A model generated the notes under the pieces. The model saw nothing but the letters and a program-made list of their open reading frames with translations, was not told the origin of the DNA and ran no database searches. DNA of 64,000 nt. It comes from Methanoregula sp. (GTDB lineage: Archaea > Halobacteriota > Methanomicrobia > Methanomicrobiales > Methanospirillaceae). How positions within the stretch are numbered: position 1 is the first letter of the stretch; every line of letters starts with the position of its first letter. Below are positions 1-64,000 of this stretch, piece after piece. The translations under genes were made by a program, and so were the position numbers. The DNA lies in contig JAUYTV010000017.1 of assembly GCA_030694985.1 (NCBI GenBank), forward strand, positions 3,747-67,746, in the 5' to 3' direction.

Positions 1-142
1 ACCACCGGAAGTCTGGCCAAGCCAGTACGATCTGCGGGTCATAGCGAAAGCCATCAAATCCATGCACGGCGACCAGCATCTTCCCGGAGAGGGGCTTATC
101 CGCTACCTGCTTAAGGGTACCAGTATGGAGGGATTGATTTAA
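1..142 (+). CDS. 3' end of a hypothetical protein running in from the window edge
   Basis: Frame starting at nt 2 reads PPEVWPSQYDLRVIAKAIKSMHGDQHLPGEGLIRYLLKGTSMEGLI then TAA at 140-142; protein-like composition, no family recognised. Confidence 0.45.
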   Translation, partial: PPEVWPSQYDLRVIAKAIKSMHGDQHLPGEGLIRYLLKGTSMEGLI

Positions 143-1024
143 CCGGGTTATCGGGCAGGGTGCCGGTTACTGTTCGTGCGGTATATCCGACACGATACTT
201 TTTTCATCCTATAAAAAACTCCCCTGGCACTTCCCACTCACCCTGTCATCCATGCACATCACAAACTCCACTTTAAAAAAAAATACAAAACCAATTTCCA
301 AACCCTGTTACGTAAAGGAGAAGATCGCTCCATACCGGATAGAAAACTGCTGGATATTTCGCATGAACGGAGGGGCGGAAAGATGCGGGAAATTTACGTT
401 GTTGTTCGACATGAGAGTAATTCGTTCCGAACCTCAAAACAGGCCTTCTTTTCCTTTTGACCGTGTTACCCACCAATTCTTCAGAGTTTTGCCTCCCATT
501 AGCGTACATTAGCGTTTTATAGTTCAATGCAAACGCTCCGTTTGGCGCAAATCTTGTGGAATATGCGTTTTAAAAAAAAATGTGTGTAAAAGTTTACGGT
601 TTTTTGCACAAAATTTGCGAAAATGTCAAAACTGGGGTAAGGGCCCACCGTCGGAGATCGGTCATGTCCATTTCCGTACTATTCCAGGGTATGATCCTTT
701 ATGTGATCGCTGGGATAGAGTGCCCCGGGTCAGCAGGAATCAACGTGTGTAAGCCTCTCATGTCACCTTCTCTTCATCCCAAAGTTTGGTGCCCTTATTC
801 TCCCACACATCCCAACATGAAATCCGCTGTCACCAATGTTCTGCCGTTCATCAGATCCGGACGAAAAAACTGATAATAACACCCGATGCAGGAAAAGACT
901 AAATCATTGACTTAAAAACCGTAACGTTTCTTAACCGTTCATGCCGCTTTTTAATAAAAAGTCCGGGCCGTTTTAAAAAGTGCTGATTATTGCGATACTT
1001 TTTAAAAAAACTCCCGAAACTCAT

Positions 1025-1303
1025 ATGAGTCCCTGCGGCAAACCAACTACTGTTTCATTAGGAGAGAGAAGCGGGATTGGATCAGCAATGCAAGTAACAC
1101 AGGTACAATTGAAAATGATTGTAATCGGGCTCATCCCGGTTTTTTTAATACTCACCGTTATCATGCCAAGCAATACCATTACTACCATCCTGTTAGCAGC
1201 TGTGGTACTCACTGCCATAGTGATCACGTACATTGGATGGTCAATGGAGAAGCGGGAAGCAAAGGGAGACGATGACCTGCTGGCACTTCCAAAAAAGAAA
1301 TAG
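1025..1303 (+). CDS. small membrane protein, hypothetical
   Basis: ORF 980-1303 with ATG at 1025; two hydrophobic segments and a charged C-terminus. Confidence 0.5.
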   Translation: MSPCGKPTTVSLGERSGIGSAMQVTQVQLKMIVIGLIPVFLILTVIMPSNTITTILLAAVVLTAIVITYIGWSMEKREAKGDDDLLALPKKK

Positions 1304-1363
1304 TAATTTTCTTTTTTCATAGCAAAGGGAAATCAGAGCGATCTAAAAAAAACATTGGACCAT

Positions 1364-2473
1364 TCACAAAGTTATATTTTTTGGACTGGCAATTCCAAAT
1401 AGCGCCCGGACAAAAGGAATTCTCCTGATGATCTCGTAGCAGGCAAATGTCAGCAGGAAACTTACGATCACAATGGCTGCGAACTGAAGTGCCGGAGGGA
1501 TGGTGAGCATCACCACATAATAGGCAATTGCCACCAGAATTGCCTGGTGAATAATATACACGGGATACGCTGCCGCACCCATGTAGGTGGCAAAGTTGTT
1601 GGTAAAATTAAACAGGTGCCTGCCTGCACCCATGAGTGCAAGAACACCAATCCATCCGGTTAAGACAAAGATTGCGGAATTCCCCCACAATATTTCGGAA
1701 TGCCCAAGGATTATTCCCCAAATCCATATCCCCCCGATTGTCAAAATGATCCATGCAGTTAATAGAACGGCCCAGAATTTTTCCAGTTGGACCTGGACCG
1801 AATCCATCGCAAGCAGGTAGTACCCGATAAGGAACATGACAAAAAAGGAAAGAAAAGAATATTCTGCCACTCGAAAGCCGACCAGATTCAGGAGCCAGAC
1901 GGGAATAAACAAAAGGCCCATGACCAGAATATTTACATTTTTTAGATTGAAGTGAAGTCTTTTTTGCTTTTGTCCAAGCAGTATCACCCCGAGTGCCGCA
2001 ATGGATATAATAAATAAAAATATGATAAACCAGAGGTGCTCAACGCTAAAATCCCCGTAAATTCCTTTTCGTGCATCAATATTCTGAATTGAACTGAAGA
2101 AATGCACAAACGCACCGAAAAAGCTCCCGGTATAGCCCGTGTGGAATTTCATAGCATAGTAGGCAATAATGGGGCAGATGAGAACCATTCCGGCAAGGAA
2201 CGGGACAAGGAGTTTTGTTATACGCTCTTTCAGGTACACACGGGACGTACGCTTCTGTAATGCAAATTTCGTACTCATTCCGGCAACACAGAAGAGCAAC
2301 GGCATGATCCAGGTCAAAACAGAAACATAGAAACAATGTGCAGCAGCAGACGAGTAATCTGAAGAAACATAATAGCCGTACCATCCAGCGCAAAATATGG
2401 TTGCGGCGTGTACAGGAAAGAGCAGCAGGATACACATCCACCGCAGATTGTCGATATAATGCAATCGGACCAT
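1364..2473 (-). CDS. acyltransferase-3 family membrane protein (OpgC/MdoC-like)
   Basis: N-terminal RLHYIDNLR motif, MPLLFCVAG, ERITKLLVPF, HLWFI, YPVYIIHQ; about 10 TM segments. Confidence 0.9.
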   Translation of the reverse strand: MVRLHYIDNLRWMCILLLFPVHAATIFCAGWYGYYVSSDYSSAAAHCFYVSVLTWIMPLLFCVAGMSTKFALQKRTSRVYLKERITKLLVPFLAGMVLICPIIAYYAMKFHTGYTGSFFGAFVHFFSSIQNIDARKGIYGDFSVEHLWFIIFLFIISIAALGVILLGQKQKRLHFNLKNVNILVMGLLFIPVWLLNLVGFRVAEYSFLSFFVMFLIGYYLLAMDSVQVQLEKFWAVLLTAWIILTIGGIWIWGIILGHSEILWGNSAIFVLTGWIGVLALMGAGRHLFNFTNNFATYMGAAAYPVYIIHQAILVAIAYYVVMLTIPPALQFAAIVIVSFLLTFACYEIIRRIPFVRALFGIASPKNITL

Positions 2474-2701
2474 GAACTACTCAATTATGTGGACCTTTGA
2501 ATGAATAATAGTACGTTTTTATGGCGGTTTAAAAAATTTAAATCAGAAAAACGTACACAACAAAAAAAATGGATACTTATGGCAATGTGCTGTAATTTTC
2601 CGGGACAGAACCGACCTGTATCTCTCACGGGAAAACAGGGCATGGCATGACACCCTTCTTATCCCACGGAAAAATTATTACAGGAAGGGGGGCGAGACCG
2701 C

Positions 2702-3850
2702 TCAAAGCACACTCTTTACCCCGGGTATAGCACGGATTAGGTGCGCTAACAAAAACGAGAAGCAGATTGCCAGCGGGAGCACCACAGCAAATTTGGTGAG
2801 CTGGGGAAGGGCAAAGCCTGCCAGTGCAATTGCAAGGAGAATAAGGATGACCGGGTGGATGATATACACGGTATAGGAATCTCCGGCCATTGCCCGGGCA
2901 ACAGGCCCTTGCCTATTGAACCATTGGGAGAATAGCCAGAGCATTCCGGTGATTATCATTACTCCTGCCATCTGTTCCCAGAAAGCATAGAACACGGCCT
3001 GCCATTGAAGCCCTCCGATGAACAGGGCAGGCCCGGACGATGAATTCGTGATCAGGTGAATGAAGACTGGCTGGACTGCGATAAGAAACAGGGCTGCGAT
3101 GGCACAGGTCTTACCGACACGGGAAGGGATATCATCAAACCAGTTGTTTTGCGCCGCGTAAATGCCAATGATAAAGGCTGCGATATACTGCGGGAAGAAC
3201 GGGAGCTGGAATCCGAACAGCCACATGGACCCGATAGGCAGGAAGATCCGGACAACCGCAGTGACAATCCCAAGAAGAAGCCCAAGAGCAACGATAGAAG
3301 CAAAACCCGGAAATGGGTGCGATTTTACTTTGACATGTGGTTCCGTCCGGAACAACCCGGTCCAGAGCAGGTACACAAAGGTTGCCACGAGCAGGAAGAA
3401 GACAAACCACATCGGTCCGAGCCCGGCTCCGGTGAGTGGATTTAAGAAGGTCGCCGGGGGCATCGGAAGTGTTCCCGTACCATTCAGAATGATAAGCAGG
3501 ATAAGTGGGTTGATTAAGAGAACCCAGACAAGGAGCGGGATGCCGAGCCTTACTAAACGGTCACGGGTGAAACGGTCCCTTCCCTTGCGCTGAAGCGACC
3601 CCACAACAAAATACGCTGACACCAGAACAAAGAAACCCATAAAGAATGACTGGTTCAGCGAATCGATCACAAAAAGGATGAACGGTGTTGTGGAACCGTT
3701 GCCAGGGTCAGTGAAGTACCAGGCACCCGGGCCGCCGTAAGTGATCGAGCAGTGCGTTGCGATCACAAGGCAGATCAGGAGGATCCGGATACTATCAATA
3801 TAAAGGAGTCGCGGGCCACTTTTCTTATCAGCTGCTTCTGCGACGGTCAT
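2702..3850 (-). CDS. acyltransferase-3 family membrane protein
   Basis: RLLYIDSIR, FFMGFFVLVSAYF, RLVRLGIP, GPMWF, YTVYIIHP motifs; polytopic; start placed at ATG 3850. Confidence 0.9.
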   Translation of the reverse strand: MTVAEAADKKSGPRLLYIDSIRILLICLVIATHCSITYGGPGAWYFTDPGNGSTTPFILFVIDSLNQSFFMGFFVLVSAYFVVGSLQRKGRDRFTRDRLVRLGIPLLVWVLLINPLILLIILNGTGTLPMPPATFLNPLTGAGLGPMWFVFFLLVATFVYLLWTGLFRTEPHVKVKSHPFPGFASIVALGLLLGIVTAVVRIFLPIGSMWLFGFQLPFFPQYIAAFIIGIYAAQNNWFDDIPSRVGKTCAIAALFLIAVQPVFIHLITNSSSGPALFIGGLQWQAVFYAFWEQMAGVMIITGMLWLFSQWFNRQGPVARAMAGDSYTVYIIHPVILILLAIALAGFALPQLTKFAVVLPLAICFSFLLAHLIRAIPGVKSVL

Positions 3851-3874
3851 TAGACAAATATTCAGCATTTCATG

Positions 3875-4181
3875 CTATTTATTCCTCACCATTATTTTTA
3901 AACCGGACCTCTTTTTTTTAAAGATCTCCTGCCCTGTGTTGCCGCTTCCTAAAACCTCCTCGCAATATTTCCCATAGAAATGGCTGAGATCAAATTTTGA
4001 TCCAAGGTCCAGAATGATTTTGCTGAGGTCATCTTCCGGAAGCCATTTGCTCATATCTACAGGAAAAAGAAATTGGTGGTCTGAGCGATGAGAGATGTGG
4101 TGCTGCGGCATTTATTATGTATCTGCTTTCTTAGATATATTTGTTAAAATTCTGTCTGGGTGGCTTTCATGCAATAGCCTG
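3875..4181 (-). mobile_element. relic of an IS1182-like element: N-terminal transposase fragment (ORF 3875-4111) plus possible left end
   Basis: QFLFPVDMSKWLPEDDLSKIILDLGSKFDLSHFYGKY resembles the IS1182 transposase N-terminus; similarity stops near 3943; a candidate terminal repeat CAGGCTATTGCAT starts at 4181 on the minus strand. Confidence 0.6.
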
Positions 4182-4290
4182 TTTAAAAAATGTAAAAAAA
4201 AAGGGTACAATGACCGTGTGCCATAATTACCTGGACGTAAACGACCGGTGTCTCCTCAGGGACAACAGGCTCCGGCATGACACCATTTTT

Positions 4291-5271
4291 TCAGACAATC
4301 GAATTTTCCGTCCGTTTGGAAAGCCCGATCTTGCAAAAGAGGAACGGTGCACCCGCCGTTACCCAGAGCCCGGCAAGTACCGCCCGGAAATATGTCATTA
4401 CGGAGCCTGCCAAATCCGGTGATTTTGTCAATGCACTGAGTGCAATCCAGAAACAACCAAGGACAACAATTCCCACAAGATACCGGATGGCTTTTTGAGA
4501 TATCGTGCCATCAACACAGTAAGGGATATACTCTGCACTGATAATCGAACCGGTCAAAGCCCCGAACATGATACCTGCTGTCATAAGCACCTCGTGCAGA
4601 GACAGGGGATTTATCGATACAGTGGTTTGCGCATATGCAAGTGCGAACCAGTCAGCAGGCACCTGCCAGGTACCATAACTGAAAAGCACCATGTGGGACA
4701 GAAGGATGACGAGGCCCGATGCACACAGTGCGAGAAGAATCCTGATATGGATAGGTTTTTGTAACCCCCACGCTGCAACTGGTTTTTCATACCGCAGGAA
4801 TAGCAGGAGCACAATAAGAGCAAAAAACCAGCCGGTGAGAATATCTGCAAGAAAATGCACGCCAAGATACATCCTTGCAATCGCGACAAGGAAAATGAGA
4901 ACAATACAGATGATCCATACCCATGTTTTTTTAAACCAGGTCCCGATAAACCCAAGGAATGATAACGAAACCTGGGCTGCGGCCGAAGGCATACCAAATG
5001 AAGGTTCGGAGGCAAAAGCTTTCACTTCCGGACTAATCCAATACGGGCGCGGAGCATGGAACAGGAGCTTGAGCATCACATTGAACGCAGCACTTACTGA
5101 AATAAGGATCAACAGACGTAACCCCAGTGTCTTGTCATAACACCATAGGATCATCGGGATAACTACAAGATAGAACTCCGGTAGTCCCATAAGTGAGATA
5201 ATCTGCATAAATATACCAAGACCGGGCGCATTTGCCTGCAAGAAAATATTTGGCCCTGTCTGTAAATCCAT
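4291..5271 (-). CDS. PAP2-superfamily membrane phosphatase-like protein with a variant C2 motif
   Basis: C1 KLLFHAPRP and C3 ARMYLGVHFLAD are present; C2 reads PSAA instead of PSGH; multiple TM helices. Confidence 0.85.
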   Translation of the reverse strand: MDLQTGPNIFLQANAPGLGIFMQIISLMGLPEFYLVVIPMILWCYDKTLGLRLLILISVSAAFNVMLKLLFHAPRPYWISPEVKAFASEPSFGMPSAAAQVSLSFLGFIGTWFKKTWVWIICIVLIFLVAIARMYLGVHFLADILTGWFFALIVLLLFLRYEKPVAAWGLQKPIHIRILLALCASGLVILLSHMVLFSYGTWQVPADWFALAYAQTTVSINPLSLHEVLMTAGIMFGALTGSIISAEYIPYCVDGTISQKAIRYLVGIVVLGCFWIALSALTKSPDLAGSVMTYFRAVLAGLWVTAGAPFLFCKIGLSKRTENSIV

Positions 5272-5463
5272 GTCATTAGTACATTCAACATGATTACAAA
5301 TAAAAACACTAGAATTGGGTTACTGGATAATCCTGCTTCCGTGCTTCAGCCTGTTGAGTGTGGCGTGGAAAAATACATTCACCCAGCGCTCTAAAACTAT
5401 TTTAACTCCCCAATATTAACAAAAAACCATAAAAATAATCTGATTTTTAAAGGTGTTAGAAAA

Positions 5464-5886
5464 ATGAAAAAAAGAATCTATATTGCAGGACCCCTGTTTT
5501 CTCATGCAGAACTAAGATTCAATGAACTGGTAAATGAATTCATAGAAAAAAAAGGGCACGTAACTTTTTTTCCGCAAAGAGACGGGAAAAAATTAGCAGA
5601 TCTTTTGCATAACGGAGAATCCAAAGAAAAGTCAGCAAAGATTATTTTTAATCTTGATGTTGATGAAATCAAGAAAGCAGATATTTTAATTGTTATTCTG
5701 GATGGACGAGTTCCTGATGAAGGGGCGTGTGTAGAATTGGGTATTGCATATGCTTTGAATAAAATTTGTATTGGTTTAAAAACAGATTCCCGCTGTTTAA
5801 TGGACAATGCAGATAATCCACTAATTCTTGGAGCACTTAAAGGAAGGATAGCAAAAAATATTGAAGATCTTGAAAACTTCATTTAA
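5464..5886 (+). CDS. nucleoside 2-deoxyribosyltransferase / N-glycosidase family protein
   Basis: IYIAGPLF, FFPQRDG, DVDEIKKADILIVILDG, DEGACVELGIAYAL motifs; visibly AT-rich. Confidence 0.85.
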   Translation: MKKRIYIAGPLFSHAELRFNELVNEFIEKKGHVTFFPQRDGKKLADLLHNGESKEKSAKIIFNLDVDEIKKADILIVILDGRVPDEGACVELGIAYALNKICIGLKTDSRCLMDNADNPLILGALKGRIAKNIEDLENFI

Positions 5887-6030
5887 ATCTATTTTTTAAT
5901 CCATAAATCAGGGCAATTAAACAGAATATACGTTTTTTCCGGGATGGTTTTATAATCCAGAAACCCCCGCACTTGTGGTCATTACCCCCAAATCACACGC
6001 TGTGTGGTTGTTCCCGTTTTTTTTAAAAGA

Positions 6031-6402
6031 TTATCTTGCCGGAATCCCGGTCTCTTTTTGTATCACCCAGCTCGCTATCCAGTCGGCAAGGACACCATAG
6101 ATGATCCCAAAGACAAAGAGCAGCCCGGCACCAGTATAATTGTGGGCGAACAGAGGGACAATACAGAGCAGGAGACTAAAAACTGCCCCAAGAGCGGCTC
6201 CCCGCACGGCAGGGTGAAGGGAGATACCATCGGCTATACCAATAACAAATCCCTGGATTGCCCGGCTGTAGAAGATCATCACCATGAACCAGGGCTCTGG
6301 CGTTACACCTTGAGGGGCAAAAACCAGCAGGCTTCCTGCGCAGTACAGGCCGGTGAGAATGCCAATTGTCGTAGTAATTGCTATTCGCTTTTTTTGAACC
6401 AT
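6031..6402 (-). CDS. hypothetical 4-TM membrane protein
   Basis: 123-aa ORF with ATG start and four Gly-rich hydrophobic segments. Confidence 0.7.
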   Translation of the reverse strand: MVQKKRIAITTTIGILTGLYCAGSLLVFAPQGVTPEPWFMVMIFYSRAIQGFVIGIADGISLHPAVRGAALGAVFSLLLCIVPLFAHNYTGAGLLFVFGIIYGVLADWIASWVIQKETGIPAR

Positions 6403-6588
6403 ATTCCAACACCAGATAGAGACTGGAGTCAGTAAAAAGCCTTACCATTTATCACTCCTTCTTCCAGGTTTAACAGGAATGGGGTCGTTCTGCCCTGTAA
6501 TTACCCGGGGGTGAAAAATCCCCCAGATAAAAGTTACCGAATGAATTTTGTTAAAGCCGGGAGGATAATAAAAAAAGAAAAAAAATGC

Positions 6589-6834
6589 TTATCGCCTTAC
6601 GCAGAAGTAACCGCCGCGAAGATGGTGCTTTGTAAAGAGCTCGCACGCCGGGCAGAAGCAGCCGATAATTTTCATCGATGTTGCCGATGACTGCCCGCGT
6701 GAGCAGAAGAGTTCGGTGGGCTGGTATTTTTCAAGCGAGTGATGCTTGTAGTTCTGGCAATTCGTGCAGTACTTCCTGCAGAGCTGCCGGTTCTCTTCGT
6801 TATCCTCAACAACCGGTTTGCTGGAATCAATCAT
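6589..6834 (-). CDS. DUF2769-like small Cys-rich (putative metal-binding) protein
   Basis: Pattern CxxxCxxCxxY...LFCxxG...CxCxxC...GGYFC. Confidence 0.75.
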   Translation of the reverse strand: MIDSSKPVVEDNEENRQLCRKYCTNCQNYKHHSLEKYQPTELFCSRGQSSATSMKIIGCFCPACELFTKHHLRGGYFCVRR

Positions 6835-6905
6835 GCTCTATAGGGTGAGCGGTGATGGATAATAGATTTTTTTAATTGTGTTTTTCTGGTTAAAAAAAAT
6901 GACTA

Positions 6906-7148
6906 CTACCAGACGCAGAAGTATCCGATGTTAAGATGGTGCTTATTGAAGAGTTCGCAGGCCGGGCAGAAGCAACCGATCTCTTTCATTGCCGGGGCGG
7001 GTGACTTTTTTTATGCGCAGAAGAGTTCTGTGGGCTGGTATTTTTCAAGCAAATGACGCTTGTAATTCGGGCATACTTTACATTACTTCCTGCATATCTG
7101 CCGGTTCTCTTCTGTATCTTTTATCGTATCTTTGCGGGGATTTATCAT
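6906..7148 (-). pseudogene. degenerate tandem paralog of the DUF2769-like gene
   Basis: Manual translation MINPRKDTIKDTEENRQICRK*CKVCPNYKRHLLEKYQPTELFCA*KKSPAPAMKEIGCFCPACELFNKHHLNIGYFCVW; colinear with 6589-6834, two in-frame TAA stops. Confidence 0.85.
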
Positions 7149-7175
7149 GAAAAAGAGGTAGGTGATGATGGCTAA
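7043..7175 (+). repeat. 133-bp direct repeat, copy 1 (copy 2 at 10729-10861)
   Basis: TTTCAAGCAAATGACG...GATGATGGCTAA; 132/133 identical, one mismatch T7121 vs C10807. Confidence 0.95.
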
Positions 7176-7327
7176 AATTTTTCGTTTCTATACGTTACCT
7201 TTAAAAAAAAATTTACTTCTGACTGGATTACATCACTGCAGTAATTGATTATTTTCAATTTTTGATTCCAGAGGAAAAAGATATCACCAGTAACATACAG
7301 TCTTTATAAAAAATAGAACTCCGGAAG

Positions 7328-8704
7328 TTGGTCCTTACGATATCAGTTCTCTATGTCGATGATGAATCAGGCTTGCTTGAAATAGGTAAAATCTATCTTG
7401 AGCAGACAACCGAATTTGCCGTGACCACTGCACTATCGGCGTCTGCTGGACTCGACCGGTTAAAATCTGATGGGATTCAGGCTATTGTTTCCGATTACCA
7501 GATGCCGGGGATTGATGGTATCGAGTTTTTAAAACAGGTCCGGGCAACCGACAAACATATTCCCTTTATCATGTTTACCGGTAGAGGCCGGGAAGAGATC
7601 GCTATCGAAGCCTTTGAAAACGGTGCAGATTTTTATCTCCAGAAAGGGGGAGAACCCAAATCGCAGTTTGCCGAGCTTGGGCACAAGATTAAGGCAGCAG
7701 TCGAACACCAACGATCGACGACGCAGGTCACCACCCTCAACCGTCTCTACACGGTGCTTTCCGCAACCAACAAGGCAATCGTTCGTATTCATGATAAAGT
7801 AGAACTGTTAACTGAGATTTGCCGGATTGTTGTCGATGACGGCGGCTTTGCGATGGCATGGGCGGGTCTTGTCAATGGTAAAAAACATCTCATCGAACCA
7901 GTTGCGGCATATGGACATATTGATGGGTACCTTGACACGATCGCGATATCGACTGATGATTGTCCACGGGGGCGGGGTCCAACCGGAACCGCATATCGTG
8001 AGAGAACATTCGTTGTGTGTAACGATATTAAAAACGATCCAATGATGGCACCGTGGCGTGAAGGGGCGCTCGAACGAGGCTACCGTTCACTCGCCGCATT
8101 CCCCTTTGCAATTGATACCAGAAATGCCGGTGTTATTACTTTGTATGCTCCAGAACCGGGATTTTTTACTGACCAGATCATACGGCTTCTTGATGAACAA
8201 TCCGGGGACCTTTCATTTGCTTTTGTTACTCTTGATCACAAAGAGCGACGATTATCTGCCGAAAAAAATCTCAAAACCTCAGAACTCCAGTACCGCCGCC
8301 TTTTTGAAACTGCACAGGATGCAATCCTGATCCTCGATGGGGATACGGGTGAAGTTATCGATGCAAATAAATTTATTCTTGATATGCTGGGATACCCGCT
8401 TTCGTATTTTCTTGGCAAACATCTTTGGGAACTGGGGTTCATCAAGGACAAATCCATTGCCCAGCAGGCATTCAAGGAGCTAAAAACGATTGGCTATATC
8501 CGGTACGAAGACATCCCGCTTGAAAGAAAAGACGGGAAGAATTTTAACGTCGAATTCATCAGCAATGTCTACCTTGTCGATGATAAAAAAATTATCCAGT
8601 GCAACATCAGGGATATCACTGACAAAAAAGTTGTTCAGGATGCATTGCAGGCAGGGGGGAGTGTAAAAGTGATGACAAAGGGGTTCGATTCATCCCGTGA
8701 CTAA
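7328..8704 (+). CDS. REC-GAF-PAS signalling protein, probably a C-terminally truncated hybrid histidine kinase
   Basis: VLYVDDE, VSDYQMP and FTGRG (REC); GRGPTGTA..GYRSLAAFP (GAF); YRRLFETAQD..CNIRDIT (PAS); ends after DALQA with unrelated residues and has no HisKA/HATPase. Confidence 0.85.
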   Translation: MVLTISVLYVDDESGLLEIGKIYLEQTTEFAVTTALSASAGLDRLKSDGIQAIVSDYQMPGIDGIEFLKQVRATDKHIPFIMFTGRGREEIAIEAFENGADFYLQKGGEPKSQFAELGHKIKAAVEHQRSTTQVTTLNRLYTVLSATNKAIVRIHDKVELLTEICRIVVDDGGFAMAWAGLVNGKKHLIEPVAAYGHIDGYLDTIAISTDDCPRGRGPTGTAYRERTFVVCNDIKNDPMMAPWREGALERGYRSLAAFPFAIDTRNAGVITLYAPEPGFFTDQIIRLLDEQSGDLSFAFVTLDHKERRLSAEKNLKTSELQYRRLFETAQDAILILDGDTGEVIDANKFILDMLGYPLSYFLGKHLWELGFIKDKSIAQQAFKELKTIGYIRYEDIPLERKDGKNFNVEFISNVYLVDDKKIIQCNIRDITDKKVVQDALQAGGSVKVMTKGFDSSRD

Positions 8705-8908
8705 AGGCAAGGGTTTTCTCGACCCCTTTACCTGAGATCATAACAACAAATATTCCAGACCTTTCCTATGAGCACGATCATTACCTGCATGGCATTTTTA
8801 AAACGGGGAGCTCATGAAAGGTAATGTATGTTTTGTTGATACAGTCTGCTGGATTGCGACTTTTTTTTGATCCGAAATTTAATAATGTGTCCTGCTGTAG
8901 TCTATAGT

Positions 8909-9172
8909 ATGACTCAGGCAATTCATCACCCCCACGATCAGGATCTGACCGTACGGAGGGGAAAAGTTCCTAAGACCACTATCCAGGTTACCCTTCATAC
9001 CAAGGATTACCTGGATAAAATCAAAGAACAGTCTGGCATCGAGACCTATGAACAGGCAATTCTGTTCCTGATACGCGAGCGACGGAAACATCTCCCGTCG
9101 TCATTCGGAAAATTACCTGGCATCGGTCATTTTACCCGCGAGGAGGATGATTCTCATCGGATTCGTCATTGA
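8909..9172 (+). CDS. vapB: putative VapB-type antitoxin
   Basis: Small protein with TTIQVT..TYEQAILFLI..SSFGKLP; overlaps the downstream PIN-domain gene. Confidence 0.7.
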   Translation: MTQAIHHPHDQDLTVRRGKVPKTTIQVTLHTKDYLDKIKEQSGIETYEQAILFLIRERRKHLPSSFGKLPGIGHFTREEDDSHRIRH

Positions 9173-9539
9173 TACGTGGGTCTGGGTTGAATATTATCTC
9201 GGTGAAGATTCACGTGTGAACGAGTATATTGAAAATGACAGCATCGACTTGTTCACATCCACAATTACCCTTACCGAAATGATAAAATTCCTTCATCAGA
9301 ACCACGAGAATCCGGAGAATATCTCCCATGTTGTTTCAGAGATCGGTATCAGGAGTCTTGTTATCCCGGTGACGGAAGATATAGCCATTCTTGCCGGTGA
9401 ATTCAAAAATGAGGGATTCAAAGGCGGGATTGCCGACACCATCATCCTCGCAACAGCCCGATCCGGGGGTCATAAGGTGGTCACCGGTGATCCCCATTTC
9501 AAAGCGATATCAGACGCCGTGTTCCTTAAAACCGGCTAA
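9147..9539 (+). CDS. vapC: VapC-type PIN-domain toxin
   Basis: VIDTWVW, TSTITLTE, GIADTIILATA and VTGDPHF carry the PIN acidic residues. Confidence 0.9.
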   Translation: MILIGFVIDTWVWVEYYLGEDSRVNEYIENDSIDLFTSTITLTEMIKFLHQNHENPENISHVVSEIGIRSLVIPVTEDIAILAGEFKNEGFKGGIADTIILATARSGGHKVVTGDPHFKAISDAVFLKTG

Positions 9540-10373
9540 CCTTTTTTTTTAATCCGGGAATATGGTTACCTAAGTGACGGCATTTATGCCGGATCTGTGA
9601 GAGCTGGAACCGGGTTTCAATATCACAAGCGATGATTACGCCCCCGCAAATGGATTTTTTATGAAAAACGAAACAATATTTGTAAAATCCAGTCAGGTTT
9701 ATCTTCTTTCATAAAGAGGTAATCCCAGGGTTTTCCGGTACTCGGGGTTGTGGTTCGTCATCTTTGAGAAAAAGAATGATTTGACGTTATTTATCCTTAC
9801 AACAAGTACCTGTATAATACCGCACGTGTGGATGGAGAGAGTCCCCAGGATCGGAAATTTTGCCTCACGCTGTCATCCATAAGTAACATACTCCCTGAAG
9901 AACAATACATGCAATCCCCGTAGATCAGTTTCACTACTATGCCAACACCACACCAATCCCTTAAACACATTTGTATACCAGATATCGGTCGGTTACAAAT
10001 TTTCCCGATCCTTTTTTGGTACTCAGAAGGTAAAAAATTCCCGGTCCTCTCTGATATCCTTGTGATAAATTTCCCCACTTTTAAAAAAAGCAGGTACATT
10101 ATTTCAAAAGTTGTTCTAAAATCTGCTTTCTGATACAGATCTTATAAAAAATCCCTATTCCATATTTGGAAACGGTGAGGACAATTACCGTTTAAAAAAA
10201 TCATCCGGGCTGATTCAGGCTGATAAGGTTATTGTCCGGAACTGTGGGAAAAGAAGAAACTGTGTCAATGGCAACTTCACAATCGGAAAACCAGGTCCGG
10301 TTCTCTGTCTTCTGATGGGATATTGGATGTGCCCGGTCCTGCAACCAACCCATACAGTGGCCAGTGAACAGAG

Positions 10374-10689
10374 CTAACAATGTGGAGCGTGAATGCAATG
10401 CATGGAAAAAAGGCACAAATCATCATTCTCGTCTGCGTCTCCCTCTTTTGTGCGAGCGGGTCCCTTGCCAACTCGTTTATTCTCTGAAACATATCTGGGA
10501 ATAAGGGCATGAGTGATATCACGGAGTGCATCTATCTCGACGTCTCGTTGATCGAGGGCTTCTTTGTCAACGCAGAACAGGAATTTCCAGCACCAACCTG
10601 TACATCACTCTGAACAAGGTCCAGAATCCTTTTTTGACCTACTCGTTTTTCCCAAACGCCTCGATCGCTGTATCAACGATAACCATCAT
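10374..10689 (-). pseudogene. degraded gene fragment, probably from a mobile element
   Basis: MMVIVDTAIEAFGKNE*VKKGFWTLFRVMYRLVLEIPVL, frameshift, DKEALDQRDVEIDALRDITHALIPRYVSEN; part of it matches 49336-49379. Confidence 0.35.
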
Positions 10690-10728
10690 TGCCTTACTGC
10701 AAGGAAGATCCCGGGTGAAACCACACAC

Positions 10729-10861
10729 TTTCAAGCAAATGACGCTTGTAATTCGGGCATACTTTACATTACTTCCTGCATATCTGCCGGTTCTCTTCTG
10801 TATCTTCTATCGTATCTTTGCGGGGATTTATCATGAAAAAGAGGTAGGTGATGATGGCTAA
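10729..10861 (+). repeat. 133-bp direct repeat, copy 2; contains the 5' part of the DUF2769 pseudogene
   Basis: Offset exactly 3686 nt from 7043-7175; carries the same premature TAA. Confidence 0.95.
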
Positions 10862-10910
10862 CAGGTTTTTTTAATCATATTTTCCTTATCAGCCGTGCCT
10901 TAAACAAAAA

Positions 10911-12539
10911 TTATGAGGTAGTCTTCACAAAGTCTGCCTTGACCCACGGGTGTTCGAACATCACCATATATACGCCTGTGACAGTGCCCCCATTTCCGGT
11001 GGTGAATTTCACCGCAGTCCCGGTCCCCGTCTCACGGAACGTGTCCCCGTCATAGGGCACAAGGAAAAACGGCTCTGTGAGGTGGCCGGCATACAGCCGG
11101 AGCCCGCCCGTGTCCGGTTCAACCCTCAGTGTGCCGTAATAGTCCTGTGAGTACGAACCCTGGTAGGCTGTAGCGGGCCGTGATGGTTGTGCACCAGCCG
11201 GTGCTGGCGGGAGTTGTTCGAGAGGACCGGCAGCTGAGGCACCGGGTTTCATTGCAGCGGCAACCCCTGCCTCAATCTCGCTGTACCAGTCTTTCTGGAC
11301 CGCCCCGGTAAAGTACAGGTCATCCCATCCATTGATCACCGCTTTTTTGAGAATATGCCCGCCCGGAAATCCATTGGTCAGGACAACAATTGCCATCTTC
11401 TCTTCAGGATATAATGTGATGTACGTGGAGACCCCGCTGGTCAGGTCACCGCCATGTTCAACCCGTATCCTCCCTTTCTCTGCAACAGATTCCCAGCCGA
11501 GGTCATAGGCCGTGATACTGGTGCTGGTAGTCTTCATGATGTTCTGGGGGCGGTGGGTCTCTTTGAGAGCTGCGGCATCAATGACCTGCTTTCCATCAAT
11601 ACTTCCGTCATTCAGCTGGAGCCGGGCGTATCGGGCCATATCATTGATCGTAGAACTCACACCTCCAGCGGGACTGTTCACGTCATCGTTTAAGAGCGGA
11701 CCTGCCACCGGTGTCCCGTTCATCATCGAGTAGGTATCCACGCGGTCAGCAGCGTTCTCAAAGTCAGCGAACCGTGCGCTCGTGTTCTTCATCCCTGCGG
11801 GAACTATCACCCGTTCGGACACGAGATCCTCCCATGACATCCCTGCTTTCCTTGCGGCTGCTTCTGCTGCCAAAGTTATGCCGATGTTTGAATATGCATA
11901 GGATGAACGGTAATCTCCCGTAAGCGGTACGAGGCGGAGTTTGTTGATGATCTCAGAGCGGTTGTACCCGATGTCCTGGAGTTCATCGCCGGCATAGGCA
12001 GGAAGTCCTGTCCGGTGCATGAGAAGGTCGCGGACAGTGACATGGTCGGTTATCCACGGGTCGGAGAGCCGGAAGCCGGGATACAGGGGAACAACCCGGT
12101 CATCCCACGAGAGTTCTCCCCTGCCAACCATGGACGCGATCGATGCGGATGCGAATGTTTTTGAGATCGATGCGAGCTGGAACCGTGTGTCAGGACCGAC
12201 CGGCTCTTTTGTCGTTAAGTTCTTGACCCCGAACGTACGGAGGTAGATGACAGAGTCATTTTTTACAACCGCAACCGCCATTCCCGGGACTTTGCTTTTA
12301 CTGAAAAGTTGTCCGGTATATGCATCGAATTGCGGGATGAGGCTGGCAATGTTTTTTTCCCCGTTGCTGCCGGTCAGGGTGTTCACGGACCGGGTTTCTG
12401 GCGGCTGGTTCTGGGGGGACAATACACATCCGGCTAAAAGGATCATGCAGAAGAGACCTGCGATGATAAGTAGTATTGCGGGTTTTTTGGAAATGATATC
12501 AACTTCCTGCTTTTGAATCATAGTATCGTTTACCGGCAT
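10911..12539 (-). CDS. exported serine hydrolase of the class C beta-lactamase/esterase family with a C-terminal DUF3471-like domain
   Basis: Lipobox-like ILLAGC; SxxK in FQLASISK; YxN in YAYSN; HGG box; LLMHRTG. Confidence 0.9.
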   Translation of the reverse strand: MPVNDTMIQKQEVDIISKKPAILLIIAGLFCMILLAGCVLSPQNQPPETRSVNTLTGSNGEKNIASLIPQFDAYTGQLFSKSKVPGMAVAVVKNDSVIYLRTFGVKNLTTKEPVGPDTRFQLASISKTFASASIASMVGRGELSWDDRVVPLYPGFRLSDPWITDHVTVRDLLMHRTGLPAYAGDELQDIGYNRSEIINKLRLVPLTGDYRSSYAYSNIGITLAAEAAARKAGMSWEDLVSERVIVPAGMKNTSARFADFENAADRVDTYSMMNGTPVAGPLLNDDVNSPAGGVSSTINDMARYARLQLNDGSIDGKQVIDAAALKETHRPQNIMKTTSTSITAYDLGWESVAEKGRIRVEHGGDLTSGVSTYITLYPEEKMAIVVLTNGFPGGHILKKAVINGWDDLYFTGAVQKDWYSEIEAGVAAAMKPGASAAGPLEQLPPAPAGAQPSRPATAYQGSYSQDYYGTLRVEPDTGGLRLYAGHLTEPFFLVPYDGDTFRETGTGTAVKFTTGNGGTVTGVYMVMFEHPWVKADFVKTTS

Positions 12540-12799
12540 TTCTTTATTGCGATAGTAATCCTATTCGCAGGTAGTCCCACGCATGATTCCGGCAATAATC
12601 CTTGCAGTGCCTGATGATTCGCTGGCGTTGAGCCGTTCAAGTTAAGAGTGATATTAAACCGGATCCTGATGCCTTCCTGAGATATGCCGGTCCATGGATC
12701 GCAATTTCTGGTATCCTCAAGAAACCCCAATGTCCGGCTCCTGACAGGATCCAGGAGATAAAATTCCCGTTGAACCCTGACGGGCTAAAAAAAAATGGT

Positions 12800-14026
12800 T
12801 TAGGGAAACCGGACTACCGCATTGTTCTGCATCAGCCGGTTATTCTGGGGTACTGCCTCTGGGAAATACGTGACAAAATCGCCAAATTCAGTCCATAACT
12901 GCTTTAAGGAATAATCAGGAGAGGACATGCGCTCTGATCCACGGGTCTCACTGACTTCTCCCGTCACATTGAATGAGCGGTACACATGGGGATAACCCTC
13001 GGCACCCAGGAACGAGGGGATGTCTGTTACAACCTGGAAATGGAGGTGCGGAATATCTGAATTCCCGCTGTTGCCCATCAGGCCAAGCACCTGACCCTCT
13101 TTGACAATATCTCCGGTCTTTACCCGGACTGACCCGTTGACCATGTGGGCATAGCAGGCATATTTCTTATTCCCGAGATCGATGATAACATAATTTCCTG
13201 CCGCATTTGCCAATGTGGTACCCGCAGCGGAGTAGATCGTTTCAAAATCTGCGAGGCCATCGGAGGCATCCACAATCGTCCCGTTTGCAACCGCAAAGAT
13301 CTCCTTGCCAAACCCGAGATAATTTCTTGCGAGCGTTGCATTGCCAGATGTGGCCTGCCCGCTCACCGGGTCCAGGTAAACCCAGTCCTGTGCGAACCGC
13401 TGGGGAACACGGGTCACATTGTTCATGGTGATCTGGGCACGGAAATGGTGGGTCAGGGGAGATGTGGTCTCCATAACCATCCAGCCCGGGCCTTGCATCG
13501 GCGAACCTACGACCACCGGTGCCAGATTCTTCTTTACGGCAACTTCCCCGCCATTAATGATTGAATGGGGCAGACCGTCAGCAGTCCGGTTAAGGGTGAG
13601 CCGGTGGGAGAGCTGGTCCGGCACAGCATCAGGGCTGACCACAAACCAGAGCGATACCCGGGGCAGGGAAAGTTTTCCTGTACCGTTACGGAGCTCAGCT
13701 GCTGTTGGTGGGGGGACAGATGCCGGGTGGTACATGGCAGAGAGCAGTTCGCCATCTGCGGTATAGAGGATCTTTCCTGTGGCCGGGTTGAGGACTTCTA
13801 CCTTTTCTACAACTGGTACCTGACCTTTTGCAGGCACAAGTTCAAGTTCATACGCAAGGTTGATCCCGTTCTGGCTGGGGACCGAAATTGGCCCAAATGG
13901 CACGGCCATCTTAAGGGCAGGGATCATAGCAGGTGTCTGCTGCACGGCTGCCGGCTGCATGCATCCGGGACCCAGAACTGCTGCAATCATAATAATGGTG
14001 ATGAGGAACTTTGCAATCGCAGTCAT
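12800..14026 (-). CDS. exported M23-family metallopeptidase
   Basis: Signal ending VLGPGC; GNYVIID..YAHM..VKTGD.VKEGQVLGLMGNSGNSDIPHLHF; QRFAQD. Confidence 0.9.
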   Translation of the reverse strand: MTAIAKFLITIIMIAAVLGPGCMQPAAVQQTPAMIPALKMAVPFGPISVPSQNGINLAYELELVPAKGQVPVVEKVEVLNPATGKILYTADGELLSAMYHPASVPPPTAAELRNGTGKLSLPRVSLWFVVSPDAVPDQLSHRLTLNRTADGLPHSIINGGEVAVKKNLAPVVVGSPMQGPGWMVMETTSPLTHHFRAQITMNNVTRVPQRFAQDWVYLDPVSGQATSGNATLARNYLGFGKEIFAVANGTIVDASDGLADFETIYSAAGTTLANAAGNYVIIDLGNKKYACYAHMVNGSVRVKTGDIVKEGQVLGLMGNSGNSDIPHLHFQVVTDIPSFLGAEGYPHVYRSFNVTGEVSETRGSERMSSPDYSLKQLWTEFGDFVTYFPEAVPQNNRLMQNNAVVRFP

Positions 14027-14095
14027 AGTGATAACATCCGGTTGTTGGTGTAGCAGAAAATAAAATGATGTATCTGAAATCCAAACAAAAAAAAA

Positions 14096-15613
14096 TTATG
14101 GTACCTGGGCCCGCGAGAACGGGCCGATCTCCATTGAGTCAAATCCGGTGACTGCTGCCAAAGTGTTGTTCTTAAAAGTGAGATAACCCACCTGGTCGTC
14201 CGGGTTAGGGAACGAGAAGTACCAGGTATTCTCATTCACGTGCATAAGCGTGCCGGGGTACTTGTCCGGGCCCAGCTGGAACGTCATGTTCATGGCATCA
14301 GCACCTTTGCTCACCAGCATCGTGCCGTACAGGTCGTTCCTGTACGCTCCAGCGATAGCCAAAGGATCGATTGTTGCAGGCTTAGCATCTGCGGGACGTT
14401 CTACGGATTTGATGAGCGAGTTCCACCCTGCCTGGTTGAGCTTTTCCCGGGCCTGCAGATCTATGCCGCTCTTTCCTATGTACCGCTCAAGGAACTCGTC
14501 CCTGATTGCTTCGGGAAAGACCGTCAGCTGCTTGTTGGCGATGACAACAAGACCGCTCTTCTTTCCGGGGATAAGGATCACGATCGAGCGGATGCCGTCG
14601 AGAGCACCGTTCTTCTCAATCACCCGCTCGCCAAGGAAGTTATAAGAATCGCAGCCAAGGCCGACTGCCCCGTTTAAGTCGTTTAAGGGCCCGCTGTGCG
14701 GAGCAACAAGGCTTGCAGCATGGATCTCCTTTACGGTCTTTGGTGTGAGTACCTGCTTTCCATCAATGGAACCATTGTTTAACATCATCCGCAGCCACCG
14801 GGTCATGTCCCGGCCAGTTGAGACCACCTGGCCGGCAGCAGGAAATCCTGCTTCTTCGAGCGGTATGATGTGAACATCCCCTATGGTGCCTGCATGGCCT
14901 GAGACATGGTTGTCATCAATGTACAAGGTCTGTGGGTGGGCTCCTGACCGCGTCATGCCGAGTGGCTTTAGGATCCGGACATCGGTTAAGTCCTCCCAGC
15001 TCCGGTTGTCTGCTTTTGCCGCAGCTTCCCCAGCAATGAAGAAACCTGCATTCGAGTAAATGTACTTTTCCCGGAAACTGGTACCAGGTTCTAAGTAACG
15101 CATCCGCACCAGCATATCACTGTTCGAGTACCCGAGCCTGCCTAACAGGTCTCCATCAAAGTGCCGGAATCCCGTGCGGTGGGCGAGCAGGTCACGCAGA
15201 GTTGCATGCTGGCCTGCGTAGCTGTCTTTTAAGGTAAAGCCCGGCAGGTACGTGACAACCGGTGTGTCCCAGTCCAGTTTCCCCTCATCAACAAGGGAGC
15301 CGACCGCTCCGGCAGTGACGTATTTGGAGACTGATGCGATCTGGAAACGGGTGTCTGGATCTACCTTTTGCGGTTTTCCCAGTTCCCGGACTCCAAAACC
15401 TTTCAGGTACACAACAGTGTCGTTCTCTACAATTCCCACAACTGCACCCGGTACTTCATATTCAGCCATTTTCTGGGAAACAAAATTATCAAAGCTGTCA
15501 GATTTTTCCATCGTCTTCTGATTCGTGTTTGTACATCCGGCACACAAGACCATGCCGGACACAAGAAAAGCAGCAAGAAGCAGGAATGCGAATCGCAGGG
15601 GGGGATTTTTCAT
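14096..15613 (-). CDS. exported serine hydrolase of the class C beta-lactamase/esterase family
   Basis: Signal ending VLCAGC; FQIASVSK (SxxK); YIYSN; KNG box; paralogous to 10911-12539; start placed at ATG 15613. Confidence 0.9.
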   Translation of the reverse strand: MKNPPLRFAFLLLAAFLVSGMVLCAGCTNTNQKTMEKSDSFDNFVSQKMAEYEVPGAVVGIVENDTVVYLKGFGVRELGKPQKVDPDTRFQIASVSKYVTAGAVGSLVDEGKLDWDTPVVTYLPGFTLKDSYAGQHATLRDLLAHRTGFRHFDGDLLGRLGYSNSDMLVRMRYLEPGTSFREKYIYSNAGFFIAGEAAAKADNRSWEDLTDVRILKPLGMTRSGAHPQTLYIDDNHVSGHAGTIGDVHIIPLEEAGFPAAGQVVSTGRDMTRWLRMMLNNGSIDGKQVLTPKTVKEIHAASLVAPHSGPLNDLNGAVGLGCDSYNFLGERVIEKNGALDGIRSIVILIPGKKSGLVVIANKQLTVFPEAIRDEFLERYIGKSGIDLQAREKLNQAGWNSLIKSVERPADAKPATIDPLAIAGAYRNDLYGTMLVSKGADAMNMTFQLGPDKYPGTLMHVNENTWYFSFPNPDDQVGYLTFKNNTLAAVTGFDSMEIGPFSRAQVP

Positions 15614-15701
15614 AAGAGGGAGTTGGATTTTATCATAAAAAACATTGCCATTTGTAGACCGGTCTTTTGCTAAGGGAAAAAGCAAAAAAAATGAGTATTT
15701 G

Positions 15702-17237
15702 TTAACCGGTCATTATTGACGGAGTAATATTGATATCCAGAATACGGCCCTGCTCCCGTGTGTATTTCGGCCAGGTCACATTCATCCCTCCATTCGGGTT
15801 TCCGGTCTTTGCAAACCGGGTCCAGAGATCTACGATATTGGCAGCCACTGATGGATCTGCTGGAACCGGCACGCCGAATAACAGGAGGGTTTCGCTGCCA
15901 TGGAACGCCCCGTCGGACTGATTCGGCAGGATATAGCTGTAGCGGTACACATATGTGTCCGGGCTGATGTCTCCCATCGAGCCTGCCGCAAACTTTACCG
16001 AGTCACTAAAATCATAGTCCGTCATGATTTGTGCCAGCCGGAGCTGGACTTCGGCAGTTGAGTTGGCAGGATATTTTGCTAATACTGCATCCGCATCCTT
16101 GCCGAAATAGCCCCGGATGAATGTTGTGTACTCCGGAACGGTCATGTTGGCATTCGCAGAGAGCGTTGTCCCGTCATTGGCATTGCTACCGATCATGAGG
16201 GGGACCGGGTTTTCCTTGTGGCTACCGAAAAGAGAATCAACGGAATCGGGGAGCAACCATCCGTCAATTGTTGGCTCGAAATGCAGGGTATGAGTAAGCT
16301 CCCATGAGGATGATGGCCAGGGAGTGGCATTGATCAATTGTTCGGTACTTAACGTTCTCATCCGGGCAATCGCACCCGGCCCTGAATATCCGAGGCTTTT
16401 TGCGTATTCAATGCCAAACTGTTCAGCGTCAGATTTTGAATGAACATTATCGATAGTGGGACCGTTCGCCCAAAAAGGACCGCTTTCGACAATTGCCTGC
16501 TGATAAAGTCCTTTGCTCTGGGGGCTGACCAGATGAATAAGAACACTCTCTCCTCCAGCTGATTGCCCGAAAATGGTCACCCGGGACGGGTCGCCGCCGA
16601 ATGCTCCGATGTTTCGCTGGACCCACTTGAGGGCTGCCTGCTGGTCCATCAGCCCATAATTGCCCGAGCTGTTATTTAGGGACTCAGCGTCCAGCTCCGG
16701 ATGGGCAAGGAACCCGAGAGCGCCAAGCCGATAATTGGTTGTGACAACGATAACACCTTTCTTTGCAAGGGTAGTCCCGTTATAGAGTGCAATTGTGTCA
16801 AGCGGAGCTACCGTTCCGAATGCCCCGCCATAGAAAAAGACCATAACCGGTAGTTTTTCATCCGCACTTTTTGCCGGGGTCCATACATTGAGGTACAGGC
16901 AATCCTCGCTCATGTTAGGAACATAGGATCTTGTGACCGGCTGGGGAGGTTCCGCTGAAAACACTTTTGCTTCCCTAACACCGTCCCAGGGTTTGACCGG
17001 CGCGGGAGGTTTCCAGCGCAGGTCACCGGTTGGGGGAGCTGCGAACGGTATCCCGTGGTAGACTCGCAGGCTTCCCTGTTGAATTCCAGAAACCGCGCCG
17101 GCATCGGTCTTCACAACACCGGATATATTTGCTACACCGGGCTCTGATCCATTATGGGTACACCCTGCCAAAAAAGAAAATCCTATAAGAATCAGGCAGC
17201 TTATCAGAGCACAACTTGTCAGTTTATTTGCTAGCAT
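15702..17237 (-). CDS. exported type-B carboxylesterase
   Basis: Signal ending FLAGC; GIPFAAPP.GDLRW, SEDCLYLNVW, GQSAGG nucleophile elbow, FHGSE. Confidence 0.93.
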   Translation of the reverse strand: MLANKLTSCALISCLILIGFSFLAGCTHNGSEPGVANISGVVKTDAGAVSGIQQGSLRVYHGIPFAAPPTGDLRWKPPAPVKPWDGVREAKVFSAEPPQPVTRSYVPNMSEDCLYLNVWTPAKSADEKLPVMVFFYGGAFGTVAPLDTIALYNGTTLAKKGVIVVTTNYRLGALGFLAHPELDAESLNNSSGNYGLMDQQAALKWVQRNIGAFGGDPSRVTIFGQSAGGESVLIHLVSPQSKGLYQQAIVESGPFWANGPTIDNVHSKSDAEQFGIEYAKSLGYSGPGAIARMRTLSTEQLINATPWPSSSWELTHTLHFEPTIDGWLLPDSVDSLFGSHKENPVPLMIGSNANDGTTLSANANMTVPEYTTFIRGYFGKDADAVLAKYPANSTAEVQLRLAQIMTDYDFSDSVKFAAGSMGDISPDTYVYRYSYILPNQSDGAFHGSETLLLFGVPVPADPSVAANIVDLWTRFAKTGNPNGGMNVTWPKYTREQGRILDINITPSIMTG

Positions 17238-17748
17238 ACGATTGCATCCCCATTTTTTTAATGGAAAAACCGGGTGATGGCATGAGTGAAGCAGATCTTT
17301 AGCGGATCCCGCAACTACTTTTCATTAATAAATACCCGGCATTTTTTTTAAAATATTACGCTTCGACACATTAACGCTTTGTATCTGCCTGTGTCAGATA
17401 ATTTATTTTCAAACAGGGGAAAAGGCCTTGCCACTTTTTATATCTCACAATGATACCAGACGAAAGTTTCCATTTTTATGTTCCACCTTGGCAATTTTTT
17501 CTGAGTTGAGTCCTTTCATACGTTCTTCTGAAACCGTGACGCTGGTCTACACCGACCCACGGTTGCACAATCGCGCTATTACCGGAAATGAGTTGTAATT
17601 AAACCGGTCTGTATCGGGTTCACATTACAAGGGCAGTCCTTAACCGGTGAAACATAGATTAATGAGCTCAAAGATTCTTATTCTCCATAATTATCCGGGG
17701 TACGCACGAAAAACGATTGCAGCAGAATCCATGAACTGGATGAAAAAC

Positions 17749-18426
17749 ATGAAGTTTGCACGATTCTCTCTTTACACCGTGGCAGTTATTATTATTTTTG
17801 TGCTCTTCAGCGGGTGTCTTGACAGTCCGGCTATCAGCTCTTCCGGGAGCAGCGGAACGGGTTCTGGTTCATGCAAATCCGGTTATGCCAAATATACTAC
17901 AAGCCAGGGACATTGCTGTCCGACCGGGTATCCGTATTACTATGACGGGAAATGCCACTCGTGTTCGGAAGGGTATAATAAATACAGCACGAGCGCCGGT
18001 TACTGCTGCCCGGTAGGGTACACACATTATTACAACGGTAAATGTCACCAGTGTTCTTCAGGATATTACAAATACGACACAAGCGCTGGTTACTGCTGTC
18101 TGTCAGGGTACCCGTATTACTATGGCGGTAAATGCCATTCGCAGTCCTCGGGTTCTTCTTCAGGTTCTAACACCGTGATTGTATACAATGTTCCGGTGGA
18201 TGACCGTACCGGCTGCCCCGCCCAGAAGGACCTGCAATGTTCCGGATGGATAGCCGCAGGCAGCTGCCAGATACAGTCATGCACCTGCTACTATAGCGGG
18301 CTTCATGGCGATACTACCGCTGCATATTATCACACATCGGATGGTGCGTATTTCCGGTGCAGTGGCGCCGGCCAGACCCTGAGTTGCATTGCCGCAGCAC
18401 AGGCAGCTGCACAGCATTGCCTGTAA
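17749..18426 (+). CDS. Cys/Tyr/Gly-rich exported lipoprotein-like protein with three 30-aa repeats
   Basis: Signal MKFARFSLY..VLFSGC; Ser/Gly linker; three Cys-rich repeats; Cys-rich C-terminal domain. Confidence 0.8.
   Translation: MKFARFSLYTVAVIIIFVLFSGCLDSPAISSSGSSGTGSGSCKSGYAKYTTSQGHCCPTGYPYYYDGKCHSCSEGYNKYSTSAGYCCPVGYTHYYNGKCHQCSSGYYKYDTSAGYCCLSGYPYYYGGKCHSQSSGSSSGSNTVIVYNVPVDDRTGCPAQKDLQCSGWIAAGSCQIQSCTCYYSGLHGDTTAAYYHTSDGAYFRCSGAGQTLSCIAAAQAAAQHCL
17872..18141 (+). repeat. three tandem 90-bp intragenic repeats
   Basis: Units at 17872, 17962 and 18052 encode CxxGYxKYxTSxGxCCxxGYxxYYxGKCHx. Confidence 0.92.
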
Positions 18427-18660
18427 TCTTAGACACAAAAAATGCTCAAGGTTACATTCTTCATCCCATTTTCATGTCGCTTTTTTTTAGCAGTTTTTTT
18501 ATGCGAAATAAACGAGGTGTCATTCATCCATACACATGTCATATCTCTAAACCTGAAATGCGGTGAAATTTAACATATTAAGGCGTCATTAAAAAAAACG
18601 GACGAAAATTTCCATCCGCATAAGATCATTTATAAAATTTAACATCTTACTCAATGGATA

Positions 18661-19749
18661 ATGAAAAAATGTCCCGATTGCGGCAGAGAAATATCCTTAT
18701 CAGATAGTGAATCTACCTCTTTTAAAAAAGTGGAAAAAACCCCTTTTACAATCCGGCAGTTTTTATGGGACAATTTTCGTTTTTTTACAATGATAGGGAT
18801 TACCGGAACCATGATCTCCCTGATACCCAATATGGGGACCCGGATTCTTGGGGCCACATGGATTACCGATACAGAGACTTTCCTTCCCTTGTTCCTTTCA
18901 ATAATCATTTTTTTTGGAGCAATTTTTTTAACTCTCTGTTTTTTAATTATATTCAGCCTGATAATCCAGGCAAGGGATTCTGAGAAGATCTGGAAAAAAA
19001 TTACTCTTCATAATAAAACTCTCATCATCTGGTATGAAGGTGATTTCCAGCGCACCATACTGCTTTTTTGTTTAGTGCCGATGTGGGTAGGCTTATTGCT
19101 GTTTTTTATCATGTTAATGCCATTGATTCCGAATAAATATTCATGGCTGTTTGCAACAATTATCGGGCTTACCTGTATTCCGCTTTTTATCTATTCATGT
19201 TTAGGCTGGAATATGGGGAAAAAAGTTACCGGACTTATTCCGGGAATGAGAAAATTTCCTCTTATAAGTGTAGTTGTATTCACGATTCTGGTAGTGGGTT
19301 TTTTCCTCATTTTACCCTTTGCAATCCCCCAGTTTTTTAATAATACGGATACTTTTTCCGGAGATATTAAAATCCGACCGGATCATCTGTATTTTTCCCC
19401 ACATCTTTCCTCAGTAAAAGGATTACGGTTAGAGATCACGAATTTGTCAGGCCGTGAATTACAGGCCAGCCGTCACATATGGTCGGCAAATTTTGGATAT
19501 TTCATCAGGGTTATTCCATCTACTTCTGAAGTAATAATACTGGGAAATCCCGTGGATAACCGGAATTCAAGGGATATTTACTGGACTTATTCACAAAATA
19601 ATCCAGAACAAGTGAAAAAACCAGTAAAAATTAATCTGCATCTCTATCCATTACAGGGAAATGAAGAGATTTCCAATTCTTCATTATACCTGACATGGTA
19701 CGATAACGATATTGTGTATGCCAACACCTCGTGTGAAACATATCAATAA
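18661..19749 (+). CDS. hypothetical polytopic membrane protein with N-terminal CxxC knuckle and soluble C-terminal domain
   Basis: 362-aa ORF; MKKCPDCG; about five TM segments; AT-rich. Confidence 0.75.
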   Translation: MKKCPDCGREISLSDSESTSFKKVEKTPFTIRQFLWDNFRFFTMIGITGTMISLIPNMGTRILGATWITDTETFLPLFLSIIIFFGAIFLTLCFLIIFSLIIQARDSEKIWKKITLHNKTLIIWYEGDFQRTILLFCLVPMWVGLLLFFIMLMPLIPNKYSWLFATIIGLTCIPLFIYSCLGWNMGKKVTGLIPGMRKFPLISVVVFTILVVGFFLILPFAIPQFFNNTDTFSGDIKIRPDHLYFSPHLSSVKGLRLEITNLSGRELQASRHIWSANFGYFIRVIPSTSEVIILGNPVDNRNSRDIYWTYSQNNPEQVKKPVKINLHLYPLQGNEEISNSSLYLTWYDNDIVYANTSCETYQ

Positions 19750-19873
19750 TTTTTAGACATGAAAAAAGAAAAAACCCGTTACCATTTCTCATATCTGTCA
19801 GATAGGAAAATTTACTGATAACTCCTCAAATCTTCCTGTAATAAACAATTATGACTGGCAGCAGGTTTCCGGA

Positions 19874-20308
19874 TCAGAGCGGCCATCTGCGTTTATGCCC
19901 GGACTCACAAAGCCCCTTGCACCGGTTGAAGTATGTCTCACCCCATATCCATGGCTGATAGGTGCAACACATATCAGGCTTCACGAGATGAATCCCGCAA
20001 AGGTACCGCCCCTTTGCTACGCGGCGCAGGAACGGGCAGACGGTGACATAATCACCGGTATCGGGATTTTGCATCTCTACAGACACAATGCTTCCGAGGT
20101 CGTCGGCCTTGAGGTCCGCACAATTTATTGGTGTGCTTTTTTCAATGAATGCAACAAACCAGCGCAGGATATCAGTCCGCCCCTGCTCTATCCATATGTA
20201 CAAGTTCGATGGTGTTGGTGTAATATTGGGGCCGAAGATCCGACAGCAGAGTCCGCACTGCTCACAGGGCTCATCTTCTGTTGCTATCTCATCCATTTTG
20301 GTTTCCAT
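19874..20308 (-). CDS. YkgJ-family CxxCxxCC cysteine-cluster protein
   Basis: CEQCGLCC ... CPFL ... YLCGIHLVKPDMCC. Confidence 0.85.
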   Translation of the reverse strand: METKMDEIATEDEPCEQCGLCCRIFGPNITPTPSNLYIWIEQGRTDILRWFVAFIEKSTPINCADLKADDLGSIVSVEMQNPDTGDYVTVCPFLRRVAKGRYLCGIHLVKPDMCCTYQPWIWGETYFNRCKGLCESGHKRRWPL

Positions 20309-20350
20309 CCACTATTCATCCAGTGTCGGGATAATTTTTGCCAAAAAAAA

Positions 20351-21211
20351 TTATTTGCCCAACGGGGACACATTCGTCCCGAGGAAATACAGGGCGTTAT
20401 TTCCGTACTCAACCGGTGCATAATGGGACCCGACATGCGGGAGTCCTTTAAACCGCACAAGCCACGAGCCATTGATCTGACCTGCCATCTGGACGGTAAC
20501 TGGCTCTGGAGTCAATACATCTGCGGTACCTACAACGAGCATGACATCTTTATTAATTCCGGAAAGATTAGCATAGGACCCGTTCCATATGAGGTTTGCC
20601 TTTGCCTCTTTGTGAACACCTTCAGACTGGGCAGGATTGACTGCATTGAATTCAATGGCATCGAGCAGTAGTTTTGTCTGGGGGATCCTGACGCTGTAGG
20701 TAACAGAATCGAGTACCAGCTTTCTTACACGTTCAGGGTGATCGATGACCAGCTGCTGGGCAATTGAAGATCCCATAGAGACACCGTAAACATGCATGCT
20801 GTCATAACCAAGAGCAGGCATGATTGCTGCAGCATCATCGGCGTACTGGGAGAGAGTTGTTGTCGAATTACTGTCACTGCTGTATCCCATTCCCCGGTTG
20901 TCAAAGGTATAGACATGGTATTTTGTGGCAAGGATGCCAATAAAAGTCTGGTTCCAGTTATTAATGGTATTGCCAAATCCCTGGATCATGAGGATGGGTT
21001 CACCGGACCCGAATTCCCGGTATCCCAGCGTCACACCGTTTACCTGTTTATACTGGACGGGAGTTGCATTGAACGATACGGTCGGAATCTGCTGGATTGC
21101 CACACTTGTGGTAGCGGGTTGTACGGTGCCAGAAGTACCCATACACCCCGCAGCAGCTAGCAGGCAGATAGTGAGTGCGATTGTAAGAATTAACTGAAGT
21201 TTCTTGTTCAT
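20351..21211 (-). CDS. exported alpha/beta-fold hydrolase
   Basis: Signal ending LLAAAGC; GSGEPILMIQGF, DNRGMGYS, GVSMG elbow, GTAD, GLPH. Confidence 0.9.
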   Translation of the reverse strand: MNKKLQLILTIALTICLLAAAGCMGTSGTVQPATTSVAIQQIPTVSFNATPVQYKQVNGVTLGYREFGSGEPILMIQGFGNTINNWNQTFIGILATKYHVYTFDNRGMGYSSDSNSTTTLSQYADDAAAIMPALGYDSMHVYGVSMGSSIAQQLVIDHPERVRKLVLDSVTYSVRIPQTKLLLDAIEFNAVNPAQSEGVHKEAKANLIWNGSYANLSGINKDVMLVVGTADVLTPEPVTVQMAGQINGSWLVRFKGLPHVGSHYAPVEYGNNALYFLGTNVSPLGK

Positions 21212-21523
21212 AAAAAATCCTCGTAACTAACTAATCAGTATAAAAAACGTATTTGATTTTATTGGTCTAAACCTAAAAATAATTTGCTGCGGTTAAAATC
21301 ACCGGGAAATATCAATTCGTTGAGCGTGAGATCGCATTTCCCTATGACACAAATAAATGATCAAACACTTTTGGGTTGCTATTTTTTTCAAGCTAAGATA
21401 ATGACCTTGCTAAATGGCATTTTCCTTTATAATAGCCCGCTTAGAATGGGTAAACTACATAGAATTTTCATAATGCTAAAAAAATCAACCATTTTATAAG
21501 CAATCAGGGTAATAATCAGAGTC

Positions 21524-21806
21524 AGGTAAAAAACGTGAGCAGGGTTCATTTTTTTAAGCCATGTGCCAGGAGACGAACTGATACTGGCCTGTAAGGAATA
21601 TGGGGTTACTGTAGATGCAGAGTCAAAAAAGCACCTTTTCCAGCGAGGCTTTTAAGAAGCACACCCGTTACTGATTATACCCGATTCAGGAGATTTTATC
21701 TATCAGCAGCATCACAATCAAAAAAAATGACGAGCCCGGTAAGACAGCACGGTTTGATATGATGGTGCCAAAAGGTATGTGGCGTATGAACGGCAAGGAT
21801 GCATAA
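21524..21806 (+). pseudogene. decayed HATPase tail of a histidine kinase
   Basis: Manual translation across frameshifts and stops: GDELILACKEYGVTVDAESKKHLFQRGF* ... EILSISSITIKKNDEPGKTARFDMMVPKGMWRMNGKDA*; its TAA overlaps the next ATG. Confidence 0.8.
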
Positions 21807-24052
21807 TGACTGCGACAATTCGCATCCTCTATGTTGATGACGAACCTTCCCTTCTCGATATTGGCAAGCTGTTCCTTGAGAAAGGAGGAGTGCTTACTGT
21901 CGATACGCTCACATCTGCAATAGAGGCACTGGAGCAGTTGAAAACAAAGCGGTATGATGCGATCCTTTCCGATTACCAGATGCCGGAGATGGATGGGATC
22001 ACGTTCCTTAAACAACTCAAAGCATTAGGTGATAAAACTCCGTTTATCATTTTTACCGGAAGGGGCAGGGAAGAGGTAGTCATTGAAGCGCTGAACAGCG
22101 GTGCGGACTTCTATATCCAGAAGGGCGGCGATCCAAAGTCGCAGTTTGCCGAACTCTCGCACAAGATTAAAACAGCAGTCAGCCGCCAAAAGACAGAAAA
22201 ACTGGCAAAGGATACGGATAGACGGCTCAATGATATTATTAATTTCCTCCCGGATGCGACCTTTGCAATAGATACTAAAGGAACCGTGATTGCATGGAAC
22301 AAAGCAATTGAGGAGATGACCGGCGTTCCTGCCCGCGAGATGCTCGGCAAGGGAAATTATGAATACGCCATACCCTTTTATGGTGAGCGTCGTCCTATCC
22401 TGATAAATCTCGTATCCATCCCTGACGAAGAGCTCACACAAGGTAAATATGCAGTCATCAAAAAAGAGGGAGATATCCTGATCGCCGAGACCGAACTTCC
22501 CCGTCCTTTGGGAAGATATTCAGTCCTGCTTGGAAAGGCATCCATTCTCTATAATGATGAAGGGCAGGTTATTGGCGCTATTGAATCCATTAGAGATATC
22601 ACTGACATGAAAATGGCAGAGAAGGCACTCGCTGAGAGCAGGCGTCGACTTGAGGCAATGGCCACCAACATTTTCGGGGTTGTCTACCGATTCTGCGCAA
22701 ACCCTGATGGAACATACGGGTTTGATTATATAGGAGAGCGCAGCCGGCAGATCCTTGGTCTGGAGAATGACCCGGTTTCATTTTTTCAACGGGTTTATGA
22801 GGGTATCGTTCCAGAAGAACGACAACGATTCATCAGATCGGTTCAGCACGCCATCAGCACAAAAACTCTCTGGGAATTTAGCAGCTGGTATGTGAAACCC
22901 TCAGGAAAAAAGATCTGGATCAGTGCTGTATCCAGCCCGGCAATTGAAAATGAGCGGCTCGTTTTTGACGGTGTTATTTTTGACAATACCGAGTGTAAAA
23001 AAGCAGAAGAGTTTATGCAGATGAGCGAATTGAAATATCGTTTGCTTATCGAATCTTCAAGCGATGCGATTTTTTGCGTAGATGAGAATGGAGCGTACCA
23101 ATTTACCAATCTCATATTTGCATCAACCTTTGCTAAAACGCCTGAGTTTTTTATTGGAAAAACCTTCTGGGACATTTACCCAAAAGAGCATGCCGATCTC
23201 CGTCAATTGGCAAACCTCAAAGTGTTTGAAACAGGAGAGGTCCAGACCCTTGAAGTCGAAGTTCCCTTACCTCATACAACATTATATTTTCTCGCTAAAG
23301 CAAATCCGATAAAAGATGAAACAGGCAAAGTAATCTTAAATCTTACCCATGCAACAGACATCACTGACAGAAAGCGGGTGGAACAAGCAATCCGGCAGGC
23401 AAACCAAAAACTCCTCTTACTCTTAAGTATCACCCGGCACGACATCAACAACCAGCTTACGGTGCTGCTGGGATATCAGGAGTTAGTAGCGATAAAGCAG
23501 GTGGATCACCATCTCATTGATTATTGCCAGAAGGTCATAACCGCTGCACAGCGGATTTATGCCATGATCCAGTTCACCAAAGAATACGAGAGTCTTGGAA
23601 TATCAGCACCTGCATGGTATGATACCAGCACACTCATTCAGACTGCGGCAAAGCAAGCTTCGCTGGGAAAAGTCATGGTAAAAAACGATATTCCTTCAGG
23701 ATATGAAATGTTTGCTGACCCGCTAATAATCAAAGTCTGCTACAACCTGATGGAAAATGCTGTGCAATATGGCAAGAAGATCACAACTATCCGGTTCTCT
23801 GTTCTGGAACGTAACGATGAACATCTCATTATATGCGAAGATGATGGGGTGGGGGTTCTTGCAGAAGAAAAAGAAAAGATCTTCGAGCGGGGTTTTGGGA
23901 AGAACACCGGACTTGGTTTAGCCTTGTCCCGCGAGATACTCTCAATCACGGGCATCACCATAAAAGAGACCGGTGAGCCGGGCATAGGAGCCCGGTTTGA
24001 GCTGACCGTGCCTAATGGTATGTGGCGGATTGGGGGAAAGAAAGAAAAATGA
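21806..24052 (+). CDS. hybrid sensor histidine kinase (REC-PAS-PAS-PAS-HisKA-HATPase)
   Basis: ILYVDDE, LSDYQMP; three PAS/PAC segments; SITRHDINNQL; NLMENA, EDDGVG, GFGKNTGLGL. Confidence 0.93.
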   Translation: MTATIRILYVDDEPSLLDIGKLFLEKGGVLTVDTLTSAIEALEQLKTKRYDAILSDYQMPEMDGITFLKQLKALGDKTPFIIFTGRGREEVVIEALNSGADFYIQKGGDPKSQFAELSHKIKTAVSRQKTEKLAKDTDRRLNDIINFLPDATFAIDTKGTVIAWNKAIEEMTGVPAREMLGKGNYEYAIPFYGERRPILINLVSIPDEELTQGKYAVIKKEGDILIAETELPRPLGRYSVLLGKASILYNDEGQVIGAIESIRDITDMKMAEKALAESRRRLEAMATNIFGVVYRFCANPDGTYGFDYIGERSRQILGLENDPVSFFQRVYEGIVPEERQRFIRSVQHAISTKTLWEFSSWYVKPSGKKIWISAVSSPAIENERLVFDGVIFDNTECKKAEEFMQMSELKYRLLIESSSDAIFCVDENGAYQFTNLIFASTFAKTPEFFIGKTFWDIYPKEHADLRQLANLKVFETGEVQTLEVEVPLPHTTLYFLAKANPIKDETGKVILNLTHATDITDRKRVEQAIRQANQKLLLLLSITRHDINNQLTVLLGYQELVAIKQVDHHLIDYCQKVITAAQRIYAMIQFTKEYESLGISAPAWYDTSTLIQTAAKQASLGKVMVKNDIPSGYEMFADPLIIKVCYNLMENAVQYGKKITTIRFSVLERNDEHLIICEDDGVGVLAEEKEKIFERGFGKNTGLGLALSREILSITGITIKETGEPGIGARFELTVPNGMWRIGGKKEK

Positions 24053-25182
24053 CAGGTACAATCAGGGTTCTCTATGTGGATGACGAACCTTCCCTGCTTG
24101 ATATCGGCAAGCTGTTCCTTGAGATGGACGGAACTTTTGCAGTCGATACGTTCACTTCTGTTTCTGAAGCACTCACGCAGCTGAAGATGGAACGATATGA
24201 TGCCATCCTGTCAGATTACCAGATGCCGGAGATGGATGGCATCACGTTTCTTAAACAGATAAGAGCCTCTCAAAATAGAACCCCGTTTATCATCTTCACT
24301 GGCAGAGGGCGTGAAGATGTGGTGATTGAGGCGCTCAACAACGGGGCTGATTTTTACATTCAGAAAGGCGGTGAGCCCAAGAGCCAGTATGCAGAGCTTT
24401 CGAATAAGATTCGTTACGCTGTTTCAAAGAAGCATTCTGAAGAAGCGTTAGGGGAAAGTGAGTTGCTTGAAAAGGAGATGGAGTACCATGAAAAGGAACT
24501 CATGAAATATTACAACCAAACGTTAGATGATGCAAACAAGAAACTTACATTACTCTCCGGAATCACGCGACACGACATCATCAGCCAGCTGACCGCATTG
24601 CAATTATACCTTGAAATTCTGGAAAATAAGCTGCCAGACTCATCTTACCATGAGTATTTTAAAAAGATTGGGATTGCTACAGACCGGATCTATTCTATTG
24701 TTCGGTTCACCCAGGAATACGAAACGATTGGAGTTAATACTCCCGTATGGGTGGATGTCAGTGCAATTGTTGATGCTGCAAAAAAAGAGGGTGTTTCTGC
24801 ACACCTCCAACTCGTAAACGATCTTCCTGCCAACTTCGAAGTTTTCTCTGATGCCCTGATTGCCAATGTCTGTTACAACCTCATAGACAATGCGGTGCGA
24901 TATGGGGGGAAGATCACAATGATCCGGTTCTCTGTTGAAGACGCCGGCGATTACCATCGTATCGTGTGCGAAGATGATGGAAACGGTGTGGTTGCTGAAG
25001 AAAAGGAGAAGATTTTTACCCGGGGTTTTGGCAAGAACACCGGACTTGGGTTAGCACTTTCCCGTGAAATCCTCTTAATCACGGGTATCACGATCAAAGA
25101 GAACGGTGAGCCGGGCAAAGGAGCCCGGTTTGATATCGTGGTACCGGATGGTGCGTGGCGTATAGGGGGGAGGGAAGACTGA
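24049..25182 (+). CDS. hybrid histidine kinase (REC-HisKA-HATPase, no sensor domain)
   Basis: VLYVDDE; GITRHDIISQL; NLIDNA, EDDGNG, GFGKNTGLGL; ATGA overlap with the upstream kinase. Confidence 0.92.
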   Translation: MTGTIRVLYVDDEPSLLDIGKLFLEMDGTFAVDTFTSVSEALTQLKMERYDAILSDYQMPEMDGITFLKQIRASQNRTPFIIFTGRGREDVVIEALNNGADFYIQKGGEPKSQYAELSNKIRYAVSKKHSEEALGESELLEKEMEYHEKELMKYYNQTLDDANKKLTLLSGITRHDIISQLTALQLYLEILENKLPDSSYHEYFKKIGIATDRIYSIVRFTQEYETIGVNTPVWVDVSAIVDAAKKEGVSAHLQLVNDLPANFEVFSDALIANVCYNLIDNAVRYGGKITMIRFSVEDAGDYHRIVCEDDGNGVVAEEKEKIFTRGFGKNTGLGLALSREILLITGITIKENGEPGKGARFDIVVPDGAWRIGGRED

Positions 25183-25781
25183 TTGGCGCAGGAAAGACAA
25201 AAAATTAGAAGAGATGAACACTAGATGCTCCCGATATCGATTGTTTGTTGCGAAACGATGCATACGTTCATAACAGATATTGCAAGTTTAGCAGGAGCAA
25301 TGAAGTTGAAATTCGTAATGCCATCGACAGCAACAAGCTTGCCAATGTTTTTCCTTTAAATCCTGTGCCTCAATGATCGAAGTATTGAATTCCTCGCATT
25401 AATTCAGTGATTTGTTTGAGGGTGAATTAACATTCTCAGACGATACCGGCGAATTTTAAAACACCCTGTTGTCGGGAGGGAAAAGTGCTGTTCATTATCG
25501 GTGCTTTGCATGCGCGACCTCGTTACAGGAAACGACAGAAGAAAATTTTTAAAAATGTTCAAATATTCTGATTAATTCAAATCCGGGGGTATATTGAAGG
25601 ATTGCGCAATTCATAAATTATCAGACAGATCATGCGTTTTTATTTGATTGTGACTTAATTTCAGAACAAAAACGATTGTTTACCCCAATTCTATGCGTGA
25701 AAATGCTATTGTGACCATAATATTTATTAGTTCCGAAATTTAAAAAAATATAACCCATTCCGGTAGGAGGTGGAAAATCAC

Positions 25782-26120
25782 ATGGCAGCAGCAAAGAAAG
25801 CAGCGGCAAAGAAGCCGGAAGTAAAGAAGGCATTAGCAAAGAAACCTGTAGCTAAAAAGGTAGTTGCAAAAAAACCAGTTGCTAAGACGGTAGCAGCTAA
25901 GAAGTCAGTAGCTAAAAAGGTAGTTGCAAAGAAACCCGTAGCAAAGGCAGCAGCAGCTAATAAGCCAGTAGCTAAAAAGGTAGTTGCAAAGAAACCCGTA
26001 GCTAAGACGGTAGCAGCTAAGAAGCCAGTAGCTAAGACGGTAGCAGCTAAGAAACCTGTAGCTAAAAAGGTAGTTGCAAAAAAACCAGTAGCTAAAAAGG
26101 CAGCACCCAAGAAGAAGTAA
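25782..26120 (+). CDS. histone-H1-like Lys/Ala/Val/Pro pentapeptide-repeat basic protein
   Basis: GGAGGTG ribosome-binding site before ATG 25782; 112 aa made almost entirely of KKPVA/KKVVA/KTVAA units. Confidence 0.85.
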   Translation: MAAAKKAAAKKPEVKKALAKKPVAKKVVAKKPVAKTVAAKKSVAKKVVAKKPVAKAAAANKPVAKKVVAKKPVAKTVAAKKPVAKTVAAKKPVAKKVVAKKPVAKKAAPKKK

Positions 26121-26148
26121 TGCCTGAATCTCAACACTTTTTTTATTG

Positions 26149-26252
26149 GAATTTTTTAGACATTACCGGTATCTCCCTCCATGCGAGCGGCGAACCGGGC
26201 AAAGGAACAAGGTTTTTGGATGGTGATGCCAAAAGGGACGTACCGGTTCTAA
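26149..26252 (+). pseudogene. second decayed histidine-kinase C-terminal tail
   Basis: LDITGISLHASGEPGKGTRF, frameshift, MVMPKGTYRF*; matches the ITGITIKETGEPGxGARF tails of neighbouring kinases. Confidence 0.75.
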
Positions 26253-26522
26253 AAATGAACGAAAAAAATGGGTTTTTAGAGGCCGGTATACTGGGCGGTC
26301 AGCGGGTAAAAAAACTAAAATAACCTGCATGAGAACCGAAGGCTATGCAAAAAGTGCGAGAAAAATTTTGAATTATTCAAAAGGGGACTTGTGTTAAGTG
26401 TGAATGCAAAACTATTGCATCCTTTTTTGATGCGTTTTTTAATACTGCAGGACCGGACAAATGTGACATATCATAAAGGTTGTCCATTAGTATTATGATG
26501 CAGAGAAAATCATAGATTAGAG

Positions 26523-27077
26523 ATGACTGATAAAAAGTACGAATCCTTAAAGATTGAGAACATTGTTGCATCCGGTGTAATCGCCGAATCCATTGATCTT
26601 GTTGTATTGTCAGAAAAGATTGAGAACTGCGAACTCAATAAAAAACGGTTCCCCGGTGCGGTATATCGTATTCAGGACCCCAAGATTGCGGCCCTGATCT
26701 TTTCGTCAGGCAAGGTAGTGCTTACCGGCATCCGTAACGATAAGGCGTTGGCAGACGGACTTGCAATCATCATAAAATCGTTAATACAGGCAGGTATCAA
26801 ACCCTTAAAAGAGCCAAAAATTGCTGTTACCAATATGGTCTGTTCATACAATCTTGGCACACATATCAATCTCAACAAGATCGTTGTCACGCTCAATGTT
26901 GAAAATATCGAGTACGAACCCGAACAGTTCCCCGGACTGGTATACCGGATAAAAGATCCCAAGATTGTTGTCCTTATTTTTTCATCAGGAAAGATCATAC
27001 TTACGGGAGGCAAGAATCTTGATGACGTCAAAAGGGGTCTTGCTGTCCTCGAACAGAAACTTGAAACCATAATGTAG
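26523..27077 (+). CDS. tbp: TATA-box-binding protein
   Basis: Two TBP repeats: ENIVAS..FPGAVYRIQDPK..LIFSSGKVVLTG and NMVCS..EPEQFPGLVYR..LIFSSGKIILTG. Confidence 0.98.
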   Translation: MTDKKYESLKIENIVASGVIAESIDLVVLSEKIENCELNKKRFPGAVYRIQDPKIAALIFSSGKVVLTGIRNDKALADGLAIIIKSLIQAGIKPLKEPKIAVTNMVCSYNLGTHINLNKIVVTLNVENIEYEPEQFPGLVYRIKDPKIVVLIFSSGKIILTGGKNLDDVKRGLAVLEQKLETIM

Positions 27078-27292
27078 AAGTAAAATATTTTTTTTATTCT
27101 AACTACGATAGACAAGGGAACACTGCCGCAAACCCGAAATGTGAGTATTGCTTTTTTTTACGCTCAATGCCGCTAAGCGACCATAACCCGTATTCATTTA
27201 AAAAAAACCTGTTTTTCAGACATCGTCAAAAAAAATACCCCCATTCAAGGGGTCTCTTGTGAGCAAAAAAAATAGTTATGCCTAAAAATAAA

Positions 27293-28828
27293 CTAACCCC
27301 GTGTGGCAGATTTAGGTAATACCAGCATAAATGCAGTCCCATTCTCTGGATTACTGGAAACCGTAATATCCCCGTTTAACTTTTCTGCCATCTGTTTTGC
27401 AACCGGAAGACTCAGGCCGATAAAGCCGGATTTTTCCAGCAGCTTTGATTCATCGCCTACATAGTATGGCTTGAATACATTTGGTATGATCTCATGTGCA
27501 ATGACTGCACTGCGGTTTCGGATTGCAAAAAAATTATTGATTTTGTCGTCATAATGCGAGATCTCAATTTTTGCAGGGGTTTTGGAATACTGGATGATAT
27601 TATACATCAGGCTCTGGAGGATTAAATAAAAGTATTCACTGTCAGTGATGAGTTTTAATTCATCAGGAATTGTGATATCTACGGCAATATCACTGGAGCA
27701 CCTGATGACAGAGATATAAGAGATGAGCAGTTGTCGCGGGGAAATTTCCCGGTAATTTGGCTTGAACTTTGGCAGCATCTGTTCAGGGCCGTATCCCAGG
27801 CTGCTCAATTTGAGGATATGCTCAATCATCTCCCGCATCAAATCAATATTTTTTGAGCATTTGCCAAGGATTACTTTTGCATCCGCATTCAGGCCATAGG
27901 AATCCGGATCATCAAGAACAAGGTGAAGGTATCCCATGACCGGCTGGAGGGGAGTGCGGAGTTCATGGGCGGCAAGTATGAGAAATTCCCGTTTTCTTAT
28001 CAGTTCGTGTCGGAGATCTTCTTCGATCTTCCGGAGCTCTGTGATGTCAAGAAGTGAATACACCCTTCGCGGAGTCTCTGGGATCATATCGAGGATTACG
28101 TAGACATTTTTTATATTGCCGTCACGGGCTTTGAGCCGGAACTCATAGTGTTGTGGCAGTTTGTCTCCTCTCTTTCTGACCCGTTCATGGAATTCTGTTA
28201 CTACCCCAAGGTCATTTCCCACAACAAAGGATAGCAGGCTGATCACCTCGGCCAGTTCCTCATTTGTGTAGCCGACCATCTTTTCAAATTCTGTGTTTGC
28301 CAGATAGATGGTCAGGTCGTCTTCGACTATGGCCATTGCTGTGCCGGAGTTTTCAAATATTGCCCGGTACAGGATTTCTGATTGTTGCAGGCTTCCTTCA
28401 GTACGCCGCCGGTCTTCATCGATATCCAGCGTTGAAACGATCGCATCCAGAATACGTCTCTCTTTTTCATCAATGGCAACGTACGTGAAACTCTTAACCG
28501 CCTCTTCCTCTGTGTCGTATAATAAGAACAGGCGGTCAAATCCTGCAATATGCACAATCTCTTTTACTGCAGGTTTTAAGCAGGCAAGTTTTAAGTCACC
28601 CTGCCTTTTTTTCACTTCCCTTAAGGCCACGATCAGTATGCGGAGACCGGAGCTGCTGATGTAGTTCAGATTTTTTAAATTGAGAACGATCTGTTGTGTT
28701 CCTGATGCAATCACGGTTTTAAATTCTGCTTCCGCTTCGATGGCAGTATTGGTATCAAGCCTGCCAGACATGCATACCACATCAATGGAATCTTGTTTTT
28801 TCCGGGTTATCTGCAGCACATCGGACAT
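27293..28828 (-). CDS. STAS (anti-anti-sigma-like)-PAS-HisKA-HATPase fusion with degenerate ATP-binding boxes
   Basis: GRLD..LNYISSSGLR (STAS); YRAIFENSG (PAS); AAHELRTPL (H-box); G1 box reads NRSAVI. Confidence 0.88.
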   Translation of the reverse strand: MSDVLQITRKKQDSIDVVCMSGRLDTNTAIEAEAEFKTVIASGTQQIVLNLKNLNYISSSGLRILIVALREVKKRQGDLKLACLKPAVKEIVHIAGFDRLFLLYDTEEEAVKSFTYVAIDEKERRILDAIVSTLDIDEDRRRTEGSLQQSEILYRAIFENSGTAMAIVEDDLTIYLANTEFEKMVGYTNEELAEVISLLSFVVGNDLGVVTEFHERVRKRGDKLPQHYEFRLKARDGNIKNVYVILDMIPETPRRVYSLLDITELRKIEEDLRHELIRKREFLILAAHELRTPLQPVMGYLHLVLDDPDSYGLNADAKVILGKCSKNIDLMREMIEHILKLSSLGYGPEQMLPKFKPNYREISPRQLLISYISVIRCSSDIAVDITIPDELKLITDSEYFYLILQSLMYNIIQYSKTPAKIEISHYDDKINNFFAIRNRSAVIAHEIIPNVFKPYYVGDESKLLEKSGFIGLSLPVAKQMAEKLNGDITVSSNPENGTAFMLVLPKSATRG

Positions 28829-28987
28829 TTACCGGATATTAATAAAGAGGTACTACATTAATTATGGCATTTTTTTCTGCTACGGCAGTATGGTAATAGC
28901 CATGTATAAAAAAATCGCCAAGTCGAGATAGCATCATGGACTAAATAATCCAATCGTAAATCAGTATTCTTTTGCAATGACAACTGC

Positions 28988-29248
28988 TTATTCTTCCTCG
29001 TTCTTCTGATCATAGTGCTCAATGAGTCTGCGCACCTCATCATACGCTTTTTGCTTGTCCTTGACCCCGGTAAAAAGGATACGGACTTCCTCGATATCGT
29101 CTTTTATGTATACTGCTTCATCGTACGCGATCAACAGAATTCTTCCATCAGGGCCAAAGGTGTGCTCTTCATATTCTCCTGTCATATACCGCTCGCGCTG
29201 CTCCTTTGTCGGCGCCGCATATTTGTTTTCGTACCGAAATACTGCCAT
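28988..29248 (-). CDS. hypothetical acidic protein
   Basis: 86-aa ORF with ATG start and normal coding composition. Confidence 0.7.
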   Translation of the reverse strand: MAVFRYENKYAAPTKEQRERYMTGEYEEHTFGPDGRILLIAYDEAVYIKDDIEEVRILFTGVKDKQKAYDEVRRLIEHYDQKNEEE

Positions 29249-29518
29249 AACAACTCTTATTGATTACTACTCTGCTCGGTTCACTAACTGCGTATTCATA
29301 TTAAAATTCATGTTTTTTTTTGGTCCATCAGGCAATTGTAAATATTGATCTGTTTTTGCCATTTTTTTAAATCAACTTCACAAAAAAACACCACTCCATT
29401 TTTAATCCACCTAAAGACCGGTGTTACTCGATACCCGGATCACAAAATTGGGGAGTGAGGTAATGGACATAAGATGATACATGGATTACTCCTTTAGTGC
29501 CTGTCCTGGCATAAAGAT

Positions 29519-29950
29519 TTATGCGCCGGGAAAAGATTGCCCCGCAGACTGTTCCAGATATGGCATGGAGAAGTGAACCTGCTCAATTACAAAACGGCTC
29601 CCTGTGTTTCGCAATACTATTGTTGACCTGCCGCATATTGTCTGCTTCTTTGTTCCCTCAAGAGTAAAAGTAATATTACTCTTTGAAGTTACCCACGCAA
29701 TCCGCCCCTCACCAAAAATTTTCACTCCAGAAAATTTTACCGAAATTGATGTTGCCTGGCTCAAATCGCGTTTGATTTGCCGGGTAAAGTCTTTTTTGTC
29801 CAGGATAACTTCATCAGCTCCGCTGCCATACCCGCTGATCTCTGAAGAGAATAAAGCCAATAATGTTTTTATGTCCTTTTTCTGGTATGCTGTACCGTAA
29901 TTGTGCAGGGTTTCTAAAACTTCTGCCTTCTGATCTTCAGTGAGCTTCAT
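29519..29950 (-). CDS. SnoaL/NTF2-like protein
   Basis: AYQKKDIKTLLALF..GSGADE..GRIAWV..GRSTIVL..IEQVHFS. Confidence 0.85.
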   Translation of the reverse strand: MKLTEDQKAEVLETLHNYGTAYQKKDIKTLLALFSSEISGYGSGADEVILDKKDFTRQIKRDLSQATSISVKFSGVKIFGEGRIAWVTSKSNITFTLEGTKKQTICGRSTIVLRNTGSRFVIEQVHFSMPYLEQSAGQSFPGA

Positions 29951-30066
29951 AGCTATTGGTTGTCAATACCACTCTATTATCTTTTTGATATTTTTTATTG
30001 GAAAAAAGAGAGGATAAAAGAATATTGATACACAATAACGGTCTATTGTGTAACAGGAGCAGGATT

Positions 30067-32082
30067 ATGGGATCGCGGGATGGGTCATTTCATGGAGAGA
30101 TAATAGATTTTTTACCGGATGCTACATTTGTTATCGATATTAAAGGACACGTGATTGCATGGAACCGGGCAATGGAAGAGTTGACCGGGGTTTCTAAAGA
30201 AACCATTTTAGGAAAAGGGGATTACGAGTATTCCCTTCCATTTTATGGCGAGAAAAAACCGATGCTGGCAAATCTCATCTTCATGCCGGAAGCAGAGATT
30301 GAAAAGCGGTATGATACAATTGAGAGGATTGGCGACACTCTTGTTGTAGATATCTTCATTCCAACGTTTAGACCCGGTGGCGTATATTTCTGGGCCAAGG
30401 CAAGCCCGCTCTATGACTCGCAGGGCACCATCATCGGCGCCATAGAAACGATCCGGGATATCACGGACCGGAAACGGGCAGAGCAGGAGATGGAGAGAAA
30501 TCGCCAGAGAATGGCAGAGATCATCAACTTTTTACCGGATGCCACGTTTGTGATCGATATCGAAGGAAAAGTGATTGCATGGAACAGGGCTATGGAAGAA
30601 CTGACCGGAGTATCTGACAAAGCCATGCTGGGAAAAGGGGATTTTGAGTATGCGCTCCCGTTTTATAACGAGAGAAAACCAATGCTGGCAAATCTCATCT
30701 TCATGCCGGAAGCTGAGATTGAAAAGCGGTATGATACAATTGAGAGGATTGGCGACACCCTTGTTGTAGATATTTTCATTCCAAACTTCCGACCCGGGGG
30801 TGTATATTTCTGGGCCAAGGCAAGTCCGCTCTATGATCCCCACGGAAATATCTCCGGAGCAATCGAAACAATAAGGGATATCTCTGACCGGAAACGGGCA
30901 GAGCAGGAGATCACCCGCTCCCGCCAGAGTTTAGAAGAGATCATCAGTTTTTTACCGGATGCCACGTTTGTTATCAACCGTGATGGTGTGGTAATCACCT
31001 GGAACCGGGCAATGGAAGAACTAACAGGCGTGTCTGCAAAATCCATTGTAGGAAAAGGAGATTACGAGTATGCCTTACCCTTCTACGGTGAGAAAAAACC
31101 GATGCTGGCAAATCTAATCCTTATGCCAGAAGCTGAGGTGGAGAGCCGGTATACACATGTAAAGCGTGAAGGAGATACGCTGGTCGTAGACACATTCATT
31201 CCAAAACTTGGAGTATCGGGAAAGTATTTCTGGGCCAAGGCAAGCCCACTTTATGATCCTCATGGAAATATCACAGGGTCCATAGAAACGGTAAGGGATA
31301 TTACTGAGCGCCGTGAGATGGAAGGGCGCCTTGCCCGTTCAAAAGCAGAGCTCCAGATAGCAGCAGAGATCCAGCAGAGTTTTCTCCCCGAAATTATTCC
31401 CCAAATCACCGGGTTTGATATTGCGGCAAGAAGTGTGATGGCAAAAGAGGTGGGTGGTGATTTTTTTGATGTGATCCCGTTTGAGATCATACCGCTTGAG
31501 CAAGGAACGCTTGGGATCCTGATAGCCGATGTTTCCGGAAAAGGAGTGCCTGCTGCGCTGTTCATGGCATTATCCCGGATTGTTGTACGGGTAAACGCAC
31601 TCTGGCATCGCGACCCGGCCCGGGCAATTTTCGATGCGAACAATATCATTGCGCAGGATTCCAAGGCCGGCATGTTTGTCACCCTCTTTTATGGAACTCT
31701 TTCAGAAAAGAACCGGACCCTGACGTATGTGAATGCAGGTCATAACCCTCCTGTAATATTCAGAAATAAAGATGGATCCTTAGAAGAACTCCTGCCTACA
31801 GGAATTGTGCTGGGTGCAGTTGAGCACCGTGAATATTTTTCCCGGACTATTGATATCGGGCCGGATGATGTCATTGTTATGTACACTGACGGTATTACAG
31901 AATCGATCAATGCCGGGGTAGAGATGTTTGGAGAAGAGAGACTGTATTCTATCATAAGGCAGAATGCCCGGTTGCCTGCTCGTGAAATCCTTGCAAAGAT
32001 ATTAGCTAGTGTACAGCAGTTCACTGGTGAAATGCCCCAGTTTGATGACATCACCCTGATGGTGATAAAAGGAATCAGATGA
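30067..32082 (+). CDS. PAS-PAS-PAS-SpoIIE/RsbU-type PP2C serine phosphatase
   Basis: AAEIQQSFLP, VGGDFFD, IADVSGKGVPAALFM, YVNAGHNP, YTDGITE and DDITL all intact. Confidence 0.95.
   Translation: MGSRDGSFHGEIIDFLPDATFVIDIKGHVIAWNRAMEELTGVSKETILGKGDYEYSLPFYGEKKPMLANLIFMPEAEIEKRYDTIERIGDTLVVDIFIPTFRPGGVYFWAKASPLYDSQGTIIGAIETIRDITDRKRAEQEMERNRQRMAEIINFLPDATFVIDIEGKVIAWNRAMEELTGVSDKAMLGKGDFEYALPFYNERKPMLANLIFMPEAEIEKRYDTIERIGDTLVVDIFIPNFRPGGVYFWAKASPLYDPHGNISGAIETIRDISDRKRAEQEITRSRQSLEEIISFLPDATFVINRDGVVITWNRAMEELTGVSAKSIVGKGDYEYALPFYGEKKPMLANLILMPEAEVESRYTHVKREGDTLVVDTFIPKLGVSGKYFWAKASPLYDPHGNITGSIETVRDITERREMEGRLARSKAELQIAAEIQQSFLPEIIPQITGFDIAARSVMAKEVGGDFFDVIPFEIIPLEQGTLGILIADVSGKGVPAALFMALSRIVVRVNALWHRDPARAIFDANNIIAQDSKAGMFVTLFYGTLSEKNRTLTYVNAGHNPPVIFRNKDGSLEELLPTGIVLGAVEHREYFSRTIDIGPDDVIVMYTDGITESINAGVEMFGEERLYSIIRQNARLPAREILAKILASVQQFTGEMPQFDDITLMVIKGIR
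30097..31356 (+). repeat. three tandem 420-bp PAS-PAC coding repeats
   Basis: TTACCGGAT ends at 30120, 30540 and 30960; units 1 and 2 share long identical stretches. Confidence 0.9.
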
Positions 32083-32414
32083 ATGAGAGATATTTTCGGT
32101 TGTATCTGTTCAGAGTACAAAACCGGTGCATGTCATACGAAAACAGGATATCTTTTCGAACATTTGATAAGTCCGGGAAATGTCAGGATTACCCGATACG
32201 CAGAATCAAAAGAACTGTCATCTATCCAAGGACTTTAATAAATTTCACTTCCAACATTAAGATACTAGAAATATCTTAGTGTCACAATCTTCACAAACAA
32301 AAAAAGCCAAAAATTCTCTTATTCAGATGTAGGGACAAATGCCTGGCACTTCTGCTTATAGAGATTTTTAAAGAGTATTTGAGAAGAATGCGGAGTTCTG
32401 AAAAGGACACAGAT

Positions 32415-32726
32415 ATGAGAACCTCTCTTACCAAGGCTGGGTTTACGATTCGGGTGACTGATGAGAGATGGATTCATATTACCGAGTCACATGATTATAT
32501 GGCTGGTTATCTTGACCATGTGATTGAGACCGTTGAAGATCCGGATTGGCTGGTAAAAGGATGGACTGACGAAGTTATTGCAATAAAACAATATCCTTTC
32601 AGCATATCAGAGAAAAAAAATCTGTTTGTTGTGTACAAAGATCTGCCAGAAGGTTTTGTGATAACAGCATTTATGACTTCAAAACATGAAAAGATACTGA
32701 AGAGAGGGATCATATGGGAGAAATAA
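32415..32726 (+). CDS. putative RelE/barnase-like (PBECR-type) toxin
   Basis: IRVTDERWIHITESH..ETVEDPD..LFVVY..GFVITAF; overlaps a DUF2283-like gene. Confidence 0.6.
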   Translation: MRTSLTKAGFTIRVTDERWIHITESHDYMAGYLDHVIETVEDPDWLVKGWTDEVIAIKQYPFSISEKKNLFVVYKDLPEGFVITAFMTSKHEKILKRGIIWEK

Positions 32727-32950
32727 TTGCAGATGTACTTCAATCAGTACCTCACCTGCTAAATATGCGATCAAATCATATCTGGATTGACTATGATCAG
32801 GATGGTGATGTTCTCTACGTTAGTTTCAGAAAACCTCAACATGCTGATGATAGTGAAATGAATGAAAACATCATCACTCATTATTCTGGCGATCAGATTG
32901 TCGGAATTACTGTTATTGGTGCCAAAAAATATGCCGGTGAGATACTTTAA
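32714..32950 (+). CDS. DUF2283-like putative antitoxin
   Basis: IDYDQDGDVLYVSF..DQIVGITVI pattern. Confidence 0.8.
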   Translation: MGEIIADVLQSVPHLLNMRSNHIWIDYDQDGDVLYVSFRKPQHADDSEMNENIITHYSGDQIVGITVIGAKKYAGEIL

Positions 32951-33161
32951 AACAAAAAAAAGTACGCTGGTATCAATGGCAGTCTAAAATTCCTCCCCCA
33001 TGATATCTGCCCACAATAACGAAAATGGTGGGTCTAAACCCCGTTTCTCTTCTGTAACCCTTATTCATGTGGATGCAAAAAAAAATTTCCTGATGTGGAT
33101 TTTTGTATCAGCACTTTATACGATGTGACAATTCGTATAAAAAAATGATACAGTTTTTTTC

Positions 33162-33986
33162 CTATGGTACTCCAGACTGCAACTTCTCCATCTCATTATC
33201 CTGTTCATCGAAATAAATATCAAGATAGACGAGCGTTTCTAAGTCAACATCGGCATAGGTGTGCTCCCCAATCTCAAACGGATTGTCCATGTCCCTGATA
33301 AGGAGCAAAAGACCAATAAGCATTACGCTGATGACTGCAAAGATAACAATTCCTTCTATCATCGGGTCGATTTTTACAAATAATAATAAAATGATTACAC
33401 CAACAGTTGCCACTTCTGCAAGCGCATAGGCAGCAGGGATGAAATCAGTCCGAATGATCACTTCGACACGGTTGGTCATCTTATCAATGGCCCCAAGTTC
33501 ATTTCTCAATTTTGCAATCAATGGCGGAGCGACATTGAGAAAAGCCAGGATCCTTATGTCATTATTTACTTTGTTCATCTCGTGATTGATATCGTGGAGA
33601 TTGAAGTTGTTTCCCTTAAAGGAGTTGCTGATCGCCCGGTGCAGTTCACGAACGTGAGTACGAAAGACCCTTGCTGGCGTTTCATCAGTTAGGGGAAGCA
33701 CACAACTGTCATTGTAGAGCGCTTTTAATGACGCTGCCAGTTCTCCACCGATCTTCTCGCTTTCCTTAAAGTCAGTAAAGGTGCCGGCAAAGATGATTGC
33801 AATAGTAAAGATAGCACCCGTGATAAAAGCGCCCACTACCGTGTTAATAGGTACCGTATCATAGCCGTATATGTCAATCAATGTTCTTGCCACAAGAAGG
33901 AGAAGCATGATGAAAAATGCCTTGAACATGATGCCCCACTTCTTTTTGAATTTTATATTCATACATGAGAATACTCCTTCATTCAT
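33162..33986 (-). CDS. bestrophin-like/DUF4239-like membrane protein
   Basis: Two N-terminal and two C-terminal TM helices, helical cytoplasmic part, LIRDMDNPF motif. Confidence 0.65.
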   Translation of the reverse strand: MNEGVFSCMNIKFKKKWGIMFKAFFIMLLLLVARTLIDIYGYDTVPINTVVGAFITGAIFTIAIIFAGTFTDFKESEKIGGELAASLKALYNDSCVLPLTDETPARVFRTHVRELHRAISNSFKGNNFNLHDINHEMNKVNNDIRILAFLNVAPPLIAKLRNELGAIDKMTNRVEVIIRTDFIPAAYALAEVATVGVIILLLFVKIDPMIEGIVIFAVISVMLIGLLLLIRDMDNPFEIGEHTYADVDLETLVYLDIYFDEQDNEMEKLQSGVP

Positions 33987-34204
33987 GTTATGGAGATCGG
34001 TTCAGATCCGGATGGGGGTATGAGTGAGGAACGTAAAGGACAAAATGGATGGAACCCGCTTTTTTCCGTCCCGTATCAATTTTTTTTATGGCTTTTTAAA
34101 AAAATCAAACGAATTCCTGTCCGGCTATTTGTGTTGATGGGAAAACAATTCCGGATTTAACGACTTATTTATGTGATGAGTCACTACCATTTGTAACGAG
34201 AAAC

Positions 34205-34537
34205 ATGAGAAAAACATCTGATCTGGTCAATGAGATGCTTGAAGAAGCAAAAAAAACATTTTTAGTGGCTATAGCGGTAGGTTTTACAACAGAAACAAAA
34301 TTTGTATTCAGTTCAGCAAAATCTCCACTTAAGGATTTAAACACACTGATACAAAGAGGAGGATCTCCTATTGGTTTGCTGCGGTTTGAAAAAGATAAAT
34401 CCACAATACAGGGTTCTTATCGTCCATTTATGGAATATGAAAATGAAGAATGGGTGGGAAAATATCTTGCAGGACTGCTCGAAAATACCCAGGATATCCT
34501 GATCTTAAGCCAGCAACCGGATGTAATGGAGTATTAA
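34205..34537 (+). CDS. hypothetical protein
   Basis: 110-aa ORF with ATG start, followed by a T-rich tract. Confidence 0.65.
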   Translation: MRKTSDLVNEMLEEAKKTFLVAIAVGFTTETKFVFSSAKSPLKDLNTLIQRGGSPIGLLRFEKDKSTIQGSYRPFMEYENEEWVGKYLAGLLENTQDILILSQQPDVMEY

Positions 34538-34829
34538 AAGTTCCGTTTTTTTTATTTTTTCCGGTTAGGTCAATTGCGATTTTTCTTTTTTTTTGCCGAC
34601 ATTGTTTTTAATCTGCTTTTTACTTGTTGTTCTGCCTTAAACATATCATTTGTCTCACCGTTCATTTCACAGTTTTTTATGTGTGTGTCTGCTTTTGTTG
34701 TTTTATGTCACGGTTACACCAGTCTTGGAACCTCATAAGATCAAAACGATACCTATATTGACATAAACAACACTCGTCCAAGTATCCAGGTGGATCAGCA
34801 CCTGGGCAACAAAAAGAGGAGGTAGAAAA

Positions 34830-35276
34830 ATGGTACGACGTTATCACCGATCAATTTATGACGAACTCGATGAACTCAAAGCATCCATGGACTACCTGTT
34901 CCAGCTTGCTCTTGAACCCACTGACAATCCACTGTTGCCAGAAGAAGAAAGTTCTGAGATCCTGTGTTGTTACCTGCATAATTTAAACGCAGAAATCCTG
35001 GAGTACGATGACGAAGTGATGGTAACTCTGGACATGATCCCCGGAATGGATTCAACAGTAATATCTGTAGATCTGATCAACAAAGATAGCTTAAAAATTT
35101 CCTGCAAACGCTGTGTTGAGGATGGAAAAGCTCATGACAGAAGTACCCCACCTGTTGAAAGATTCTTTTCTATCCATCATCTCATTTCACTGCCTTGTCC
35201 AGTTACAAAGTACAAAGCCGGAGTCACATTAAAAAATGGCGTGCTGGACCTTCACTTAAAGAAAGCAAAGTCATAA
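34830..35276 (+). CDS. Hsp20/alpha-crystallin family small heat-shock protein
   Basis: GGAGGT ribosome-binding site; DDEVMVTLDMIPG, ISLPCPV, TLKNGVLDLHLKK. Confidence 0.85.
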   Translation: MVRRYHRSIYDELDELKASMDYLFQLALEPTDNPLLPEEESSEILCCYLHNLNAEILEYDDEVMVTLDMIPGMDSTVISVDLINKDSLKISCKRCVEDGKAHDRSTPPVERFFSIHHLISLPCPVTKYKAGVTLKNGVLDLHLKKAKS

Positions 35277-35393
35277 AATCAATTATTTTTTAATAAGCCG
35301 TTTATGATAAAAAAATCCTGACCGTTATGACAGGAAACATCAATTAAAAAAACTCTGCACCTATGTGCGTAAGAAAAACGATTACACGGAAGT

Positions 35394-35597
35394 TTATACC
35401 GTGTTATGCATGCCGGGGGTTATGATCCGGGAGCGCTTCTTGCACAGCTTGCAGGCAGCATCCCGTGTCTCTTTGTAATGATCCCGTGGGGATTTGTTGA
35501 CAATTGCATTTTCTGTCGAGCAATCTGGGCAGGTGAACCGGATAACATACCCGCTTCGGGTTCCGGTAATTTCGGGTTTTAAGGAGTTTTTTATCAT
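35394..35597 (-). CDS. small zinc-ribbon-like protein
   Basis: 67 aa with CPDC and CKLC. Confidence 0.6.
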   Translation of the reverse strand: MIKNSLKPEITGTRSGYVIRFTCPDCSTENAIVNKSPRDHYKETRDAACKLCKKRSRIITPGMHNTV

Positions 35598-35824
35598 TAT
35601 GTTAAAGATTGATGATTGGGTGTTCTGCCAGGATGAAATTCATACCTGATCTTATGTTCGGTCATGTGGATAAAAAGGGTTTTGCAGTGAAAGGGGGGTT
35701 GGATGAAACCTCAATTATGAGGGTGTTTCTGTTTGACAAAACCTTATGGATATACCAATAGTATTGATCTTCATTGCGTAAAGCATGATGGGTGGAATAC
35801 CCATAAGGGAACATAAAAAACAAA

Positions 35825-36904
35825 TCAATCCTTTTGAGATAAGAGAAGTTGATCTGACTTTTTGCCTTTTGCATCATCAAAGAGATGACTGACTCCAAGC
35901 ACCTCATTGATCCAGCGGAGCTCGTCACACATCTGAAAGATCAGCAGGACTATCAGGGTAATGGGAATAGAAAAAAGCATTCCTACAAGTCCCAGCAACC
36001 ATCCCCAAAAGATCACAGACAGGATTGCAATCAGGGCCGGCATCTCGAATTTTCTTGCAGCAAGATAGGAATAAACCGGGTTTTCCACAACTAAGTTAAG
36101 CACGCAGACTGCTGCAATGACTGCAAGCGCTCCGGGTATCCCAAACTGGATCCAGGCAAAAAAAATGGCCGGAACTGCAGCGATAATGAGCCCGAAATAG
36201 GGGATATAACCAAGGATGAATGTCAAAACTCCCCAAAAGATTGCTCCATGCACCCCCATAACTCCTAAAAATCCGCCAAAGAGCACCCCATGGATGAAGT
36301 TAGTCTCGGTTCTTACAACAATGAAATCACTAACATAGCCGGTCATGCGGGAGAGCTGCTGCATAGTGTCTGAATCTTTCCCAAACCGCTGTTCGAGGCG
36401 TCCGGTTATGTTCGAAGCTTCGACCAGCATGAAAAAAGTTGTTAGCCCGACAAAGCAGAGATACATAATTCCGTCAAATATGCTCATGACGCCGACAAGT
36501 CCCATGGACAGGATATTTGCAAGGTTGATCTCCGGTACCCCATTTGGGTTACTGGAAATACCCAGGGAAGAGAATATAGCAGAGAGATCCTGGAGACGAA
36601 CATTGAGTTCTGTCTGGTATTGCGGAAGATCAGAAATAAGAGTATTGAATGACAGGACGGTCAGCAAAAGAATTCCAAGAACTACAAGAGTTGCAACAGT
36701 AGTGATGACCAGTACCGCATTTAAATCCGACAATCCTTTTTTTTTCAGCCAGTACTGGAATGGCAGAACAAGGAGTGTGATGAACAGTGCCATTAAAAAG
36801 ATGGTGATGACATATGCAGTCATCTTTACTGCAATGATTATGATAAAAATGAGTGCAGTAAAGAGCAGTATGCGCTCGGTCCGCGATACGTAAGCGGGAA
36901 GCAT
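35825..36904 (-). CDS. AI-2E family transporter
   Basis: LGYIPYFG..AAVPA, ENPVY, FWGWLLGLVGMLFSIP motifs; polytopic. Confidence 0.92.
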   Translation of the reverse strand: MLPAYVSRTERILLFTALIFIIIIAVKMTAYVITIFLMALFITLLVLPFQYWLKKKGLSDLNAVLVITTVATLVVLGILLLTVLSFNTLISDLPQYQTELNVRLQDLSAIFSSLGISSNPNGVPEINLANILSMGLVGVMSIFDGIMYLCFVGLTTFFMLVEASNITGRLEQRFGKDSDTMQQLSRMTGYVSDFIVVRTETNFIHGVLFGGFLGVMGVHGAIFWGVLTFILGYIPYFGLIIAAVPAIFFAWIQFGIPGALAVIAAVCVLNLVVENPVYSYLAARKFEMPALIAILSVIFWGWLLGLVGMLFSIPITLIVLLIFQMCDELRWINEVLGVSHLFDDAKGKKSDQLLLSQKD

Positions 36905-37223
36905 GATTAATATTTTGTGTTTTGGTTATTATACCTGCCATTTCTGCCCGGACTTTTTTTTCTCTATTGAAGTAGTTCCAGTCAGCGTGTTCTGTGGGTT
37001 CACTGCATGTGGAGGTCAAACTGACTGTTAACGGATATTGCCTTTTAGGGTTACATTATTACTATTGAACCATCCTCGTGTTTTATCTCTGAATTCAGCA
37101 TATATCTAATTTAGAGATCCTAACCTTGATTTATTAATAATAAAAGCCGAAATCTCAATCTAACCTCTGAAAAAAAACCATGAAGCAGAACCAGCAGAAA
37201 ATTAGCAGGAGAGTCAGATATCC

Positions 37224-38645
37224 TTGACTGATACTATCCTTATCGTTGATGACAGTTCGTTTATCGTTGATGGACTCGTAGCAATCTTAAAAAAAAGTTA
37301 CCGTCCGCTGGCTGTGTACGGCGGTCAGCAATGCCTCGATTTACTCCAAAAGGAGAAACCGGCAATCATCATTCTCGATATCATGATGGAACCTATGGAC
37401 GGATGGGAAACTCTGGCCCGGATCAAGGAAAATCCTGCCACACGGCATATCCCGGTACTGATGTTCTCTGCAAAAAAGATCAGTGCGGATGAAGCAGAAG
37501 AGCACAGGATCAATATCGATGATTTTGTCTCAAAACCGGTTAATACAAAAAAGCTTATCGAAGCGATAGAAAAAGTGCTGGCACGCCAGAAAGCCAATCG
37601 CCAGCATATAGAATCATGGAAATCTGCAGGAATCGGTCAGCAGAGAATCGATGAATTTACCTCACTGATGACAAACCTTGATGTGGATATGAGCCTTCTC
37701 CAGAACATGAAGGTTCAGCTCTCCCTTGTTCATGAAGATGACAAAAAGAGCCGCACGGATTTTGAAACAGTTATTGCGGCAATCGAAAGCAGGATACAAG
37801 AAGAACACCTGCATGAAAAGGAACTCTCCAATGAGTTACAGAAATCCGTTGCAAAGGATACTGAACAAAAAGAACGTGCAGGGCCGATCCCTGTAATGAA
37901 TGGGGGCGCGCCGGGGATTCTGCCTGCTGATAGCAGGACTGAACCAGCAGTTCAACAGGAATTTACAGATTCATATGGTATTTTTAATGGTCAGACAAAT
38001 TCATCTGCCACAGAAGTCCCCTTTACAGATGGCAATGCGTCTCAGGAAATCACTGTTAAGCAAAATCCCAAAATTCCGGAGGTTCATCTGCCTGATAGCA
38101 GTCTGCCGGATACTGCGATAATTCCTGAAACTACGGATTCGGATTTTCTTTTTGAACCGGAGAGCAGTGAGCAATTACCCCTTAAAAAACCTGAACAGGA
38201 AATGGTGGGAGAATCTCCTTTTGAATTACCCGTAAGTACCCCGGCGTTATCAGAATTATCTTTAAGTATCGAAATCCCAAAATCAAATCCTGTCACATCA
38301 CCACTATCATCTGAAACTCCAGAAGGAAATCTGAGTGGTAAAGAGCATGTATCATTGGAAAATAAAGTACCTGTCAGTGGGAAAAAATCCCCTGTTTATC
38401 CTTTGCCCCCCCCAGTCAGTGCAAAGACTCCCGAAAAGAAGCTTGGTGCTATGGATACACAAAAACCAAATGTTGCAGGTTCCGGAACGGATATTTCCTC
38501 AAGAATCAGCCTGGCCAATCCGAGAAAATCCAAAGGGTTGAAAATAGATAACCCGTTTTTACCTGAAAATAAGGTTGCTTCGTCATCCGGTGGCTTCTTT
38601 TCTAAAATTATTTCAATGATTATTGGGATCTTTAAACGGCGTTGA
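37224..38645 (+). CDS. response regulator (REC) with coiled coil and long low-complexity tail
   Basis: ILIVDD, ILDIMMEPMDG, MFSA, SKP; TTG start; tail rich in P/S/E. Confidence 0.85.
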   Translation: MTDTILIVDDSSFIVDGLVAILKKSYRPLAVYGGQQCLDLLQKEKPAIIILDIMMEPMDGWETLARIKENPATRHIPVLMFSAKKISADEAEEHRINIDDFVSKPVNTKKLIEAIEKVLARQKANRQHIESWKSAGIGQQRIDEFTSLMTNLDVDMSLLQNMKVQLSLVHEDDKKSRTDFETVIAAIESRIQEEHLHEKELSNELQKSVAKDTEQKERAGPIPVMNGGAPGILPADSRTEPAVQQEFTDSYGIFNGQTNSSATEVPFTDGNASQEITVKQNPKIPEVHLPDSSLPDTAIIPETTDSDFLFEPESSEQLPLKKPEQEMVGESPFELPVSTPALSELSLSIEIPKSNPVTSPLSSETPEGNLSGKEHVSLENKVPVSGKKSPVYPLPPPVSAKTPEKKLGAMDTQKPNVAGSGTDISSRISLANPRKSKGLKIDNPFLPENKVASSSGGFFSKIISMIIGIFKRR

Positions 38646-38843
38646 TAAGGATCGTTTTTTTGTTCAGCACAAATCTGGAAAATGACCTCTGTTTACAGGA
38701 AACTGATCGATCATTTATGAACCGTGATCCTTTTTTCCCATACACACTTTTGATTAAAAAATGCATTCAATTTTTTGTCCATCTTTTTCACAAGCTTTAT
38801 TTTTATGAATCCCCATCTATCACTAACAAGCATGAGAGTCAAT

Positions 38844-38990
38844 ATGCAGGAAGAACCGTTTGCAATTTATGTTTTTGATCCGGGGTGCCCTGATTGTTGC
38901 TGTAATGAATGTGGCGAGGAATTCTTATGGGATTGCAATACCCGCCCTTCCTGCCCGTCATGCAATTCAAAAGATATCCGTTCTGCTTGA
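38844..38990 (+). CDS. possible zinc-ribbon microprotein
   Basis: 48 aa, CNECGEEF...CPSCNSKD. Confidence 0.45.
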   Translation: MQEEPFAIYVFDPGCPDCCCNECGEEFLWDCNTRPSCPSCNSKDIRSA

Positions 38991-39126
38991 AGCTGTGGGT
39001 TTTATCAGAACCGATAATTTTCCCATACAGTTTTTTTGCAGAAATGAAAATGGCCTTATGATGAATCCTGTTAAAAAAAATTCATACAGGGGATTTAAAA
39101 AAAAATATTTTTACGGATCTTATTAA

Positions 39127-39522
39127 ATGACCACCGTTCAGGATTGTCTGCAATGCGGTAAGTGCTGCGAGAAGTGGGGGTGGGGACAAAAAGGGGTAAT
39201 TGAAGATCTCATGCCTTGGATTTTAGCTAACCGGCAGGATATTCTTGAGCATGTTTTGATAAGGTTAGCAAACGGGAAACGCTGCACAGGCAGAAATCTG
39301 TCAACAGAAGAACTACCCCAAGTTGTCCGCATCGACTACTGGACAGATACAAATGGTCGGACGTTATCGTACTGTCCGTTCTTCTGGAGGGCGGAAGATG
39401 GAAAGGTGTACTGTAAAATTCATGACACCAAACCAAAAGTCTGCATTGGCTTTACACCATGGAACGAAGGCATTCGGGATTATGCCCTGAACTGCCCGGC
39501 ATGCCGGAACAATGCGCCGTAA
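39127..39522 (+). CDS. YkgJ-family CxxCxxCC protein
   Basis: CLQCGKCC ... CPFF ... YCKIHDTKPKVC. Confidence 0.85.
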   Translation: MTTVQDCLQCGKCCEKWGWGQKGVIEDLMPWILANRQDILEHVLIRLANGKRCTGRNLSTEELPQVVRIDYWTDTNGRTLSYCPFFWRAEDGKVYCKIHDTKPKVCIGFTPWNEGIRDYALNCPACRNNAP

Positions 39523-39767
39523 AAAAATCATAGTTATTTTTGCAAGTGTTTATTGTCACATCTGCTAGTGCTGATGGGAAAAAAAGGTGTTCTCTTACCC
39601 TATGTATCCAAAGAAAACCGCATTTGAACCGCTGTGGGGGCGTCCCTTTTTGGGGCAGCGGCGTTCATCATCATTCTATGACGTAAAGGAGTGTTATCAT
39701 CTATTAATATTGCAATTGGGGTAAAAATCTAAAAAATGAATTTATGGTGGCTATCAGCGAAATCAAA

Positions 39768-40994
39768 TCACTTGTTGATATGCACAACCTTTGCCGGAGG
39801 AAACCCATTGAAGTACGTGGATGAGGCATGGGAATAGGCTCCGATATTTTCTGAATAGACGAGATCGCCAATATCAAGGTCGGGCAACTCTGCAGAGAGC
39901 GTGATGGTATCAAAAGCATCACATGTCGGACCAAAGACTGCAGATATATGAGTCTCTCCTTCTTTAAATGGCAGGACCGGGTAATTGCTGTGGTCAAAAA
40001 CCTGGCCGGAATACGTGTGGTAGACGCCGTCGTTGATGTAATAGCAGGGTTTTTTATCGCGGAATGCCTTTCCTACAACTTTTGCAACAACTGAGCATGC
40101 ATTTGCAACAAGGAAGCGGCCGGGTTCTGCAAGGATTTGCATATCTTTTGGAAACAACCGTTTAATCTCAGCAGTCAGTTGTTTTGCAAGGATCTTAAAT
40201 GACTTGACCTCCGGGTTATATTTCACAGGAAAACCGCCTCCGATGTCAAGTATCCTCAGTTTCTTTGCCGTTCGTGTCTCAACCTCATTGATGATATCTG
40301 CTGAGAGTTGCAGGGCCTGGACATAGTTCTCGAAATTGGTGCACTGGCTGCCGACATGGAAGCTGATGCCTTCTACTACGAGTCCCATGTCAAAGGCAGC
40401 AACGATCAGGTCAACTGCCTCACCCGGGTGGGCGCCGAATTTTGATGATAGTTCCACAAGGGATCCGGTATTTGGTACCCTAATCCTGAGTATGAGTCCC
40501 GCATGAGGTGCATGCTGTTGGAGTTTTTTGAGTTCTTCAATATTATCGAACGTGACTAACGGGTTGTATTTATCGAGCGCTTCTAACGTCTCTATTGGCT
40601 TAATGGTATTTGCATAGATTATTTTATCCCAGATCCAGTCCTGTCGTTCCTTTGCAGGCATTTTCCGGATATTTTCATAGACGATCATGAACTCCGGCAT
40701 CGATGCAACATCGAAACTGCTGCCCATCTCAAACAGGGTCTTGACAATCTCCTTATTAGAATTCGCTTTTACCGCAAAATAGACCTGAACTTTTGGAAGA
40801 TTCTCCCGGAATTCCCGGTAATTATCCCGCAGTTTTTCGTGATCAATGACAAAGATGGGGGTACCCTGCTCACTTGCAAGGTTCTGCAAGAGTTCCTTTC
40901 TTGCATCGCTGATATGATGAACCCCGTCTTGTGTCACTTTCTTCTTTCTCTTCTTCTTTGCATCGACTGCTATTTTTGTCATTACATGATTCAT
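39768..40994 (-). CDS. type III (alanine-racemase fold) PLP decarboxylase, ornithine/lysine decarboxylase-like
   Basis: FAVKAN, HVGSQ, DIGGGF, EPGRF, GPTCD, GAY motifs. Confidence 0.92.
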   Translation of the reverse strand: MNHVMTKIAVDAKKKRKKKVTQDGVHHISDARKELLQNLASEQGTPIFVIDHEKLRDNYREFRENLPKVQVYFAVKANSNKEIVKTLFEMGSSFDVASMPEFMIVYENIRKMPAKERQDWIWDKIIYANTIKPIETLEALDKYNPLVTFDNIEELKKLQQHAPHAGLILRIRVPNTGSLVELSSKFGAHPGEAVDLIVAAFDMGLVVEGISFHVGSQCTNFENYVQALQLSADIINEVETRTAKKLRILDIGGGFPVKYNPEVKSFKILAKQLTAEIKRLFPKDMQILAEPGRFLVANACSVVAKVVGKAFRDKKPCYYINDGVYHTYSGQVFDHSNYPVLPFKEGETHISAVFGPTCDAFDTITLSAELPDLDIGDLVYSENIGAYSHASSTYFNGFPPAKVVHINK

Positions 40995-42500
40995 TCATTG
41001 CACAAATAAGAAGTTTTTGAATTGCCAGACATCTTCCCAATCATAGTCATTCTCCGGATTTTCTTTAAAGTAGACAGTACGGTTTTTTAAAGGAGTCCAG
41101 TCTGAAGCGTTGGAGTAGAATTCGCCAAGATATGGCCTTGCAATGTCTAATACAAATTCATGGGGCAGATCATCGGGAAGGCAAAAACCACGCTTGGGGT
41201 TTTCTATCATCCACATGACTGCAGTAACAACGCCCAGACCAACCTGAACTGTCGTTGCATTCTGACCGGGTGCAAGGGTCTTTGCCTCCTCAATAGAGAG
41301 GATGCTTCCCGTCCACCAGGAATTATAGGGATGTCCCATCAGGAGCGCGCCTAATGCATCCGAACCGCTGATAATTTCACGGTCATTTAAGATCCGCAAC
41401 TTCGGCTGCAATTCATAATTCCTGCCGCGCAGCTCATGGAGCGAGGCAATGGTTGCATCACAGGGCTGGTATGCGTAGTGAACGGTTGGCCGGTAAATTG
41501 CCGCGCCGTCCTTCCAGACCGTCCAGCGATCTGAAATACCAAATGCTTCGCCATGCCGTATGACCATTCCCACGATCTCGTTGTGAGGAAGCCATGAGCG
41601 TACCCATGTATTAATTCCCATCTTTGCAAGCAGGATCTCGTTCTTTGGTCCAACGGGAGGAATGGTAGATTTATCCGGAAGTACTTTCTCATGTGTCCCC
41701 CACCCGATCTCTGCCGGAGCAGTTCCTTCTTCCCTGAGTCCTTCAATACACCAGGTTCCAACAAATTCGTCAACGGTTTTGGGTGAACGGGAGATCTGGG
41801 TATCCCTCTCTGAACAGTGGATGACTTTTACACCGGTTTCCATTGCCAGCCCGGCAAAATTCTGTTCCAGGATCAGGTTCTTCATCTTTTCTGGATCCCG
41901 AGTAATGTTGTCAGCAATCATGCGGCGCGCGATATCACAGAGTCCCTGTCGGGCAAAATGCGAGATAAGGCCGGGATTTGCACCGTGATCCACAACACAG
42001 GTAGGACCGTCGTGCCAGTCCTTTGTGAGTTCATGGAGTTTCATCTGACGGAAATACAAGGTCTTTTCATACGGGCTTGCAGTGAACTTCTCGGCATCAG
42101 GATCCCAGGCTTCTACCGATGTGTTCACGTACATAACATTGTGTTCATGACACCACTGCACCAGCTCGCAGCAGTCAATGTTCCATGCAAGATCAATTAA
42201 GAGTCCGCCGTCTGCGAGATATTCCGAAAGTATCTGGTTTAAGTTCTCCTTTGTTACCTTTCTCTTGAAAAAGCGGAGACCCCCTGTTGTCCACGCCTTG
42301 AGATCCTGCGCTTTGTTTATAAAATCAATGATTGTGATATTTTCAAGCGGTATTGTTACATGCCGGAGTAAGATTGGCAGTGTACACTTGGACACTGCTC
42401 CATACCCGATAATTAAAACCTTATTTTTAAACTCCAATCTGACCCCCCGGCTTACATTTCCGAAAACCGGATCTTTACACAGGAATAGGTCATTATACAT
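40995..42500 (-). CDS. hss: homospermidine synthase
   Basis: IIGYGAV, HGANPGLISHF, HCSERDTQ, TWCIEG, HGEAF, VHYAY; stop abuts the decarboxylase start. Confidence 0.88.
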   Translation of the reverse strand: MYNDLFLCKDPVFGNVSRGVRLEFKNKVLIIGYGAVSKCTLPILLRHVTIPLENITIIDFINKAQDLKAWTTGGLRFFKRKVTKENLNQILSEYLADGGLLIDLAWNIDCCELVQWCHEHNVMYVNTSVEAWDPDAEKFTASPYEKTLYFRQMKLHELTKDWHDGPTCVVDHGANPGLISHFARQGLCDIARRMIADNITRDPEKMKNLILEQNFAGLAMETGVKVIHCSERDTQISRSPKTVDEFVGTWCIEGLREEGTAPAEIGWGTHEKVLPDKSTIPPVGPKNEILLAKMGINTWVRSWLPHNEIVGMVIRHGEAFGISDRWTVWKDGAAIYRPTVHYAYQPCDATIASLHELRGRNYELQPKLRILNDREIISGSDALGALLMGHPYNSWWTGSILSIEEAKTLAPGQNATTVQVGLGVVTAVMWMIENPKRGFCLPDDLPHEFVLDIARPYLGEFYSNASDWTPLKNRTVYFKENPENDYDWEDVWQFKNFLFVQ

Positions 42501-42927
42501 GATAAACTGTTGAGCAAATGAAGGAATCAGCGGGGTGTCAGTATGGGAAAAAAGTGCCAGGGAACGGATACTTAAAAAAAAACCGGTTTTAAAAAAAATA
42601 TTACAATTTCTTCTTTATGCCCGGAATTTTTATGAAATCTGCGTCATTACAGATGATCTTTGCTTCAGCAATTTTTTCATTGCTGTCCGGCGTACAGAAA
42701 TCCCCGGCATTATGCTTTTTTGTGCAACTGCGATTTCCGGTCTCATTTCCTTTTGTTGGCCGGGAACCCGTGAGATGCTTGCAGAGATACGAAAAATTCA
42801 TCATACACGTTCAGATCTACTTACACGCGCTGGTACATAAAGTAAAGGTGCCGGCTTTAACTGAATTTTTTTTAGGTTTTTCCTGTCTTGCGTCTTTTAA
42901 GGTGCAAAACCCCTGCTCCGACACTTC

Positions 42928-43409
42928 TCACCGTATTATCAGGAATCCTGCTAGGGTGAGCATCTGTTCAACAGGATCTCATAAGCATTTTTCATCCTGA
43001 ATAGTAATACCGGCAATTTCCCTGTTCCAGAGCCTGCGAAGGTCAGCTTCTACTGTAATGAAATACCGGGAAGCATCCGTCTCCTTTCAACCTTTGTTTC
43101 CTGTGAGTCAAGCACAAGGATACGATAGCAGGAATACTGGCAGCAGAGTTCGGGGCGCGATGTGTGGACAACGCAGACATACTTTTTGTTGCAGATTTTT
43201 CTCAGGAACGGGCAGGCCATCGGCATCAATGAATTGTCATCTTGTAAATGGAATACATCCCGTTTATCCGGGTCTACTGATACGACCCGTTCTTCTCCAG
43301 TGACTGAAAACCGGATACGAAATGAACCGGGGTTCAGCACTTCAATTATTTCGATGATCTCGCCCATGGAACTGCAACAATTCCCGCATTGACGACAGGT
43401 AAATGCCAA
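42928..43409 (-). pseudogene. frameshifted YkgJ-family CxxCxxCC gene
   Basis: CRQCGNCC..CPFL..HTSRPELC; after about 43090 another frame continues SRYFITVEADLRRLWNREIAGITIQDEKCL*DPVEQMLTLAGFLIIR*. Confidence 0.65.
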
Positions 43410-43525
43410 TAGTTACTCCTTCATGCACTTGTTCTGGTGCAAGATACGATATATCCAGCGTTGAGGAAGTAAAAAAAGCGGTTACTTAATTTTATGGCAG
43501 TCCAGATAGTAAGTAGGTGATTTTT

Positions 43526-43708
43526 TTGTCAAAACGGGCAGTTGACATGACATTCCAGGCACTTTTTACTCTTACTGATCTCAGGGTAATTTTAAGAGAG
43601 ACCGCACCACAGCACGATCTCGATGACAAACAGCAGGTTGAGGCAAAGCGGCTTTTAGAAAATCTCGAACGGCAGGTTGCTTCATTAAAAACGGAGATGC
43701 TGAAATGA
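43526..43708 (+). CDS. small helical protein translationally coupled to pscS
   Basis: GGTGA ribosome-binding site 5 nt before TTG 43526; its TGA overlaps the pscS ATG. Confidence 0.65.
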   Translation: MSKRAVDMTFQALFTLTDLRVILRETAPQHDLDDKQQVEAKRLLENLERQVASLKTEMLK

Positions 43709-44886
43709 GATGCGCGAGTGGTATTGAGGCGCGGCAGGTAGATGAACTTGCAATAAATATCGATCCAATCCAGGCCGGGGGAAGACTCACCGGTGATGCA
43801 ATGAAAGCGGTGATTGCATACGGTGACGGGTACTCGGTGTGTGATAACTGCCGCAAGCCAAACCGGCTTGACTATATCAGCAAACCCCCGATTGCAGAGT
43901 TCCACAAGGATGTTTCTGCATGGTTGAACATGGATTCAGTCCGAACGGTGCCCGGCGCCCGGCGGGGATTTCAGGCAGTTGCTCATACGTATGTTCAGAA
44001 GGGAGATCCGGTTCTGCTCACCTCGCTCTCACACTACACAGAGTTCCTCGCAGTAGAAGGAGCTGGAGGTATTGCGTGCGAAATTCCTGCAAACGACCAG
44101 CATATTGTCACTCCGGATGCCGCTGCTTTAAAGATCGAGGAGGTGAAAAAAAAGTTCGGCAGAGTGCCTGTCCTTGCCTTCATCGATCATGTCGATTACC
44201 AGTATGGAAATATGCATGACATAAAAGTGATTGCAAAGGTCTGCCACCAGTACGATATTCCCGTGCTTTACAATGGTGCCTACACGGTTGGTATCCTGCC
44301 AGTGAACGGCAAGGAACTTGGAGTGGATTTTGTTGTCGGTTCCGGACACAAGAGTATGTCTTCCCCTGCACCGTCCGGTATCCTTGCGGCGACTACAGAA
44401 CGTGCAGCAGAAGTCTTTCGCACAACTTCTATTACCGGGGATGTGACCCAGCGGAAGTTTGGGATCAAGGAACCCGAGATGATGGGCTGCACCTTAATGG
44501 GCGTTACGCTGATTGGGATGATGGCATCTTTTCCTCAGGTTAAAGAGCGCGTGAAACATTTTGAGCGTGAACTTGATAACAACAGGATTGTTGTTGATGC
44601 GCTTCTTTCAGTTGAGGGAACAAAAATCCTCTCAGAGATGCCACGGAAGCACACGCTGACACGGGCAGATACCATCGGTTCATTTGACAAAATAGCAGAA
44701 TCGCACAAGAAACGGGGTTACTACTTCTCAAATGCACTGGAAGAAAAGGGTGTGACTGGAGTAATTCCCGGTGCAACAAAAATCTGGAAGTTCAACACTT
44801 ATGGCATGACAAAGAAGCAGGCAGTGTATCTTGCAGAAGTGTTTGTCGAAATAGCGCAGGAGAATGGTCTCCTGCTACGGGCATAA
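43705..44886 (+). CDS. pscS: O-phosphoseryl-tRNA:Cys-tRNA synthase (SepCysS)
   Basis: INIDPIQAGG, YGDGYSVCDNC, PGARRGF, GSGHKS (PLP Lys), GCTL, KFNTYG. Confidence 0.95.
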   Translation: MRCASGIEARQVDELAINIDPIQAGGRLTGDAMKAVIAYGDGYSVCDNCRKPNRLDYISKPPIAEFHKDVSAWLNMDSVRTVPGARRGFQAVAHTYVQKGDPVLLTSLSHYTEFLAVEGAGGIACEIPANDQHIVTPDAAALKIEEVKKKFGRVPVLAFIDHVDYQYGNMHDIKVIAKVCHQYDIPVLYNGAYTVGILPVNGKELGVDFVVGSGHKSMSSPAPSGILAATTERAAEVFRTTSITGDVTQRKFGIKEPEMMGCTLMGVTLIGMMASFPQVKERVKHFERELDNNRIVVDALLSVEGTKILSEMPRKHTLTRADTIGSFDKIAESHKKRGYYFSNALEEKGVTGVIPGATKIWKFNTYGMTKKQAVYLAEVFVEIAQENGLLLRA

Positions 44887-45027
44887 GGGGCACAGTTTTT
44901 TTTTTAAAAACCCGGCAAATGAATGGTCTGAATTACCGGTATGCTTTAATACCCGATATGTCCCATGTTTCGTTATCCTGACGCGATGACAATGATGACA
45001 GGTAAAAATAGAGCAGGGTGATACCGG

Positions 45028-46506
45028 GTGTTTGAAAAACTGAATCTGAAAAAGACGATCGATGATGAAACCTTTGAAAAACCAATAGGCGACTTAAAAG
45101 AGCGCCTGAGTATTCTCCAGCGGACACTTCGCGATCTCAATATACCTGTCATCATCGTTTTAGAAGGATGGAACGCTGCCGGCATCACCCTTTCCATCCA
45201 CGAAATCATCCAGTCGCTCGATCCCCGTGGTTTCAATCTGCATTCAATTGACAATCCCAGTGATGAAGAAGAGGCACGTCCCTTCCTGTGGAGATTCTGG
45301 CTGCGTATTCCTTCAAACGGAAGGATCGCCATTTTTGCCCGCAGCTGGTACAGCAGGGCACTTGCAGAAAAACTCTCAAGCATTGGTTGGAAAAAATCAA
45401 TGAAAGATAAGGTCAATTCGATCAACAATTTTGAACGACAGTTAGCCGATAATGGAACCGTGATCATCAAATTTTTTTTACACATAAGTAAAGAAGACCA
45501 GAAGATGCGCCTGCTCGTGCGGGAACGAAACCCATTAACCGCATGGTTAGTTACTCCAAAGATCTGGAGTTTCCATCACCACTATGATGCCTATCTTCCA
45601 ATCATCGAAGAGTTCATTGAAAATACAGATGCCGCATATGCCCCATGGCATGTGATAGAAGCGACTGACCGGAAGTATACCATCTTAAAAATTTACACAA
45701 CTCTTGTAAAAACCCTTGAAAAGAAGGTTGCAGAAGCACAGAGGGGACAATTAAGGAAAAGTAAAACAAAAAGCCTGGTCAAACCCCCAAAAACTCCCGT
45801 CCACCGGAGGACAACTTCCGAATCAACTCATTCCAAGGAAGAATGTCATGATCTGCTCAACAATCTTCAGATCGAGATGCTGGAGCTCCATTACCTTTTA
45901 TTTAAGCGAAAGGTCCCGTTCATTATCGTTTACGAGGGGTGGGATGCTGCAGGAAAGGGTGGAAATATCATGAGAGTTGCCCGGTACATGAATCCTTTGG
46001 GATATGATGTGATTCCTGTTGCTGCACCAAACCAGAATGAAAAACAACATCACTATCTCCGGCGATTCATCAAGCATTTCCCCAGCGCAGGTCACATTGC
46101 CATTTACGATCGCAGCTGGTATGGCAGGGTGCTTGTCGAACGGGTGGAAGGGTTCTGTTCCGAGAACGAATGGCAGCGGGCGTACCAGGAGATCAATGAG
46201 ATGGAGCAGGATTATGTGGAGAGCAGTGGCGGCGGGATGTTAAAGTTCTGGTTAGAGATTGACAAAGACGAACAGCTCAAACGGTTCAAACAGCGGGAAA
46301 ATGATTCTCTCAAGCAATACAAGATCACTGAAGAGGACTGGCGGAATCGTGAGAAATGGGATCTGTACGATGATGCAGTTGATGAGATGCTGGCAAGGAC
46401 CAATACCCCGTATGCCCCGTGGGTTGTGATCGAATCCGATGACAAATGGTATGCCAGGGTCAAAGCATTGAAAATGGTTATTAATAATATTGAAAAACTT
46501 CTCTGA
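45028..46506 (+). CDS. ppk2: two-domain polyphosphate kinase 2 (polyphosphate:AMP phosphotransferase-like)
   Basis: Domain 1 EGWNAAG/ARSWY; domain 2 EGWDAAGKGG/DRSWYGRVLVERVEG; KITEEDWRNREKW. Confidence 0.92.
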   Translation: MFEKLNLKKTIDDETFEKPIGDLKERLSILQRTLRDLNIPVIIVLEGWNAAGITLSIHEIIQSLDPRGFNLHSIDNPSDEEEARPFLWRFWLRIPSNGRIAIFARSWYSRALAEKLSSIGWKKSMKDKVNSINNFERQLADNGTVIIKFFLHISKEDQKMRLLVRERNPLTAWLVTPKIWSFHHHYDAYLPIIEEFIENTDAAYAPWHVIEATDRKYTILKIYTTLVKTLEKKVAEAQRGQLRKSKTKSLVKPPKTPVHRRTTSESTHSKEECHDLLNNLQIEMLELHYLLFKRKVPFIIVYEGWDAAGKGGNIMRVARYMNPLGYDVIPVAAPNQNEKQHHYLRRFIKHFPSAGHIAIYDRSWYGRVLVERVEGFCSENEWQRAYQEINEMEQDYVESSGGGMLKFWLEIDKDEQLKRFKQRENDSLKQYKITEEDWRNREKWDLYDDAVDEMLARTNTPYAPWVVIESDDKWYARVKALKMVINNIEKLL

Positions 46507-46623
46507 TTTTTTTTAATTCGAAAAACCGCAGAAGAGTCCCAACGGTTTTTACCCTGCAATATTATCATTACCGGATAGTCAACATCCCCATAGAAAATCT
46601 TTCAGTAATTGGGTATGCAGAAA

Positions 46624-47835
46624 TCATTTTCCCGAAACAATCTCACTATTCAATGCAGTCACATACTGCAATTCCGTGCACGCTTGTGTGACGAGGGTAT
46701 CGATATCCATCTTCTGCTCGCATTCCCGTATAACTTCGAGTACTGCTGCAGTTGCTGGCATCTTTGGTACCGCCCGGCAGGCAAGATCTCCCGGGTGCGT
46801 ATCAAATGTCCCTATGCGGCGGGCCAGGGTGATGATCTCTTCCTTGTCGTACGTGATGAGCGGGCGCAGCACCGGCACAGTCACTCCTTTAGAAATCACC
46901 GAAAGGTTGGTGAGTGTCTGGGATGCAACCTGCCCGAGATTTTCACCGGTAATTATTGCGAGTGCCCCCTCGTGTTCCATGAGCCGGGCGGCAACCTGCA
47001 CCATAAAACGTTTGCAGATTACGCACCGGTATCTCGGGGGGATACGGAGTTCCTGCATCCGGTCATACAAGGGCTCGCTGTTTGCAATCACCATCATGAG
47101 CGGATTACCGGCACACCAGCGCGAGAGTCTTTTATGATTTTCTATAGCCGCACTCTTCACATCACTTCCTGCCCAACGCCCGCCATCAAGATGCAGGTGG
47201 GTAATCTCACACCCGCGTTTCATGGCAAGCCAGGATGCAACCGGTGAATCAATGCCAGATGAGAGTAAGACAAGTGCTCTTCCCTGTGTTCCTGATGGTA
47301 ATCCACCGGGAGCTGTAATCCGGGAATCATACACCAGACCGCCAAAATCCCGCACTTCAACAAAAATCTCATAGTCGGGGTTATCCAGATCAACAGAAAG
47401 TTTCGGGATATGCTCATAGATGGCTGATCCGATCCGCGCACCCAACTCCTGGCTGTCGAGCCCGCTCTTCTGCTGGCGTTTTGCCCGGACAGCAAAACTC
47501 ATGCCCGATGACAGGTGCGCTGATGCAAGCGCAACTGCTTCTGCGCAGAGATCATCGATATGACTGCTGGTCTTTGTACAGATGCTTACATCAACAAGAC
47601 CAAAAATACGCGACACGATATCTGCAATCTTTTCGGGGTCATCGCCAAAGATAAGGATGCGTCCCCGTGGTGTTTCGTAATGGCTGCGTATCCCTGAAGC
47701 GGTGAGTGCTTTTCCAATGTTTCGTAAGAGCAGTCCGATAAAATGATGTTTCACAGGTTCACTTTTTAAAAAAAGCTCGCCGTATCTTACCATAACCAGC
47801 CGCTTTAAACTGCCCTTGTCCACTACGGTTTGCAT
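46624..47835 (-). CDS. thiI: tRNA 4-thiouridine synthase ThiI (no rhodanese domain)
   Basis: VRYGELFLKS, THUMP domain, LLSSGIDSPVA PP-loop, GENLGQVASQT. Confidence 0.95.
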   Translation of the reverse strand: MQTVVDKGSLKRLVMVRYGELFLKSEPVKHHFIGLLLRNIGKALTASGIRSHYETPRGRILIFGDDPEKIADIVSRIFGLVDVSICTKTSSHIDDLCAEAVALASAHLSSGMSFAVRAKRQQKSGLDSQELGARIGSAIYEHIPKLSVDLDNPDYEIFVEVRDFGGLVYDSRITAPGGLPSGTQGRALVLLSSGIDSPVASWLAMKRGCEITHLHLDGGRWAGSDVKSAAIENHKRLSRWCAGNPLMMVIANSEPLYDRMQELRIPPRYRCVICKRFMVQVAARLMEHEGALAIITGENLGQVASQTLTNLSVISKGVTVPVLRPLITYDKEEIITLARRIGTFDTHPGDLACRAVPKMPATAAVLEVIRECEQKMDIDTLVTQACTELQYVTALNSEIVSGK

Positions 47836-47987
47836 ATTCTTATCAACTATTGATATTCAAGAGAGATAACCATTGGCGGGGATGTGCCGGCATTTTTTGT
47901 GGATTTTTTTCATCTTTTTATAGATCGGGAACCTGCCGGTTTTTTACTGAAAAAGAGTACTGACAACGAAATCATTTAATCAGGAGA

Positions 47988-48638
47988 ATGAAAATGTGTA
48001 CTTCAATGGCGAAAAAGGCGAGCAAAAAAATCGAACCCGAACCGTTGAAGTTGTTTTACATTTTTTACAACCAGGAGCGCTGGGACAACTGGGTAAAAAC
48101 TCTTACGGAAGCGAGTTTTGAAGCAGATCCAAAGAGCGAGGAGCTGCCCGAAGGGTTCCGGATACTAGACGGATTTTCAGTTGATATCACGGTATCGGTC
48201 CTAAAGATCATCAAGCTCTACCAGAACAAGCGGTACACTTTTGAAGAGGCAGTTGACAAGCTCTCGGAGGTTGAAGCAATTGTGATGTCACCTGCCCCTG
48301 TTGGCGATGTTGGCGAACTCATTGAGCTCCTCCAGCTTCCAAAACTGGCTCTCTTTGCCTCCTGCAGGCTCTATCTTGCCGGTGGTTTTGACAAAGATAT
48401 CAAGGCGCTTGTTAAAAAAGGCAAGGCTGAAGGAGAAAAGGATATGGAAAAGGCGCTTGCTACGGTATCAAATATTGGTGCTGCTGTCATTGACGGGGCA
48501 GCCTGCTGCAGCAAATATGTCAAAGAGGATCTCGAACAGACCTCACTCTTTGATGAATGGCTAATCGAGTGCGAGCGGATGGGCGAAGCAATGGTTTCGT
48601 TAAAGAACTTCGATGAATCCACCGGAGACGAGGATTGA
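47988..48638 (+). CDS. DUF2150-like conserved methanogen protein
   Basis: FYNQERWDNW motif, acidic helical protein; family recognised from memory. Confidence 0.7.
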   Translation: MKMCTSMAKKASKKIEPEPLKLFYIFYNQERWDNWVKTLTEASFEADPKSEELPEGFRILDGFSVDITVSVLKIIKLYQNKRYTFEEAVDKLSEVEAIVMSPAPVGDVGELIELLQLPKLALFASCRLYLAGGFDKDIKALVKKGKAEGEKDMEKALATVSNIGAAVIDGAACCSKYVKEDLEQTSLFDEWLIECERMGEAMVSLKNFDESTGDED

Positions 48639-49087
48639 TCGCTGACCGGGCACGGTTCCGGAATGCAAAAAAAATAGAGCGGATCACCGGCTATCGCCTT
48701 CCCGAGCTTGCATTTTCCGGTACCATGCTCGAAGCTCTTTGCTCGCGCCTGGATTATGATTCACTGGATTTTGGCGTAAGAGACCAGATCTTATCATTTT
48801 TTAATGATTTTCTGCGCTGCAATTGTAAGGATTCGCCTCTCTGCGGATGCCCGGAAAAAAAGTTTTCAAAACGAGTTATTGAGCTCCGGGAGAACGGGCT
48901 TGACCACCGGCAGATCGCAGTTTATCTGCAGGATGAGTATGGAATAGAATTATTTCCCGCAGATATTCTTTCGTTTTTAGAAGAGTCTGTGCACGTGCTC
49001 GAAGCAATGTCAGATGTTGCACGGTTGCAGGGACAAGGGGATCTGGCAAAAAAAACTGATGAGCACATACAGCTTATTGAGCGGTAA
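48635..49087 (+). CDS. conserved archaeal hypothetical protein (DUF5814-like)
   Basis: CNCKDSPLCGCPEKKFS, YGIELFPAD; overlaps the upstream stop. Confidence 0.7.
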   Translation: MIADRARFRNAKKIERITGYRLPELAFSGTMLEALCSRLDYDSLDFGVRDQILSFFNDFLRCNCKDSPLCGCPEKKFSKRVIELRENGLDHRQIAVYLQDEYGIELFPADILSFLEESVHVLEAMSDVARLQGQGDLAKKTDEHIQLIER

Positions 49088-49384
49088 TTTTTGGGATTTC
49101 CGGTATAAGCAATTCTATTGGGTGAACGGATGTTGCTGCATCTCGGGAAATCGTGCTATTTTTTAGGGAAATAATGTGTTGAGCATTTCCAAATAGGGAA
49201 TTGCGGGAGGTCTAAAAGATATTACTACCGCAAATTCTTCATATTCCCATTCCCGTAATCAACTTAACAATCTGCTGAGCTGTCACCGGGTCTAGGACTT
49301 GAGCCTTGACTAGCACCTCCATCGAGATAAACAGCGTCCAGAACACTTTCTTGACCTGCTCGTTCTTCCCGCACGCCTCTCCTT

Positions 49385-49678
49385 TTAACAGTGCTCGCAG
49401 AGATTTATGCCCGCCTCGCGATCGATCCACACAGCTTTCACAATCCCGCAGCCCGGGCACTTCTTAATATCCGCCGTCACCCGCGTGCATCGGGAAACAT
49501 CTACAGCCGGGGGCAGCGGGACCGAAGCGGTCTATTCTGTTTTCACCGCCTCATTGAAACACGAGCAGCAGATCCGGCGAGCCTTCTGTGGGTTCCTGGG
49601 CCGGGCCCGGCGCTCTTTACTATATTTTCCCATATACCAGGAGCCTTTCTCCTTGTAGACATAACACGCAGTCTTCGG
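49385..49678 (-). pseudogene. Cys-knuckle gene fragment of a tRNA-adjacent mobile-element relic
   Basis: ..RRICCSCFNEAVKTE*TASVPLPPAVDVSRCTRVTADIKKCPGCGIVKAVWIDREAGINLCEHC*; in-frame TAG at 49532-49534. Confidence 0.5.
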
Positions 49679-49730
49679 CTATGGGATCTCGAATTTTTTG
49701 TAATCACATGTCCGGATGGATCGGTCCTGT

Positions 49731-49931
49731 TTTGCTGCAGGAGCGTTCGTTTGCTGCACGTTTGCTGCAATTGCAGCAATCAATCGGGCAACGAAGAGGT
49801 GTGTGTTTTTCGATCCGGTCGTTTTTGGCAGAGATCGATTTTCGTTTGCTGCAATTGTGGAATTATGGAGACACTGAGATGTGTCCGGATCTGCTTGCTG
49901 AGTAGCAGTATAATTCCGGTTTTGCAGCAAA
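49731..49931. repeat. cluster of six TTGCTGCA motifs (direct and inverted), iteron-like
   Basis: Copies at 49731, 49750, 49761, 49845 (direct) and 49771, 49921 (inverted); perfect 18-bp palindrome TTGCTGCAATTGCAGCAA at 49762-49779. Confidence 0.8.
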
Positions 49932-50129
49932 TCACCTTCACTTAATACAGAATTATTATCAAATCAGTACCATTGCAGGAAACGGAGGCACCGGTGTTTT
50001 GGCCAACTCAGTCCTGACTGGATGAAAAGAGCTGCTTGTAAACTACTGGGCGACCGGGTAAGTCATATACGAGTGTCTGATTGAAGCGGTTTAAAAAGAG
50101 AACTGAACGATTCGCACTTCGCGTCCAGA

Positions 50130-50214
50130 TGCGAGGGATGGGATTCGAACCCAAGAACTCCTGCGAGACCAGGCCCTGAACCTGGCGCCGTTGACCTGGC
50201 TTGGCTACCCTCGC
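50130..50214 (-). tRNA. tRNA-Leu(CAG)
   Basis: GCGAGGG/CCCTCGC acceptor stem; CCAGG-TTCAGGG-CCTGG anticodon arm; long variable arm; GGTTCGAATCC T-arm. Confidence 0.97.
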
Positions 50215-50237
50215 GCCTGTATAGATTACGGTTGAAA

Positions 50238-50246
50238 TTAAATAAA
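50238..50246 (-). promoter_or_regulatory. candidate TATA box of tRNA-Leu
   Basis: TTTATTTAA on the minus strand, 24-32 nt upstream of the mature 5' end. Confidence 0.5.
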
Positions 50247-50257
50247 GATAGGGGTCT

Positions 50258-52120
50258 TTAAGCCTTTTTAGGGGCACCATTTTCATTAGATGCTTTTTTT
50301 AATTCCTGTTCACGGAGCTCTTTTCTCCGGATCTTTCCTGATATTGTCTTTGGTAAAGAATCAACAAACTCAATTACGCGGGGGTATTTGTACGGAGCAG
50401 TGACCTTCTTTACATGATTCTGAATTTCTTTAACCAGTGTTTCAGAGGGCTGGAATCCGGGTTTAAGGATGACAAATGCCTTGACAACCAGACCCCGGAT
50501 ATCATCAGGAGAACCGACAACAGCAGCTTCCTGTACCGAAGGGTGCTCAATAAGTGCACTCTCTACTTCAAAGGGTCCAATCCGGTAACCGGATGATTTG
50601 ATCACATCATCATCCCGGCCAATAAACCAGAGGTAACCGTCCTCGTCTTTGTAGGCTTTATCACCCGTGTAGTAATACCCGTTAACAAACGATTTTTTGT
50701 TCTCTTCAGGATTGTTAAGATATTCCTTAAACAATCCAACCGGGTGTGGATTTGTTTTGATCGCGATCCTTCCTTCTTCATGGAGGGGGACGGGTTTCCC
50801 CATGTCATCATGGAGTTCAACATGCCAGCCGGGTGAGGGTTTTCCCATGGAGCCGTATTTGGGAGTCATTCCGGGGAAGGTACCTACGCAGAGCACGGTT
50901 TCGGTCTGTCCGTATCCTTCGTAAATGGTCATGCCGGTTGCATCCTTCCAGGCTTTGATAACTTCCGGGTTTAACGGTTCACCGGCGCTTACGCAGTGAC
51001 GGAGCTCTGAAAAATCGAACTTATCGAGATCAGCTAATATCAGCATCCGGTAGATCGTTGGCGGGCAGCAGAATGTGGTGATACCATATTTTTCTATGAG
51101 CGGGAGAATCTCAGTTGCATTGAACCGGCTTCTTATGTCATAGACAAAGATTGCTGAACCTTCGATCCACTGGCCATAGAATTTTCCCCATGCACTCTTT
51201 GCCCATCCGGTATCTGAAAGCGTGAAGTGAAGATCATTTTTGCGCAGATCATGCCAGAACCGGGCAGTGACAATGTGTCCTAACGGATAGCTCTGGTCGT
51301 GCACCACCATCTTTGGCTCACCAGTAGTACCGGAAGTAAAGAAGATCACGAGTGGATCGGTGCTCCGGGTCTTTTTCATGCTGGGCAGATTAACAATTTT
51401 TGCCGACACTGGTGCAGGGTAATCAAGTTCGGTGCGATAATTGATCCAGCCCTGGCGTTTGCCATCAATCAAAACTTTACAAGAGAGAGACGGGCAGTCC
51501 TTTGCGATCTCTTCAATCTTGTCGGCCTGCTCTTCCATGGTGATGACCATTTTAATATCAGCGATATTAATCCGGTATTTCAGATCCTTTGGAGTGAGCA
51601 TTGTAGGAGCGGGACAGTACACTGCACCACGTTTGATAAGACCGAGGGTAAAAGTCCACCACTCAGGAACCCGTGGCAGCATGATAAGAACACGGTCTCC
51701 CTTACTCACACCATACTTGATCATGATATTTACGATCTGGTTCGAGAGTCGCATCAGATCCCAGAACGTGAAAGTCTTTTCTTTACCTTCCTGGTCAACC
51801 CAGAGCATAGCAAGTTTGTTCCGGTCCTTGTTAGCCCACGCATCGATCACATCAAAACCAAAGTTGAAATATTCAGGTACTTCAATGGCAAATTTCCTGA
51901 ACATTTCATCGTAATCCGGCATATTATGATCTCCAGGACCAAAGACTGGGCCGGCTGACGGCAGGGTAGTTGCACCAATCCTGTCAACTCCCGTACTTTT
52001 GGTGAGATGTGTGGTGCATGCCTCATTTACGAATTCGGAACGGGAAATTTTACGCTTCTCACACGATTTATCAATGCTTTTTGCAAGTGAATCGTCCATA
52101 GTGACAGAATACCGCACCAT
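50258..52120 (-). CDS. acyl-CoA synthetase (AMP-forming) with an N-terminal ribbon-helix-helix domain
   Basis: RHH pattern RYSVTMDDSL..SRSEFVNEA; FTSGTTGEPK, YEGYGQTE, YYTGD, SSGYRIGPFEVE, PKTISGKI. Confidence 0.92.
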   Translation of the reverse strand: MVRYSVTMDDSLAKSIDKSCEKRKISRSEFVNEACTTHLTKSTGVDRIGATTLPSAGPVFGPGDHNMPDYDEMFRKFAIEVPEYFNFGFDVIDAWANKDRNKLAMLWVDQEGKEKTFTFWDLMRLSNQIVNIMIKYGVSKGDRVLIMLPRVPEWWTFTLGLIKRGAVYCPAPTMLTPKDLKYRINIADIKMVITMEEQADKIEEIAKDCPSLSCKVLIDGKRQGWINYRTELDYPAPVSAKIVNLPSMKKTRSTDPLVIFFTSGTTGEPKMVVHDQSYPLGHIVTARFWHDLRKNDLHFTLSDTGWAKSAWGKFYGQWIEGSAIFVYDIRSRFNATEILPLIEKYGITTFCCPPTIYRMLILADLDKFDFSELRHCVSAGEPLNPEVIKAWKDATGMTIYEGYGQTETVLCVGTFPGMTPKYGSMGKPSPGWHVELHDDMGKPVPLHEEGRIAIKTNPHPVGLFKEYLNNPEENKKSFVNGYYYTGDKAYKDEDGYLWFIGRDDDVIKSSGYRIGPFEVESALIEHPSVQEAAVVGSPDDIRGLVVKAFVILKPGFQPSETLVKEIQNHVKKVTAPYKYPRVIEFVDSLPKTISGKIRRKELREQELKKASNENGAPKKA

Positions 52121-52288
52121 ACAGAATCGTTTAGTGGTGCAGAAGAAGAGGGTTTCGATTTATTTTGCACCACCCCCCGTTTGGAACTCCTGCAGAGTAA
52201 TGTGATATTATGAAACCGGATAAGAAGATATCAAAAAAAATGGGAGGATTTTTTTTTTAACTGAATCTCAAACATTGAACAAAAAAAC

Positions 52289-53635
52289 CTACTCTTCAGA
52301 CCGATTTCCTAATATGGAACGATATGTTCCCTGCGGTGCATGGATAATAAACCGGGCACCTTTGCCAAATGTTCCGTTTTCTGTGATGGTCAGCTTGGTG
52401 ATCGCAAGGATTTCCCGGGTTAAAAAGAGACCAAAGCCGGTATGTTTGAAAAACTCTCTCCTGAAGATCCTCTCTTTGGCATTATGCGGAATACCTGCAC
52501 CATTGTCTTTGATGATGATGTCGATGCCGTCACTGACAGACTCTGACAGGATCTCTATCTCACTCACCCGTTCACCGTGTCGAATGGAATTTTCAATCAG
52601 ATTGTAAAACACTTTTTCAAGTAATGGATCTGCATAAACTTCAATGGCTGCGAGATGCACTGTAACCCTGGTATGATGAATATCAAGAGTTGCCAGCGCA
52701 AGTGAAATGGTTTCAGCAACATTTTGCCATTGTGGGGAGTGAACACCAATATTCTGGTAGTCCCTGGTGAACAGGATCTGGTTTCTTATGGCATTTGCGG
52801 CAATTTCTTCCTTGGTTACATACGTCATTAACAGGGGATCTTTTATATCATCTTTTGAGAGTTCAAGATACCCGATGAGTGCGGTGAGCTGGTTGAGGAT
52901 ATCGTGACGGGTAATGTTGTTGAGCAGGTTAAGTTTCCGGTTTGCAACAATGAGTGAATCCTGTGCCTGTTTTTGTTCGGTAATATCTACAACCGTACAA
53001 TAAATTGCCGGCTCAGCGCAATCTGTGGCAGATACCAGTGCCCAGCGTTTATTGCCGTCAGCACAGGTAAATTTTATCTCAATATCTCCAATCCTTTGCT
53101 TATCGCGCACTTTTGAAAGAAACAATTCCCGATCAGGAGCTTCAGTAATGAGCTCAGGTAGCGTCTTTAACAGCAACACATCTCTGTCAAAACCAATTAA
53201 CTGTGAAAATTTTAAGTTGGGATCCCGGATAAGCAGGCTATCCCGGTCATAACTAAAAGCCCCTGCCTGTGAATTGAAAAATGAACCGCAGCTCCTGTCC
53301 CCCTCTTTCCGGTATTCCCTGGAATATGTTGATATCAGCACTCCGATGGAAACAAAAATAAAAAACCACACGGTTGCTCTGGCAAATATACCGGTATCCG
53401 GAAGACCGAGAGCATATACAAGACCGATATAAAGCCACCCGACAAAAACGGTGACAAATATGCTGATCTTGGGCCGGGTATATGCAATGAGCACTACCGG
53501 AATAAGGTAAAAGTAAGGAAATACATCATAAATTCCACGGGAAATCGAGATGTAAGTAATAACTATAGACGCAATAACACTGAGTGCGATAAAAATATCA
53601 TAGACAAATTTCTTTTCTTTACTGATTGGACGCAT
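52289..53635 (-). CDS. membrane-anchored PAS histidine kinase
   Basis: About four N-terminal TM helices; PAS; NITRHDILNQL; NLIENS, DNGAGI, HTGFGL. Confidence 0.92.
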   Translation of the reverse strand: MRPISKEKKFVYDIFIALSVIASIVITYISISRGIYDVFPYFYLIPVVLIAYTRPKISIFVTVFVGWLYIGLVYALGLPDTGIFARATVWFFIFVSIGVLISTYSREYRKEGDRSCGSFFNSQAGAFSYDRDSLLIRDPNLKFSQLIGFDRDVLLLKTLPELITEAPDRELFLSKVRDKQRIGDIEIKFTCADGNKRWALVSATDCAEPAIYCTVVDITEQKQAQDSLIVANRKLNLLNNITRHDILNQLTALIGYLELSKDDIKDPLLMTYVTKEEIAANAIRNQILFTRDYQNIGVHSPQWQNVAETISLALATLDIHHTRVTVHLAAIEVYADPLLEKVFYNLIENSIRHGERVSEIEILSESVSDGIDIIIKDNGAGIPHNAKERIFRREFFKHTGFGLFLTREILAITKLTITENGTFGKGARFIIHAPQGTYRSILGNRSEE

Positions 53636-53786
53636 TTTTTCTTTGCCTCTTACGTTATTTTGTTATTTTTAGATATTTACGGCAATCTGGCGTTAATATA
53701 GTGAGTTGTAGTTGTGCAATATAAAATTATGGTGGTTAAAAGAAAATGAAGGATTGCTTTTTATTTTAGAATCCGGAACAAAAATG

Positions 53787-54341
53787 TCAGGAAATATATC
53801 CCAACAGAAGTTCCAGTGCCTCAAGTTCTTGTTTTCCTCCGCACTTTTTGATAATGCCCGCATGATAATCGATCTGTTTTTTTAATTCAGGATCCCGGTT
53901 CATCACATATCTCGTGGCATGAACCGTTGCATCAATAATATTGTTAAAACCGCGATTTACCGGGTGCAAAGAAACTTTTTCAATAATCTCCTTTTCAAGC
54001 GTTAAGGTCACCATCAGAGCTCCAGCCGTCTTTTTTTCAATGGTGGTTGTAAATGCCGCCCATGCATCAGAGTCTTTTAACCTGTGCATCGTTCTGCCAT
54101 TGATCGTTTCTTTTAAAAAAGCATCATGGGAGAGATCTTCAAAGGCCGTTTTTACGTACAGGATCGGATCATACACAAAATTTGCCACCAGCCAACCATT
54201 TTTTTCAATATTTTTTGCTGTGTGGCTGCCGGAAAATAAGACCATCCTCGCTACTCCCTCTCTAAAAATTATACCCATGGGTGCAGCATTGAACTCTGTT
54301 GTTGCAATAACTTCGTTGATACCCGGTTTTAAGAGTCCCAT
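53787..54341 (-). CDS. DUF447-family protein (split-barrel)
   Basis: EVIATT..NAAPMGI..GSHT..N; NRGFNNIIDATVHATR. Confidence 0.85.
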   Translation of the reverse strand: MGLLKPGINEVIATTEFNAAPMGIIFREGVARMVLFSGSHTAKNIEKNGWLVANFVYDPILYVKTAFEDLSHDAFLKETINGRTMHRLKDSDAWAAFTTTIEKKTAGALMVTLTLEKEIIEKVSLHPVNRGFNNIIDATVHATRYVMNRDPELKKQIDYHAGIIKKCGGKQELEALELLLGYIS

Positions 54342-55135
54342 TGCCAACCCTCACCAAGTGCTATAAAGATTGCCGCTATGGTGATATCGGCAATTGAACC
54401 GGGATTGATGTTCTTATCAATGCAGTCCTGGTCAAAATTTTCTAAAGTCTCATTCCCATCGAGCACTTCACGGGCTTTTCTCATGATCTCCAGTGCTATA
54501 GGAACCCCGTGCTTTTTTATAATGAATGTATCTGGTTCCTGGGCAAGAAGCGTAATGAACATCTGGACAATTGCCTGCCGTCCCGTTCCAGATTGTTTGA
54601 GCAGATCTGCACCGCGACGGGTTAAAGGAAATCCCGTTATCCATTCTCGTGCCACCATGTCGTTTGCAGCGGAATGCTGCATGACATCGAGAAGTGTCAT
54701 TTCACGTTCCCGTAACACAGCAAGCGATTTTGGATCATTCACATCCAGTTCATCTCCAGAACAGGTGTGGACTTTTGTTAAGCCAAATGCCCGGTAAAAA
54801 GCAACTGCATCGGAGGTATCTGTTCGCTCAATCGCTTTCATTGCCCCTTCAATGGAACGACCGTATATCAGGGGAATTAAGAGGATGAATGCACCAAAGT
54901 GAGTGTTTCCCCCTTTGTGACAACTGGTCTGCTCGACAGCATGCCGTATGATCTCCCCAATCCGTCCCTTTCCCGTCTCTGCCTCCTCAAGCGCCGGGCG
55001 TGCAAAGATAGTGGATGCTAAAAAATGTTCAAAACGTGTTTCAGGATAATCATGGCAGCGATCAACATTGCCGGGTTTTGGAAATGCGCAGACTTCCAGC
55101 ATCATGGCAAGCTGGGCCTGTTCAGCTGCTTTCAT
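54329..55135 (-). CDS. citG: CitG-like triphosphoribosyl-dephospho-CoA synthase family protein
   Basis: LEV..PKPGNV, GGNTHFG, DTFIIKKHG, NPGSIAD. Confidence 0.85.
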   Translation of the reverse strand: MKAAEQAQLAMMLEVCAFPKPGNVDRCHDYPETRFEHFLASTIFARPALEEAETGKGRIGEIIRHAVEQTSCHKGGNTHFGAFILLIPLIYGRSIEGAMKAIERTDTSDAVAFYRAFGLTKVHTCSGDELDVNDPKSLAVLREREMTLLDVMQHSAANDMVAREWITGFPLTRRGADLLKQSGTGRQAIVQMFITLLAQEPDTFIIKKHGVPIALEIMRKAREVLDGNETLENFDQDCIDKNINPGSIADITIAAIFIALGEGWQWDS

Positions 55136-56261
55136 CAGAAGGCATGTCATGAAAAACACCGCACATCAATGTATCAGAGAGATCACGCTTGAGACGCATA
55201 TATTCTTTCTTTGATAATCCTTCCTGCTTTAGGGTCATATCCCGAAACATGCAGGGCGATGAAGTCTTGCAGCACCAGGCAAGACTGCCAAAACAGGTCT
55301 GCTTTCCGTTTTCAAGAGGCACACCTTTTACAGCTTCTTGTTTCATGTGAATGTAATTTTCTTTTGTTATTCCCATGCGAGACAATGTCGGGATGAGGGG
55401 GCACTCTTTTACCGGCATGCAGCAGAATGCCAGTGCACGGATATCTCCCCCGCGACACAGCTGCTTGGGTGCATTGTACCATCCCTCTTCATCCGCATAG
55501 CGGGTAATGGCTGCATCAAGACCCGATAGGGTACGAATATCTGACTGCCGTGCAAGTGAAACCATATCTGCTCCATGTGAGAGCATATCCTTCATCTTAT
55601 CAAAACCGGTTATGGAATTATTGGCAATCAGCATCATTGGACAACTGTTCCGTATCTGCCGGAGTTTTGCAGAGCCAAAGTCCATGAGATCGATATGCAG
55701 AATATCTGCACCGGCAGCCCAGAGTTTTATTGCAAGTTGACGATCATCAGCAGCAACCCCAGCCCGGATTTTAACCGAGACCGTTACACCCTCTTTTTTT
55801 AGCGCCCTGACAACCGTTTCAAGTTCACCTGCATTTTTTAAGTAGTGTTCTCCACATCCTGCGGCAATCATTTCGGGCTGACGGCAATGAGCATCGATCT
55901 CATACACAACCCTGTCACCAATTACACGTGCCAGATTTCTGAAAGATTCCGGTGCGCTTCCACGCAGATTTATCCCCAGAATGACATTGTTTTTTTCCAT
56001 CATTGCGATCTGTTTTGTCAATTCTTTGACTGGATCTTCGTATAGGAATTCCCTGCGATCTCCTTTGGCAGCTATGCTCTTTGCCGCATCCATAGTCTTC
56101 TGATCGATCGAATATCCGCCAATTAAAGCAAAGCCGATATGTGCGCTTCGTTCAATCGCATAGGATGCATCTACAATGCCAGCCATGGATGCAATTCCCA
56201 CAGGTGTCTTAACAACCCGATCATTGATGAGCAGCCCGAAACGCTCAAATGCATCCATCAT
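55122..56261 (-). CDS. methanogenesis marker 9 domain protein (FMN TIM-barrel plus Cys-rich C-terminal domain)
   Basis: ASMAGIVD, EIDAHCRQ, SVKIRAG, IANNS; CRGGD.R.LAFCCMP.K.CP..CFGSLAWCCK..PCMFRD; start placed at ATG 56261. Confidence 0.85.
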   Translation of the reverse strand: MMDAFERFGLLINDRVVKTPVGIASMAGIVDASYAIERSAHIGFALIGGYSIDQKTMDAAKSIAAKGDRREFLYEDPVKELTKQIAMMEKNNVILGINLRGSAPESFRNLARVIGDRVVYEIDAHCRQPEMIAAGCGEHYLKNAGELETVVRALKKEGVTVSVKIRAGVAADDRQLAIKLWAAGADILHIDLMDFGSAKLRQIRNSCPMMLIANNSITGFDKMKDMLSHGADMVSLARQSDIRTLSGLDAAITRYADEEGWYNAPKQLCRGGDIRALAFCCMPVKECPLIPTLSRMGITKENYIHMKQEAVKGVPLENGKQTCFGSLAWCCKTSSPCMFRDMTLKQEGLSKKEYMRLKRDLSDTLMCGVFHDMPSDESS

Positions 56262-56564
56262 GAGTTCATATCCGTTGAAGCTTATCTGACTAATTACTTT
56301 GCATGGTATTTTGCAAATATCAAAGGAATTTTTTAAAATTTTCTGATTGTGTAAAAAATCTGCACTGTTTTTTCTTTTGCCACAGGCGATGTGAAATGTA
56401 TCTGCGCTGATAAATGAATGTGTGGGGTTAGTGCTACGAATCACTGATCAATAGCGATAAAAATTATTACTATCAGTACACATTTTTCATACAGGTATAA
56501 AGTATAGGGATCCAAACAACCGGACCTTATAAAAATACACCTAAAAAAAATTGAGGTTATAGAC

Positions 56565-56966
56565 ATGGGTAAGAAGGGAATGTTACTCGTAGGGCATGGA
56601 AGCACTATGCCTTACAATCAGGATCTTGTAGAGAAGACTGCCGCTATGATTAAGGCAGGCAATACGGATTTTATTGTAAAATGTGGTTTTATGAATATGA
56701 ATAAACCCACAATCAAGGAATCTCTCAATGAGTTCCGGCATGAACCCATTGATGCACTTGTTGTTGTCCCATTGTTCCTTGCAAGGGGCGTTCACATTGA
56801 AAAAGATATCCCCGGGGAGATCGGGTTGCCTGAAGGCATCAAGAAAGGAAGCTTTGCAATGAATGGAAAGTCGATTCCACTTATGTACGCAGACCCGATT
56901 GGTAGTGATCCCCTGCTTGCCGATCTGATGGTCAAGAATGCAACAAAAGCACTCTCAAACCTCTAA
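56565..56966 (+). CDS. cfbA: sirohydrochlorin nickel chelatase
   Basis: LLVGHGS, VVPLFLARGVHIEKDIP, YADPIG; first gene of the cfb cluster. Confidence 0.92.
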   Translation: MGKKGMLLVGHGSTMPYNQDLVEKTAAMIKAGNTDFIVKCGFMNMNKPTIKESLNEFRHEPIDALVVVPLFLARGVHIEKDIPGEIGLPEGIKKGSFAMNGKSIPLMYADPIGSDPLLADLMVKNATKALSNL

Positions 56967-56973
56967 CTTTTTT

Positions 56974-58191
56974 ATGCATATCCTGGTACTGGATACAATC
57001 CACGGCGGTAAAGAAATCGGCGACACCTATGCAGATGCAGGTAATGTTGTTGATGTAGTGGATGTATATACCGGTACCACTCCGGAAACTCTTAAGAACT
57101 CCAAAAGCCGGACCTACGATCTGATCGTTGCACCGGTTCACATGGATCCGGACCACATCCTCCTTTCAAACCGTAACACTCTTATCATCACCCATCATGA
57201 GGCAGTGCGCCGGTTGCTTGGAGAAAAACTCCCCGTTCCGATGATTGAGATCACCGGGTCAAGAGGAAAGACCACCACCGCATACGCACTTGCCCATATC
57301 CTGAAAGGAAATGGTGTGCTGCACACTTCGGCTGGAACCTATGCATACCCGTCAAAAAATCTTCTCTGGAAGCGGAGTATCACTCCTGCATCAGTTCTTA
57401 CAGCAGCAAGATATGCCAACAAGCATTCGGGCTGGCTGGTAGCAGAGTGCTCTCTTGGGGTTACCGGAGCCGGGGATCTTGCCATCATTACCTCAGCAGA
57501 GGATTACTCCTTTGCTGCCGGAAAAAAGCGTGCGATAAAAGAAAAGATTGCTTCTTTAGCACATGCAAAACGGATCCTTGTTGCTGAGGGGATATCCTGT
57601 GAATACGGAAATGTTGTGCACATTGAAGATATTGCCCGGTGCAATGGTATGAACTGCACAGTTGGACTGGATGGAAATTATTATCACCTGACAAATCCAC
57701 TTTTCAGTCTGCCTCCCTACCGCACTCCCCTCATGCTCGCTGCAGCAGCCGCACTGATGCTCAATGCAGATCCAACACCGCTTGATAATTTTACAGCGCT
57801 TCCTGGCAGGCTGTCAGTCAGTTATGAGAAAGAACTCATCATTGTAGACAATGCAAACAGCGGCACAAATATCGCAACAACGGAATGTGCCGTTCGGTAT
57901 GCACGGCATTTGTCCGGTTCAAGAGAACTGACACTTGTGATCGGACAAGTGGAGGGCGATGGTGCAGTCTGTGAAGGTTTCTCATATGACCAGATCATCT
58001 CTGCAATTGAGAAGGTAAGTCCCACAAAAGTGATCTGGGTGGGACGGATTCCGGATACGGGTTTAAAAAGTAACCTGTTGGTTAAGGATAGTATCGATGT
58101 TCACTGCACGACACTTGAGGAAGGCCGAAAAGCTGCTGTAGAAAAAACCAACAAAGGATCGATTGTTCTAGCTGTAAAAACCTGGAGATGA
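56974..58191 (+). CDS. cfbE: coenzyme F430 synthetase (Mur-ligase fold)
   Basis: VLDTIHGG, APVH, EITGSRGKTTT, DNANSG. Confidence 0.9.
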   Translation: MHILVLDTIHGGKEIGDTYADAGNVVDVVDVYTGTTPETLKNSKSRTYDLIVAPVHMDPDHILLSNRNTLIITHHEAVRRLLGEKLPVPMIEITGSRGKTTTAYALAHILKGNGVLHTSAGTYAYPSKNLLWKRSITPASVLTAARYANKHSGWLVAECSLGVTGAGDLAIITSAEDYSFAAGKKRAIKEKIASLAHAKRILVAEGISCEYGNVVHIEDIARCNGMNCTVGLDGNYYHLTNPLFSLPPYRTPLMLAAAAALMLNADPTPLDNFTALPGRLSVSYEKELIIVDNANSGTNIATTECAVRYARHLSGSRELTLVIGQVEGDGAVCEGFSYDQIISAIEKVSPTKVIWVGRIPDTGLKSNLLVKDSIDVHCTTLEEGRKAAVEKTNKGSIVLAVKTWR

Positions 58192-59261
58192 TAATGATGA
58201 AATACATGCACCCCCGCCCCAGTTCGATCGTAGCTGCTCTCTATACTGCCCGCGATCTTGAAGTCGATGTCGCGATCCTGCACGGCCCGTCTGGCTGTTC
58301 ATTTAAGCATGCCCGCCTTTTAGAAGAAGATGGTATACGGGTGCTCACCACGTCTCTTGCGGACAATGAATTTATTTTCGGGGGGCAGGCATCGCTTGAG
58401 AATGTGCTGCGATATGCTGAGGATCACTTCTCTCCAAAAAAGATGATAGTGGTTGGAACCTGCGTTTCTATGATCATTGGAGAAGACCTGCAGTCGGCTA
58501 TTAATGGTGCGGGTATCACAACACCGACGATTGCAGTCGACATCCATGCAGGATTTCTTGAAAATATCGCAGGCGTACTTGCAACGCTTGAAGCTGCCCA
58601 GCTGGCTGGCTGGATAAGTGAAGAGGAATTAATCCGGCAGCAGTTCCTGATGCAGAAAGCCAACGAAGTAGAGAGACTCAGGGGCGCTGCCTGCAAATCG
58701 TACATTGAACCTTCCCGCGGGGATTTGAAACATGTAGCGGCAGAGCAACTGCGACAATTCGCACGGAGCGGGGCAAAAGGAGTTGCGATTATGAACGCAA
58801 AGAAAGAAACGGCGTACATGTTTGCCGATGAACTGATCGCACTTTACGACTGTTGCCCTCATGCAGATATCACGTATATTGCCAATCTTGACCAGCGCGG
58901 ACTTCCCAAAGTGCGGGCGGATGCAAAGCGGATTCTTGTTGAAATGATGAGCCGCGGTCTGAAGATTGAAGTGATCGGTGCGCTTGACGAGTACGGCGCT
59001 AATGGCGATATCCTCGGAAAGCGTTTACGCGAGATCGCACCGTCCTTTGCATTGATAACCGGTGTCCCTCATGCGATTCCCATGGAGTATACCAAGGGTA
59101 TTGAGTGCTTTTCGATCACAAACGGTCCCCGTCAGGTAGAACCATTAAAAGATCTCGGCCACCAGCATGTGATGGTTGAGATCGACCTCCACCCAAAGAC
59201 GCTGGGAGTCCGAGAAATTGTAAAAAGCGAATTCGGGGCGGTTCTAAGGAGTTTACAATGA
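58188..59261 (+). CDS. cfbD: Ni-sirohydrochlorin a,c-diamide reductive cyclase catalytic subunit (NifD-like)
   Basis: HPRPSSIVAALY, HGPSGCSFKHARLLEEDG, GTCVSMIIGED. Confidence 0.95.
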   Translation: MIMMKYMHPRPSSIVAALYTARDLEVDVAILHGPSGCSFKHARLLEEDGIRVLTTSLADNEFIFGGQASLENVLRYAEDHFSPKKMIVVGTCVSMIIGEDLQSAINGAGITTPTIAVDIHAGFLENIAGVLATLEAAQLAGWISEEELIRQQFLMQKANEVERLRGAACKSYIEPSRGDLKHVAAEQLRQFARSGAKGVAIMNAKKETAYMFADELIALYDCCPHADITYIANLDQRGLPKVRADAKRILVEMMSRGLKIEVIGALDEYGANGDILGKRLREIAPSFALITGVPHAIPMEYTKGIECFSITNGPRQVEPLKDLGHQHVMVEIDLHPKTLGVREIVKSEFGAVLRSLQ

Positions 59262-60640
59262 AACAGATCCTCATCACCGGTGATCGATCCGGAAGCGGCA
59301 AGACAAGTATCACACTTGCCCTTACTGCGCTTCTGGCAAAAAAATTCCAGGTCCAGACATTCAAAGTAGGAATGGACTATATCGATCCTTCCTATCTTGC
59401 GGCAGCATCCGGCCGACCGTGCCGGAACCTGGATAGTTTCGCTCTCTCAAACGACCAGATACATGAAATTTTTTCTTATGGTTGTCGCGGTGCGGATATT
59501 GCCATTGTCGAAGGTGTCAGAGGTTTGTATGAGGGAGCAGAAGCCTTAACCGATGTGGGAAGCACCGCAGCGATTGCAAAAGAACTTGATCTTCCGGTAA
59601 TTCTTGTGGTCTCTGCACAGAGCATCACCCGCAGTGCAGCAGCTCTTGTAAAAGGTTTTGTAGCATTTGATCCGAAAATAAAGATTGTGGGTGTAATCCT
59701 TAACAATGTGAAAGGCGGCTCTCACAAGGCAAAAGCAGTTGCTGCCATTGAGCACTATTGCGGGGTACCGGTCATTGGCGCAATTCCAAGGATGGATGAG
59801 ATGCAGCTGACCATGCGTCACCTGGGACTGGTGCCCTACCGGGAGGGTGCCGGAAAAGGGGATTTCGATGAACGGATTCAGACAATTACAGATATGATCG
59901 GGCAGTACGTGGATCTTGAGCACCTGCTCTCATTAATGAAAGAAAGTAACGTTCCATTACAAGCTTCACCGTCATTTGACAGGACAATAGAACCGGATGT
60001 AAAGATTGGGGTAGCGTTCGATGAAGCCTTCAACTTCTATTATGCCGATCTCTTTGATGTGCTTTTGTCATTGGGAGCGGAACCGGTGATGTTCAGCCCT
60101 GTCCATGACCGCCTTCCTGAGGCAGACGGATATATCATTGGTGGCGGGTACCCGGAACTCTATGCCCGCGAACTGGAATCCAATCACGAGATGAGGGATG
60201 CAATCCGTAATGTGTCAAAGAACGGTACACCAATCTATGCCGAGTGCGGTGGACTCATGTATCTCACCGATCGCATTGTCTTAAGTGCCGGCTGGCAGGG
60301 GGCTTTAGTTGAACAGCGCTATGCAATGTGCGGGGTTTTTTCAGGAGAGACACGGATGCCTGCCCGCAGGGTCGTGAGTTATGTAACCGGAACGAGTGAT
60401 GCAAGTTCTCCTGTGGGCGCAGCACAATTCCATGGACATGAGTTTCACCATTCCCATGTGGAGCTGTCATCCGATACACGGTATGCGTACCGTCTTTCCC
60501 GCGGTATCGGTATCCGTGAAAATCTCGATGGGGCAGTGATTGACAACACGCTGGGCAGTTATACCCACCTGCACCCGGTAGGAAGTAAGGGTATGCTTAA
60601 ACACTTCATCAAAAAATGCCTAAAGAAAACCATATCCTGA
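59258..60640 (+). CDS. cfbB: Ni-sirohydrochlorin a,c-diamide synthase
   Basis: [48 protein letters not shown]; cluster context. Confidence 0.9.
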
Positions 60641-60722
60641 TTTCATAAAAGATCAGTCATTTTTGTTAAAAAATCCGGACAAAAGAAAAAACTACAAAAA
60701 CCCTCACGATCCACCAGAAACT

Positions 60723-61595
60723 ATGATCATATATTATGATGGGAAATATGTGCCCGATGATCAGGCAAAAGTTTCTGTGTTTGATCACGGGTTCCTGTAC
60801 GGAGATGGTGTGTTTGAAGGTATCCGCGCCTATAACGGGCGGATATTCAGATTAAAAGAACATCTTGACCGTCTCTTTGATTCAGCAAAGACTATTGATA
60901 TCCATCCCCCGATATCAAAAGAAGAATTGACTGAAGCTATCTGTGAGACTCTGCGTAAAAACAATTTGACAGACGCATACATACGACCAATTATCACCCG
61001 GGGCGTTGGCGACCTCGGACTTGATCCTCGCAAATGTCCAAAGCCATCGGTTATCATCATCGCTGTTACATGGGGTGCGATGTACGGCGATCTGTACGAG
61101 AAGGGCTTAAAGGGAGTGACCGTTTCTGTGCGCCGCAATCCTGCAGAATCCATGCCCCCGAATGTAAAAAGCCTGAATTACTTAAACAACATTCTTGCAA
61201 AGATCGAGGCGAATTATAAAGGTGGAGATGAAGCCATCTTCTTTGATACAAATGGCTACCTGTCAGAAGGTTCGGGCGATAATCTCTATATCGTGAAAAA
61301 TGGTGAGATCATTACCCCGCCAACGCTTAACAATCTGCGGGGAATTACCCGTATGGTGTTAATCGAGATGGCAAAATCACTGGGTATAACCGTAAAAGAA
61401 CAGAACATCGGGTATTTTGATCTCTATACGGCAGATGAGATGATCTGCACCGGAACTGCAGCAGAAGTTGCGCCAATCACATGGGTAGACGGACGCATAA
61501 TTGGCAGTGGCAAACCCGGACCGATTACCCGGCAGCTTATGGCTTCATTCAAAACAATAACAGAGAATGAAGGTTATCCTATCAATAAAAAATAA
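60723..61595 (+). CDS. ilvE: branched-chain amino-acid aminotransferase
   Basis: [40 protein letters not shown]. Confidence 0.95.
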
Positions 61596-61677
61596 TCTTT
61601 TTTGATGGGAAAATTTAAAAAAAAACAATATTTACAAATTGTGTGGAAAAAAATCTCGGTTTCCCCTCCAGAATCTA

Positions 61678-61685
61678 TTTATAAA
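61678..61685 (+). promoter_or_regulatory. TATA box of tRNA-Glu
   Basis: TTTATAAA 28-35 nt upstream of the tRNA 5' end. Confidence 0.6.
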
Positions 61686-61712
61686 CCGCAGGGTAATTAT
61701 AGAGAGCAACTC

Positions 61713-61787
61713 GCTGCTATAGTGTAGTCCGGCCAATCATGCGGGCCTTTCACGCCCGCGACTGGGGTTCGAATCCCCATAGCAGCA
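61713..61787 (+). tRNA. tRNA-Glu(TTC)
   Basis: GCTGCTA/TAGCAGC acceptor stem; CGGGC-CTTTCAC-GCCCG anticodon arm; GGTTCGAATCC T-arm. Confidence 0.97.
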
Positions 61788-61943
61788 CTTCACAAAAGGG
61801 TTCTATTCTCTAAATTTAATTCCAGAGAGCGACTGCCATAAAAATTTTCCATAACGGAATCTTTTTCCGGTGTGAATCGGTGATGAAATCGATTTCGCAA
61901 CTCTGGTTGCATGATTGTTAAGACAAACACTCGCTTTAAACTG

Positions 61944-61966
61944 GCACCTGCCCGCCAGGTGCTTTT
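61944..61966 (+). terminator. GC hairpin plus T-tract between the convergent tRNA-Glu and 61997-63646 genes
   Basis: GCACCTG-CCCGC-CAGGTGC-TTTT. Confidence 0.35.
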
Positions 61967-61996
61967 GCAAATTAAAAAAAATGAATAAACAAAATC

Positions 61997-63646
61997 CTAT
62001 ACAGTTCCCGTTGAATTCACTGTTGAATTCAATGCTGCGGTTCCAACGGGAGTAACTGTTGGACTAACCGTTAGAGTTGGAACGGGGGTTGGCGTAGGTT
62101 TTGGTTTGAGATCAACCTGCATGTCGATCATGCCTCTGGGTGTTTTTATTGTCTCACTGCCACTCAGCACACCATTTTTATACACTTCGATGGTGAGCGT
62201 ATTGGATGAACCATCCATTTTCTGGATTGAAGCTACTACCGGGCCGTCAATGGTCGATACCGGATAGATTTTATCGCCTGTATCCTCTACCGGAGACTGG
62301 CTGCCTGCAGTTCCAAACGTACCGCTGTATTTACCTGAGTACGTAATCCGCACCCAGACGCCATTTGGAGGTATGGCAAATTGAGGTTGTGCAGTTGGAG
62401 TCTGGATTACTTCCTGAGTGACAACCGGTGTCGGGGATGGAGTCGGTGTAGCCGTTTTAGTAATAACGGTTGTGGGAATGGGTGTAATTGTCGGTGTGAT
62501 TGCAGGAGTTGACGGAGTTGTTCCTATTGAATTCGAAAAGATTAGAATGCCACCAATGACTACTAAGATTACTATTACAAGCGCTGCGATAGTGACGATT
62601 TTACCTTTTTTTGGTGCAGGTGCAGGTGCTGGTACTACTGGGGGTGTCGGGGGAGGTGATGCAGGCGTTGTGGCATTGGCAGGCACAGGTTCTGTGGACG
62701 GTGACTGTGCGGCTGGTTCTGCCAACGGGACAACTAAGGGAGGTTCGACTGCCGGTACTTCTACTACGGGCGGAGGAGCCGGATAGTGACGGGGAACGAG
62801 TGGTGCAGGTTCGCTGCTGCGGGGTTTTGAATCTTCAATCAATGGTTCAATTGAGTGAATGACCTCATCAAGCGTACGATCTTTTCGATCTCCGCCAAGA
62901 CCAAAGACAGGGAATGTTTGAATCTGCACTTGGGGAACAACTGATGGTACAGGGGGTTCAGACGGTGCTATAACCGGTGAGGTTGAAATGATTGCCTGAG
63001 GAACTGCAGGTACCTCGTTTGAGATTACAACCGGTGTTCCGCACCGGTTGCAAAACACTGATTCCGGAGGAACGCGGCTGCCACACCGCGAACAGAAAGA
63101 ACCGACAGGAAGCGTAGTTGTCTCAACGGGTCGTGGCATTGCAGGAGCGGATTCAACAATATTTCTTATCGGCCTTGTGATCTCTATCTTCTTCTTTGGT
63201 GAAGATGCAACGGGGCTGACTGGCGGAGAGGTGGGAGTGATTACAGTATTTTGGGAAGATATTTGATTAGACACTGTGGTATCAGGAATTTCCCGGTAAT
63301 TGTCCACAGATGATATCTGTGCAGTGAGTGCCTTTAACCAGTCATCCCGTTCGCGCCTTCGTTCTCCACTGGCTACGCGCGGGAACGTGAGAATCATCTG
63401 GCGCGCAGTACCTCCCACAGATAAAATGGAAAACGTTAGGATTGGATCACGAATTGCATTCTCGCCACCATCAACAGTCCTGATATTTATAATCAGGATC
63501 TCCTGCGGAGGGATGAGACCTTTCTTGCCGTCAATAAGAACAAGACGTTTATTCGTGAGAACTGCCTCAAACACAACCGATTTTACTTTGATGTTATGAG
63601 CCTGGAGGATTACAGACTCATCACTGCCCAGTTCAGGAAAAACCAT
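61997..63646 (-). CDS. single-pass membrane protein: N-terminal PH-like domain, double zinc ribbon, Pro-rich linker, TM, Thr/Pro stalk, beta-rich C-terminal domain
   Basis: LTNKRLVLID; CSRC..CNRC; PEPP/PT repeats; TM IAALVIVILVVIGGILIF. Confidence 0.85.
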   Translation of the reverse strand: MVFPELGSDESVILQAHNIKVKSVVFEAVLTNKRLVLIDGKKGLIPPQEILIINIRTVDGGENAIRDPILTFSILSVGGTARQMILTFPRVASGERRRERDDWLKALTAQISSVDNYREIPDTTVSNQISSQNTVITPTSPPVSPVASSPKKKIEITRPIRNIVESAPAMPRPVETTTLPVGSFCSRCGSRVPPESVFCNRCGTPVVISNEVPAVPQAIISTSPVIAPSEPPVPSVVPQVQIQTFPVFGLGGDRKDRTLDEVIHSIEPLIEDSKPRSSEPAPLVPRHYPAPPPVVEVPAVEPPLVVPLAEPAAQSPSTEPVPANATTPASPPPTPPVVPAPAPAPKKGKIVTIAALVIVILVVIGGILIFSNSIGTTPSTPAITPTITPIPTTVITKTATPTPSPTPVVTQEVIQTPTAQPQFAIPPNGVWVRITYSGKYSGTFGTAGSQSPVEDTGDKIYPVSTIDGPVVASIQKMDGSSNTLTIEVYKNGVLSGSETIKTPRGMIDMQVDLKPKPTPTPVPTLTVSPTVTPVGTAALNSTVNSTGTV

Positions 63647-63724
63647 ACGACCCCTTGTTACTAGTATCTACGTTATCTTCATAAAATAAGGATTTGCAAA
63701 AAAAACCTGTTTTTTAATAAAAAA

Positions 63725-64000
63725 TCAGAGACATTCCCGGTCGTTCATGTATGGGCGGAGCACCGGGGGAACCTGCACGCGGCCATCCGGTTCCTGGTAG
63801 TTCTCAAGAATTGCACGCATAACGCGCGATGTGGCAATCGCAGTTGAGTTGAGGGTGTGGAGGTGCACTTTAAGCTCAAACTCACTTTTATCCCTCACTT
63901 TGATGTTGAGTCGCACCGCCTGGTAAGAGGTACAGTTCGAACAGGAGACCACTTCTTTGTAGGCATTTTCCCGGGGCATCCATACCTCGATGTCATATTT
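63725..64000 (-). CDS. serS: seryl-tRNA synthetase (bacterial type), 3' end; gene continues beyond the window
   Basis: YDIEVWMP, EVVSCSNCTSYQA.RL, HTLNSTAIATSR, ILENYQ..DG.V.VP.VLRPYM. Confidence 0.95.
   Translation of the reverse strand, partial: KYDIEVWMPRENAYKEVVSCSNCTSYQAVRLNIKVRDKSEFELKVHLHTLNSTAIATSRVMRAILENYQEPDGRVQVPPVLRPYMNDRECL

Follow-up and report, generated by a model that had tools for sequence, protein, structure and literature searches.

Predicted surface lipoproteins of a Methanoregula genome include a conserved pairing of M23 and PBP-fold peptidases

The 64,000-nucleotide stretch of Methanoregula DNA analyzed here (the window) encodes, at positions 10911-21211, six proteins with lipobox signals, among which comparative sequence analysis delineates an evolutionarily conserved core, namely, a predicted M23 zinc endopeptidase and PBP-fold serine peptidases of the S12, S13 or fused S12 type. 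In a methanogen that has no wall of its own, this core appears suited to cleaving the peptides of bacterial walls, pointing to a possible, so far undescribed means by which methanogens exploit neighboring bacteria as food or interfere with them. We infer the substrate and the direction of benefit tentatively: with a probability of roughly 45%, peptides of external origin, derived from murein or containing D-amino acids, are processed at the cell surface by these tethered enzymes.

Organization of the locus

All six open reading frames and their lipobox signals are present where an earlier note on this DNA placed them, and Pfam assigns to five of the six the hydrolase domains that it named, with catalytic motifs in place. 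The region probably represents a cluster of Sec-exported proteins anchored to the outer face of the membrane through a lipid on the lipobox cysteine, as judged from the signal sequences. In a crude genome-wide scan that yielded 100 candidates, the lipobox density of this 2.49-Mb, 96% complete Methanoregula-like genome peaks at the island, with 6 true signals (7 counting one false positive) in 10.3 kb, compared to at most 3 candidates per segment of that length elsewhere; random placement reached at least 6 in 11 of 5,000 trials (p ~0.002). Four genes, encoding the S12 hydrolase Bla1, the M23 peptidase, the second S12 hydrolase Bla2 and the carboxylesterase COest, are adjacent and co-oriented, as previously noted, and are separated by 260, 69 and 16 bp. 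The likely true start of Bla2 is a conserved Met at 15613, in which case the last interval increases to 88 bp. A T9 run read from the sequence just past the M23 stop codon (12787..12795, minus strand) is a likely archaeal transcription stop that would end a COest-Bla2-M23 unit, and the three genes are probably cotranscribed in this genome. The GC and GC3 values of the island genes are typical for the genome, and the region is not a mobile island.

The M23 and PBP-fold core

The M23 metallopeptidase (12800..14026, minus strand; signal ending in VLGPGC) matches PF01551 (61 bits, residues 240-333) and additionally contains an N-terminal β-rich domain (approximately residues 38-160) and a C-terminal extension. 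Residues G21, C22, H193, H194, D214, H294, H327 and H329 are invariant in the alignment, and the putative metal-binding and catalytic residues, arranged in a non-canonical H-x19-D...H...HxH layout, are retained across 107 family representatives. Foldseek searches with the AF2 model (pLDDT 92.8) retrieved exclusively bacterial cell-wall proteins with the M23 fold, comprising peptidoglycan hydrolases and catalytically inactive relatives (among them EnvC, DipM and SpoIIQ). The lipobox cysteine, present in 115 of 120 archaeal homologs, is invariant in the alignment across families of Methanomicrobiales. In the phylogenetic tree, the archaeal proteins form a monophyletic clade within a large family in which every named member is bacterial, and this clade is old and roughly tracks taxonomy; the M23 subfamily is an ancient acquisition from bacteria. 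Along with the typical base composition of the locus, the phylogeny contradicts a recently acquired bacterial island, an outcome that the earlier note itself had set against its proposal. Full-length M23 is encoded in ~27 of 151 Methanomicrobiales genomes and in 4 of 13 sampled Methanoregula genomes, including the one studied here (G000); many genomes, for example, that of Methanoculleus chikugoensis, encode it without a partner.

Bla1 (10911..12539, minus strand; signal ending in MILLAGC) combines a PBP-fold S12 domain (PF00144, 206 bits, 8e-61), with the motifs S124-I-S-K, Y216-S-N and H362-G-G, and a C-terminal DUF3471 domain (4e-10). Its best PDB matches are 7spn, which is the carboxylesterase IS11 (PMC9972953), and 2qmi, which is Pab87 (E 6.6e-21 for the catalytic domain); by sequence, the DUF3471 domain matched only 4whi, and not Pab87. 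Against the NCBIfam models of class C beta-lactamase, AmpH and D-aminopeptidase, Bla1 falls far short of the cut-off scores. Bla2 (14096..15685, minus strand; signal ending in VLCAGC) has a similar S12 domain (PF00144, 205 bits, 2e-60; motifs S118-V-S-K and Y210-S-N) and a weak DUF3471 match. Orthologs of Bla2 with 48-88% identity are present in 11 of 151 sampled Methanomicrobiales genomes, with the lipobox kept in four of five inspected. S12 enzymes as a class also include esterases.

Of 33 related loci, 13 have an S12 gene no more than 10 kb from M23, counts that are not phylogenetically independent; with 1-4 S12 genes per 2-3 Mb genome, ~2-3% would be expected. The two domains are also fused in lipoproteins found in loci L011, L019 and L021; these fusions comprise 12 distinct clusters on archaeal contigs of up to 313 kb and fall into two subclades of the M23 tree. 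In two lineages (L028 and G081), M23 is adjoined by an S13 DD-carboxypeptidase lipoprotein, a partner type that scores 218 bits on PF02113 in related loci and occurs in 15 of 151 Methanomicrobiales genomes. In the nearest relative, the island contains an exported lipobox Asp/Glu racemase beside M23; this racemase is absent from the Methanoregula genome studied. Across Methanomicrobiales, the whole island recurs in this nearest relative only, COest and M23 are distributed independently, and the only non-island genome with both on one contig (G139) has them unlinked. Of the surface toolkit against bacterial envelopes proposed earlier, comparative genomics, through the pairing of M23 with S12 or S13, supports the idea of exported, lipid-anchored envelope-type enzymes on a murein-less methanogen, but not a single, co-conserved set of six genes, and the suggested link to acyltransferase-3 genes was likewise seen in the nearest relative only.

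Comparison with known systems

Pab87, the CubicO peptidase of Pyrococcus abyssi (S12; PDB 2qmi), resembles the island S12 proteins in being an archaeal serine peptidase of the PBP fold that is extended by a C-terminal β domain; it has measured D-aminopeptidase and muropeptide DD-carboxypeptidase activity and a proposed role in the processing of bacterial cell debris (PMC2651629). Pab87 is, however, a cytoplasmic, self-compartmentalizing octamer whose gene neighbors those of a dipeptide ABC transporter, whereas Bla1 and Bla2 are predicted to be lipobox-exported, belong to a family partnered with or fused to M23, and reside in a genome without an oligopeptide-binding protein. Woldo and Danwoldo, modular peptidoglycan hydrolases secreted by the archaeon Halogranum salarium (Strock et al. 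2025, PMC12352652), share with the island an exported archaeal M23-domain enzyme, bacterial origin, patchy distribution and a murein-less host. Unlike the island proteins, in which no binding domain is present, they contain PG_binding_1 domains; they have a Tat signal, enter the supernatant and have been shown to kill bacteria (PMC12352652). The island proteins appear instead to be tethered by a Sec/lipobox signal and are linked with peptidases of the PBP fold. The survey in that study required a cell-wall-binding domain, and its sole Methanomicrobiales entry is a GH108 enzyme (PMC12352652).

The catalytic fold, HxH motif and catalytic His of M23 are shared with bacterial endopeptidases (LytM, lysostaphin, ShyA, MepM and Csd3), but the first zinc-ligand motif is H-x19-D in the archaeal protein versus HxxxD in the bacterial ones, no PDB entry matches its N-terminal β domain or its C-terminal extension, and its host has no murein. 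The SxxK, YxN and HxG motifs are common to bacterial PBP-fold DD-peptidases (Streptomyces R61, AmpH, PBP4/DacB and O. anthropi DAP); similarity to AmpH and DAP in NCBIfam is weak, with all scores far below equivalog cut-offs, and the island proteins differ in being predicted lipoproteins of an archaeon. With haloarchaeal lipoproteins, which acquire an archaeol thioether anchor in an AliA/AliB-dependent manner, the island proteins share the n-region, h-region and [GAS]-C lipobox with its conserved cysteine; lipidation has been established experimentally in Haloferax only (PMC12462473), and for the island it is predicted from sequence.

Possible functions

In the proposed mechanism, nearby bacteria shed murein fragments in soluble form, or other peptides containing D-amino acids, which would reach the membrane surface. 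There, M23 would cleave endopeptide bonds or those of cross-bridges, terminal D-residues would be trimmed by the S12 enzymes as DD-carboxypeptidases or Pab87-like D-aminopeptidases, and the S33-like alpha/beta hydrolase may trim further; the free amino acids would then be taken up by a LIV-type ABC system. The earlier argument that such enzymes would serve no obvious nutritional purpose in a hydrogenotroph is weak, as a lipoprotein that binds amino acids and is of the LIV type is encoded in the genome. In culture, Methanoregula require organic supplements or profit from them. In the 96%-complete genome, we found no SBP_bac_5 oligopeptide-binding protein, Na/Ala symporter or murein amidase (Amidase_2, Amidase_3), and therefore full murein catabolism is not encoded. 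Scavenging or processing is more likely than attack, such as long-range killing, because the enzymes are apparently tethered and Pfam identified no peptidoglycan-binding domain in any island protein.

The type-B carboxylesterase lipoprotein COest (15702..17237, minus strand; signal ending in SFLAGC) matches PF00135 (366 bits, 6e-109), has a GQSAGG nucleophile elbow, and is most similar in the PDB to fumonisin B1 esterase (8s6d) and pNB esterase. Its distribution is independent of that of M23: it is found in 17 of 151 Methanomicrobiales genomes, with the lipobox Cys present in 111 of 120 homologs and with paralogs on contig C52, which bears a second COest and alpha/beta-hydrolase cluster. This second cluster, the resemblance of COest to broad-range esterases, the top PDB match of Bla1 to IS11, the esterase-capable folds of four of the five hydrolases and the restriction of the whole island to the closest relative would all fit a loose group of unrelated surface hydrolases that have no bacterial target and cleave ordinary L-peptides and environmental esters. 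Such cleavage might, for example, free acetate or amino acids from organic matter; in this view, family-VIII-type esterases would be the identity of the S12 proteins. We consider this explanation unlikely: it does not account for the repeated adjacency and the fusion of M23 and S12, the S13 partners or the exported racemase, and characterized M23 enzymes are overwhelmingly peptidoglycan hydrolases (PMC9662197).

Tethering to the producer's own membrane and the lack of peptidoglycan-binding domains are also what would be expected if the M23 and PBP-fold enzymes remodeled the archaeon's own envelope, be it S-layer or sheath protein or some peptide-containing polymer, and the long vertical history in Methanomicrobiales and the location of the same M23 subfamily among housekeeping genes in bacteria point the same way. 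The patchy distribution of full-length M23 and S13 nevertheless fits an accessory trait rather than envelope biogenesis, and we know of no D-amino-acid polymer in Methanomicrobiales, which renders this possibility improbable. Patchiness also resembles that of weapons, the M23 fold matches lysostaphin, zoocin and LytM, and bacteria-killing archaeal peptidoglycan hydrolases exist, one of them an M23 enzyme (PMC12352652), so that the tethered peptidases might breach the walls of bacteria pressed against the methanogen, as a contact-dependent weapon or a tool of the syntrophic interface. This is slightly more doubtful again, given that lipid anchoring beneath the S-layer would limit reach, Gram-negative outer membranes would shield the target, and there is no cell-wall-targeting domain and no immunity gene or delivery system nearby. 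Finally, D-stereospecific S12 resistance peptidases of the BogQ and TriF type are known in bacteria, and the S12 fold, in which the third motif is HxG, and a surface location suited to intercepting membrane-active peptides would be compatible with destruction of D-amino-acid-containing nonribosomal peptide antibiotics, but the M23 partner, the fusions and the S13 proteins would be unaccounted for and no antibiotic-related genes lie nearby, making this highly improbable.

Other proteins of the locus

The alpha/beta-hydrolase lipoprotein ABhyd (20351..21211, minus strand; signal ending in LAAAGC), which could contribute to peptide scavenging as outlined above, is Abhydrolase_1/S33-like (PF00561, 79 bits, 5e-22; PF12146, 3e-12), with a GVSMG elbow, and related hydrolases are encoded near M23 or Bla in L001, L012, L030 and L049. 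Two genes whose products are not lipoproteins break up the island. One encodes a zinc-ribbon, multi-TM protein (18661..19749, plus strand) that matched no Pfam or NCBIfam family; its GC content of 0.373 is in the 1st percentile of the genome's long open reading frames, and the protein is kept in L001 and L004. The other encodes a cytoplasmic CxxCxxCC (YkgJ-like) protein (19874..20308, minus strand; PF03692, 9.7e-5), which lies outside the exported set. The sixth lipoprotein is a Cys/Tyr/Gly-rich repeat protein (17647..18426, plus strand; signal ending in VLFSGC), likely starting near 17731, with no match in Pfam or NCBIfam. Its gene contains a 90-bp tandem repeat in 2.5 copies (17914-18137), and orthologs are located beside Bla2/M23 in L001, L004 and L030.

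Gene content and predicted membrane anchoring

The window corresponds to contig C55:3747-67746 within a 2.49-Mb assembly of 58 contigs, and the nearest relatives of its genome (G000) are uncultured Methanoregula MAGs. All six open reading frames that the earlier note had placed at window positions 10911-21211 are present, with the signal ends and domains described there (Pfam, NCBIfam): two PBP-fold serine hydrolases of family S12 (Bla1 and Bla2), an M23 peptidase (M23), a type-B carboxylesterase (COest), an alpha/beta hydrolase (ABhyd; PF00561), and a Cys-rich repeat protein, which contains a 90-bp tandem repeat and has no family match in Pfam or NCBIfam. The catalytic motifs of the hydrolases are intact as judged from the sequence. 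Bla1, M23, Bla2, and COest share the same orientation, with small gaps between them, and a T9 run is located 3' of the M23 stop codon; we infer that COest, Bla2, and M23 are carried on one transcript, with Bla1 transcribed apart. Genes for non-exported proteins are found inside the set at 18661-19749 and 19874-20308. The former (+ strand), encoding a zinc-ribbon/multi-TM protein without a family match, is kept in the related loci L001 (the nearest relative, genome G076) and L004; because its GC content of 0.373 lies at the 1st percentile of the long ORFs of the genome, it may be a foreign insertion. The ~4.5 kb between Bla1 and a small TM gene (window 6403-10910) contain a truncated REC-GAF-PAS gene, VapBC, and degraded DNA, and represent an insertion specific to G000, given that the counterpart in the nearest relative (L001:15563-16386) spans ~0.8 kb.

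All six proteins carry a predicted lipobox (signal peptide ending in [LVI][ASTVI][GAS]C), which is canonical in Bla1 and COest (LAGC in both), near-canonical in ABhyd (AAGC) and the Cys-rich protein (FSGC), and atypical at position -3 or -2 in Bla2 (CAGC) and M23 (GPGC), the orthologues of which mostly have AGC or SGC. M23 orthologues from several families all have the lipobox cysteine. It was present in 115 of the 120 archaeal homologues of M23 and in 111 of 120 for COest, but the wider M23 family, whose named members are bacterial, has it in just 29 of 150 representatives. Lipid anchoring of archaeal lipobox proteins has been demonstrated in Haloferax (PMC12462473). A crude genome-wide scan yielded ~100 lipobox candidates, ~70-80 of them convincing, and the cluster is the densest in the genome, with 6 true ORFs in 10.3 kb against no more than 3 in other windows of that size; random placement produced 6 or more in 11 of 5000 trials.

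An M23 peptidase with a non-canonical, probably intact active site

The PF01551 match of M23 scores 61 bits against a gathering cut-off of 28.7 and covers only residues 240-333 (Pfam). The HxxxD zinc-ligand motif is absent, the aligned position reading GFGKEIF, with neither His nor Asp. However, H194 and D214 (THHF...QRFAQDW, H-x19-D), conserved at 90% or more in 107 family representatives, are probably the functional equivalents of the HxxxD ligands, and H327-L-H329 (HxH) and H294 (YAHM) vary little or not at all. Because H194, D214, H294, H327, and H329 are all kept in the archaeal clade and in the 107 representatives of the wider family (565 clusters at E <= 1e-30), the active site is most likely intact, with the arrangement H-x19-D...H...HxH. 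An AlphaFold2 model based on an alignment of 107 diverse representatives reached a pLDDT of 92.8 and a pTM of 0.88. The top PDB matches of this predicted structure in Foldseek all have the M23 fold (probability 1.00) and include ShyA, LytM, lysostaphin, Csd1-3, and inactive relatives such as EnvC/DipM. These matches are limited to bacterial cell-wall M23-fold proteins, that is, peptidoglycan hydrolases and their inactive relatives, and to the catalytic domain; the N-terminal beta domain gave no family or PDB match, and the C-terminal extension no match, in Foldseek and profile-vs-PDB searches.

The Methanomicrobiales M23 proteins form a monophyletic clade (SH-aLRT 100) on a long branch, with an inner order roughly following taxonomy, and every named outgroup is bacterial (Ignavibacteria, Deltaproteobacteria, Bryobacteraceae, Terriglobales, and Pseudomonadota). 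This topology suggests that the archaeal M23 gene was transferred long ago and has since been inherited, duplicated, and lost. Two tandem members of the subfamily lie among housekeeping genes in one deltaproteobacterial MAG and have no PBP-fold gene beside them. Elsewhere in G000, another lipoprotein-rich stretch contains a second M23-domain ORF, which is short (C34:32725-33018, - strand; 250 aa, PF01551 52 bits).

S12 hydrolases and esterases

Bla1 and Bla2 match PF00144 with 206 and 205 bits, respectively; a C-terminal DUF3471 is clear in Bla1, and the corresponding match in Bla2 is weak. The motifs are S124ISK, Y216SN, and H362GG in Bla1 and S118VSK and Y210SN in Bla2, the third motif of which is uncertain (possibly KNG). 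Assignment as class C beta-lactamases is ruled out by scores of 103.5 and 79.4 bits against NF033085, below its equivalog cut-off of 415, and the AmpH/D-aminopeptidase equivalogs NF007943 and NF009622 gave 92.6/75.1 and 68.7/61.4 bits against cut-offs of 266 and 443, so that by these thresholds the two proteins are neither AmpH nor DAP. By sequence, the nearest structural relatives are carboxylesterase IS11 and Pab87. The latter is an S12 enzyme from an archaeon, for which D-stereospecific aminopeptidase and muropeptide DD-carboxypeptidase activities have been measured and a role in processing bacterial debris has been proposed (PMC2651629). The PRP domain of Pab87 is matched by Bla1 at E 6.6e-21, whereas the DUF3471 of Bla1 has no sequence match to Pab87, the second domain of which is a lipocalin. 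CubicO (Pab87-type) peptidases form a cytoplasmic octamer; the lipobox signal of the S12 proteins implies another location.

COest matches PF00135 with 365.8 bits over profile positions 3-501 of 515 and contains the GQSAGG nucleophile motif. Three genes make up a second esterase cluster (C52:5060-10315). One encodes a lipobox COest of 363 aa that is truncated at its C-terminus and shares 66-68% identity across its first 317 residues; the others encode an alpha/beta hydrolase lacking a signal and a complete lipoprotein paralogue of COest (53-56% identity). Many Methanoregula COest homologues (P0277, P0284, P0292, P0307, and others) have 820-839 aa and are fused to a calcineurin-like phosphoesterase (PF00149), in one case together with a PEGA domain.

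M23 and its PBP-fold partners are the conserved core

An S12 gene was found within 10 kb of the M23 gene in 13 of 33 related loci, against ~2-3% expected for genomes with 1-4 S12 genes each. In three loci, S12 and M23 are joined in single-chain lipoproteins (770-824 aa) that contain both PF00144 and PF01551 (L011:8879-11191, L019:449-2770, and L021:8648-11122), and a search with one fusion retrieved 12 distinct 90% fusion clusters (P0423-P0433 included; 676-828 aa), which sit among archaeal genes on contigs as long as 313 kb. The fusions occupy two subclades of the M23 tree. In L028 and in a complete Methanoregula genome (G081, locus L044), the gene next to M23 instead encodes an S13 D-Ala-D-Ala carboxypeptidase with a lipobox; S13 is a family present in 15 of 151 Methanomicrobiales genomes. 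In the nearest relative, the cluster additionally includes another M23 gene, one more S12 gene (its third), and, between M23 and Bla1, a gene for an Asp/Glu racemase with a lipobox (L001:12926-13795, + strand; PF01177 6.6e-45). A racemase that is exported and independent of cofactors would be unusual; G000 lacks this gene. S33-like alpha/beta hydrolases recur near the module (L001, L012, L030, and L049), and M23 is solitary in many genomes. Two further M23 neighbourhoods encode lipobox-bearing proteins with a cysteine-peptidase fold, one having a transglutaminase-like core (L028:13012-14568, - strand; PF01841) and the other being a C39-like peptidase (L030:5389-6123, - strand; PF13529). Small sCache_2 lipoproteins adjoin M23 in six loci (L009:11267-11824, L011:6499-7077, L014:11325-11882, L017, L020, and L022) and could be ligand sensors or binders tied to the module; multi-repeat versions are encoded elsewhere in G000 (C23:182-1981 and C45:10970-11926).

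The six genes, proposed in the earlier note as a surface toolkit, did not hold up as a single conserved unit: the entire set is found only in the nearest relative (88-97% identity), with partial sets in L004 and L030. Of 151 evenly sampled Methanomicrobiales genomes, ~27 have the full-length M23 family, about a dozen have close Bla2 orthologues, and 17 have COest, many of the last without a full-length M23 gene. Where a genome has both, COest and M23 are never adjacent outside G000 and G076, being unlinked in G139, ~15 kb apart in G065, and elsewhere on separate contigs. The suggested link to acyltransferase-3 is likewise not supported, such genes being found near the cluster only in G000 and L001.

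Recent horizontal acquisition is rejected: the hydrolase genes are ordinary for the genome in GC and GC3 (32nd-82nd percentile), no integrase is present, and the archaeal M23 clade is old. The region represents a gene cluster rather than an island of recent origin. MAG contamination is ruled out as well, with orthologues residing on isolate chromosomes of 2.4-3.0 Mb and in archaeal gene contexts, and so is recoding of in-frame TGA in Bla2 orthologues, the TGAs being terminal stop codons over-run by the alignment.

Possible functions

The independent murein-peptide enzyme families M23, S12, and S13 and, once, a racemase gather around one gene in an order without murein. This convergence, together with the occasional fusions and the conserved lipoboxes, is best explained by cell-surface enzymes, probably tethered, that act on peptides of exogenous origin, either murein-derived or otherwise containing D-amino acids, a reading to which we assign a probability of about 0.45. 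The predicted tethering and the lack of cell-wall-binding domains, none of which was detected in any protein of the cluster (Pfam) and which sets these proteins apart from modular archaeal hydrolases, favour the processing of soluble fragments over a diffusible weapon.

Several findings count against this reading, and four rivals are therefore kept beside it. G000 encodes no oligopeptide-binding protein (SBP_bac_5), no Na/Ala symporter for a D-alanine route, and no murein amidase (Amidase_2 or Amidase_3); it does encode a LIV-type amino-acid binding lipoprotein, and a search for alanine racemase gave just weak PF01168 matches of uncertain identity. Moreover, S12 and alpha/beta folds can be esterases, and M23 often stands alone. 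The rivals, each less probable than the main reading, are a set of unrelated general hydrolases, remodelling of the archaeon's own envelope, a contact weapon, and resistance to antibiotic peptides. It is doubtful that Methanomicrobiales cut the walls of touching bacteria, such as syntrophic partners, through a tethered M23 and DD-peptidase, sometimes as a single bifunctional chain; if they did, D-amino-acid peptides would be harvested or the envelope of the partner opened at the interface, amounting to cross-domain cell-wall editing by methanogens.

Archaeal handling of bacterial wall peptides is already known (Pab87; Strock et al. 2025), and a diffusible peptidoglycan-hydrolase weapon has been demonstrated in Halogranum (PMC12352652). 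The survey of archaeal peptidoglycan hydrolases by Strock et al. required a catalytic domain and at least one cell-wall-binding domain, and its entry for Methanomicrobiales is a GH108 enzyme only (PMC12352652). By this design, the screen left out tethered non-modular enzymes: the haloarchaeal enzymes are secreted, domain-modular weapons, whereas those of the cluster are predicted to be lipobox-tethered and are non-modular. Our literature searches turned up neither a paper on lipoproteins of the M23 or PBP-fold type in Methanomicrobiales nor a description of a non-modular M23-PBP system tethered by lipoboxes, of natural fusions of its enzymes, or of its spread across the order.

Methanogens are usually viewed as passive receivers of bacterial H2, formate, or acetate. 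A conserved surface-anchored module of murein-type peptidases in an order that lacks murein would mean that they chemically engage bacterial cell-wall material, possibly as a nitrogen or carbon supplement, for partner management, or in defence. It would extend the discovery of archaeal peptidoglycan hydrolases from secreted haloarchaeal weapons to tethered enzymes and add hydrolases to the predicted archaeal lipoproteome beyond haloarchaea. The natural S12-M23 fusions are ready test objects, and three carriers available in culture (Methanolinea mesophila, Methanoculleus chikugoensis, and Methanofollis formosanus) are usable for experiments. Among the control genomes, a Peptidase_S13 (PBP4-type) match above the cut-off was also obtained in Methanosarcina acetivorans, so that DD-carboxypeptidase homologues in murein-less methanogens are not confined to Methanomicrobiales.

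Follow-up and report, generated by a model that had tools for sequence, protein, structure and literature searches.

The open reading frame at 17749-18426 on the forward strand of the window (the whole stretch of 64,000 nucleotides that was analysed) encodes P0001, a protein of 225 aa followed by a stop codon, as initially described, and its host is Methanoregula, a peat methanogen and strict anaerobe. We found that P0001 carries two modules, a 30-aa double-hairpin repeat rich in Cys and Tyr and a 76-aa domain with eight Cys, and that both are undescribed families for which no relative was detected in sequence or fold. Our preferred reading, to which we give a probability of roughly 0.45, is that P0001, tethered by a lipid and independent of the hydrolases, presents a conserved recognition head at the cell surface on a rigid stalk of hairpins. 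Methanoregula are dominant methane producers in peatlands and their cell-surface proteins are almost wholly uncharacterised. The two extracellular modules, which recur in several architectures (on a lipobox anchor, on a zinc ribbon with TM anchor, with a TM anchor at the C-terminus and appended to proteases), could be entered as new domain families. For the rest, P0001 is for now another hypothetical protein confined to one lineage.

Gene structure and flanking signals

The reading frame is a real gene, because the whole-gene dN/dS against six orthologues (dS 0.3-2) was 0.09-0.23 and every Cys was invariant (21 of 21 in 15 aligned orthologues, including the lipobox Cys23); the conserved Shine-Dalgarno-like block and the oligo-T tracts on either side of it also speak for a gene. 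The start at 17749 is favoured since this block is conserved and some orthologues have no usable upstream start: at the position of the upstream ATG, one orthologue (L019) has an in-frame TAA and another (L021) has no ATG. The same evidence led us to reject both the ATG at 17731 and the GTG at 17647, which merely gives the longest possible frame (259 aa). Farther upstream, the blocks conserved among the orthologues are candidate archaeal promoter elements of a TATA-like kind. Oligo-T is a known termination signal of archaeal RNA polymerase, so the two tracts past the stop codon are likely a terminator, and the gene is likely monocistronic. The features are collected in Table 1.

Table 1 Features of the P0001 gene and protein, with positions in the window
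Feature	Position	Strand	Description
Conserved upstream blocks	17653..17694	+	CATAGATTAATG at 17653-17664 and ATAATTAT at 17687-17694; from alignment of 200 nt upstream in seven orthologues
Shine-Dalgarno-like GGATGA	17738..17743	+	5 nt ahead of ATG 17749; GG(G/A)TGA kept in orthologues
Coding sequence of P0001	17749..18426	+	225 aa and stop; supported by orthologue dN/dS
Signal peptide	17749..17817	+	MKFAR n-region, hydrophobic core SLYTVAVIIIFVLF, lipobox F-S-G-C with Cys23 as predicted site of lipid attachment
Linker 1, Ser/Gly-rich, flexible	17818..17871	+	aa 24-41; pLDDT <50; length varies among orthologues
Repeat 1	17872..17961	+	aa 42-71; CKSGYAKYTTSQGHC / CPTGYPYYYDGKCHS; two Cys-bounded beta-hairpins (model)
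Repeat 2	17962..18051	+	aa 72-101; lineage-conserved 'THYY' variant
Repeat 3	18052..18141	+	aa 102-131
Linker 2, Ser-rich	18142..18195	+	aa 132-149; pLDDT 40-48; dN/dS above that of the domains
C-terminal domain (putative head)	18196..18423	+	aa 150-225; beta-hairpin sheet and C-terminal AAAQAAAQHC helix
Two oligo-T tracts	18481..18500	+	T8 at 18481-18488 and T7 at 18494-18500; 55-75 nt past the stop; read from the sequence

Signal peptide and membrane anchor

From the N-terminus, P0001 consists of a signal peptide with an SGC lipobox, a Ser/Gly linker, the three 30-aa repeats, a Ser-rich linker and the 76-aa domain with eight Cys. The archaeal lipobox has been defined as [L/V/I]-[A/S/T/V/I]-[G/A/S]-C, preceded by a positively charged n-region and a hydrophobic core (PMC12462473), and the N-terminus of P0001 has the charged n-region, the hydrophobic core and then the lipobox in this order. 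Position -3 is F in P0001 and L, V or F in the orthologues, while S21 and G22 are at least 90% conserved and C23 is invariant among the 15 aligned orthologues. This conservation of the SGC motif agrees with the initial annotation of P0001 as a lipoprotein, and the protein is exported and probably lipid-anchored. Among relatives, the modules always stand behind a signal peptide or behind a cytoplasmic zinc ribbon and TM helix, or else ahead of a C-terminal TM anchor. The last arrangement is that of the paralogue in the same genome (L002 1348-2196), in which NCBIfam detected no PGF-CTERM or similar C-terminal sorting signal.

The Cys/Tyr repeat module

The initial annotation had described three exact-length 90-bp repeats with four Cys each, and the sequences that it quoted proved letter-perfect. 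A repeat search returned three copies spaced by exactly 90 and 90 nt (nt 17872-18141), with 62-75% nucleotide identity, and Tandem Repeats Finder gave a period of 90, 2.5 copies, 72% matches, 0% indels and a score of 252. There is also an internal sub-repeat of 45 nt within the module. Each 30-aa repeat contains 6-7 Tyr besides its four Cys, and the Cys pattern is C-x13-CC-x11-C-x2, repeated. A single hairpin has the form C-x2-G-Y-x2-Y-...-C, and the junctions alternate between CC and C-H-x-C. The AF2 model has four short strands per repeat (46-49, 56-58, 63-65 and 68-70 in repeat 1) at pLDDT 85-91, and each repeat is thus modelled as two Cys-bounded beta-hairpins.

Relatives of the module suggest how the Cys would be paired. 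In P0063, hairpin B stands by itself and has just two Cys (QCPEGYPYYYEGRCH), and in P0071 it forms consecutive C...C-x2-C...C units. Because of this isolated hairpin and these strings of two-Cys units, each hairpin in P0001 would be closed by its own Cys pair (Ca-Cb and Cc-Cd).

The repeat pattern is far beyond chance: the repeats are under purifying selection (dN/dS 0.09-0.23) and are conserved at each position among the orthologues, the 'THYY' signature being specific to repeat 2. The copy number is variable: relatives have 2, 3, 2+2, 4 or about 6-10 repeats, and even close orthologues differ (2, 3 and 2+2). Repeat 2 is missing from the two-repeat orthologue of G076 (P0008) and is fused with repeat 3 in P0005 and P0006, and such recombinant hybrids of repeats 2 and 3 are among the forms present. 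The identical repeat type was found attached to three unrelated Cys-rich C-terminal domains, and repeats are also appended to proteins with PKD and papain-like protease domains (P0057 and P0066).

The C-terminal domain

Behind the repeats, a further Cys-rich domain had been announced, and we located its eight Cys at C156, 164, 173, 178, 180, 204, 213 and 224. This domain folds confidently alone in AF2 (pLDDT 88.4 and pTM 0.73 on alignment A4), and no other part of the protein is under such strong constraint (dN/dS 0.04-0.12). P0034, P0037, P0045, P0029, P0060 and P0076-80 have it either by itself or in a different architecture. The first three of these are free-standing small lipoproteins, and in P0060 the domain is fused to a glutaredoxin-fold domain (PF00462). 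Carriers of the domain further include a Micrarchaeota MAG and lipoproteins that look bacterial.

Family extent

The family is tiny, with 49 matches among 1.84 billion representatives. Its distribution is patchy and nearly restricted to Methanoregula and close kin: any repeat protein was found in 14 of 48 Methanoregula species, and a full-length orthologue in only about 7 genomes. No recognisable family had been seen in the initial annotation, and this held in the database searches, since Pfam and NCBIfam gave no match to P0001 at E ≤ 10 and no match to either module in the paralogue or the distant relatives. In particular, a match between the repeat and a characterised Pfam family, which had been named as grounds for giving up the initial description, did not appear at E ≤ 10. 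Against PDB sequences, phmmer returned a single chance match to MORN (E 0.59) and a profile of 75 repeats returned none. Foldseek searches of the full model and the C-terminal domain against PDB, and of the C-terminal domain against BFVD, gave nothing with E < 0.1 (best E 0.7 for the full model against PDB) and nothing beyond partial overlaps with NTF2-like beta-sheets at TM < 0.4, although the models of both modules are of usable quality. A literature search for Cys-rich surface proteins of Methanoregula found nothing relevant.

A proposed stalk and head at the cell surface

For P0001, binding or adhesion is the guess that we find most reasonable. In the mechanism that we propose, P0001, once exported, would be lipid-modified at Cys23, and this residue would tether it to the cytoplasmic membrane on the outer side. 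With every hairpin closed by its own Cys pair, the six hairpins would make a stiff rod coated with Tyr, and this rod may work like the single-disulfide hairpin modules of the TNFR, furin-like and EGFR cysteine-rich domains. Since the copy number would change by unequal recombination, the rod could be a spacer of adjustable length, and it may double as a multivalent Tyr-rich contact surface. The variable copy number, the hybrid repeats and the attachment of the repeats to three unrelated C-terminal domains and to proteases speak for a stalk. The rod would hold out the C-terminal domain, the most conserved part, as the actual recognition head, whose ligand would be extracellular or part of the envelope, such as a glycan, a component of the S-layer or a partner cell. 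The low dN/dS of this domain, its confident fold in isolation and its occurrence as a free-standing lipoprotein speak for a head. P0001 has no catalytic signature and would act alone, without the hydrolases encoded next to it. A separate observation concerns reach: a lipid-anchored chain of about 200 residues may not extend past the S-layer, and this weakens a reading as an external adhesin.

From the neighbourhood, it had initially been suggested that P0001 could partner the hydrolases in substrate binding or immunity. The gene is divergent from a carboxylesterase gene at a distance of 511 bp, with beta-lactamase-fold and M23 peptidase genes farther out, and the arrangement is repeated in the closest relative, G076, where beta-lactamase-fold and carboxylesterase genes adjoin the orthologue. 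But G076 is the sole case among the seven orthologous loci. The orthologue adjoins grpE-dnaK-dnaJ in G245 and PAS kinases in PtaU1.Bin051/G235, and no hydrolase was found within about 10 kb of it in G214 or G293; both modules also occur in many architectures and contexts without hydrolases. Hydrolase partnership is therefore unsupported, because the adjacency exists in the closest relative only, and we rejected a functional link to the hydrolase island on the synteny of the seven loci. It is scarcely probable that P0001 serves the adjacent exported hydrolases as a substrate-binding, inhibitor or immunity partner.

Chemistry of the cysteines and other readings

Twenty conserved Cys are unexpected in an exported protein when the organism is a strict anaerobe in which the known disulfide-forming enzymes were not found, and as a rule obligate anaerobes keep Cys out of the proteins that they export (PMC12453122). 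The initial wording 'disulfide-stapled' would suit the architecture, which fits hairpins closed by disulfides, the cysteine chemistry being what we infer from it. Structural disulfides are less certain because the host is a strict anaerobe, its genome (96% complete) yielded no DsbA, DsbB or VKOR, and a CcdA-type reductant exporter is present. All of this would favour a scheme in which the Cys of the repeats (four each) and of the C-terminal domain (eight) are not disulfides but metal-thiolate ligands for Zn, Fe or Ni, which would make P0001 a scaffold stabilised by metal, or else a buffer or scavenger of metal outside the cytoplasm of a methanogen with a high demand for it. That anaerobes tend not to use structural Cys in the proteins they export (PMC12453122) points the same way, and so do the His that often flank Cys (GHCC and KCH-x-C) and the likeness to zinc knuckles of C-H-x-C, which is limited to the repeat junctions. 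However, these His are not invariant, being present in 57/116 and 75/116 repeats at the two positions, with otherwise Y, Q, N or W. The two-Cys hairpins, whether single (P0063) or in strings (P0071), cannot build a Cys4 site, and a scheme based on the junctions leaves each array with an unpartnered Cys at either end. In the five most Cys-rich predicted lipoproteins of the host genome, the number of Cys is always even (6, 8, 12, 18 and 20), as pairing predicts, and the glutaredoxin-fold fusion in P0060 points to thiol-disulfide chemistry. Metal binding by these Cys is on balance unlikely.

The composition of the mature chain (Cys 10%, Tyr 13%) could also suit a strut that cross-links the envelope by intermolecular Cys bonds, together with Tyr bonds, as proposed for the chlamydial Cys-rich envelope proteins, and the membrane anchor would be in keeping with this. 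We consider such a strut very unlikely, since the Cys are even in number and closed within modules (four per repeat, two per isolated hairpin and eight in the C-terminal domain), which leaves no obvious free Cys. Moreover, the habitat is reducing, and the gene is patchy and accessory, as its occurrence among the Methanoregula species shows, unlike a core envelope component. A defensin- or toxin-like Cys-rich effector that is released against competitors would likewise have small Cys-rich modules and a patchy accessory gene in a variable locus. But the lipobox and the TM-anchored variants indicate retention on the surface of the producer, the protein has no processing site, no immunity, secretion or maturation genes lie nearby, and selection is strongly purifying rather than diversifying, all of which makes a released effector most improbable.

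Returning to the stalk and head, a wider significance may be attached to them, though we regard it as quite unlikely: the family could be an undescribed way to build stable exported proteins in strict anaerobes, through either structural disulfides that methanogens form outside the cytoplasm independently of Dsb and VKOR or a new metal-thiolate hairpin fold, and the C-terminal domain could in addition serve as a head by which cells recognise each other in contacts between host and episymbiont or between syntrophic partners. The even-Cys lipoproteins and the glutaredoxin fusion of the C-terminal domain relative hint at the disulfide route. The role in cell-cell recognition is suggested because the domain is common to Methanoregula and a DPANN (Micrarchaeota) archaeon, where it sits on a membrane-anchored stalk. 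Whichever role the 20 invariant Cys have in the exported protein of a strict anaerobe, the answer would inform how surface proteins fold in archaeal anaerobes.

Comparison with known systems

By its anchor, P0001 resembles the archaeal lipobox lipoproteins that depend on AliA/AliB: the N-terminal signal peptide leads to [x][S][G]C with an invariant Cys. These proteins and their AliA/AliB machinery have been described, such lipoproteins are predicted to be common in Euryarchaeota, and AliA (arCOG02177) is broadly conserved there (PMC12462473). However, this class is set by the anchor only, and the passenger domains of P0001 are new.

Among Cys-rich modules, granulin/epithelin is similar to the proposed hairpin array of P0001 in its CC doublets with neighbouring Cys going to different partners, in its hairpin stack and in being small and dominated by disulfides. 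The Cys spacing differs: granulins have the 12-Cys pattern C-x5-6-C-x5-CC-x8-CC-x6-CC-x5-CC-x4-C-x5-6-C, whereas P0001 has one CC per repeat, between x13 and x11, gave no granulin match in Pfam, and reached human granulin C in Foldseek only at rank 45 with a non-significant E of 3.2. Hevein/CBM18 (PF00187) is an 8-Cys module of 30-43 aa, and Pfam gave no match to it at E ≤ 10 for P0001, whose repeats have four Cys. The variant-specific surface proteins and high-cysteine membrane proteins of Giardia are, like P0001, dense Cys-rich (CxxC) surface proteins of an oxygen-avoiding organism, and for them too disulfide versus metal has been debated. They differ in being eukaryotic, with a TM anchor, a conserved cytoplasmic tail, hundreds of residues and GGCY and CxxC motifs, and no sequence relationship between them and P0001 was detected.

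Against a TNFR-like rod, Foldseek detected no resemblance to the folds of TNFR, furin-like domains or granulin. Its top 50 against PDB contained no chain of the TNFR, EGFR or furin-like kind, which is not a strong negative because Foldseek performs poorly on small repeats rich in disulfides. The TNFR, furin-like and EGF-type HMMs of Pfam had no match at E ≤ 10 for P0001, the paralogue or close relatives. A ciliate-type protein with TNFR- and furin-like repeats (P0073) matched the query marginally (E 4.7e-4), and its repeats score just below the cut-off of PF23091. The TNFR, furin-like and EGFR-type modules (TNFR_c6, Furin-like, GCC2_GCC3 and TNFR_ELAPOR1_6th) share with the model of P0001 the short Cys-bounded beta-hairpins, the C-x2-C junctions and the 'C-P-x-G-Y ... 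G-x-C' flavour. As proposed for P0001, their units are strung in varying number into extracellular rods, which either carry a binding site or create one. In contrast, the strict 30-aa period, the alternation of CC and C-x2-C and the 20-25% Tyr of the P0001 repeats do not characterise those families, and its host is an archaeon.

Gene structure and conservation of P0001

The Cys/Tyr-rich protein P0001 was translated from the ATG at 17749, and the three repeat sequences quoted in the initial annotation were found exactly in this translation. Tandem Repeats Finder described the array in its gene with a period of 90, 2.5 copies, 72% matches, no indels and a score of 252, and a repeat search of the gene gave three copies at a spacing of exactly 90 nt with 62–75% nucleotide identity. 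A weaker 45-nt sub-period (repeat family D3) was also seen, because each 30-aa repeat falls into two 15-aa halves that resemble each other, hairpin A (C-x2-G-Y-x2-Y-x-T-S-x-G-x-C) and hairpin B (C-P-x-G-Y-P-Y-Y-Y-x-G-x-C-H-x). Tyr and Cys made up 13% and 10% of the mature chain, and 22% and 13% of the repeats alone.

Coordinates of the features (nucleotide positions in the window unless a contig or locus is named; aa positions in P0001)
Feature	Position	Strand	Remark
Variable segment, M23 gene to Cys-rich gene	12800-17237		compared with L004/L018 (G245)
Carboxylesterase gene	15702-17237	-	511-bp gap to P0001 gene
P0001 gene	17749-18426	+	225 aa
Signal peptide and lipobox, Cys23	N-terminus	+	MKFARFSLYTVAVIIIFVLFSGC
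Ser/Gly linker	aa 24-41
Three 30-aa repeats	aa 42-131
Ser-rich linker	aa 132-149
C-terminal region (C-domain)	aa 150-225		76 aa, eight Cys
Two oligo-T tracts	18481-18488, 18494-18500		3' of P0001 stop, read from sequence
Gene of 362-aa protein	18661-19749	+
Two overlapping PAS/histidine-kinase ORFs	21779-25182	+	757 aa and 386 aa
P0001 paralogue, window's genome (G000)	C30:8416-9036 (L002 1348-2196)	-	282 aa
CcdA-like gene, G000	L024 1405-2070	-	DsbD/CcdA-type reductant transporter
C-domain carrier, Candidatus Micrarchaeota MAG CAZOKY010000061.1	L040 1066-1962	+	298 aa

Comparison with relatives showed this ORF to be a genuine gene. The protein database held 31 relatives at E<=0.01, of which about 24 were full-length orthologues with 55–90% identity, and all 21 Cys were invariant in 15 aligned orthologues. 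Codon-level comparison with six orthologous loci gave dN/dS of 0.09–0.23 for the gene at dS 0.3–2, with 0.04–0.12 in the C-terminal domain, 0.09–0.23 in the repeats and mostly higher values (0.06–0.6) in the linkers and signal peptide, where one signal-peptide pair reached 2.95 at very low dS. The orthologues also had in common AT-rich blocks upstream of the gene and a Shine-Dalgarno-like element, GG(G/A)TGA, 5 nt 5' of the ATG, and an upstream start was unusable in two of them, so the start codon chosen in the initial annotation remains the best choice. The oligo-T tracts after the stop are consistent with a monocistronic unit.

Distribution

When 1.84 billion representative proteins were searched exhaustively with HMMER, only 49 matched at E<=0.001. 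Within the same order, 21 of 301 sampled genomes had a match. The window's genus accounted for 14 (of 48 species), a sister genus for 3 (of 6) and one genus of another family for 3 (of 9); the 160 genomes from four other families had none. Matches in a phylum sample of 401 genomes were confined to the same two lineages, and the repeats and C-domain occurred together in about 7 of the genomes searched. The named records were all MAGs assigned to Methanoregula, Methanoregulaceae or Methanomicrobiales, several of them from peat studies. The gene is a patchy accessory gene.

Neighbourhood

The P0001 gene is indeed divergent from a hydrolase run, as had been annotated; the carboxylesterase gene is followed by a beta-lactamase-fold gene, an M23 peptidase gene and another beta-lactamase-fold gene. 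A hydrolase partner of P0001 was rejected, since among the orthologue loci this adjacency was limited to the closest relative, G076. The G245 orthologue had grpE-dnaK-dnaJ between it and the M23 gene, where G000 and G076 have the beta-lactamase-fold and carboxylesterase genes; the PtaU1.Bin051 (G235) orthologue had PAS kinases as neighbours, and those of G214 and G293 had no hydrolase nearby. The hydrolase association is therefore a feature of a variable locus and not of the P0001 gene.

Downstream of P0001, the 362-aa protein combines a zinc-ribbon-like CPDCG motif in its N-terminal part with several TM helices and an extracytoplasmic domain at the C-terminus, and has no Pfam or NCBIfam match. 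It is conserved at 92% in G076 and at 74% in G214; about 7 kb separate it from the orthologue in G214. The two kinase ORFs are similar to each other, their G076 counterparts are a tandem of related kinase genes, and the pair looks like a local duplication of sensor kinases.

Modularity of the repeats and the C-domain

Among relatives, the repeats numbered 2, 3, 2+2, 4 or up to about 6–10 per protein. They followed lipobox signals in some, or a cytoplasmic zinc ribbon and one TM helix (P0025, P0027, P0028, P0030-32), or PKD and papain-like protease domains in the distant, bacterial-looking P0057 and P0066, and they preceded C-terminal TM anchors in P0038 and in the single G000 paralogue. This paralogue consists of a signal peptide, six Cys/Tyr repeats that alternate between two subtypes, a linker rich in Thr and Pro, and a TM helix at the C-terminus that ends in RKNK. 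NCBIfam recognised no sorting signal in it, and it lies between two other surface proteins with similar C-terminal TM-plus-basic anchors. Orthologues of P0001 differed by whole repeats: repeat 2 was absent from G076, P0005 and P0006 carried an R2/R3 hybrid repeat, and a two-repeat block was duplicated in G290. Such changes are the mark of unequal recombination inside the 90-bp array.

The repeats led into no fewer than three unrelated types of Cys-rich end domain, namely the C-domain of P0001, a 'YYASCSEC...LYSYRG...C' type (P0033, P0040, P0043) and a third type in P0030-32. The C-domain alone formed 107–118-aa lipoproteins (P0034, P0037, P0045); it also came after a different Cys-rich segment that itself followed a zinc ribbon and a TM helix (P0029, P0048, P0052), was fused once to a glutaredoxin-fold domain that is exported (P0060, PF00462), and had a divergent subfamily of small bacterial-looking lipobox proteins (P0076-80). 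The Micrarchaeota carrier also had a zinc ribbon, a TM helix and a different Cys-rich segment before a C-domain of 56% identity, and such a domain in a DPANN archaeon may stem from an exchange of genes among archaea that share a habitat. Its gene adjoins a 308-aa ORF that is Fic-like by eye.

A probable stalk and head with proposed cysteine pairing

The recurrent design was an anchor, a flexible linker, a variable number of repeats, a second linker and a compact conserved end domain, so P0001 is most likely a stalk displaying a head. Hairpin B stood alone with exactly two Cys in P0063 (QCPEGYPYYYEGRCH) and in strings of C...C-x2-C...C units in P0071, and an array may have one Cys rather than CC at its start, as in P0046. 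These patterns speak for self-contained hairpins, each enclosed by a Cys pair of its own, from which we infer pairing of the first with the second and the third with the fourth Cys of each repeat. P0001 would then contain six closed hairpins, with connectors of zero residues (CC) or two residues (C-H-x-C) between them, and would form a stiff Tyr-coated rod. The C-domain head would be the recognition element, because it is the most constrained part of the protein, and the Tyr-rich rod may add avidity. With a lipid anchor and a chain of about 200 residues, the putative ligand may well sit inside the envelope or pseudo-periplasm (glycans or the underside of the S-layer) and not far outside the cell.

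The main rival explanation is that the cysteines may instead form metal-thiolate sites; the isolated two-Cys hairpins count against it, as does the flanking His, which is not invariant. Disulfides in P0001 stay a hypothesis. No VKOR, DsbA or DsbB Pfam model matched the 96%-complete G000, although the same searches were positive in control genomes; Thioredoxin_4 gave a sub-threshold match only, and a CcdA-like gene was present. Obligate anaerobes reportedly keep Cys out of their exported proteins (PMC12453122, citing Dutton et al. 2008). A crude lipobox screen of G000 gave 55 candidates, whose mature chains had 0 (24 candidates), 1 (12), 2 (9), 3 (3), 4 (2), or 6, 8, 12, 18 and 20 Cys (one each), and P0001 was the most Cys-rich. 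Even counts outnumbered odd ones by 16 to 3 among candidates with at least two Cys, but the split was 16 to 15 when single-Cys proteins were added, so it is only a hint of Cys pairing. Among the other predicted lipobox proteins of G000, those on contigs C11, C26 and C49 are Cys-rich too (18, 12 and 8 Cys, all even numbers). The one on C49 consists of two 4-Cys units of about 60 aa in tandem (NPASVNCGK...YGMC...C.EWALFR.EGC) and may resemble DUF333. The cysteine chemistry, in a strict anaerobe without Dsb, poses a clear question that is easy to test.

Relation to known families and folds

The initial annotation had recognised no family, and P0001 had no Pfam or NCBIfam match even at E<=10. Against all PDB sequences, phmmer gave just a chance MORN match (E 0.59), and a profile of 75 distinct repeats had zero matches at E<=10. 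The AlphaFold2 model of P0001, built on the orthologue alignment, had a mean pLDDT of 68.5, with 85–91 in the repeats, each of four short strands, and disordered linkers; its best Foldseek E against PDB was 0.7, and human granulin C ranked 45 (E 3.2). The C-domain modelled alone from a more diverse alignment (pLDDT 88.4, pTM 0.73) showed a beta-hairpin sheet with a C-terminal helix packed on it. Foldseek found no credible neighbour for it in PDB (best E 0.19) or among viral models (best E 0.35), and NTF2-like PDB proteins overlapped partially, with the long curved sheet only (TM <0.4). From these null searches both modules appear undescribed. What stands of the earlier reading is an exported Cys/Tyr-rich binding-type module of a new family, and its hydrolase partnership falls away.

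Membership of the repeats in the TNFR, furin-like or EGFR families was unsupported by Pfam (E<=10) and by Foldseek against PDB; there was a marginal match to a eukaryotic protein whose repeats lie just under the PF23091 cut-off. In function, the repeats would be comparable to the hairpin modules in cysteine-rich domains of the TNFR, furin-like and EGFR kinds. The novelty would be two undescribed domain families inside a known kind, the Cys-rich hairpin-repeat surface proteins.

Follow-up and report, generated by a model that had tools for sequence, protein, structure and literature searches.

Gene Organization of the Locus

The window analysed here, a stretch of 64,000 nt from contig JAUYTV010000017.1 of the peat methanogen Methanoregula sp., contains the gene of a sensor phosphatase near that of a protein which, judged from its sequence, fuses a bacterial-type STAS domain to a histidine kinase lacking an ATP site. 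A first-pass annotation of this DNA had named tbp, a STAS-PAS-HisKA-HATPase gene and a PAS-PP2C gene, and each of these is backed by Pfam matches. We refer to the STAS-PAS-DHp-CA* protein as STAS-pseudokinase, in which CA* is the degenerate catalytic domain. The genes are as follows:

25770-26120, HC2-like gene, K/A-rich
26523-27077, plus strand, tbp (Pfam TBP, 177 bits), convergent neighbour outside the module
27293-28828, minus strand, STAS-pseudokinase, 511 aa (Pfam STAS, PAS, HisKA, HATPase_c)
28988-29248, minus strand, hyp86, small conserved protein between the two main genes
29519-29950, minus strand, SnoaL_3/DUF4440 protein, 143 aa (Pfam), present only in some relatives
29998/30067-32082, plus strand, 3xPAS-PP2C (SpoIIE/RsbU-type) sensor phosphatase (Pfam, three PAS and SpoIIE)

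As annotated in the first pass, tbp is the adjacent convergent gene in the window. The STAS-pseudokinase and phosphatase genes had been described as divergent, which is correct for their orientation but not for direct adjacency, because hyp86 and the SnoaL_3 gene intervene. Both intervening genes were judged to be bystanders. The SnoaL_3 gene is missing at the orthologous loci L027, L029, and L031-L033. For hyp86, 368 homologue clusters were obtained, the named ones belonging to Methanoregula or Methanomicrobiales; homologues with 67-77% identity sit in unrelated neighbourhoods, and no fold match to its AF2 model was found in the PDB.

A STAS Domain Fused to a Degenerate Histidine Kinase

In the STAS-pseudokinase, Pfam detects STAS (69 bits, aa 7-110), PAS, HisKA (40 bits) and HATPase_c (46 bits), and an AF2 model subdivides the protein further, with confident domains (mean pLDDT 79) and an inter-domain geometry that carries no confidence (pTM 0.39):

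28493-28828, minus strand, STAS domain of the SpoIIAA/RsbV type, aa 1-112 (closest solved structures 4hyl, TM1442 (1sbo) and SpoIIAA (1auz/1th8))
28643-28663, minus strand, motif YISSSGL, codon of the predicted phospho-acceptor Ser59 at 28652-28654
28352-28468, minus strand, long linker helix from STAS to PAS, aa 121-159 (AF2 secondary structure)
28046-28351, minus strand, PAS domain, aa 160-261 (Pfam PAS_3, PAS, PAS_8 and AF2 fold)
27800-28042, minus strand, DHp (HisKA) domain, H-box HELRTPL at 27947-27967, His288 codon at 27965-27967
27314-27754, minus strand, degenerate catalytic CA* domain, G1 remnant IRNRSAVI at 27500-27523, N-box LMYNIIQYS at 27584-27610, G2-like SGFIGLSL at 27407-27430

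The intact YISSSGL motif reported in the first pass was confirmed (aa 56-62), and its residues Ser58, Ser59, and Ser60 are invariant in all 32 full-length family members. A search of 1.8 billion representatives gave single-domain STAS proteins (110-115 aa, 40-48% identity) as the nearest relatives of the STAS domain. STAS and PAS are connected by a helix of 39 residues, and the linker region (aa 113-159) has a family identity of 0.68.

The DHp domain is the best-conserved part of the protein (0.73). His288 and Glu289 are invariant and residue 292 is Thr or Asn in 32/32 members, so that E289-x-x-T/N292 fits the E-x-x-T/N phosphatase motif of HisKA proteins. The catalytic domain has departed from the kinase consensus. 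Its sequence IRNRSAVI aligns opposite IKDTGTGI of solved kinases, and the G1 box DxGxG occurs in 0/41 family members, compared with 60/60 of the nearest non-STAS PAS kinases (DNGxGI). Among the 32 full-length members, the G1 Asp is kept in one, the first Gly in two and the second Gly in none. Of the 32, 21 retain the N-box Asn, as does the window protein, and the remaining third carry T, A, S or Y, while all 57-60 nearest relatives retain both G1 and N-box motifs. CA* is nonetheless conserved to the same extent as the STAS domain, with a mean pairwise identity of 0.63 (lid 0.72), and the G2-like and F-box residues are kept. From these alignments, the fused "kinase" is predicted to be catalytically degenerate and not a competent kinase, the G1 exchange of Asp to Asn being no strict proof of lost nucleotide binding. 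The proposal that STAS may gate its fused kinase module is compatible with the 39-residue helix as far as gating is concerned, but it does not hold for a competent kinase, as the G1 box is lost.

The PAS-PP2C Sensor Phosphatase

The phosphatase comprises 694 aa from the TTG at 29998 or 671 aa from the first ATG at 30067, and in the 694-aa protein Pfam finds three PAS domains and SpoIIE (168 bits). Its parts on the plus strand are:

30097-30477, plus strand, PAS1
30508-30882, plus strand, PAS2
30928-31317, plus strand, PAS3
30109-31301, plus strand, tandem array of PAS-coding repeats (Tandem Repeats Finder: 420-nt period, 2.8 copies, 78-80% identical)
31360-32082, plus strand, PP2C catalytic domain, metal-binding motifs at 31453-31470, 31525-31545, 31882-31902 and 32041-32061

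The full set of SpoIIE/RsbU motifs ascribed to this PAS3-PP2C protein is indeed present (GGDFFD, ADVSGKG, YTDGITE, and FDDITLM). In alignments with solved PP2C phosphatases, all four motifs match in SiaA (6k4e) and the first three in RssB (3es2), and Rv1364c (3ke6) also matches; among solved structures the domain is most similar to SiaA. The number of PAS copies varies among relatives, with products of 355, 694 and 810 aa and open frames of up to 1000 aa.

Distribution and Linkage of the Two Genes

The STAS-pseudokinase family numbers around 40 clusters, almost all of which carry the name Methanoregula; the protein occurs in 21/108 Methanoregula genomes and was found in a single further genus of the family. 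PAS-PP2C orthologues with at least 74% identity are found in 32 of the same 108 genomes. Both genes are present in 14 genomes, only the STAS-pseudokinase in 7, only the PP2C in 18 and neither in 69, which corresponds to an odds ratio of 7.7 (p = 9.5e-5, Fisher test, uncorrected for phylogeny). Where both lie on one contig, they are at most 8 kb apart in 10/11 genomes, the exception being G276 with 63 kb; in G197 they are on separate contigs. Three arrangements exist: the genes diverge from each other at a distance of about 2.1-2.5 kb, point the same way at 3.4-3.9 kb, or lie 7.3 kb apart. The linkage persists down to 61% protein identity. It is not obligatory: G238, G239, G250, and G242 encode a STAS-pseudokinase without a PAS-PP2C orthologue (in G242 the gene contains a stop codon), and the 18 genomes with only the phosphatase include G224, in which synteny is otherwise window-like. 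Conserved proximity inside one genus may in part be inherited synteny.

A Genome-Wide Partner-Switching Network

The first-pass annotation had seen no RsbW-type kinase in the window, and a genome-wide six-frame HMM search agrees, detecting no HATPase_c_2 domain on the contig of the window (C55). This search for a serine kinase, which the annotation had suggested, yielded one RsbW-like kinase at C15:11126-11479, flanked by STAS genes. In total, the genome encodes one RsbW-like Ser kinase, seven STAS proteins and four sensor PP2Cs, each of the latter with different sensory parts (3xPAS, 5TMR-LYT, dCache-HAMP, and TM-HAMP), and therefore a full multi-input network. To this network the window adds the STAS fusion and the PAS-sensor phosphatase, which is cytoplasmic. 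Sigma70_r2 was not found anywhere in the genome, in agreement with the annotation's view of an organism without sigma factors. On these grounds the output has to be something other than a sigma factor; the general idea of partner-switching-type chemistry with a non-sigma output is thus supported.

PP2C genes are present in 91/121 genomes of Methanomicrobiales, and an RsbW-like kinase accompanies the STAS-pseudokinase in 21/21 genomes. In G181, the immediate neighbours of the PAS-PP2C orthologue are the genes of the RsbW kinase and of another PP2C, STAS110 (a STAS gene of one domain) and MBL592, which encodes a 592-aa metallo-beta-lactamase; this places the PAS-PP2C in the same network. The order STAS110 then MBL592 beside RsbW is common to G000 and G181.

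Proposed Mechanism and Alternative Explanations

In the model that we favour, the unlinked RsbW-like kinase would phosphorylate Ser59 of the fused STAS domain, and PAS-PP2C, which probably acts on other STAS proteins too, would take this phosphate off when its PAS array senses a signal in the cytoplasm. The phospho-state of STAS would travel down the linker helix and gate the kinase-dead DHp module. Because autophosphorylation would be impossible, this module would dephosphorylate a response regulator or REC domain, work as a His phosphotransferase in the manner of ChpT and Spo0B, or pair with an active kinase in a heterodimer. The switch would in that way lead into His-Asp signalling instead of a sigma factor. 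The locus would form an accessory, lineage-specific branch, mainly in Methanoregula, of a STAS/RsbW-like kinase/PP2C network common in Methanomicrobiales. Based on gene content, motifs, the linker helix, and the linkage and co-occurrence of the two genes, we regard this model in its entirety as a proposal that could equally turn out right or wrong.

A rather unlikely alternative is that the unphosphorylated fused STAS is a decoy that sequesters the RsbW-like kinase, with PAS-DHp-CA* being only a scaffold for sensing or dimerisation and the output being whatever RsbW otherwise holds, e.g., the MBL-fold protein encoded beside the kinase-linked STAS gene. The canonical SpoIIAA/RsbV type of the STAS domain with its similarity to single-domain antagonists, the many STAS proteins competing for a single kinase, the STAS110-MBL592 arrangement conserved in two genomes and the dead catalytic domain would all fit. 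However, the H-box residues His288, Glu289, and Thr/Asn292 are kept, DHp is the best-conserved domain and CA* is as conserved as STAS, and the protein is therefore unlike a mere scaffold.

It is unlikely, too, that the two proteins are not coupled at all, PAS-PP2C serving the core single-domain STAS proteins, the STAS of the pseudokinase being a non-phosphorylated interaction or ligand input, and proximity reflecting genus synteny. This would account for the genomes that have only the phosphatase (18) or only the pseudokinase (4-7), for the position of PP2C with the core kinase/STAS genes in G181, and for hyp86 and an sCache_2 gene, which share the neighbourhood with no evident role. Against it stand the invariant phospho-acceptor serine motif, the co-occurrence of both genes and a proximity that outlasts at least two rearrangements altering their relative orientation.

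Quite improbable is that the fused module still autophosphorylates by means of an unusual nucleotide pocket, so that STAS would gate a real histidine kinase: the N-box Asn of the window protein and most members, the G2-like and F-box residues and the conserved lid would be in line with it, but hardly any member retains the G1 Asp or either Gly, and a third have another residue in place of the N-box Asn, while the nearest relatives keep both motifs.

Signalling to TBP or to chromatin through the HC2-like protein encoded alongside, as raised in the first pass, is very improbable, and both neighbours are coincidental. Apart from the window, L023/G076 (94% identity) is the only locus at which tbp adjoins the module; it was not found in the flanks of ten other orthologous loci (2.5-8 kb on the side that corresponds to tbp in the window, and 8 kb to either side for L031-L033), so that the test of neighbourhood conservation suggested in the first pass speaks against this link. 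The tbp of the window is also one of three tbp paralogues in the genome, and it converges on the STAS-pseudokinase gene with a terminator-like hairpin with a T-run (27253-27237, minus strand) between the gene ends.

Relation to Known Systems

Pseudo-histidine kinases and related proteins, such as ChpT of Caulobacter, Spo0B of Bacillus, DivL and RetS, combine a DHp bundle with a CA-like domain that does not bind ATP and retain the His site. The Methanoregula protein shares the DHp, the dead CA-like domain and the kept His, and phosphotransfer by it is a hypothesis; to our knowledge, none of the four carries a STAS input.

Homologues of SpoIIAA, SpoIIAB, and SpoIIE in Methanomicrobiales were described by Anderson et al. 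(2009; PLoS One, PMC2686161), who noted the absence of sigma factors, and the puzzle of a switch in a sigma-less organism is therefore not new. Their genes stem from the same archaeal order and are of the same STAS, RsbW-like kinase and PP2C types, but the paper covers a compact three-gene core and is silent on a STAS-PAS-DHp-CA* fusion, the loss of its ATP site and a linkage to a PAS-array PP2C. In a census of archaeal two-component systems from 2018 the term "STAS" does not occur, and all three features are likewise unmentioned.

The Bacillus subtilis switches RsbU/RsbP-RsbV-RsbW-sigmaB and SpoIIE-SpoIIAA-SpoIIAB-sigmaF have in common with the archaeal genes a sensor PP2C, a STAS phospho-serine in D/S-S-x-G-L and a GHKL Ser kinase. 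In contrast, this Methanoregula genome lacks the sigma factor, its kinase is unlinked and shared by four phosphatases and seven STAS proteins, and one STAS domain is fused to a two-component transmitter. The same switch logic with a non-sigma target is found in SiaABCD and HsbR/HsbA of Pseudomonas and in SypE/SypA of Vibrio fischeri. These systems have small, separate switch proteins and act on diguanylate cyclases, FlgM or biofilm functions.

In Anabaena PCC 7120, HenR (REC-PP2C) and the kinase Alr3423 act with All4160, a STAS-glycosyltransferase (PMC13555669). This precedent for a STAS domain fused to its own non-sigma output under control of a PP2C and unlinked RsbW-like kinases counts for our model; its output is a glycosyltransferase in a bacterium, whereas the predicted counterpart in the archaeon Methanoregula is a DHp-CA module without kinase activity. 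Finally, Rv1364c of Mycobacterium tuberculosis (PAS-PP2C-RsbW-STAS in one chain), whose structure 3ke6 is among four PDB sequence matches, uses the same chemistry of a PAS-sensor PP2C and STAS; there all parts are fused and regulate sigmaF, whereas in Methanoregula the parts are separate and STAS is fused to the transmitter.

Gene Content of the Locus

The window corresponds to C55:3747-67746 of a Methanoregula genome (G000) of 2.49 Mb that is 96% complete and has close relatives only among MAGs of Methanoregula (order Methanomicrobiales). The locus encodes a STAS domain fused to a histidine kinase-like module, here called STAS-pseudokinase, and a SpoIIE/RsbU-type sensor phosphatase, here called PAS-PP2C, together with the following neighbors:

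25770-26120: HC2-like protein, 116 aa, Lys/Ala-rich with AKKPVAKK-type repeats (Pfam HC2, 62 bits)
26523-27077, + strand: tbp (Pfam)
27293-28828, - strand: STAS-pseudokinase, 511 aa, composed of STAS (aa 7-110), PAS, HisKA and HATPase_c domains
28988-29248, - strand: hyp86, a protein of 86 aa assigned to no family
29519-29950, - strand: SnoaL_3 protein (Pfam)
29998-32082, first ATG at 30067, + strand: PAS-PP2C, 694 aa, composed of three PAS domains and a SpoIIE/RsbU-type PP2C domain

The STAS Domain and Its Linker

The fusion of a STAS domain to PAS, HisKA and HATPase_c, described in the first-pass annotation, is borne out by the Pfam domains and by the motif YISSSGL at aa 56-62. The STAS domain matches PF01740 with 69 bits and the solved structures 4hyl, 1sbo, 1auz and 1th8, and AlphaFold2 (AF2) models aa 1-110 with a pLDDT of ~85. 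In the alignment to SpoIIAA-type structures Ser59 takes the position of the phospho-acceptor, the stretch S58-S59-S60-G-L fits the pattern D/S-S-x-G-L at the start of helix 2, and Ser58-60 are invariant in 32/32 family members. By fold, profile and conserved serine the domain is of the anti-sigma-antagonist (SpoIIAA/RsbV) type, and it is predicted to be phosphorylated and bound by an RsbW-type kinase. A single 39-residue helix connects it to the PAS domain in the AF2 model of the full protein, which is confident for the domains (mean pLDDT 79) and, with a pTM of 0.39, uninformative on inter-domain geometry including a docking of the STAS domain onto the degenerate catalytic domain (CA*).

Loss of the ATP Site in the Fused Module

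The fused kinase module proposed by the first-pass annotation stands as far as its HisKA domain is concerned, in which the phospho-acceptor His288 is intact, but its ATP site is lost. Aligned with solved histidine kinases, the CA* sequence IRNRSAVI sits opposite the G1 box IKDTGTGI. When 41 members of the STAS-PAS-kinase family were compared with the 60 nearest PAS kinases that have no STAS domain, the G1 motif DxGxG was found in 0/41 members, the protein from the window reading N-R-S-A-V at this position, whereas 60/60 outgroup kinases carry DNGxGI. The Mg-binding Asn of the N-box is kept in 21/32 full-length members, being replaced by T, A, S or Y in the others, compared with 57/57 in the outgroup. 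Within the H-box HELRTPL both His288 and Glu289 are invariant, and position 292 is either Thr or Asn, which fits the HisKA phosphatase motif E-x-x-T/N. The mean pairwise identity in the family is 0.63 for CA* and 0.62 for the STAS domain; since CA* is conserved to the same degree as the STAS domain, it is maintained and not decaying.

STAS-pseudokinase hence carries the H-box of a sensor histidine kinase and lacks its ATP site, and judged by its sequence the fused module is not a kinase. A still-active unconventional kinase is an unlikely alternative; it draws on the N-box Asn kept in part of the family and has the complete absence of DxGxG against it. Having lost the ATP site throughout while keeping the His site, the family is a clean natural example of a pseudo-histidine kinase under purifying selection.

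The PAS-PP2C Phosphatase

PAS-PP2C matches PF07228 with 167.9 bits (cut-off 25) over profile positions 2-190 of 192 and therewith over the whole catalytic domain. All four metal-binding motifs, GGDFFD, ADVSGKG, YTDGITE and FDDITLM, align to SiaA (6k4e), and the alignment to RssB (3es2) spans the first three of them, so that the annotation of a triple-PAS phosphatase with the full set of SpoIIE/RsbU motifs holds against solved enzymes. Profile and metal motifs place the protein in the SpoIIE/RsbU subfamily of PPM/PP2C phosphatases, and activity towards phospho-Ser STAS domains is predicted. Its PAS array is encoded by a 420-nt tandem repeat at 30109-31301 with 2.8 copies that are 78-80% identical. 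The copy number of this repeat varies in close relatives, the encoded proteins having 355, 694 or 810 aa and some open frames reaching 1000 aa, which suggests that the sensor modules are still expanding and contracting.

Distribution and Linkage of the Two Genes

The architecture of STAS-pseudokinase is found in ~40 protein clusters of 54-99% identity, the named ones all from Methanoregula or Methanomicrobiales, and the next matches are ordinary PAS kinases at ~33% identity. When the STAS region was used as query, a word-based search yielded nothing beyond the family, and no other N-terminal STAS-kinase was among the best 150 matches of an exhaustive phmmer search against 1.8 billion representatives; bacterial STAS-kinase fusions whose STAS domains are more distant may exist. 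The scope of the finding is narrow: the gene occurs in 21/108 Methanoregula genomes and, in a family-level sample, in 4/81 genomes, of which one belongs to a different genus of the family.

PAS-PP2C orthologues, defined by at least 74% identity in the catalytic domain with paralogues clearly apart at no more than 68%, are present in 32/108 Methanoregula genomes. Both genes occur together in 14 of the 108 genomes, the pseudokinase alone in 7, the phosphatase alone in 18 and neither in 69, corresponding to an odds ratio of 7.7 (p = 9.5e-5) in a statistic that ignores phylogeny. Where both genes are on one contig they are <8 kb apart in 10/11 genomes, the exception being G276 with 63 kb. Three layouts were observed: a divergent one with hyp86, sometimes together with SnoaL_3, between the genes as in the window; a co-directional one with an sCache_2 gene and hyp86 in between; and a single case in which the genes are 7.3 kb apart.

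The linkage is not obligatory. Three genomes (G238, G239, G250) encode the pseudokinase and no PAS-PP2C orthologue, and no conserved neighbors were found at pseudokinase loci that lack the phosphatase. Conversely, G224 has window-like synteny from which the pseudokinase is absent. In the complete Methanoregula genome G242 the pseudokinase orthologue (C1:2305261-2306781) contains an in-frame TAA and the PAS-PP2C orthologue is absent; this stop codon may reflect gene decay following loss of the partner. That the two genes are not coupled and that their proximity is inherited synteny is a less likely explanation; the unpaired genomes favor it, and the proximity across different layouts and the co-occurrence speak for coupling.

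A Partner-Switching Network in a Genome Free of Sigma Factors

No RsbW-type kinase gene is present on the contig of the window (C55), and Sigma70_r2 has no match in the genome, whereas 10/10 bacterial controls were matched. A sigma-70 promoter scan, which is not meaningful for an archaeon, gave fewer matches than shuffled sequence. Because the genes, the STAS and PP2C motifs, the absence of an RsbW-type kinase from the window and the sigma-free genome were all found as the first-pass annotation had stated, its observation is confirmed; its interpretation is partly supported. The genome-wide search for HATPase_c_2 Ser kinases that it had recommended yielded one clear gene, encoding an RsbW-like kinase of 138 aa (C15:11126-11479; 96 bits to HATPase_c_2, PF13581).

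Altogether G000 contains 7 STAS genes, one clear HATPase_c_2 gene and 4 SpoIIE genes, and by this inventory encodes a complete multi-input partner-switching network of STAS proteins, a GHKL Ser kinase and PP2C phosphatases. The sensors of the four phosphatases are the triple PAS array in the window, 5TMR-LYT on C16, dCache-HAMP on C33 and TM-HAMP on C39. Around the kinase, the core locus on C15 (L019, 4795-9088) encodes a 435-aa protein of a STAS and a ~325-aa unassigned domain, a 110-aa STAS protein (STAS110) and a 592-aa metallo-beta-lactamase-fold protein (MBL592), whose gene overlaps that of STAS110. The C-terminal half of MBL592 received no assignment from Pfam or BLAST, and its C-terminal tail shows no similarity to CA* by BLASTP or Pfam. 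The order STAS-then-MBL beside the RsbW kinase was found again in G181 (L046), and MBL592 is a candidate target of the RsbW-like kinase.

Modules of this kind are widespread in the order: PF07228 is present in 91/121 Methanomicrobiales genomes and in 25/30 genera. In G181 the PAS-PP2C orthologue directly adjoins the RsbW kinase, a 5TMR-LYT PP2C, STAS110 and MBL592; because of this adjacency PAS-PP2C and the RsbW kinase are placed in one network, and the arrangement suggests that PAS-PP2C has more than one STAS substrate. The RsbW-like kinase itself is encoded in 84/108 Methanoregula genomes and in 21/21 of those with the pseudokinase. That the pseudokinase is a pure decoy for this kinase is a further, less likely explanation, which agrees with the SpoIIAA/RsbV type of its STAS domain and less readily with the invariant H-box and the maintained CA* domain.

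A stressosome of the RsbR/RsbS/RsbT kind was rejected on the basis of the single HATPase_c_2 gene and of the STAS domain being N-terminal here, not C-terminal; no RsbS/RsbR-RsbT operon was seen at the loci examined. On C39 (L020, 378-3734) a membrane HAMP-PP2C of 655 aa is encoded directly upstream of, and on the same strand as, a 441-aa fusion of a STAS to an unknown domain, so that G000 has a further PP2C gene beside one for a STAS fusion.

Proposed Mechanism and Relation to Known Systems

Homologues of SpoIIAA, SpoIIAB and SpoIIE were reported in Methanomicrobiales, and archaea were noted to lack sigma factors (Anderson et al. 2009, PMC2686161), so that the headline of the present finding is already known. 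The finding bears on what these bacterial-type anti-sigma modules control in Methanomicrobiales, a question standing since 2009. Neither the fusion of a STAS domain to a pseudokinase nor the pairing of this fusion with a PAS-array PP2C seems to have been described; both are absent from Anderson et al. 2009 and from the archaeal two-component census of 2018, in which STAS is unmentioned.

As the STAS domain is fused to its own output, the partner need not be guessed: the DHp-CA* module attached to it offers a concrete candidate endpoint, open to in vitro tests, and hints at cross-talk between Ser-phosphorylation switches and His-Asp signaling. In the scheme that we consider most likely, Ser59 would be phosphorylated by the single RsbW-like kinase, and the PAS-array phosphatase would strip the phosphate once its PAS domains sense a cytoplasmic cue. 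The state of the STAS domain would be passed via the linker helix to the DHp module, and since this module could not autophosphorylate, it would dephosphorylate a REC protein, transfer phosphate to it or form a heterodimer with it. The closest experimental precedent for this scheme is Anabaena HenR/All4160, in which a PP2C together with unlinked RsbW-like kinases controls a STAS-glycosyltransferase fusion (PMC13555669). In a more far-reaching reading, STAS-pseudokinase would be a Ser-phosphorylation-gated His phosphotransfer/phosphatase hub (ChpT/Spo0B-like) that wires the partner switch directly into archaeal His-Asp phosphorelays, a proposal that we regard as speculative and rather unlikely to hold. 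If the hub existed, it would be the first identified output of 'anti-sigma' modules in sigma-less archaea and a new coupling of Ser/Thr to two-component signaling; with the phenomenon as such already in the literature, the advance is incremental except in the event that phosphotransfer is confirmed.

Neighboring Genes

The link to TBP or chromatin that the first-pass annotation had considered from proximity was not upheld. The tbp-STAS-SpoIIE neighborhood is not conserved: the window and L023 in G076 (94% identity) are the only cases with tbp beside the pseudokinase, and no tbp was found in the 2.5-8 kb of flanking sequence covered at ten other orthologous loci. Furthermore, G000 has three tbp paralogues, the copy in the window being 84% identical to the one at C31:3431-3982 and 52% to the one at C11:13864-14412. 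Tbp and the HC2-like gene were rejected as partners because of the unconserved neighborhood and the three tbp paralogues. The HC2 match may be compositional, and an ORF is mirrored on the opposite strand of this gene.

Hyp86 is more conserved than its flanking genes, with 80% identity where the pseudokinase has 61-64%. The proteins of this family have 86-95 aa and match no Pfam family, and an alignment of 32 homologues contains 24 invariant positions; the AF2 model (pLDDT 80) consists of a beta-sheet and a long C-terminal helix, and a fold search of the PDB gave no match (E < 0.001). Hyp86 was treated as a bystander and not as a component of the module, given 368 homologue clusters, the named ones from Methanoregula or Methanomicrobiales, and unrelated neighborhoods of its homologues at 67-77% identity in more distant genomes. 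The SnoaL_3 gene, which is missing from several syntenic loci, was likewise rejected as a component.

Two REC-headed histidine kinases, a REC-PAS-kinase of 757 aa and a REC-kinase of 386 aa, are encoded at 21779-25182 by genes with a 31-nt overlap, probably in one transcript. With REC domains at their N-termini, these kinases offer plausible candidate partner domains for the kinase-dead DHp protein; no linkage of these kinases to STAS-pseudokinase was found. Missing at the syntenic loci of relatives is a 115-aa ORF (32379-32726) directly 3' of the PAS-PP2C gene. It may be a toxin-like gene, with a sub-threshold match (23.8 bits, cut-off 27.1) to PBECR2, a Barnase/EndoU/RelE-like nuclease family.

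Follow-up and report, generated by a model that had tools for sequence, protein, structure and literature searches.

The textbook trigger enzyme is PutA (proline utilisation A) of the Enterobacteria, in which an N-terminal ribbon-helix-helix (RHH) domain is joined to a catabolic enzyme, and which represses its own gene as well as the transporter gene putP from several short promoter sites. The PutA site GTTGCA contains a TGCA core, and the switch of this protein consists of flavin reduction and membrane binding. Another example is BirA, the biotin protein ligase and bio repressor, in which the DNA-binding domain precedes a ligase that forms adenylates; its corepressor is the enzyme-bound acyl-adenylate, which ties repression to the availability of the acceptor. 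In NikR, a nickel-responsive RHH repressor, a central body separates two RHH dimers, which bind a pair of inverted half-sites with a long spacer, the half-sites being about 22 bp apart from centre to centre. In Archaea, a winged HTH domain is fused to riboflavin kinase in RbkR, a regulator that was discovered through the comparative genomics of its operators and later confirmed in vitro (PMC5397151).

Here, we describe a gene in the window, that is, the whole stretch of 64,000 nucleotides of Methanoregula DNA that was analysed, which encodes an RHH domain, a linker and a MACS-type acyl-CoA synthetase in a single frame (Table 1). The likeness to PutA lies in the N-terminal RHH fused in one chain to an enzyme, in the candidate targets, which include the protein's own gene and a transporter gene, and in the TGCA core. 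However, PutA is a bacterial PRODH/P5CDH flavoenzyme, whereas the enzyme considered here is an ANL adenylating ligase. No Pfam domains of proline dehydrogenase or P5C dehydrogenase are present in the fusion, and the two proteins have no sequence relationship past the RHH fold, the DNA-binding domain of PutA ranking 31st in the Foldseek search. NikR is closer in the RHH, which is N-terminal and has the strand pattern R3-x-[ST]5-x-T7 in common with that of the fusion, but it ends in a small ACT-like nickel-binding tetramerisation domain rather than an enzyme, and its half-site distance is about 22 bp compared with about 32 bp. The NikR C-terminal domain was not found in the fusion by Pfam, the remainder of the protein being an ANL enzyme. 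As in BirA, an adenylate-forming ligase carries an N-terminal DNA-binding domain and would repress genes of its own pathway, while the differences are a winged HTH versus an RHH, a class II aaRS-like fold versus ANL, and an acceptor protein versus CoA. RbkR, likewise from Archaea, is an enzyme that carries its DNA-binding domain at the N-terminus and regulates genes for biosynthesis and transport within its own pathway; its differences are the pairing of a winged HTH and a CTP-dependent kinase, a role in cofactor metabolism, and a wide distribution in Archaea, whereas the fusion is confined to Methanomicrobiales among the genomes sampled. In the literature searched, we found no description of a fusion between an RHH/CopG domain and an acyl-CoA synthetase, or of a trigger enzyme in Methanomicrobiales.

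Table 1. Features of the RHH-acyl-CoA synthetase gene and its upstream region, with positions numbered along the window.
Feature	Position	Strand	Basis
Complete gene (RHH, linker and MACS-type acyl-CoA synthetase)	50258..52120	(-)	ORF, Pfam, in-frame orthologues
Ribbon-helix-helix domain, residues 1-38	52007..52120	(-)	Pfam, PDB profile, AF2, Foldseek, dN/dS
Flexible linker, residues 39-66	51923..52006	(-)	pLDDT, dN/dS, variation between genera
Acyl-CoA synthetase (ANL superfamily, MACS/MbcS-like), residues 67-620	50258..51922	(-)	Pfam, PDB 3ETC, NCBIfam, motifs
Met67 codon, internal residue of the family motif HNM	51920..51922	(-)	Comparison of paralogues and orthologues
Candidate half-site C (TGGTGCG), within codons 1-3, +2	52113..52119	(-)	Conservation
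Candidate half-site B (TGCACCA), between TATA box and start codon, begins at -21	52135..52141	(-)	Conservation
Predicted core promoter between the arms	52143..52157	(-)	Alignment of 33 promoters; predicted
Candidate half-site A (TGGTGCA), upstream of BRE/TATA, begins at -52 from the ATG	52166..52172	(-)	Conservation
Oligo-T runs, T7 at 52281-52287 and T8 at 52233-52240	52233..52287	(-)	Read from sequence; putative terminator

The open reading frame begins with ATG and encodes 620 aa plus stop without an internal stop. A previous reading made from the sequence alone, referred to here as the sequence-only reading, had seen a CopG/NikR-like RHH in residues 1-40, joined without a stop by a Gly/Pro/Thr linker to a complete ligase, and this description agrees with what we found. 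Pfam RHH_1, the profile of the CopG/Arc/MetJ superfamily, matches residues 5-34 above its cut-off of 20.5 bits, with 27.0 bits when the N-terminal piece is searched alone and 21.4 bits when the complete protein is searched. When the profile of the domain was compared with the PDB, the RHH domains of NikR, MazE, Rv0298 and HicB were matched and nothing else; the best match, NikR (1Q5V residues 1-42), is weak (E 0.012) and its alignment begins at residue 1. The secondary structure consists of a beta-strand, MVRYSVTM, followed by helices at residues 10-23 and 27-37. In the AF2 model, which is of a monomer only, the helices at 10-23 and 27-37/42 have a pLDDT of 82-91, and residues 2-8 show an alternating, strand-like pattern and are unpaired. 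One strand and two helices within about 40-45 residues correspond to the RHH fold, and a Foldseek search with the 45-residue domain returned mostly RHH proteins (StnY, CopG, NikR, Arc and antitoxins), with a TM of about 0.7 and weak E values of 0.08-1. The Gly/Pro/Thr-rich linker is disordered in the AF2 model (pLDDT <50 at residues 39-62), and both its length and its sequence differ from genus to genus.

The enzyme has a dN/dS of 0.05, compared with 0.11 in the RHH and 0.38 in the linker, and the invariant RHH residues S5, L12, S26, R27 and S28 are each encoded by three to five synonymous codons. The domain-architecture comparison that the sequence-only reading had called for revealed the same in-frame layout in all 33 non-identical loci and in 68 of the 72 complete species-representative loci, spread over four families of Methanomicrobiales, with Methanoregula, Methanoculleus and Methanospirillum among the genera. 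Among 400 sampled genomes of the phylum, close copies of the RHH were confined to frames longer than 600 aa. Because invariant residues coexist with synonymous codon variation and the architecture recurs, the fusion lies far beyond chance; on these comparisons, it is shown to be translated under purifying selection, and it is real and old. Stops between the two parts in orthologues had been named beforehand as evidence against a fusion. Interrupted frames were found in 8/80 loci, scattered at 59-531 aa, and since all of them come from one MAG series ('MFD...'), they were taken as assembly indels and gene fission between RHH and enzyme was rejected. In another family, an HTH_17 domain (54 bits, with a cut-off of 27) takes the place of the RHH on a MACS paralogue in 16 genomes, and the word GTTGCAGACA is shared upstream of this paralogue.

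As for the enzyme, Pfam AMP-binding covers residues 93-468 (230 bits) and AMP-binding_C residues 518-596 (89 bits). The motifs FFTSGTTGEPK, EGYGQTET, YYYTGD, GRDDDVIKSSGYRIGPFEVES and PKTISGKIRR can be read from the translation (TSGTTGEPK, YGQTE, YYTGD and GRDDDVIKSSGYRIGPFEVE in shorter form); that is, A3 (TSGTTGxPK), A5 (YGQTE), A7 (YxTGD), the A8 hinge and the catalytic Lys of A10, as expected of an ANL enzyme of the MACS type, accompany both AMP-binding domains. Over its whole length, the enzyme can be aligned with PDB 3ETC, the medium-chain acyl-CoA synthetase MacsMa of Methanosarcina acetivorans (1e-180), which takes 2-methylbutyrate (PMC10455477), its preferred acid. The top-scoring NCBIfam model is MbcS (methylbutyryl/branched-chain acyl-CoA synthetase, NF047394), with 532 bits and an equivalog cut-off of 850, and the protein is, by this score, MbcS-like rather than an MbcS equivalog; unlike the fusion, MacsMa and MbcS are without a DNA-binding domain. 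The AcsA model TIGR02188 requires 725 bits, of which the protein reached 320, and PRK04319 requires 729, of which it reached 448. Consequently, an acetate-specific ACS was rejected, and the name acetyl-CoA synthetase should be dropped. The public records on these proteins list AMP-binding domains only and never the RHH, and acetate--CoA ligase is a frequent name among them. The best explanation of the motifs and profile scores is a catalytically complete ligase, probably for short or branched carboxylates.

The region upstream of the gene was compared in an alignment of 33 promoters and in 80 species loci, from which a 7-bp half-site with the consensus TGGTGCR was obtained. Site A is exact in 60/80 species loci and has no more than one mismatch in 74/80, while site B is exact in 80/80, with 2.0 bits per position. 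Site C overlaps the first codons of the gene, ATGGTGCG (ATG GTG CGG, that is, Met-Val-Arg), and is exact in 33/33 promoters and 77/80 loci. The codon of Val2 is GTG in the same proportions (33/33 and 77/80); GTG accounts for 32% of the Val codons in these genes, and the conserved Val6 uses all four codons. All 33 loci (33/33) share the complete layout, TGGTGCA-N24-26-TGCACCA-N14-15-ATGGTGCG, with 1.8-2.0 bits per position in the arms and <0.7 in the flanks, and the spacers drift. In 71 of 74 species loci, the starts of A and B are separated by 31-33 bp, which is about three helical turns, and the A-B pattern occurs a single time in the 2.49-Mb genome. Between these arms, a BRE-like CGAAA is located at 52157-52153 and a weak TATA-like box, CTCTTCTT, at 52150-52143, where relatives have TCATAAAG or TTTATATA. 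The oligo-T runs follow a histidine-kinase gene located upstream, the stop of which is at 52289-52291, and resemble an archaeal terminator; therefore, a separate promoter is probable for the synthetase gene. An Rfam scan of positions 44000-56000 gave no match. Taken at the level of conservation, a candidate operator on the fusion's own promoter is thus shown.

Since sites at the gene's own promoter travel with the gene, only the sites in trans are independent evidence. Clusters of at least three half-sites occur only three times in the 2.49-Mb genome, with about 0.34 expected, and they are located upstream of the fusion gene, of a gene for a PrpE-like propionate/short-chain CoA ligase (promoter region G000 C34:14895-15035) and of a gene for a carboxylate transporter, a channel of the AceTr family (promoter region C51:3825-4075). 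For the PrpE-like gene, four upstream half-sites are conserved in 9 same-genus loci, whereas upstream half-sites are absent from 5 loci of families without the fusion. For AceTr, the sites are conserved at the closest orthologues, one of which belongs to another family (4 loci in the set), and no conserved sites were found upstream of AceTr paralogues. The 32-bp spacing recurs at these other targets. The B-C pattern was found in 14/14 genomes with the fusion versus 1/10 without it, and the reversed pattern, used as a control, gave 2 matches. The sites at the PrpE-like and AceTr genes point to a regulon for the uptake and activation of carboxylic acids.

Several further candidates were considered. 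The short tandem MACS paralogue is not a co-regulated gene by this measure, its promoters being without half-sites in 35 of 37 cases. A half-site pair (G000 C34:33703-33731) precedes a LeuA/CimA-like gene of the 2-isopropylmalate-synthase family, but nine closer loci of the same genus do not conserve it; the LeuA/CimA-like orthologue in another family does carry upstream half-site pairs (G027, G032 and G062), and the gene is treated as a possible lead rather than as a member of the regulon. Pairs with fitting spacing at C30:27772, C34:176514 and C36:58505 are inside GC-rich coding sequence, and the exact matches to the A-B pattern in genomes without the fusion all have GC-rich spacers; both were judged to be chance.

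Based on the conserved operator and the trans sites, the fusion very probably regulates transcription, and most likely represses genes for carboxylate uptake and activation. The catalytic and the DNA-binding domain are encoded in one translated polypeptide, and the specific operators at promoters of its own pathway were recognised by comparative genomics. We consider it probable that this single protein combines catalysis with the control of transcription, as an archaeal trigger enzyme. The trigger enzyme of the sequence-only reading is thus retained as an RHH-enzyme fusion that very probably regulates transcription; the sensing of acetate or short-chain acids, which that reading also proposed, stays an inference.

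Could the RHH be an annotation artefact, the true start being Met67 and the upstream 66 codons an open but untranslated leader? The public records, with their AMP-binding domains only, would agree with such a leader, but dN/dS and the synonymous variation at invariant residues are those of a translated sequence, Pfam RHH_1 is above its cut-off, the ATG of the fusion is conserved with promoter elements directly upstream, and about 16% of orthologues have no Met at position 67. Codon-level conservation effectively refutes this explanation, and its probability is negligible. A different question is whether this genome makes two isoforms, with an internal start at Met67 giving an enzyme-only form and the long form being mainly regulatory. 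The sequence-only reading had placed the Met67 codon correctly, and had taken it as the enzyme's own possible start and proposed long and short isoforms. In the window, Met67 is preceded by cctGGAGatcataatATG, with GGAG 8 nt upstream, and Met occupies this position in 66/79 orthologues. However, the Met belongs to an 'HNM' motif that is internal in the short paralogues too, which begin 4-7 residues upstream of it; Ile, Leu or Val is found at position 67 in 13/79 fusions (for example, ATC, ATT and CTC codons); and the GGAG is due to a replacement of Glu by Gly that only this genome shows, GAAGAT being the sequence of close relatives. The orthologue alignments contain no conserved Shine-Dalgarno-like motif ahead of Met67. 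With a variable Met67 and a genome-specific GGAG, internal initiation is not a conserved feature of the family, so that Met67 was rejected as an ancestral or conserved internal start and a conserved pair of isoforms is unsupported; two isoforms in this particular genome are quite unlikely.

It could also be argued that the TGGTGCR sites belong to a different transcription factor, and that the RHH serves for oligomerisation, RNA binding or binding to other DNA, given that the RHH is assigned to the sites by co-occurrence. Nevertheless, the trans sites of the PrpE-like type are restricted to fusion-carrying genomes, the B-C pattern is found in all 14 genomes with the fusion and in one of ten others, the predicted DNA-contacting strand residues R3, S5 and T/S7 equal the half-site in invariance, and widely spaced half-sites fit RHH dimers separated by a large body, as in NikR. 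Another factor is therefore a very unlikely owner of these sites. The fusion could, finally, be a plain autoregulator without metabolic sensing, in which the RHH keeps down the expression of its own enzyme and of the partner genes and binds independently of substrates, products and catalytic state. Operator and regulon are equally compatible with such constitutive negative feedback, no ligand-dependent feature was seen, and a disordered, poorly conserved linker makes allosteric coupling of the domains not obvious. Yet a free-standing RHH gene would suffice for this purpose, while the fusion has been kept in four families and HTH_17 was independently fused to a paralogue, which argues for a contribution of the enzyme body, for instance in sensing or spacing. 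The known fusions of this kind PutA, BirA and NadR are ligand-responsive. So is RbkR (PMC5397151). On balance, regulation without sensing appears unlikely, although less so than the preceding alternatives.

For the preferred reading, a trigger enzyme, the following mechanism is proposed. Proteins of the RHH superfamily are obligate dimers that place a two-stranded sheet in the major groove and bind short sites in repeats, and the repeated TGGTGCR half-sites at the three promoters would fit this mode of binding. The N-terminal RHHs of two chains would pair into a single DNA-reading dimer, each RHH being tethered to its acyl-CoA synthetase by the flexible linker of about 28 residues, and such dimers would recognise the 7-bp TGGTGCR half-sites. 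Occupied sites A, B and C would block TBP, TFB and RNA polymerase, which would result in negative autoregulation; DNA binding is thus expected to repress transcription, although at the distal AceTr sites it might either repress or activate, and the mRNA may be leaderless or nearly so. The A-B spacing of 31-33 bp, which recurs at other targets, points to a complex of four or more chains, the enzyme bodies of which would separate two RHH dimers much as the NikR central domain does. The catalytic state of the enzyme (apo, acyl-AMP-bound or CoA-bound) may alter its DNA affinity. We prefer a BirA-like version, in which the repressing form would be the acyl-adenylate-loaded enzyme, building up when free CoA is scarce. 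In its most extended form, this proposal would have MACS of Methanomicrobiales recruited twice, with RHH and with HTH_17, as metabolite-sensing transcription factors, the RHH-MACS being BirA-like and a tetramer with RHH dimers about 32 bp apart that shuts off AceTr, the PrpE-like gene and itself; we put this forward tentatively, as a possibility that is more doubtful than not. If true, a BirA-like shut-off would protect the CoA pool, and the layout would be self-referential, in that an operator half-site is the DNA coding for the first residues of the DNA-reading strand (ATG-GTG-CGN).

There are very few archaeal regulators for which the metabolite, the operator and the regulon are all known. 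Here, a putative regulator, its 7-bp half-site, a promoter layout and three candidate target genes were obtained from sequence alone. For annotation, it should be noted that the widespread labels 'Acetyl-CoA synthetase' and 'AMP-binding protein' both omit the DNA-binding domain. With the fusion, the very large ANL adenylating superfamily would join the short list of trigger-enzyme classes, and would do so in Archaea. The finding bears on how the hydrogenotrophic methanogens of peat, sediments and digesters, such as Methanoregula, Methanoculleus and Methanospirillum, may control the way in which they take up and activate the volatile fatty acids they assimilate.

RHH-MACS is one open frame of 620 codons with an ATG start on the minus strand (window 50258-52120). 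The sequence-only reading had described an RHH (ribbon-helix-helix) domain, a Gly/Pro/Thr linker and a complete ligase joined in frame, with a methionine at position 67 (Met67), and the ORF reading and domain scores confirm this in every detail. In public records, RHH-MACS proteins are annotated with the AMP-binding domains only.

Positions of domains, predicted half-sites and fusion genes (C34 and C51 are contigs of the window's own genome; L023 and L025 are loci in the relatives' genomes G032 and G027)
Feature	Position	Strand	Remarks
RHH_1	residues 5-34		27.0 bits, N-terminal piece alone; cut-off 20.5
Linker	residues 39-66		Gly/Pro/Thr-rich; pLDDT <50 in AlphaFold2 model
AMP-binding	residues 93-468		230 bits
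AMP-binding_C	residues 518-596		89 bits
Met67 codon	window 51922-51920	-	
Predicted half-site A	window 52166-52172	-	
Predicted half-site B	window 52135-52141	-	
Predicted half-site C	window 52113-52119	-	
Half-site cluster 1	RHH-MACS own promoter		downstream gene RHH-MACS
Half-site cluster 2	C34:14901-15027		downstream gene 631-aa PrpE-like ligase
Half-site cluster 3	C51:3835-3937		plus proximal site ~30 bp before ATG; downstream gene AceTr-family carboxylate channel
HTH_17-MACS	L023:1773-3644 (G032:C1 ~1228446-1230317)		
HTH_17-MACS	L025:1782-3641 (G027:C1 ~2669465-2671321)		

The CopG/NikR-type pattern read at the N-terminus is supported by the RHH_1 score and by structural comparison. A profile of 23 orthologous N-termini, searched against PDB, matched RHH domains only, with E. 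coli NikR at the top and the alignment starting at residue 1; in the strand and helix comparison, MQRVTITLDDDL...RSEAI of NikR stands against the N-terminal consensus MVRYSVTMDDtL...SRSeWI. AlphaFold2 places helices at residues 10-23 and 27-37 (pLDDT 82-91), both for the domain alone and within the whole protein, and leaves residues 2-8 unpaired, as is to be expected when a monomer is modelled and the RHH sheet forms only in the dimer. With the 45-residue model, nearly all Foldseek matches in PDB are RHH proteins (TM ~0.7), including StnY, VapB, CopG-DNA complexes, MazE, TacA, NikR, Arc, AmrZ and the PutA DNA-binding domain; the E-values are weak (at least 0.08), which is to be expected of so short a domain.

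The closest solved structure to the enzyme part is that of the Methanosarcina acetivorans medium-chain acyl-CoA synthetase (PDB 3ETC; 1e-180, end-to-end alignment), which is reported to use 2-methylbutyrate (PMC10455477). The top NCBIfam model, MbcS, scores 532 bits and does not reach the 850 of its equivalog cut-off, the models for acetate-CoA ligase are far under theirs (320 vs. 725 and 448 vs. 729), and the ANL core motifs are all intact, among them TSGTTGEPK (P-loop) and PKTISGKIRR with the A10 lysine. These matches, failed models and motifs point to a complete ligase of MACS/MbcS-like type, presumably active, for short or branched acids. The original assignment as a complete AMP-forming ligase stands; by the model scores, RHH-MACS is no strict acetyl-CoA synthetase, despite that name in several public records.

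In the whole genomes of 41 relatives, the 1-620 alignment was recovered complete and stop-free across the genus as well as in further families of the order. Of the loci from the first searches, 24 begin with MVR[YF]SV[TS]MDD and continue in frame into the enzyme, and with the loci of the phylum sample added, the fusion is in frame in 33/33 non-identical loci. Among 400 genomes of the order, matches to residues 1-110 lie in open frames of >600 aa in four families, and in a phylum-wide sample of 400 genomes, close RHH copies are confined to this order and to >600-aa frames, with three weak exceptions in frames of 139-219 aa. With a peptide pattern, 160 loci were confirmed among 185,579 species genomes; the 80 best are all from Methanomicrobiales, with Methanoregula, Methanoregulaceae, Methanoculleus, Methanomicrobiaceae or Methanospirillum labels, including M. 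hungatei. The check for stops between the two parts in these best 80 came out in favor of the fusion: 68 frames are complete (>550 aa), four run off the locus, and eight are interrupted at scattered positions (L146, L153, L157, L176, L185, L186, L192, and L193). All eight belong to one MAG series with isolate names beginning with "MFD", which suggests indel errors of that assembly series rather than pseudogenes. In addition, each of the invariant residues S5, L12, S26, R27, and S28 uses three to five synonymous codons, and the Nei-Gojobori dN/dS for 33 full-length genes is 0.11 in the RHH domain, 0.38 in the linker and 0.05 in the enzyme. The in-frame distribution, codon use and dN/dS show that the N-terminal domain is translated, that strong purifying selection acts on it, and that the linker behaves like a tether.

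It had also been proposed that Met67 is a possible own start of the enzyme, so that long and short isoforms are possible. For such a start there is a Shine-Dalgarno-like GGAG 8 nt before Met67 (window 51931-51934, minus strand), owed to a Glu-to-Gly codon change that is specific to the window genome; close relatives have GAAGAT. The short paralogues without RHH start with M(G/S/A)E..HNM.DY, in which the Met of "HNM" is internal and thus a family residue, not an old start, and the Met67 position is Ile, Leu or Val in 13/79 fusion species (codons e.g., ATC, ATT, CTC). Consequently, neither the separate start nor the isoforms hold as a conserved property of the family. Internal initiation at Met67 is conceivable, though unlikely, in the window genome.

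Upstream of the ATG, the layout TGGTGCA - N24-26 - TGCACCA - N14-15 - ATGGTGCG is found in all 33 loci, with an information content of 1.8-2.0 bits per position in the arms vs. <0.7 in the flanks. The arms enclose a BRE-like CGAAA plus a TATA-like box. The latter reads TCATAAAG within the genus; other families have TTTATATA or TGATATA, and the window itself a weaker CTCTTCTT. Since the TATA centre is ~25-30 nt ahead of the ATG, a leaderless or nearly leaderless transcript is predicted. The arm variants TGGTGCG and CGCACCA define the half-site consensus TGGTGCR, and the gene start, A-TGGTGCG, fits it exactly as a third predicted half-site. Among 80 species loci (the best 80 of 160), B is exact in 80, C in 77, and A has at most one mismatch in 74, with an A-B spacing of 31-33 bp in 71 of these 74. 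Val2 is encoded by GTG in 33/33 and 77/80 loci, although only 32% of the Val codons in these genes are GTG; the conserved Val6 uses all four Val codons. Archaeal repressors bound between TATA and start, or on the start, block polymerase recruitment, and half-sites B and C would, by analogy, be in the positions expected for such blocking.

The A-B pattern occurs exactly once in the 2.49-Mb own genome, and clusters of at least three half-sites within 70 bp occur three times vs. ~0.34 expected. The best NCBIfam model for the PrpE-like ligase is propionate-CoA ligase (736 bits, under the 955 cut-off), and its promoter has four half-sites, with starts 32, 21, and 67 bp apart, the last of which ends on the ATG. 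They are kept in nine same-genus loci, where the intervening DNA is divergent, and absent in five loci from two families without the fusion. The AceTr gene carries the NPAPLGL motif (NF038013, 192 bits, cut-off 50); its closest orthologues, including one from another family, have 3-7 core hexamers (TGGTGC/GCACCA), and its paralogues zero or one. Among 24 chosen genomes, the B-C pattern is present in 14/14 with the fusion vs. 1/10 without, the reversed-pattern control giving 2 matches. The exact A-B pattern in other genomes marks own promoters as well as the AceTr promoter of one genome, and half-site pair spacings of 21-23 and 31-33 bp predominate. As a negative control, the short tandem MACS paralogue, located just upstream of RHH-MACS in 42/70 species though not in the window genome, is without half-sites in 35/37 cases. 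Taken together, the clusters, conserved sites, pattern scans, negative control and spacing indicate that RHH-MACS very probably acts in trans on a small predicted regulon of carboxylate uptake and activation.

In the window, the upstream neighbor (52289-53635, minus strand) encodes a membrane PAS histidine kinase whose best matches, to AtoS-type kinases, are weak; this adjacency is not conserved, since the short MACS paralogue holds that position in the 42 species. The region downstream of RHH-MACS (49100-50250) contains neither a long ORF nor an Rfam match, and the window ORFs 47988-48638 (+), 48635-49087 (+), and 61997-63646 (-), of 216, 150, and 549 aa, match no NCBIfam model at E <=1e-5. 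A TGCACCA-N15-TGGTGCG pair lies ~75 nt upstream of a LeuA/CimA-like gene in the own genome and in Methanoculleus-type genomes (G000 C34:33703-33731, G027:C1:1599851-1599880, G062:C1:1160006-1160035) but nine closer relatives lack it; the pair may mark a lineage-variable regulon member tied to isoleucine or leucine synthesis, or may be chance. Upstream of this gene, which belongs to the 2-isopropylmalate-synthase family, a sequence of ~50 nt, ATGACnGCTCGCAAGGATnTTGCGGGGGATCGTCnTCTTCnCCGATAG, is kept in the genus (L086:1390-1500, that is, G000 C34:33740-33850), and its part GGGGAATTGCCTTCTT across other families of the order. It has the look of a short upstream ORF or leader, with a tRNA-like sequence farther upstream, and may serve branched-chain amino acid control as a leader peptide or RNA element.

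In another family of the order, a second MACS paralogue just upstream of RHH-MACS begins with an HTH_17 domain of the excisionase/MerR type (54 and 47 bits, cut-off 27), which continues in frame into the same enzyme start; this HTH_17-MACS is found in sixteen genomes, with frames of 440-676 aa. Therefore, two different DNA-binding domains are joined to one enzyme family, an argument for the enzyme body being of use to a regulator. TGGTGCR sites are absent upstream of the genes at L023 and L025, and the word GTTGCAGACA, common to both 20-45 nt before the starts (L023 ~1720-1745, L025 ~1745-1765), may be a candidate operator of the HTH fusion.

On sequence evidence, RHH-MACS is one translated chain of an RHH domain and a complete ligase, with a predicted conserved three-site operator bracketing its core promoter and predicted trans sites at two genes of related function. 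Full-text literature searches turned up no account of an RHH domain fused to an acyl-CoA synthetase. RHH-MACS would work like PutA, NikR and BirA, being a member of none of these families, and like the archaeal RbkR, again from outside that family (PMC5397151). Each DNA-reading dimer would be formed by the RHH domains of two chains, and an oligomer of at least four chains would set two dimers about three helical turns apart, similar to NikR, whose central domain holds the dimers apart. Operator occupancy would repress transcription, and DNA binding would be tuned by the catalytic state of the enzyme. The data equally allow that the apo enzyme binds and the substrate releases it; the favored repressing species, of opposite polarity and by analogy with BirA, would be the acyl-adenylate-loaded form, which would accumulate when free CoA is scarce.
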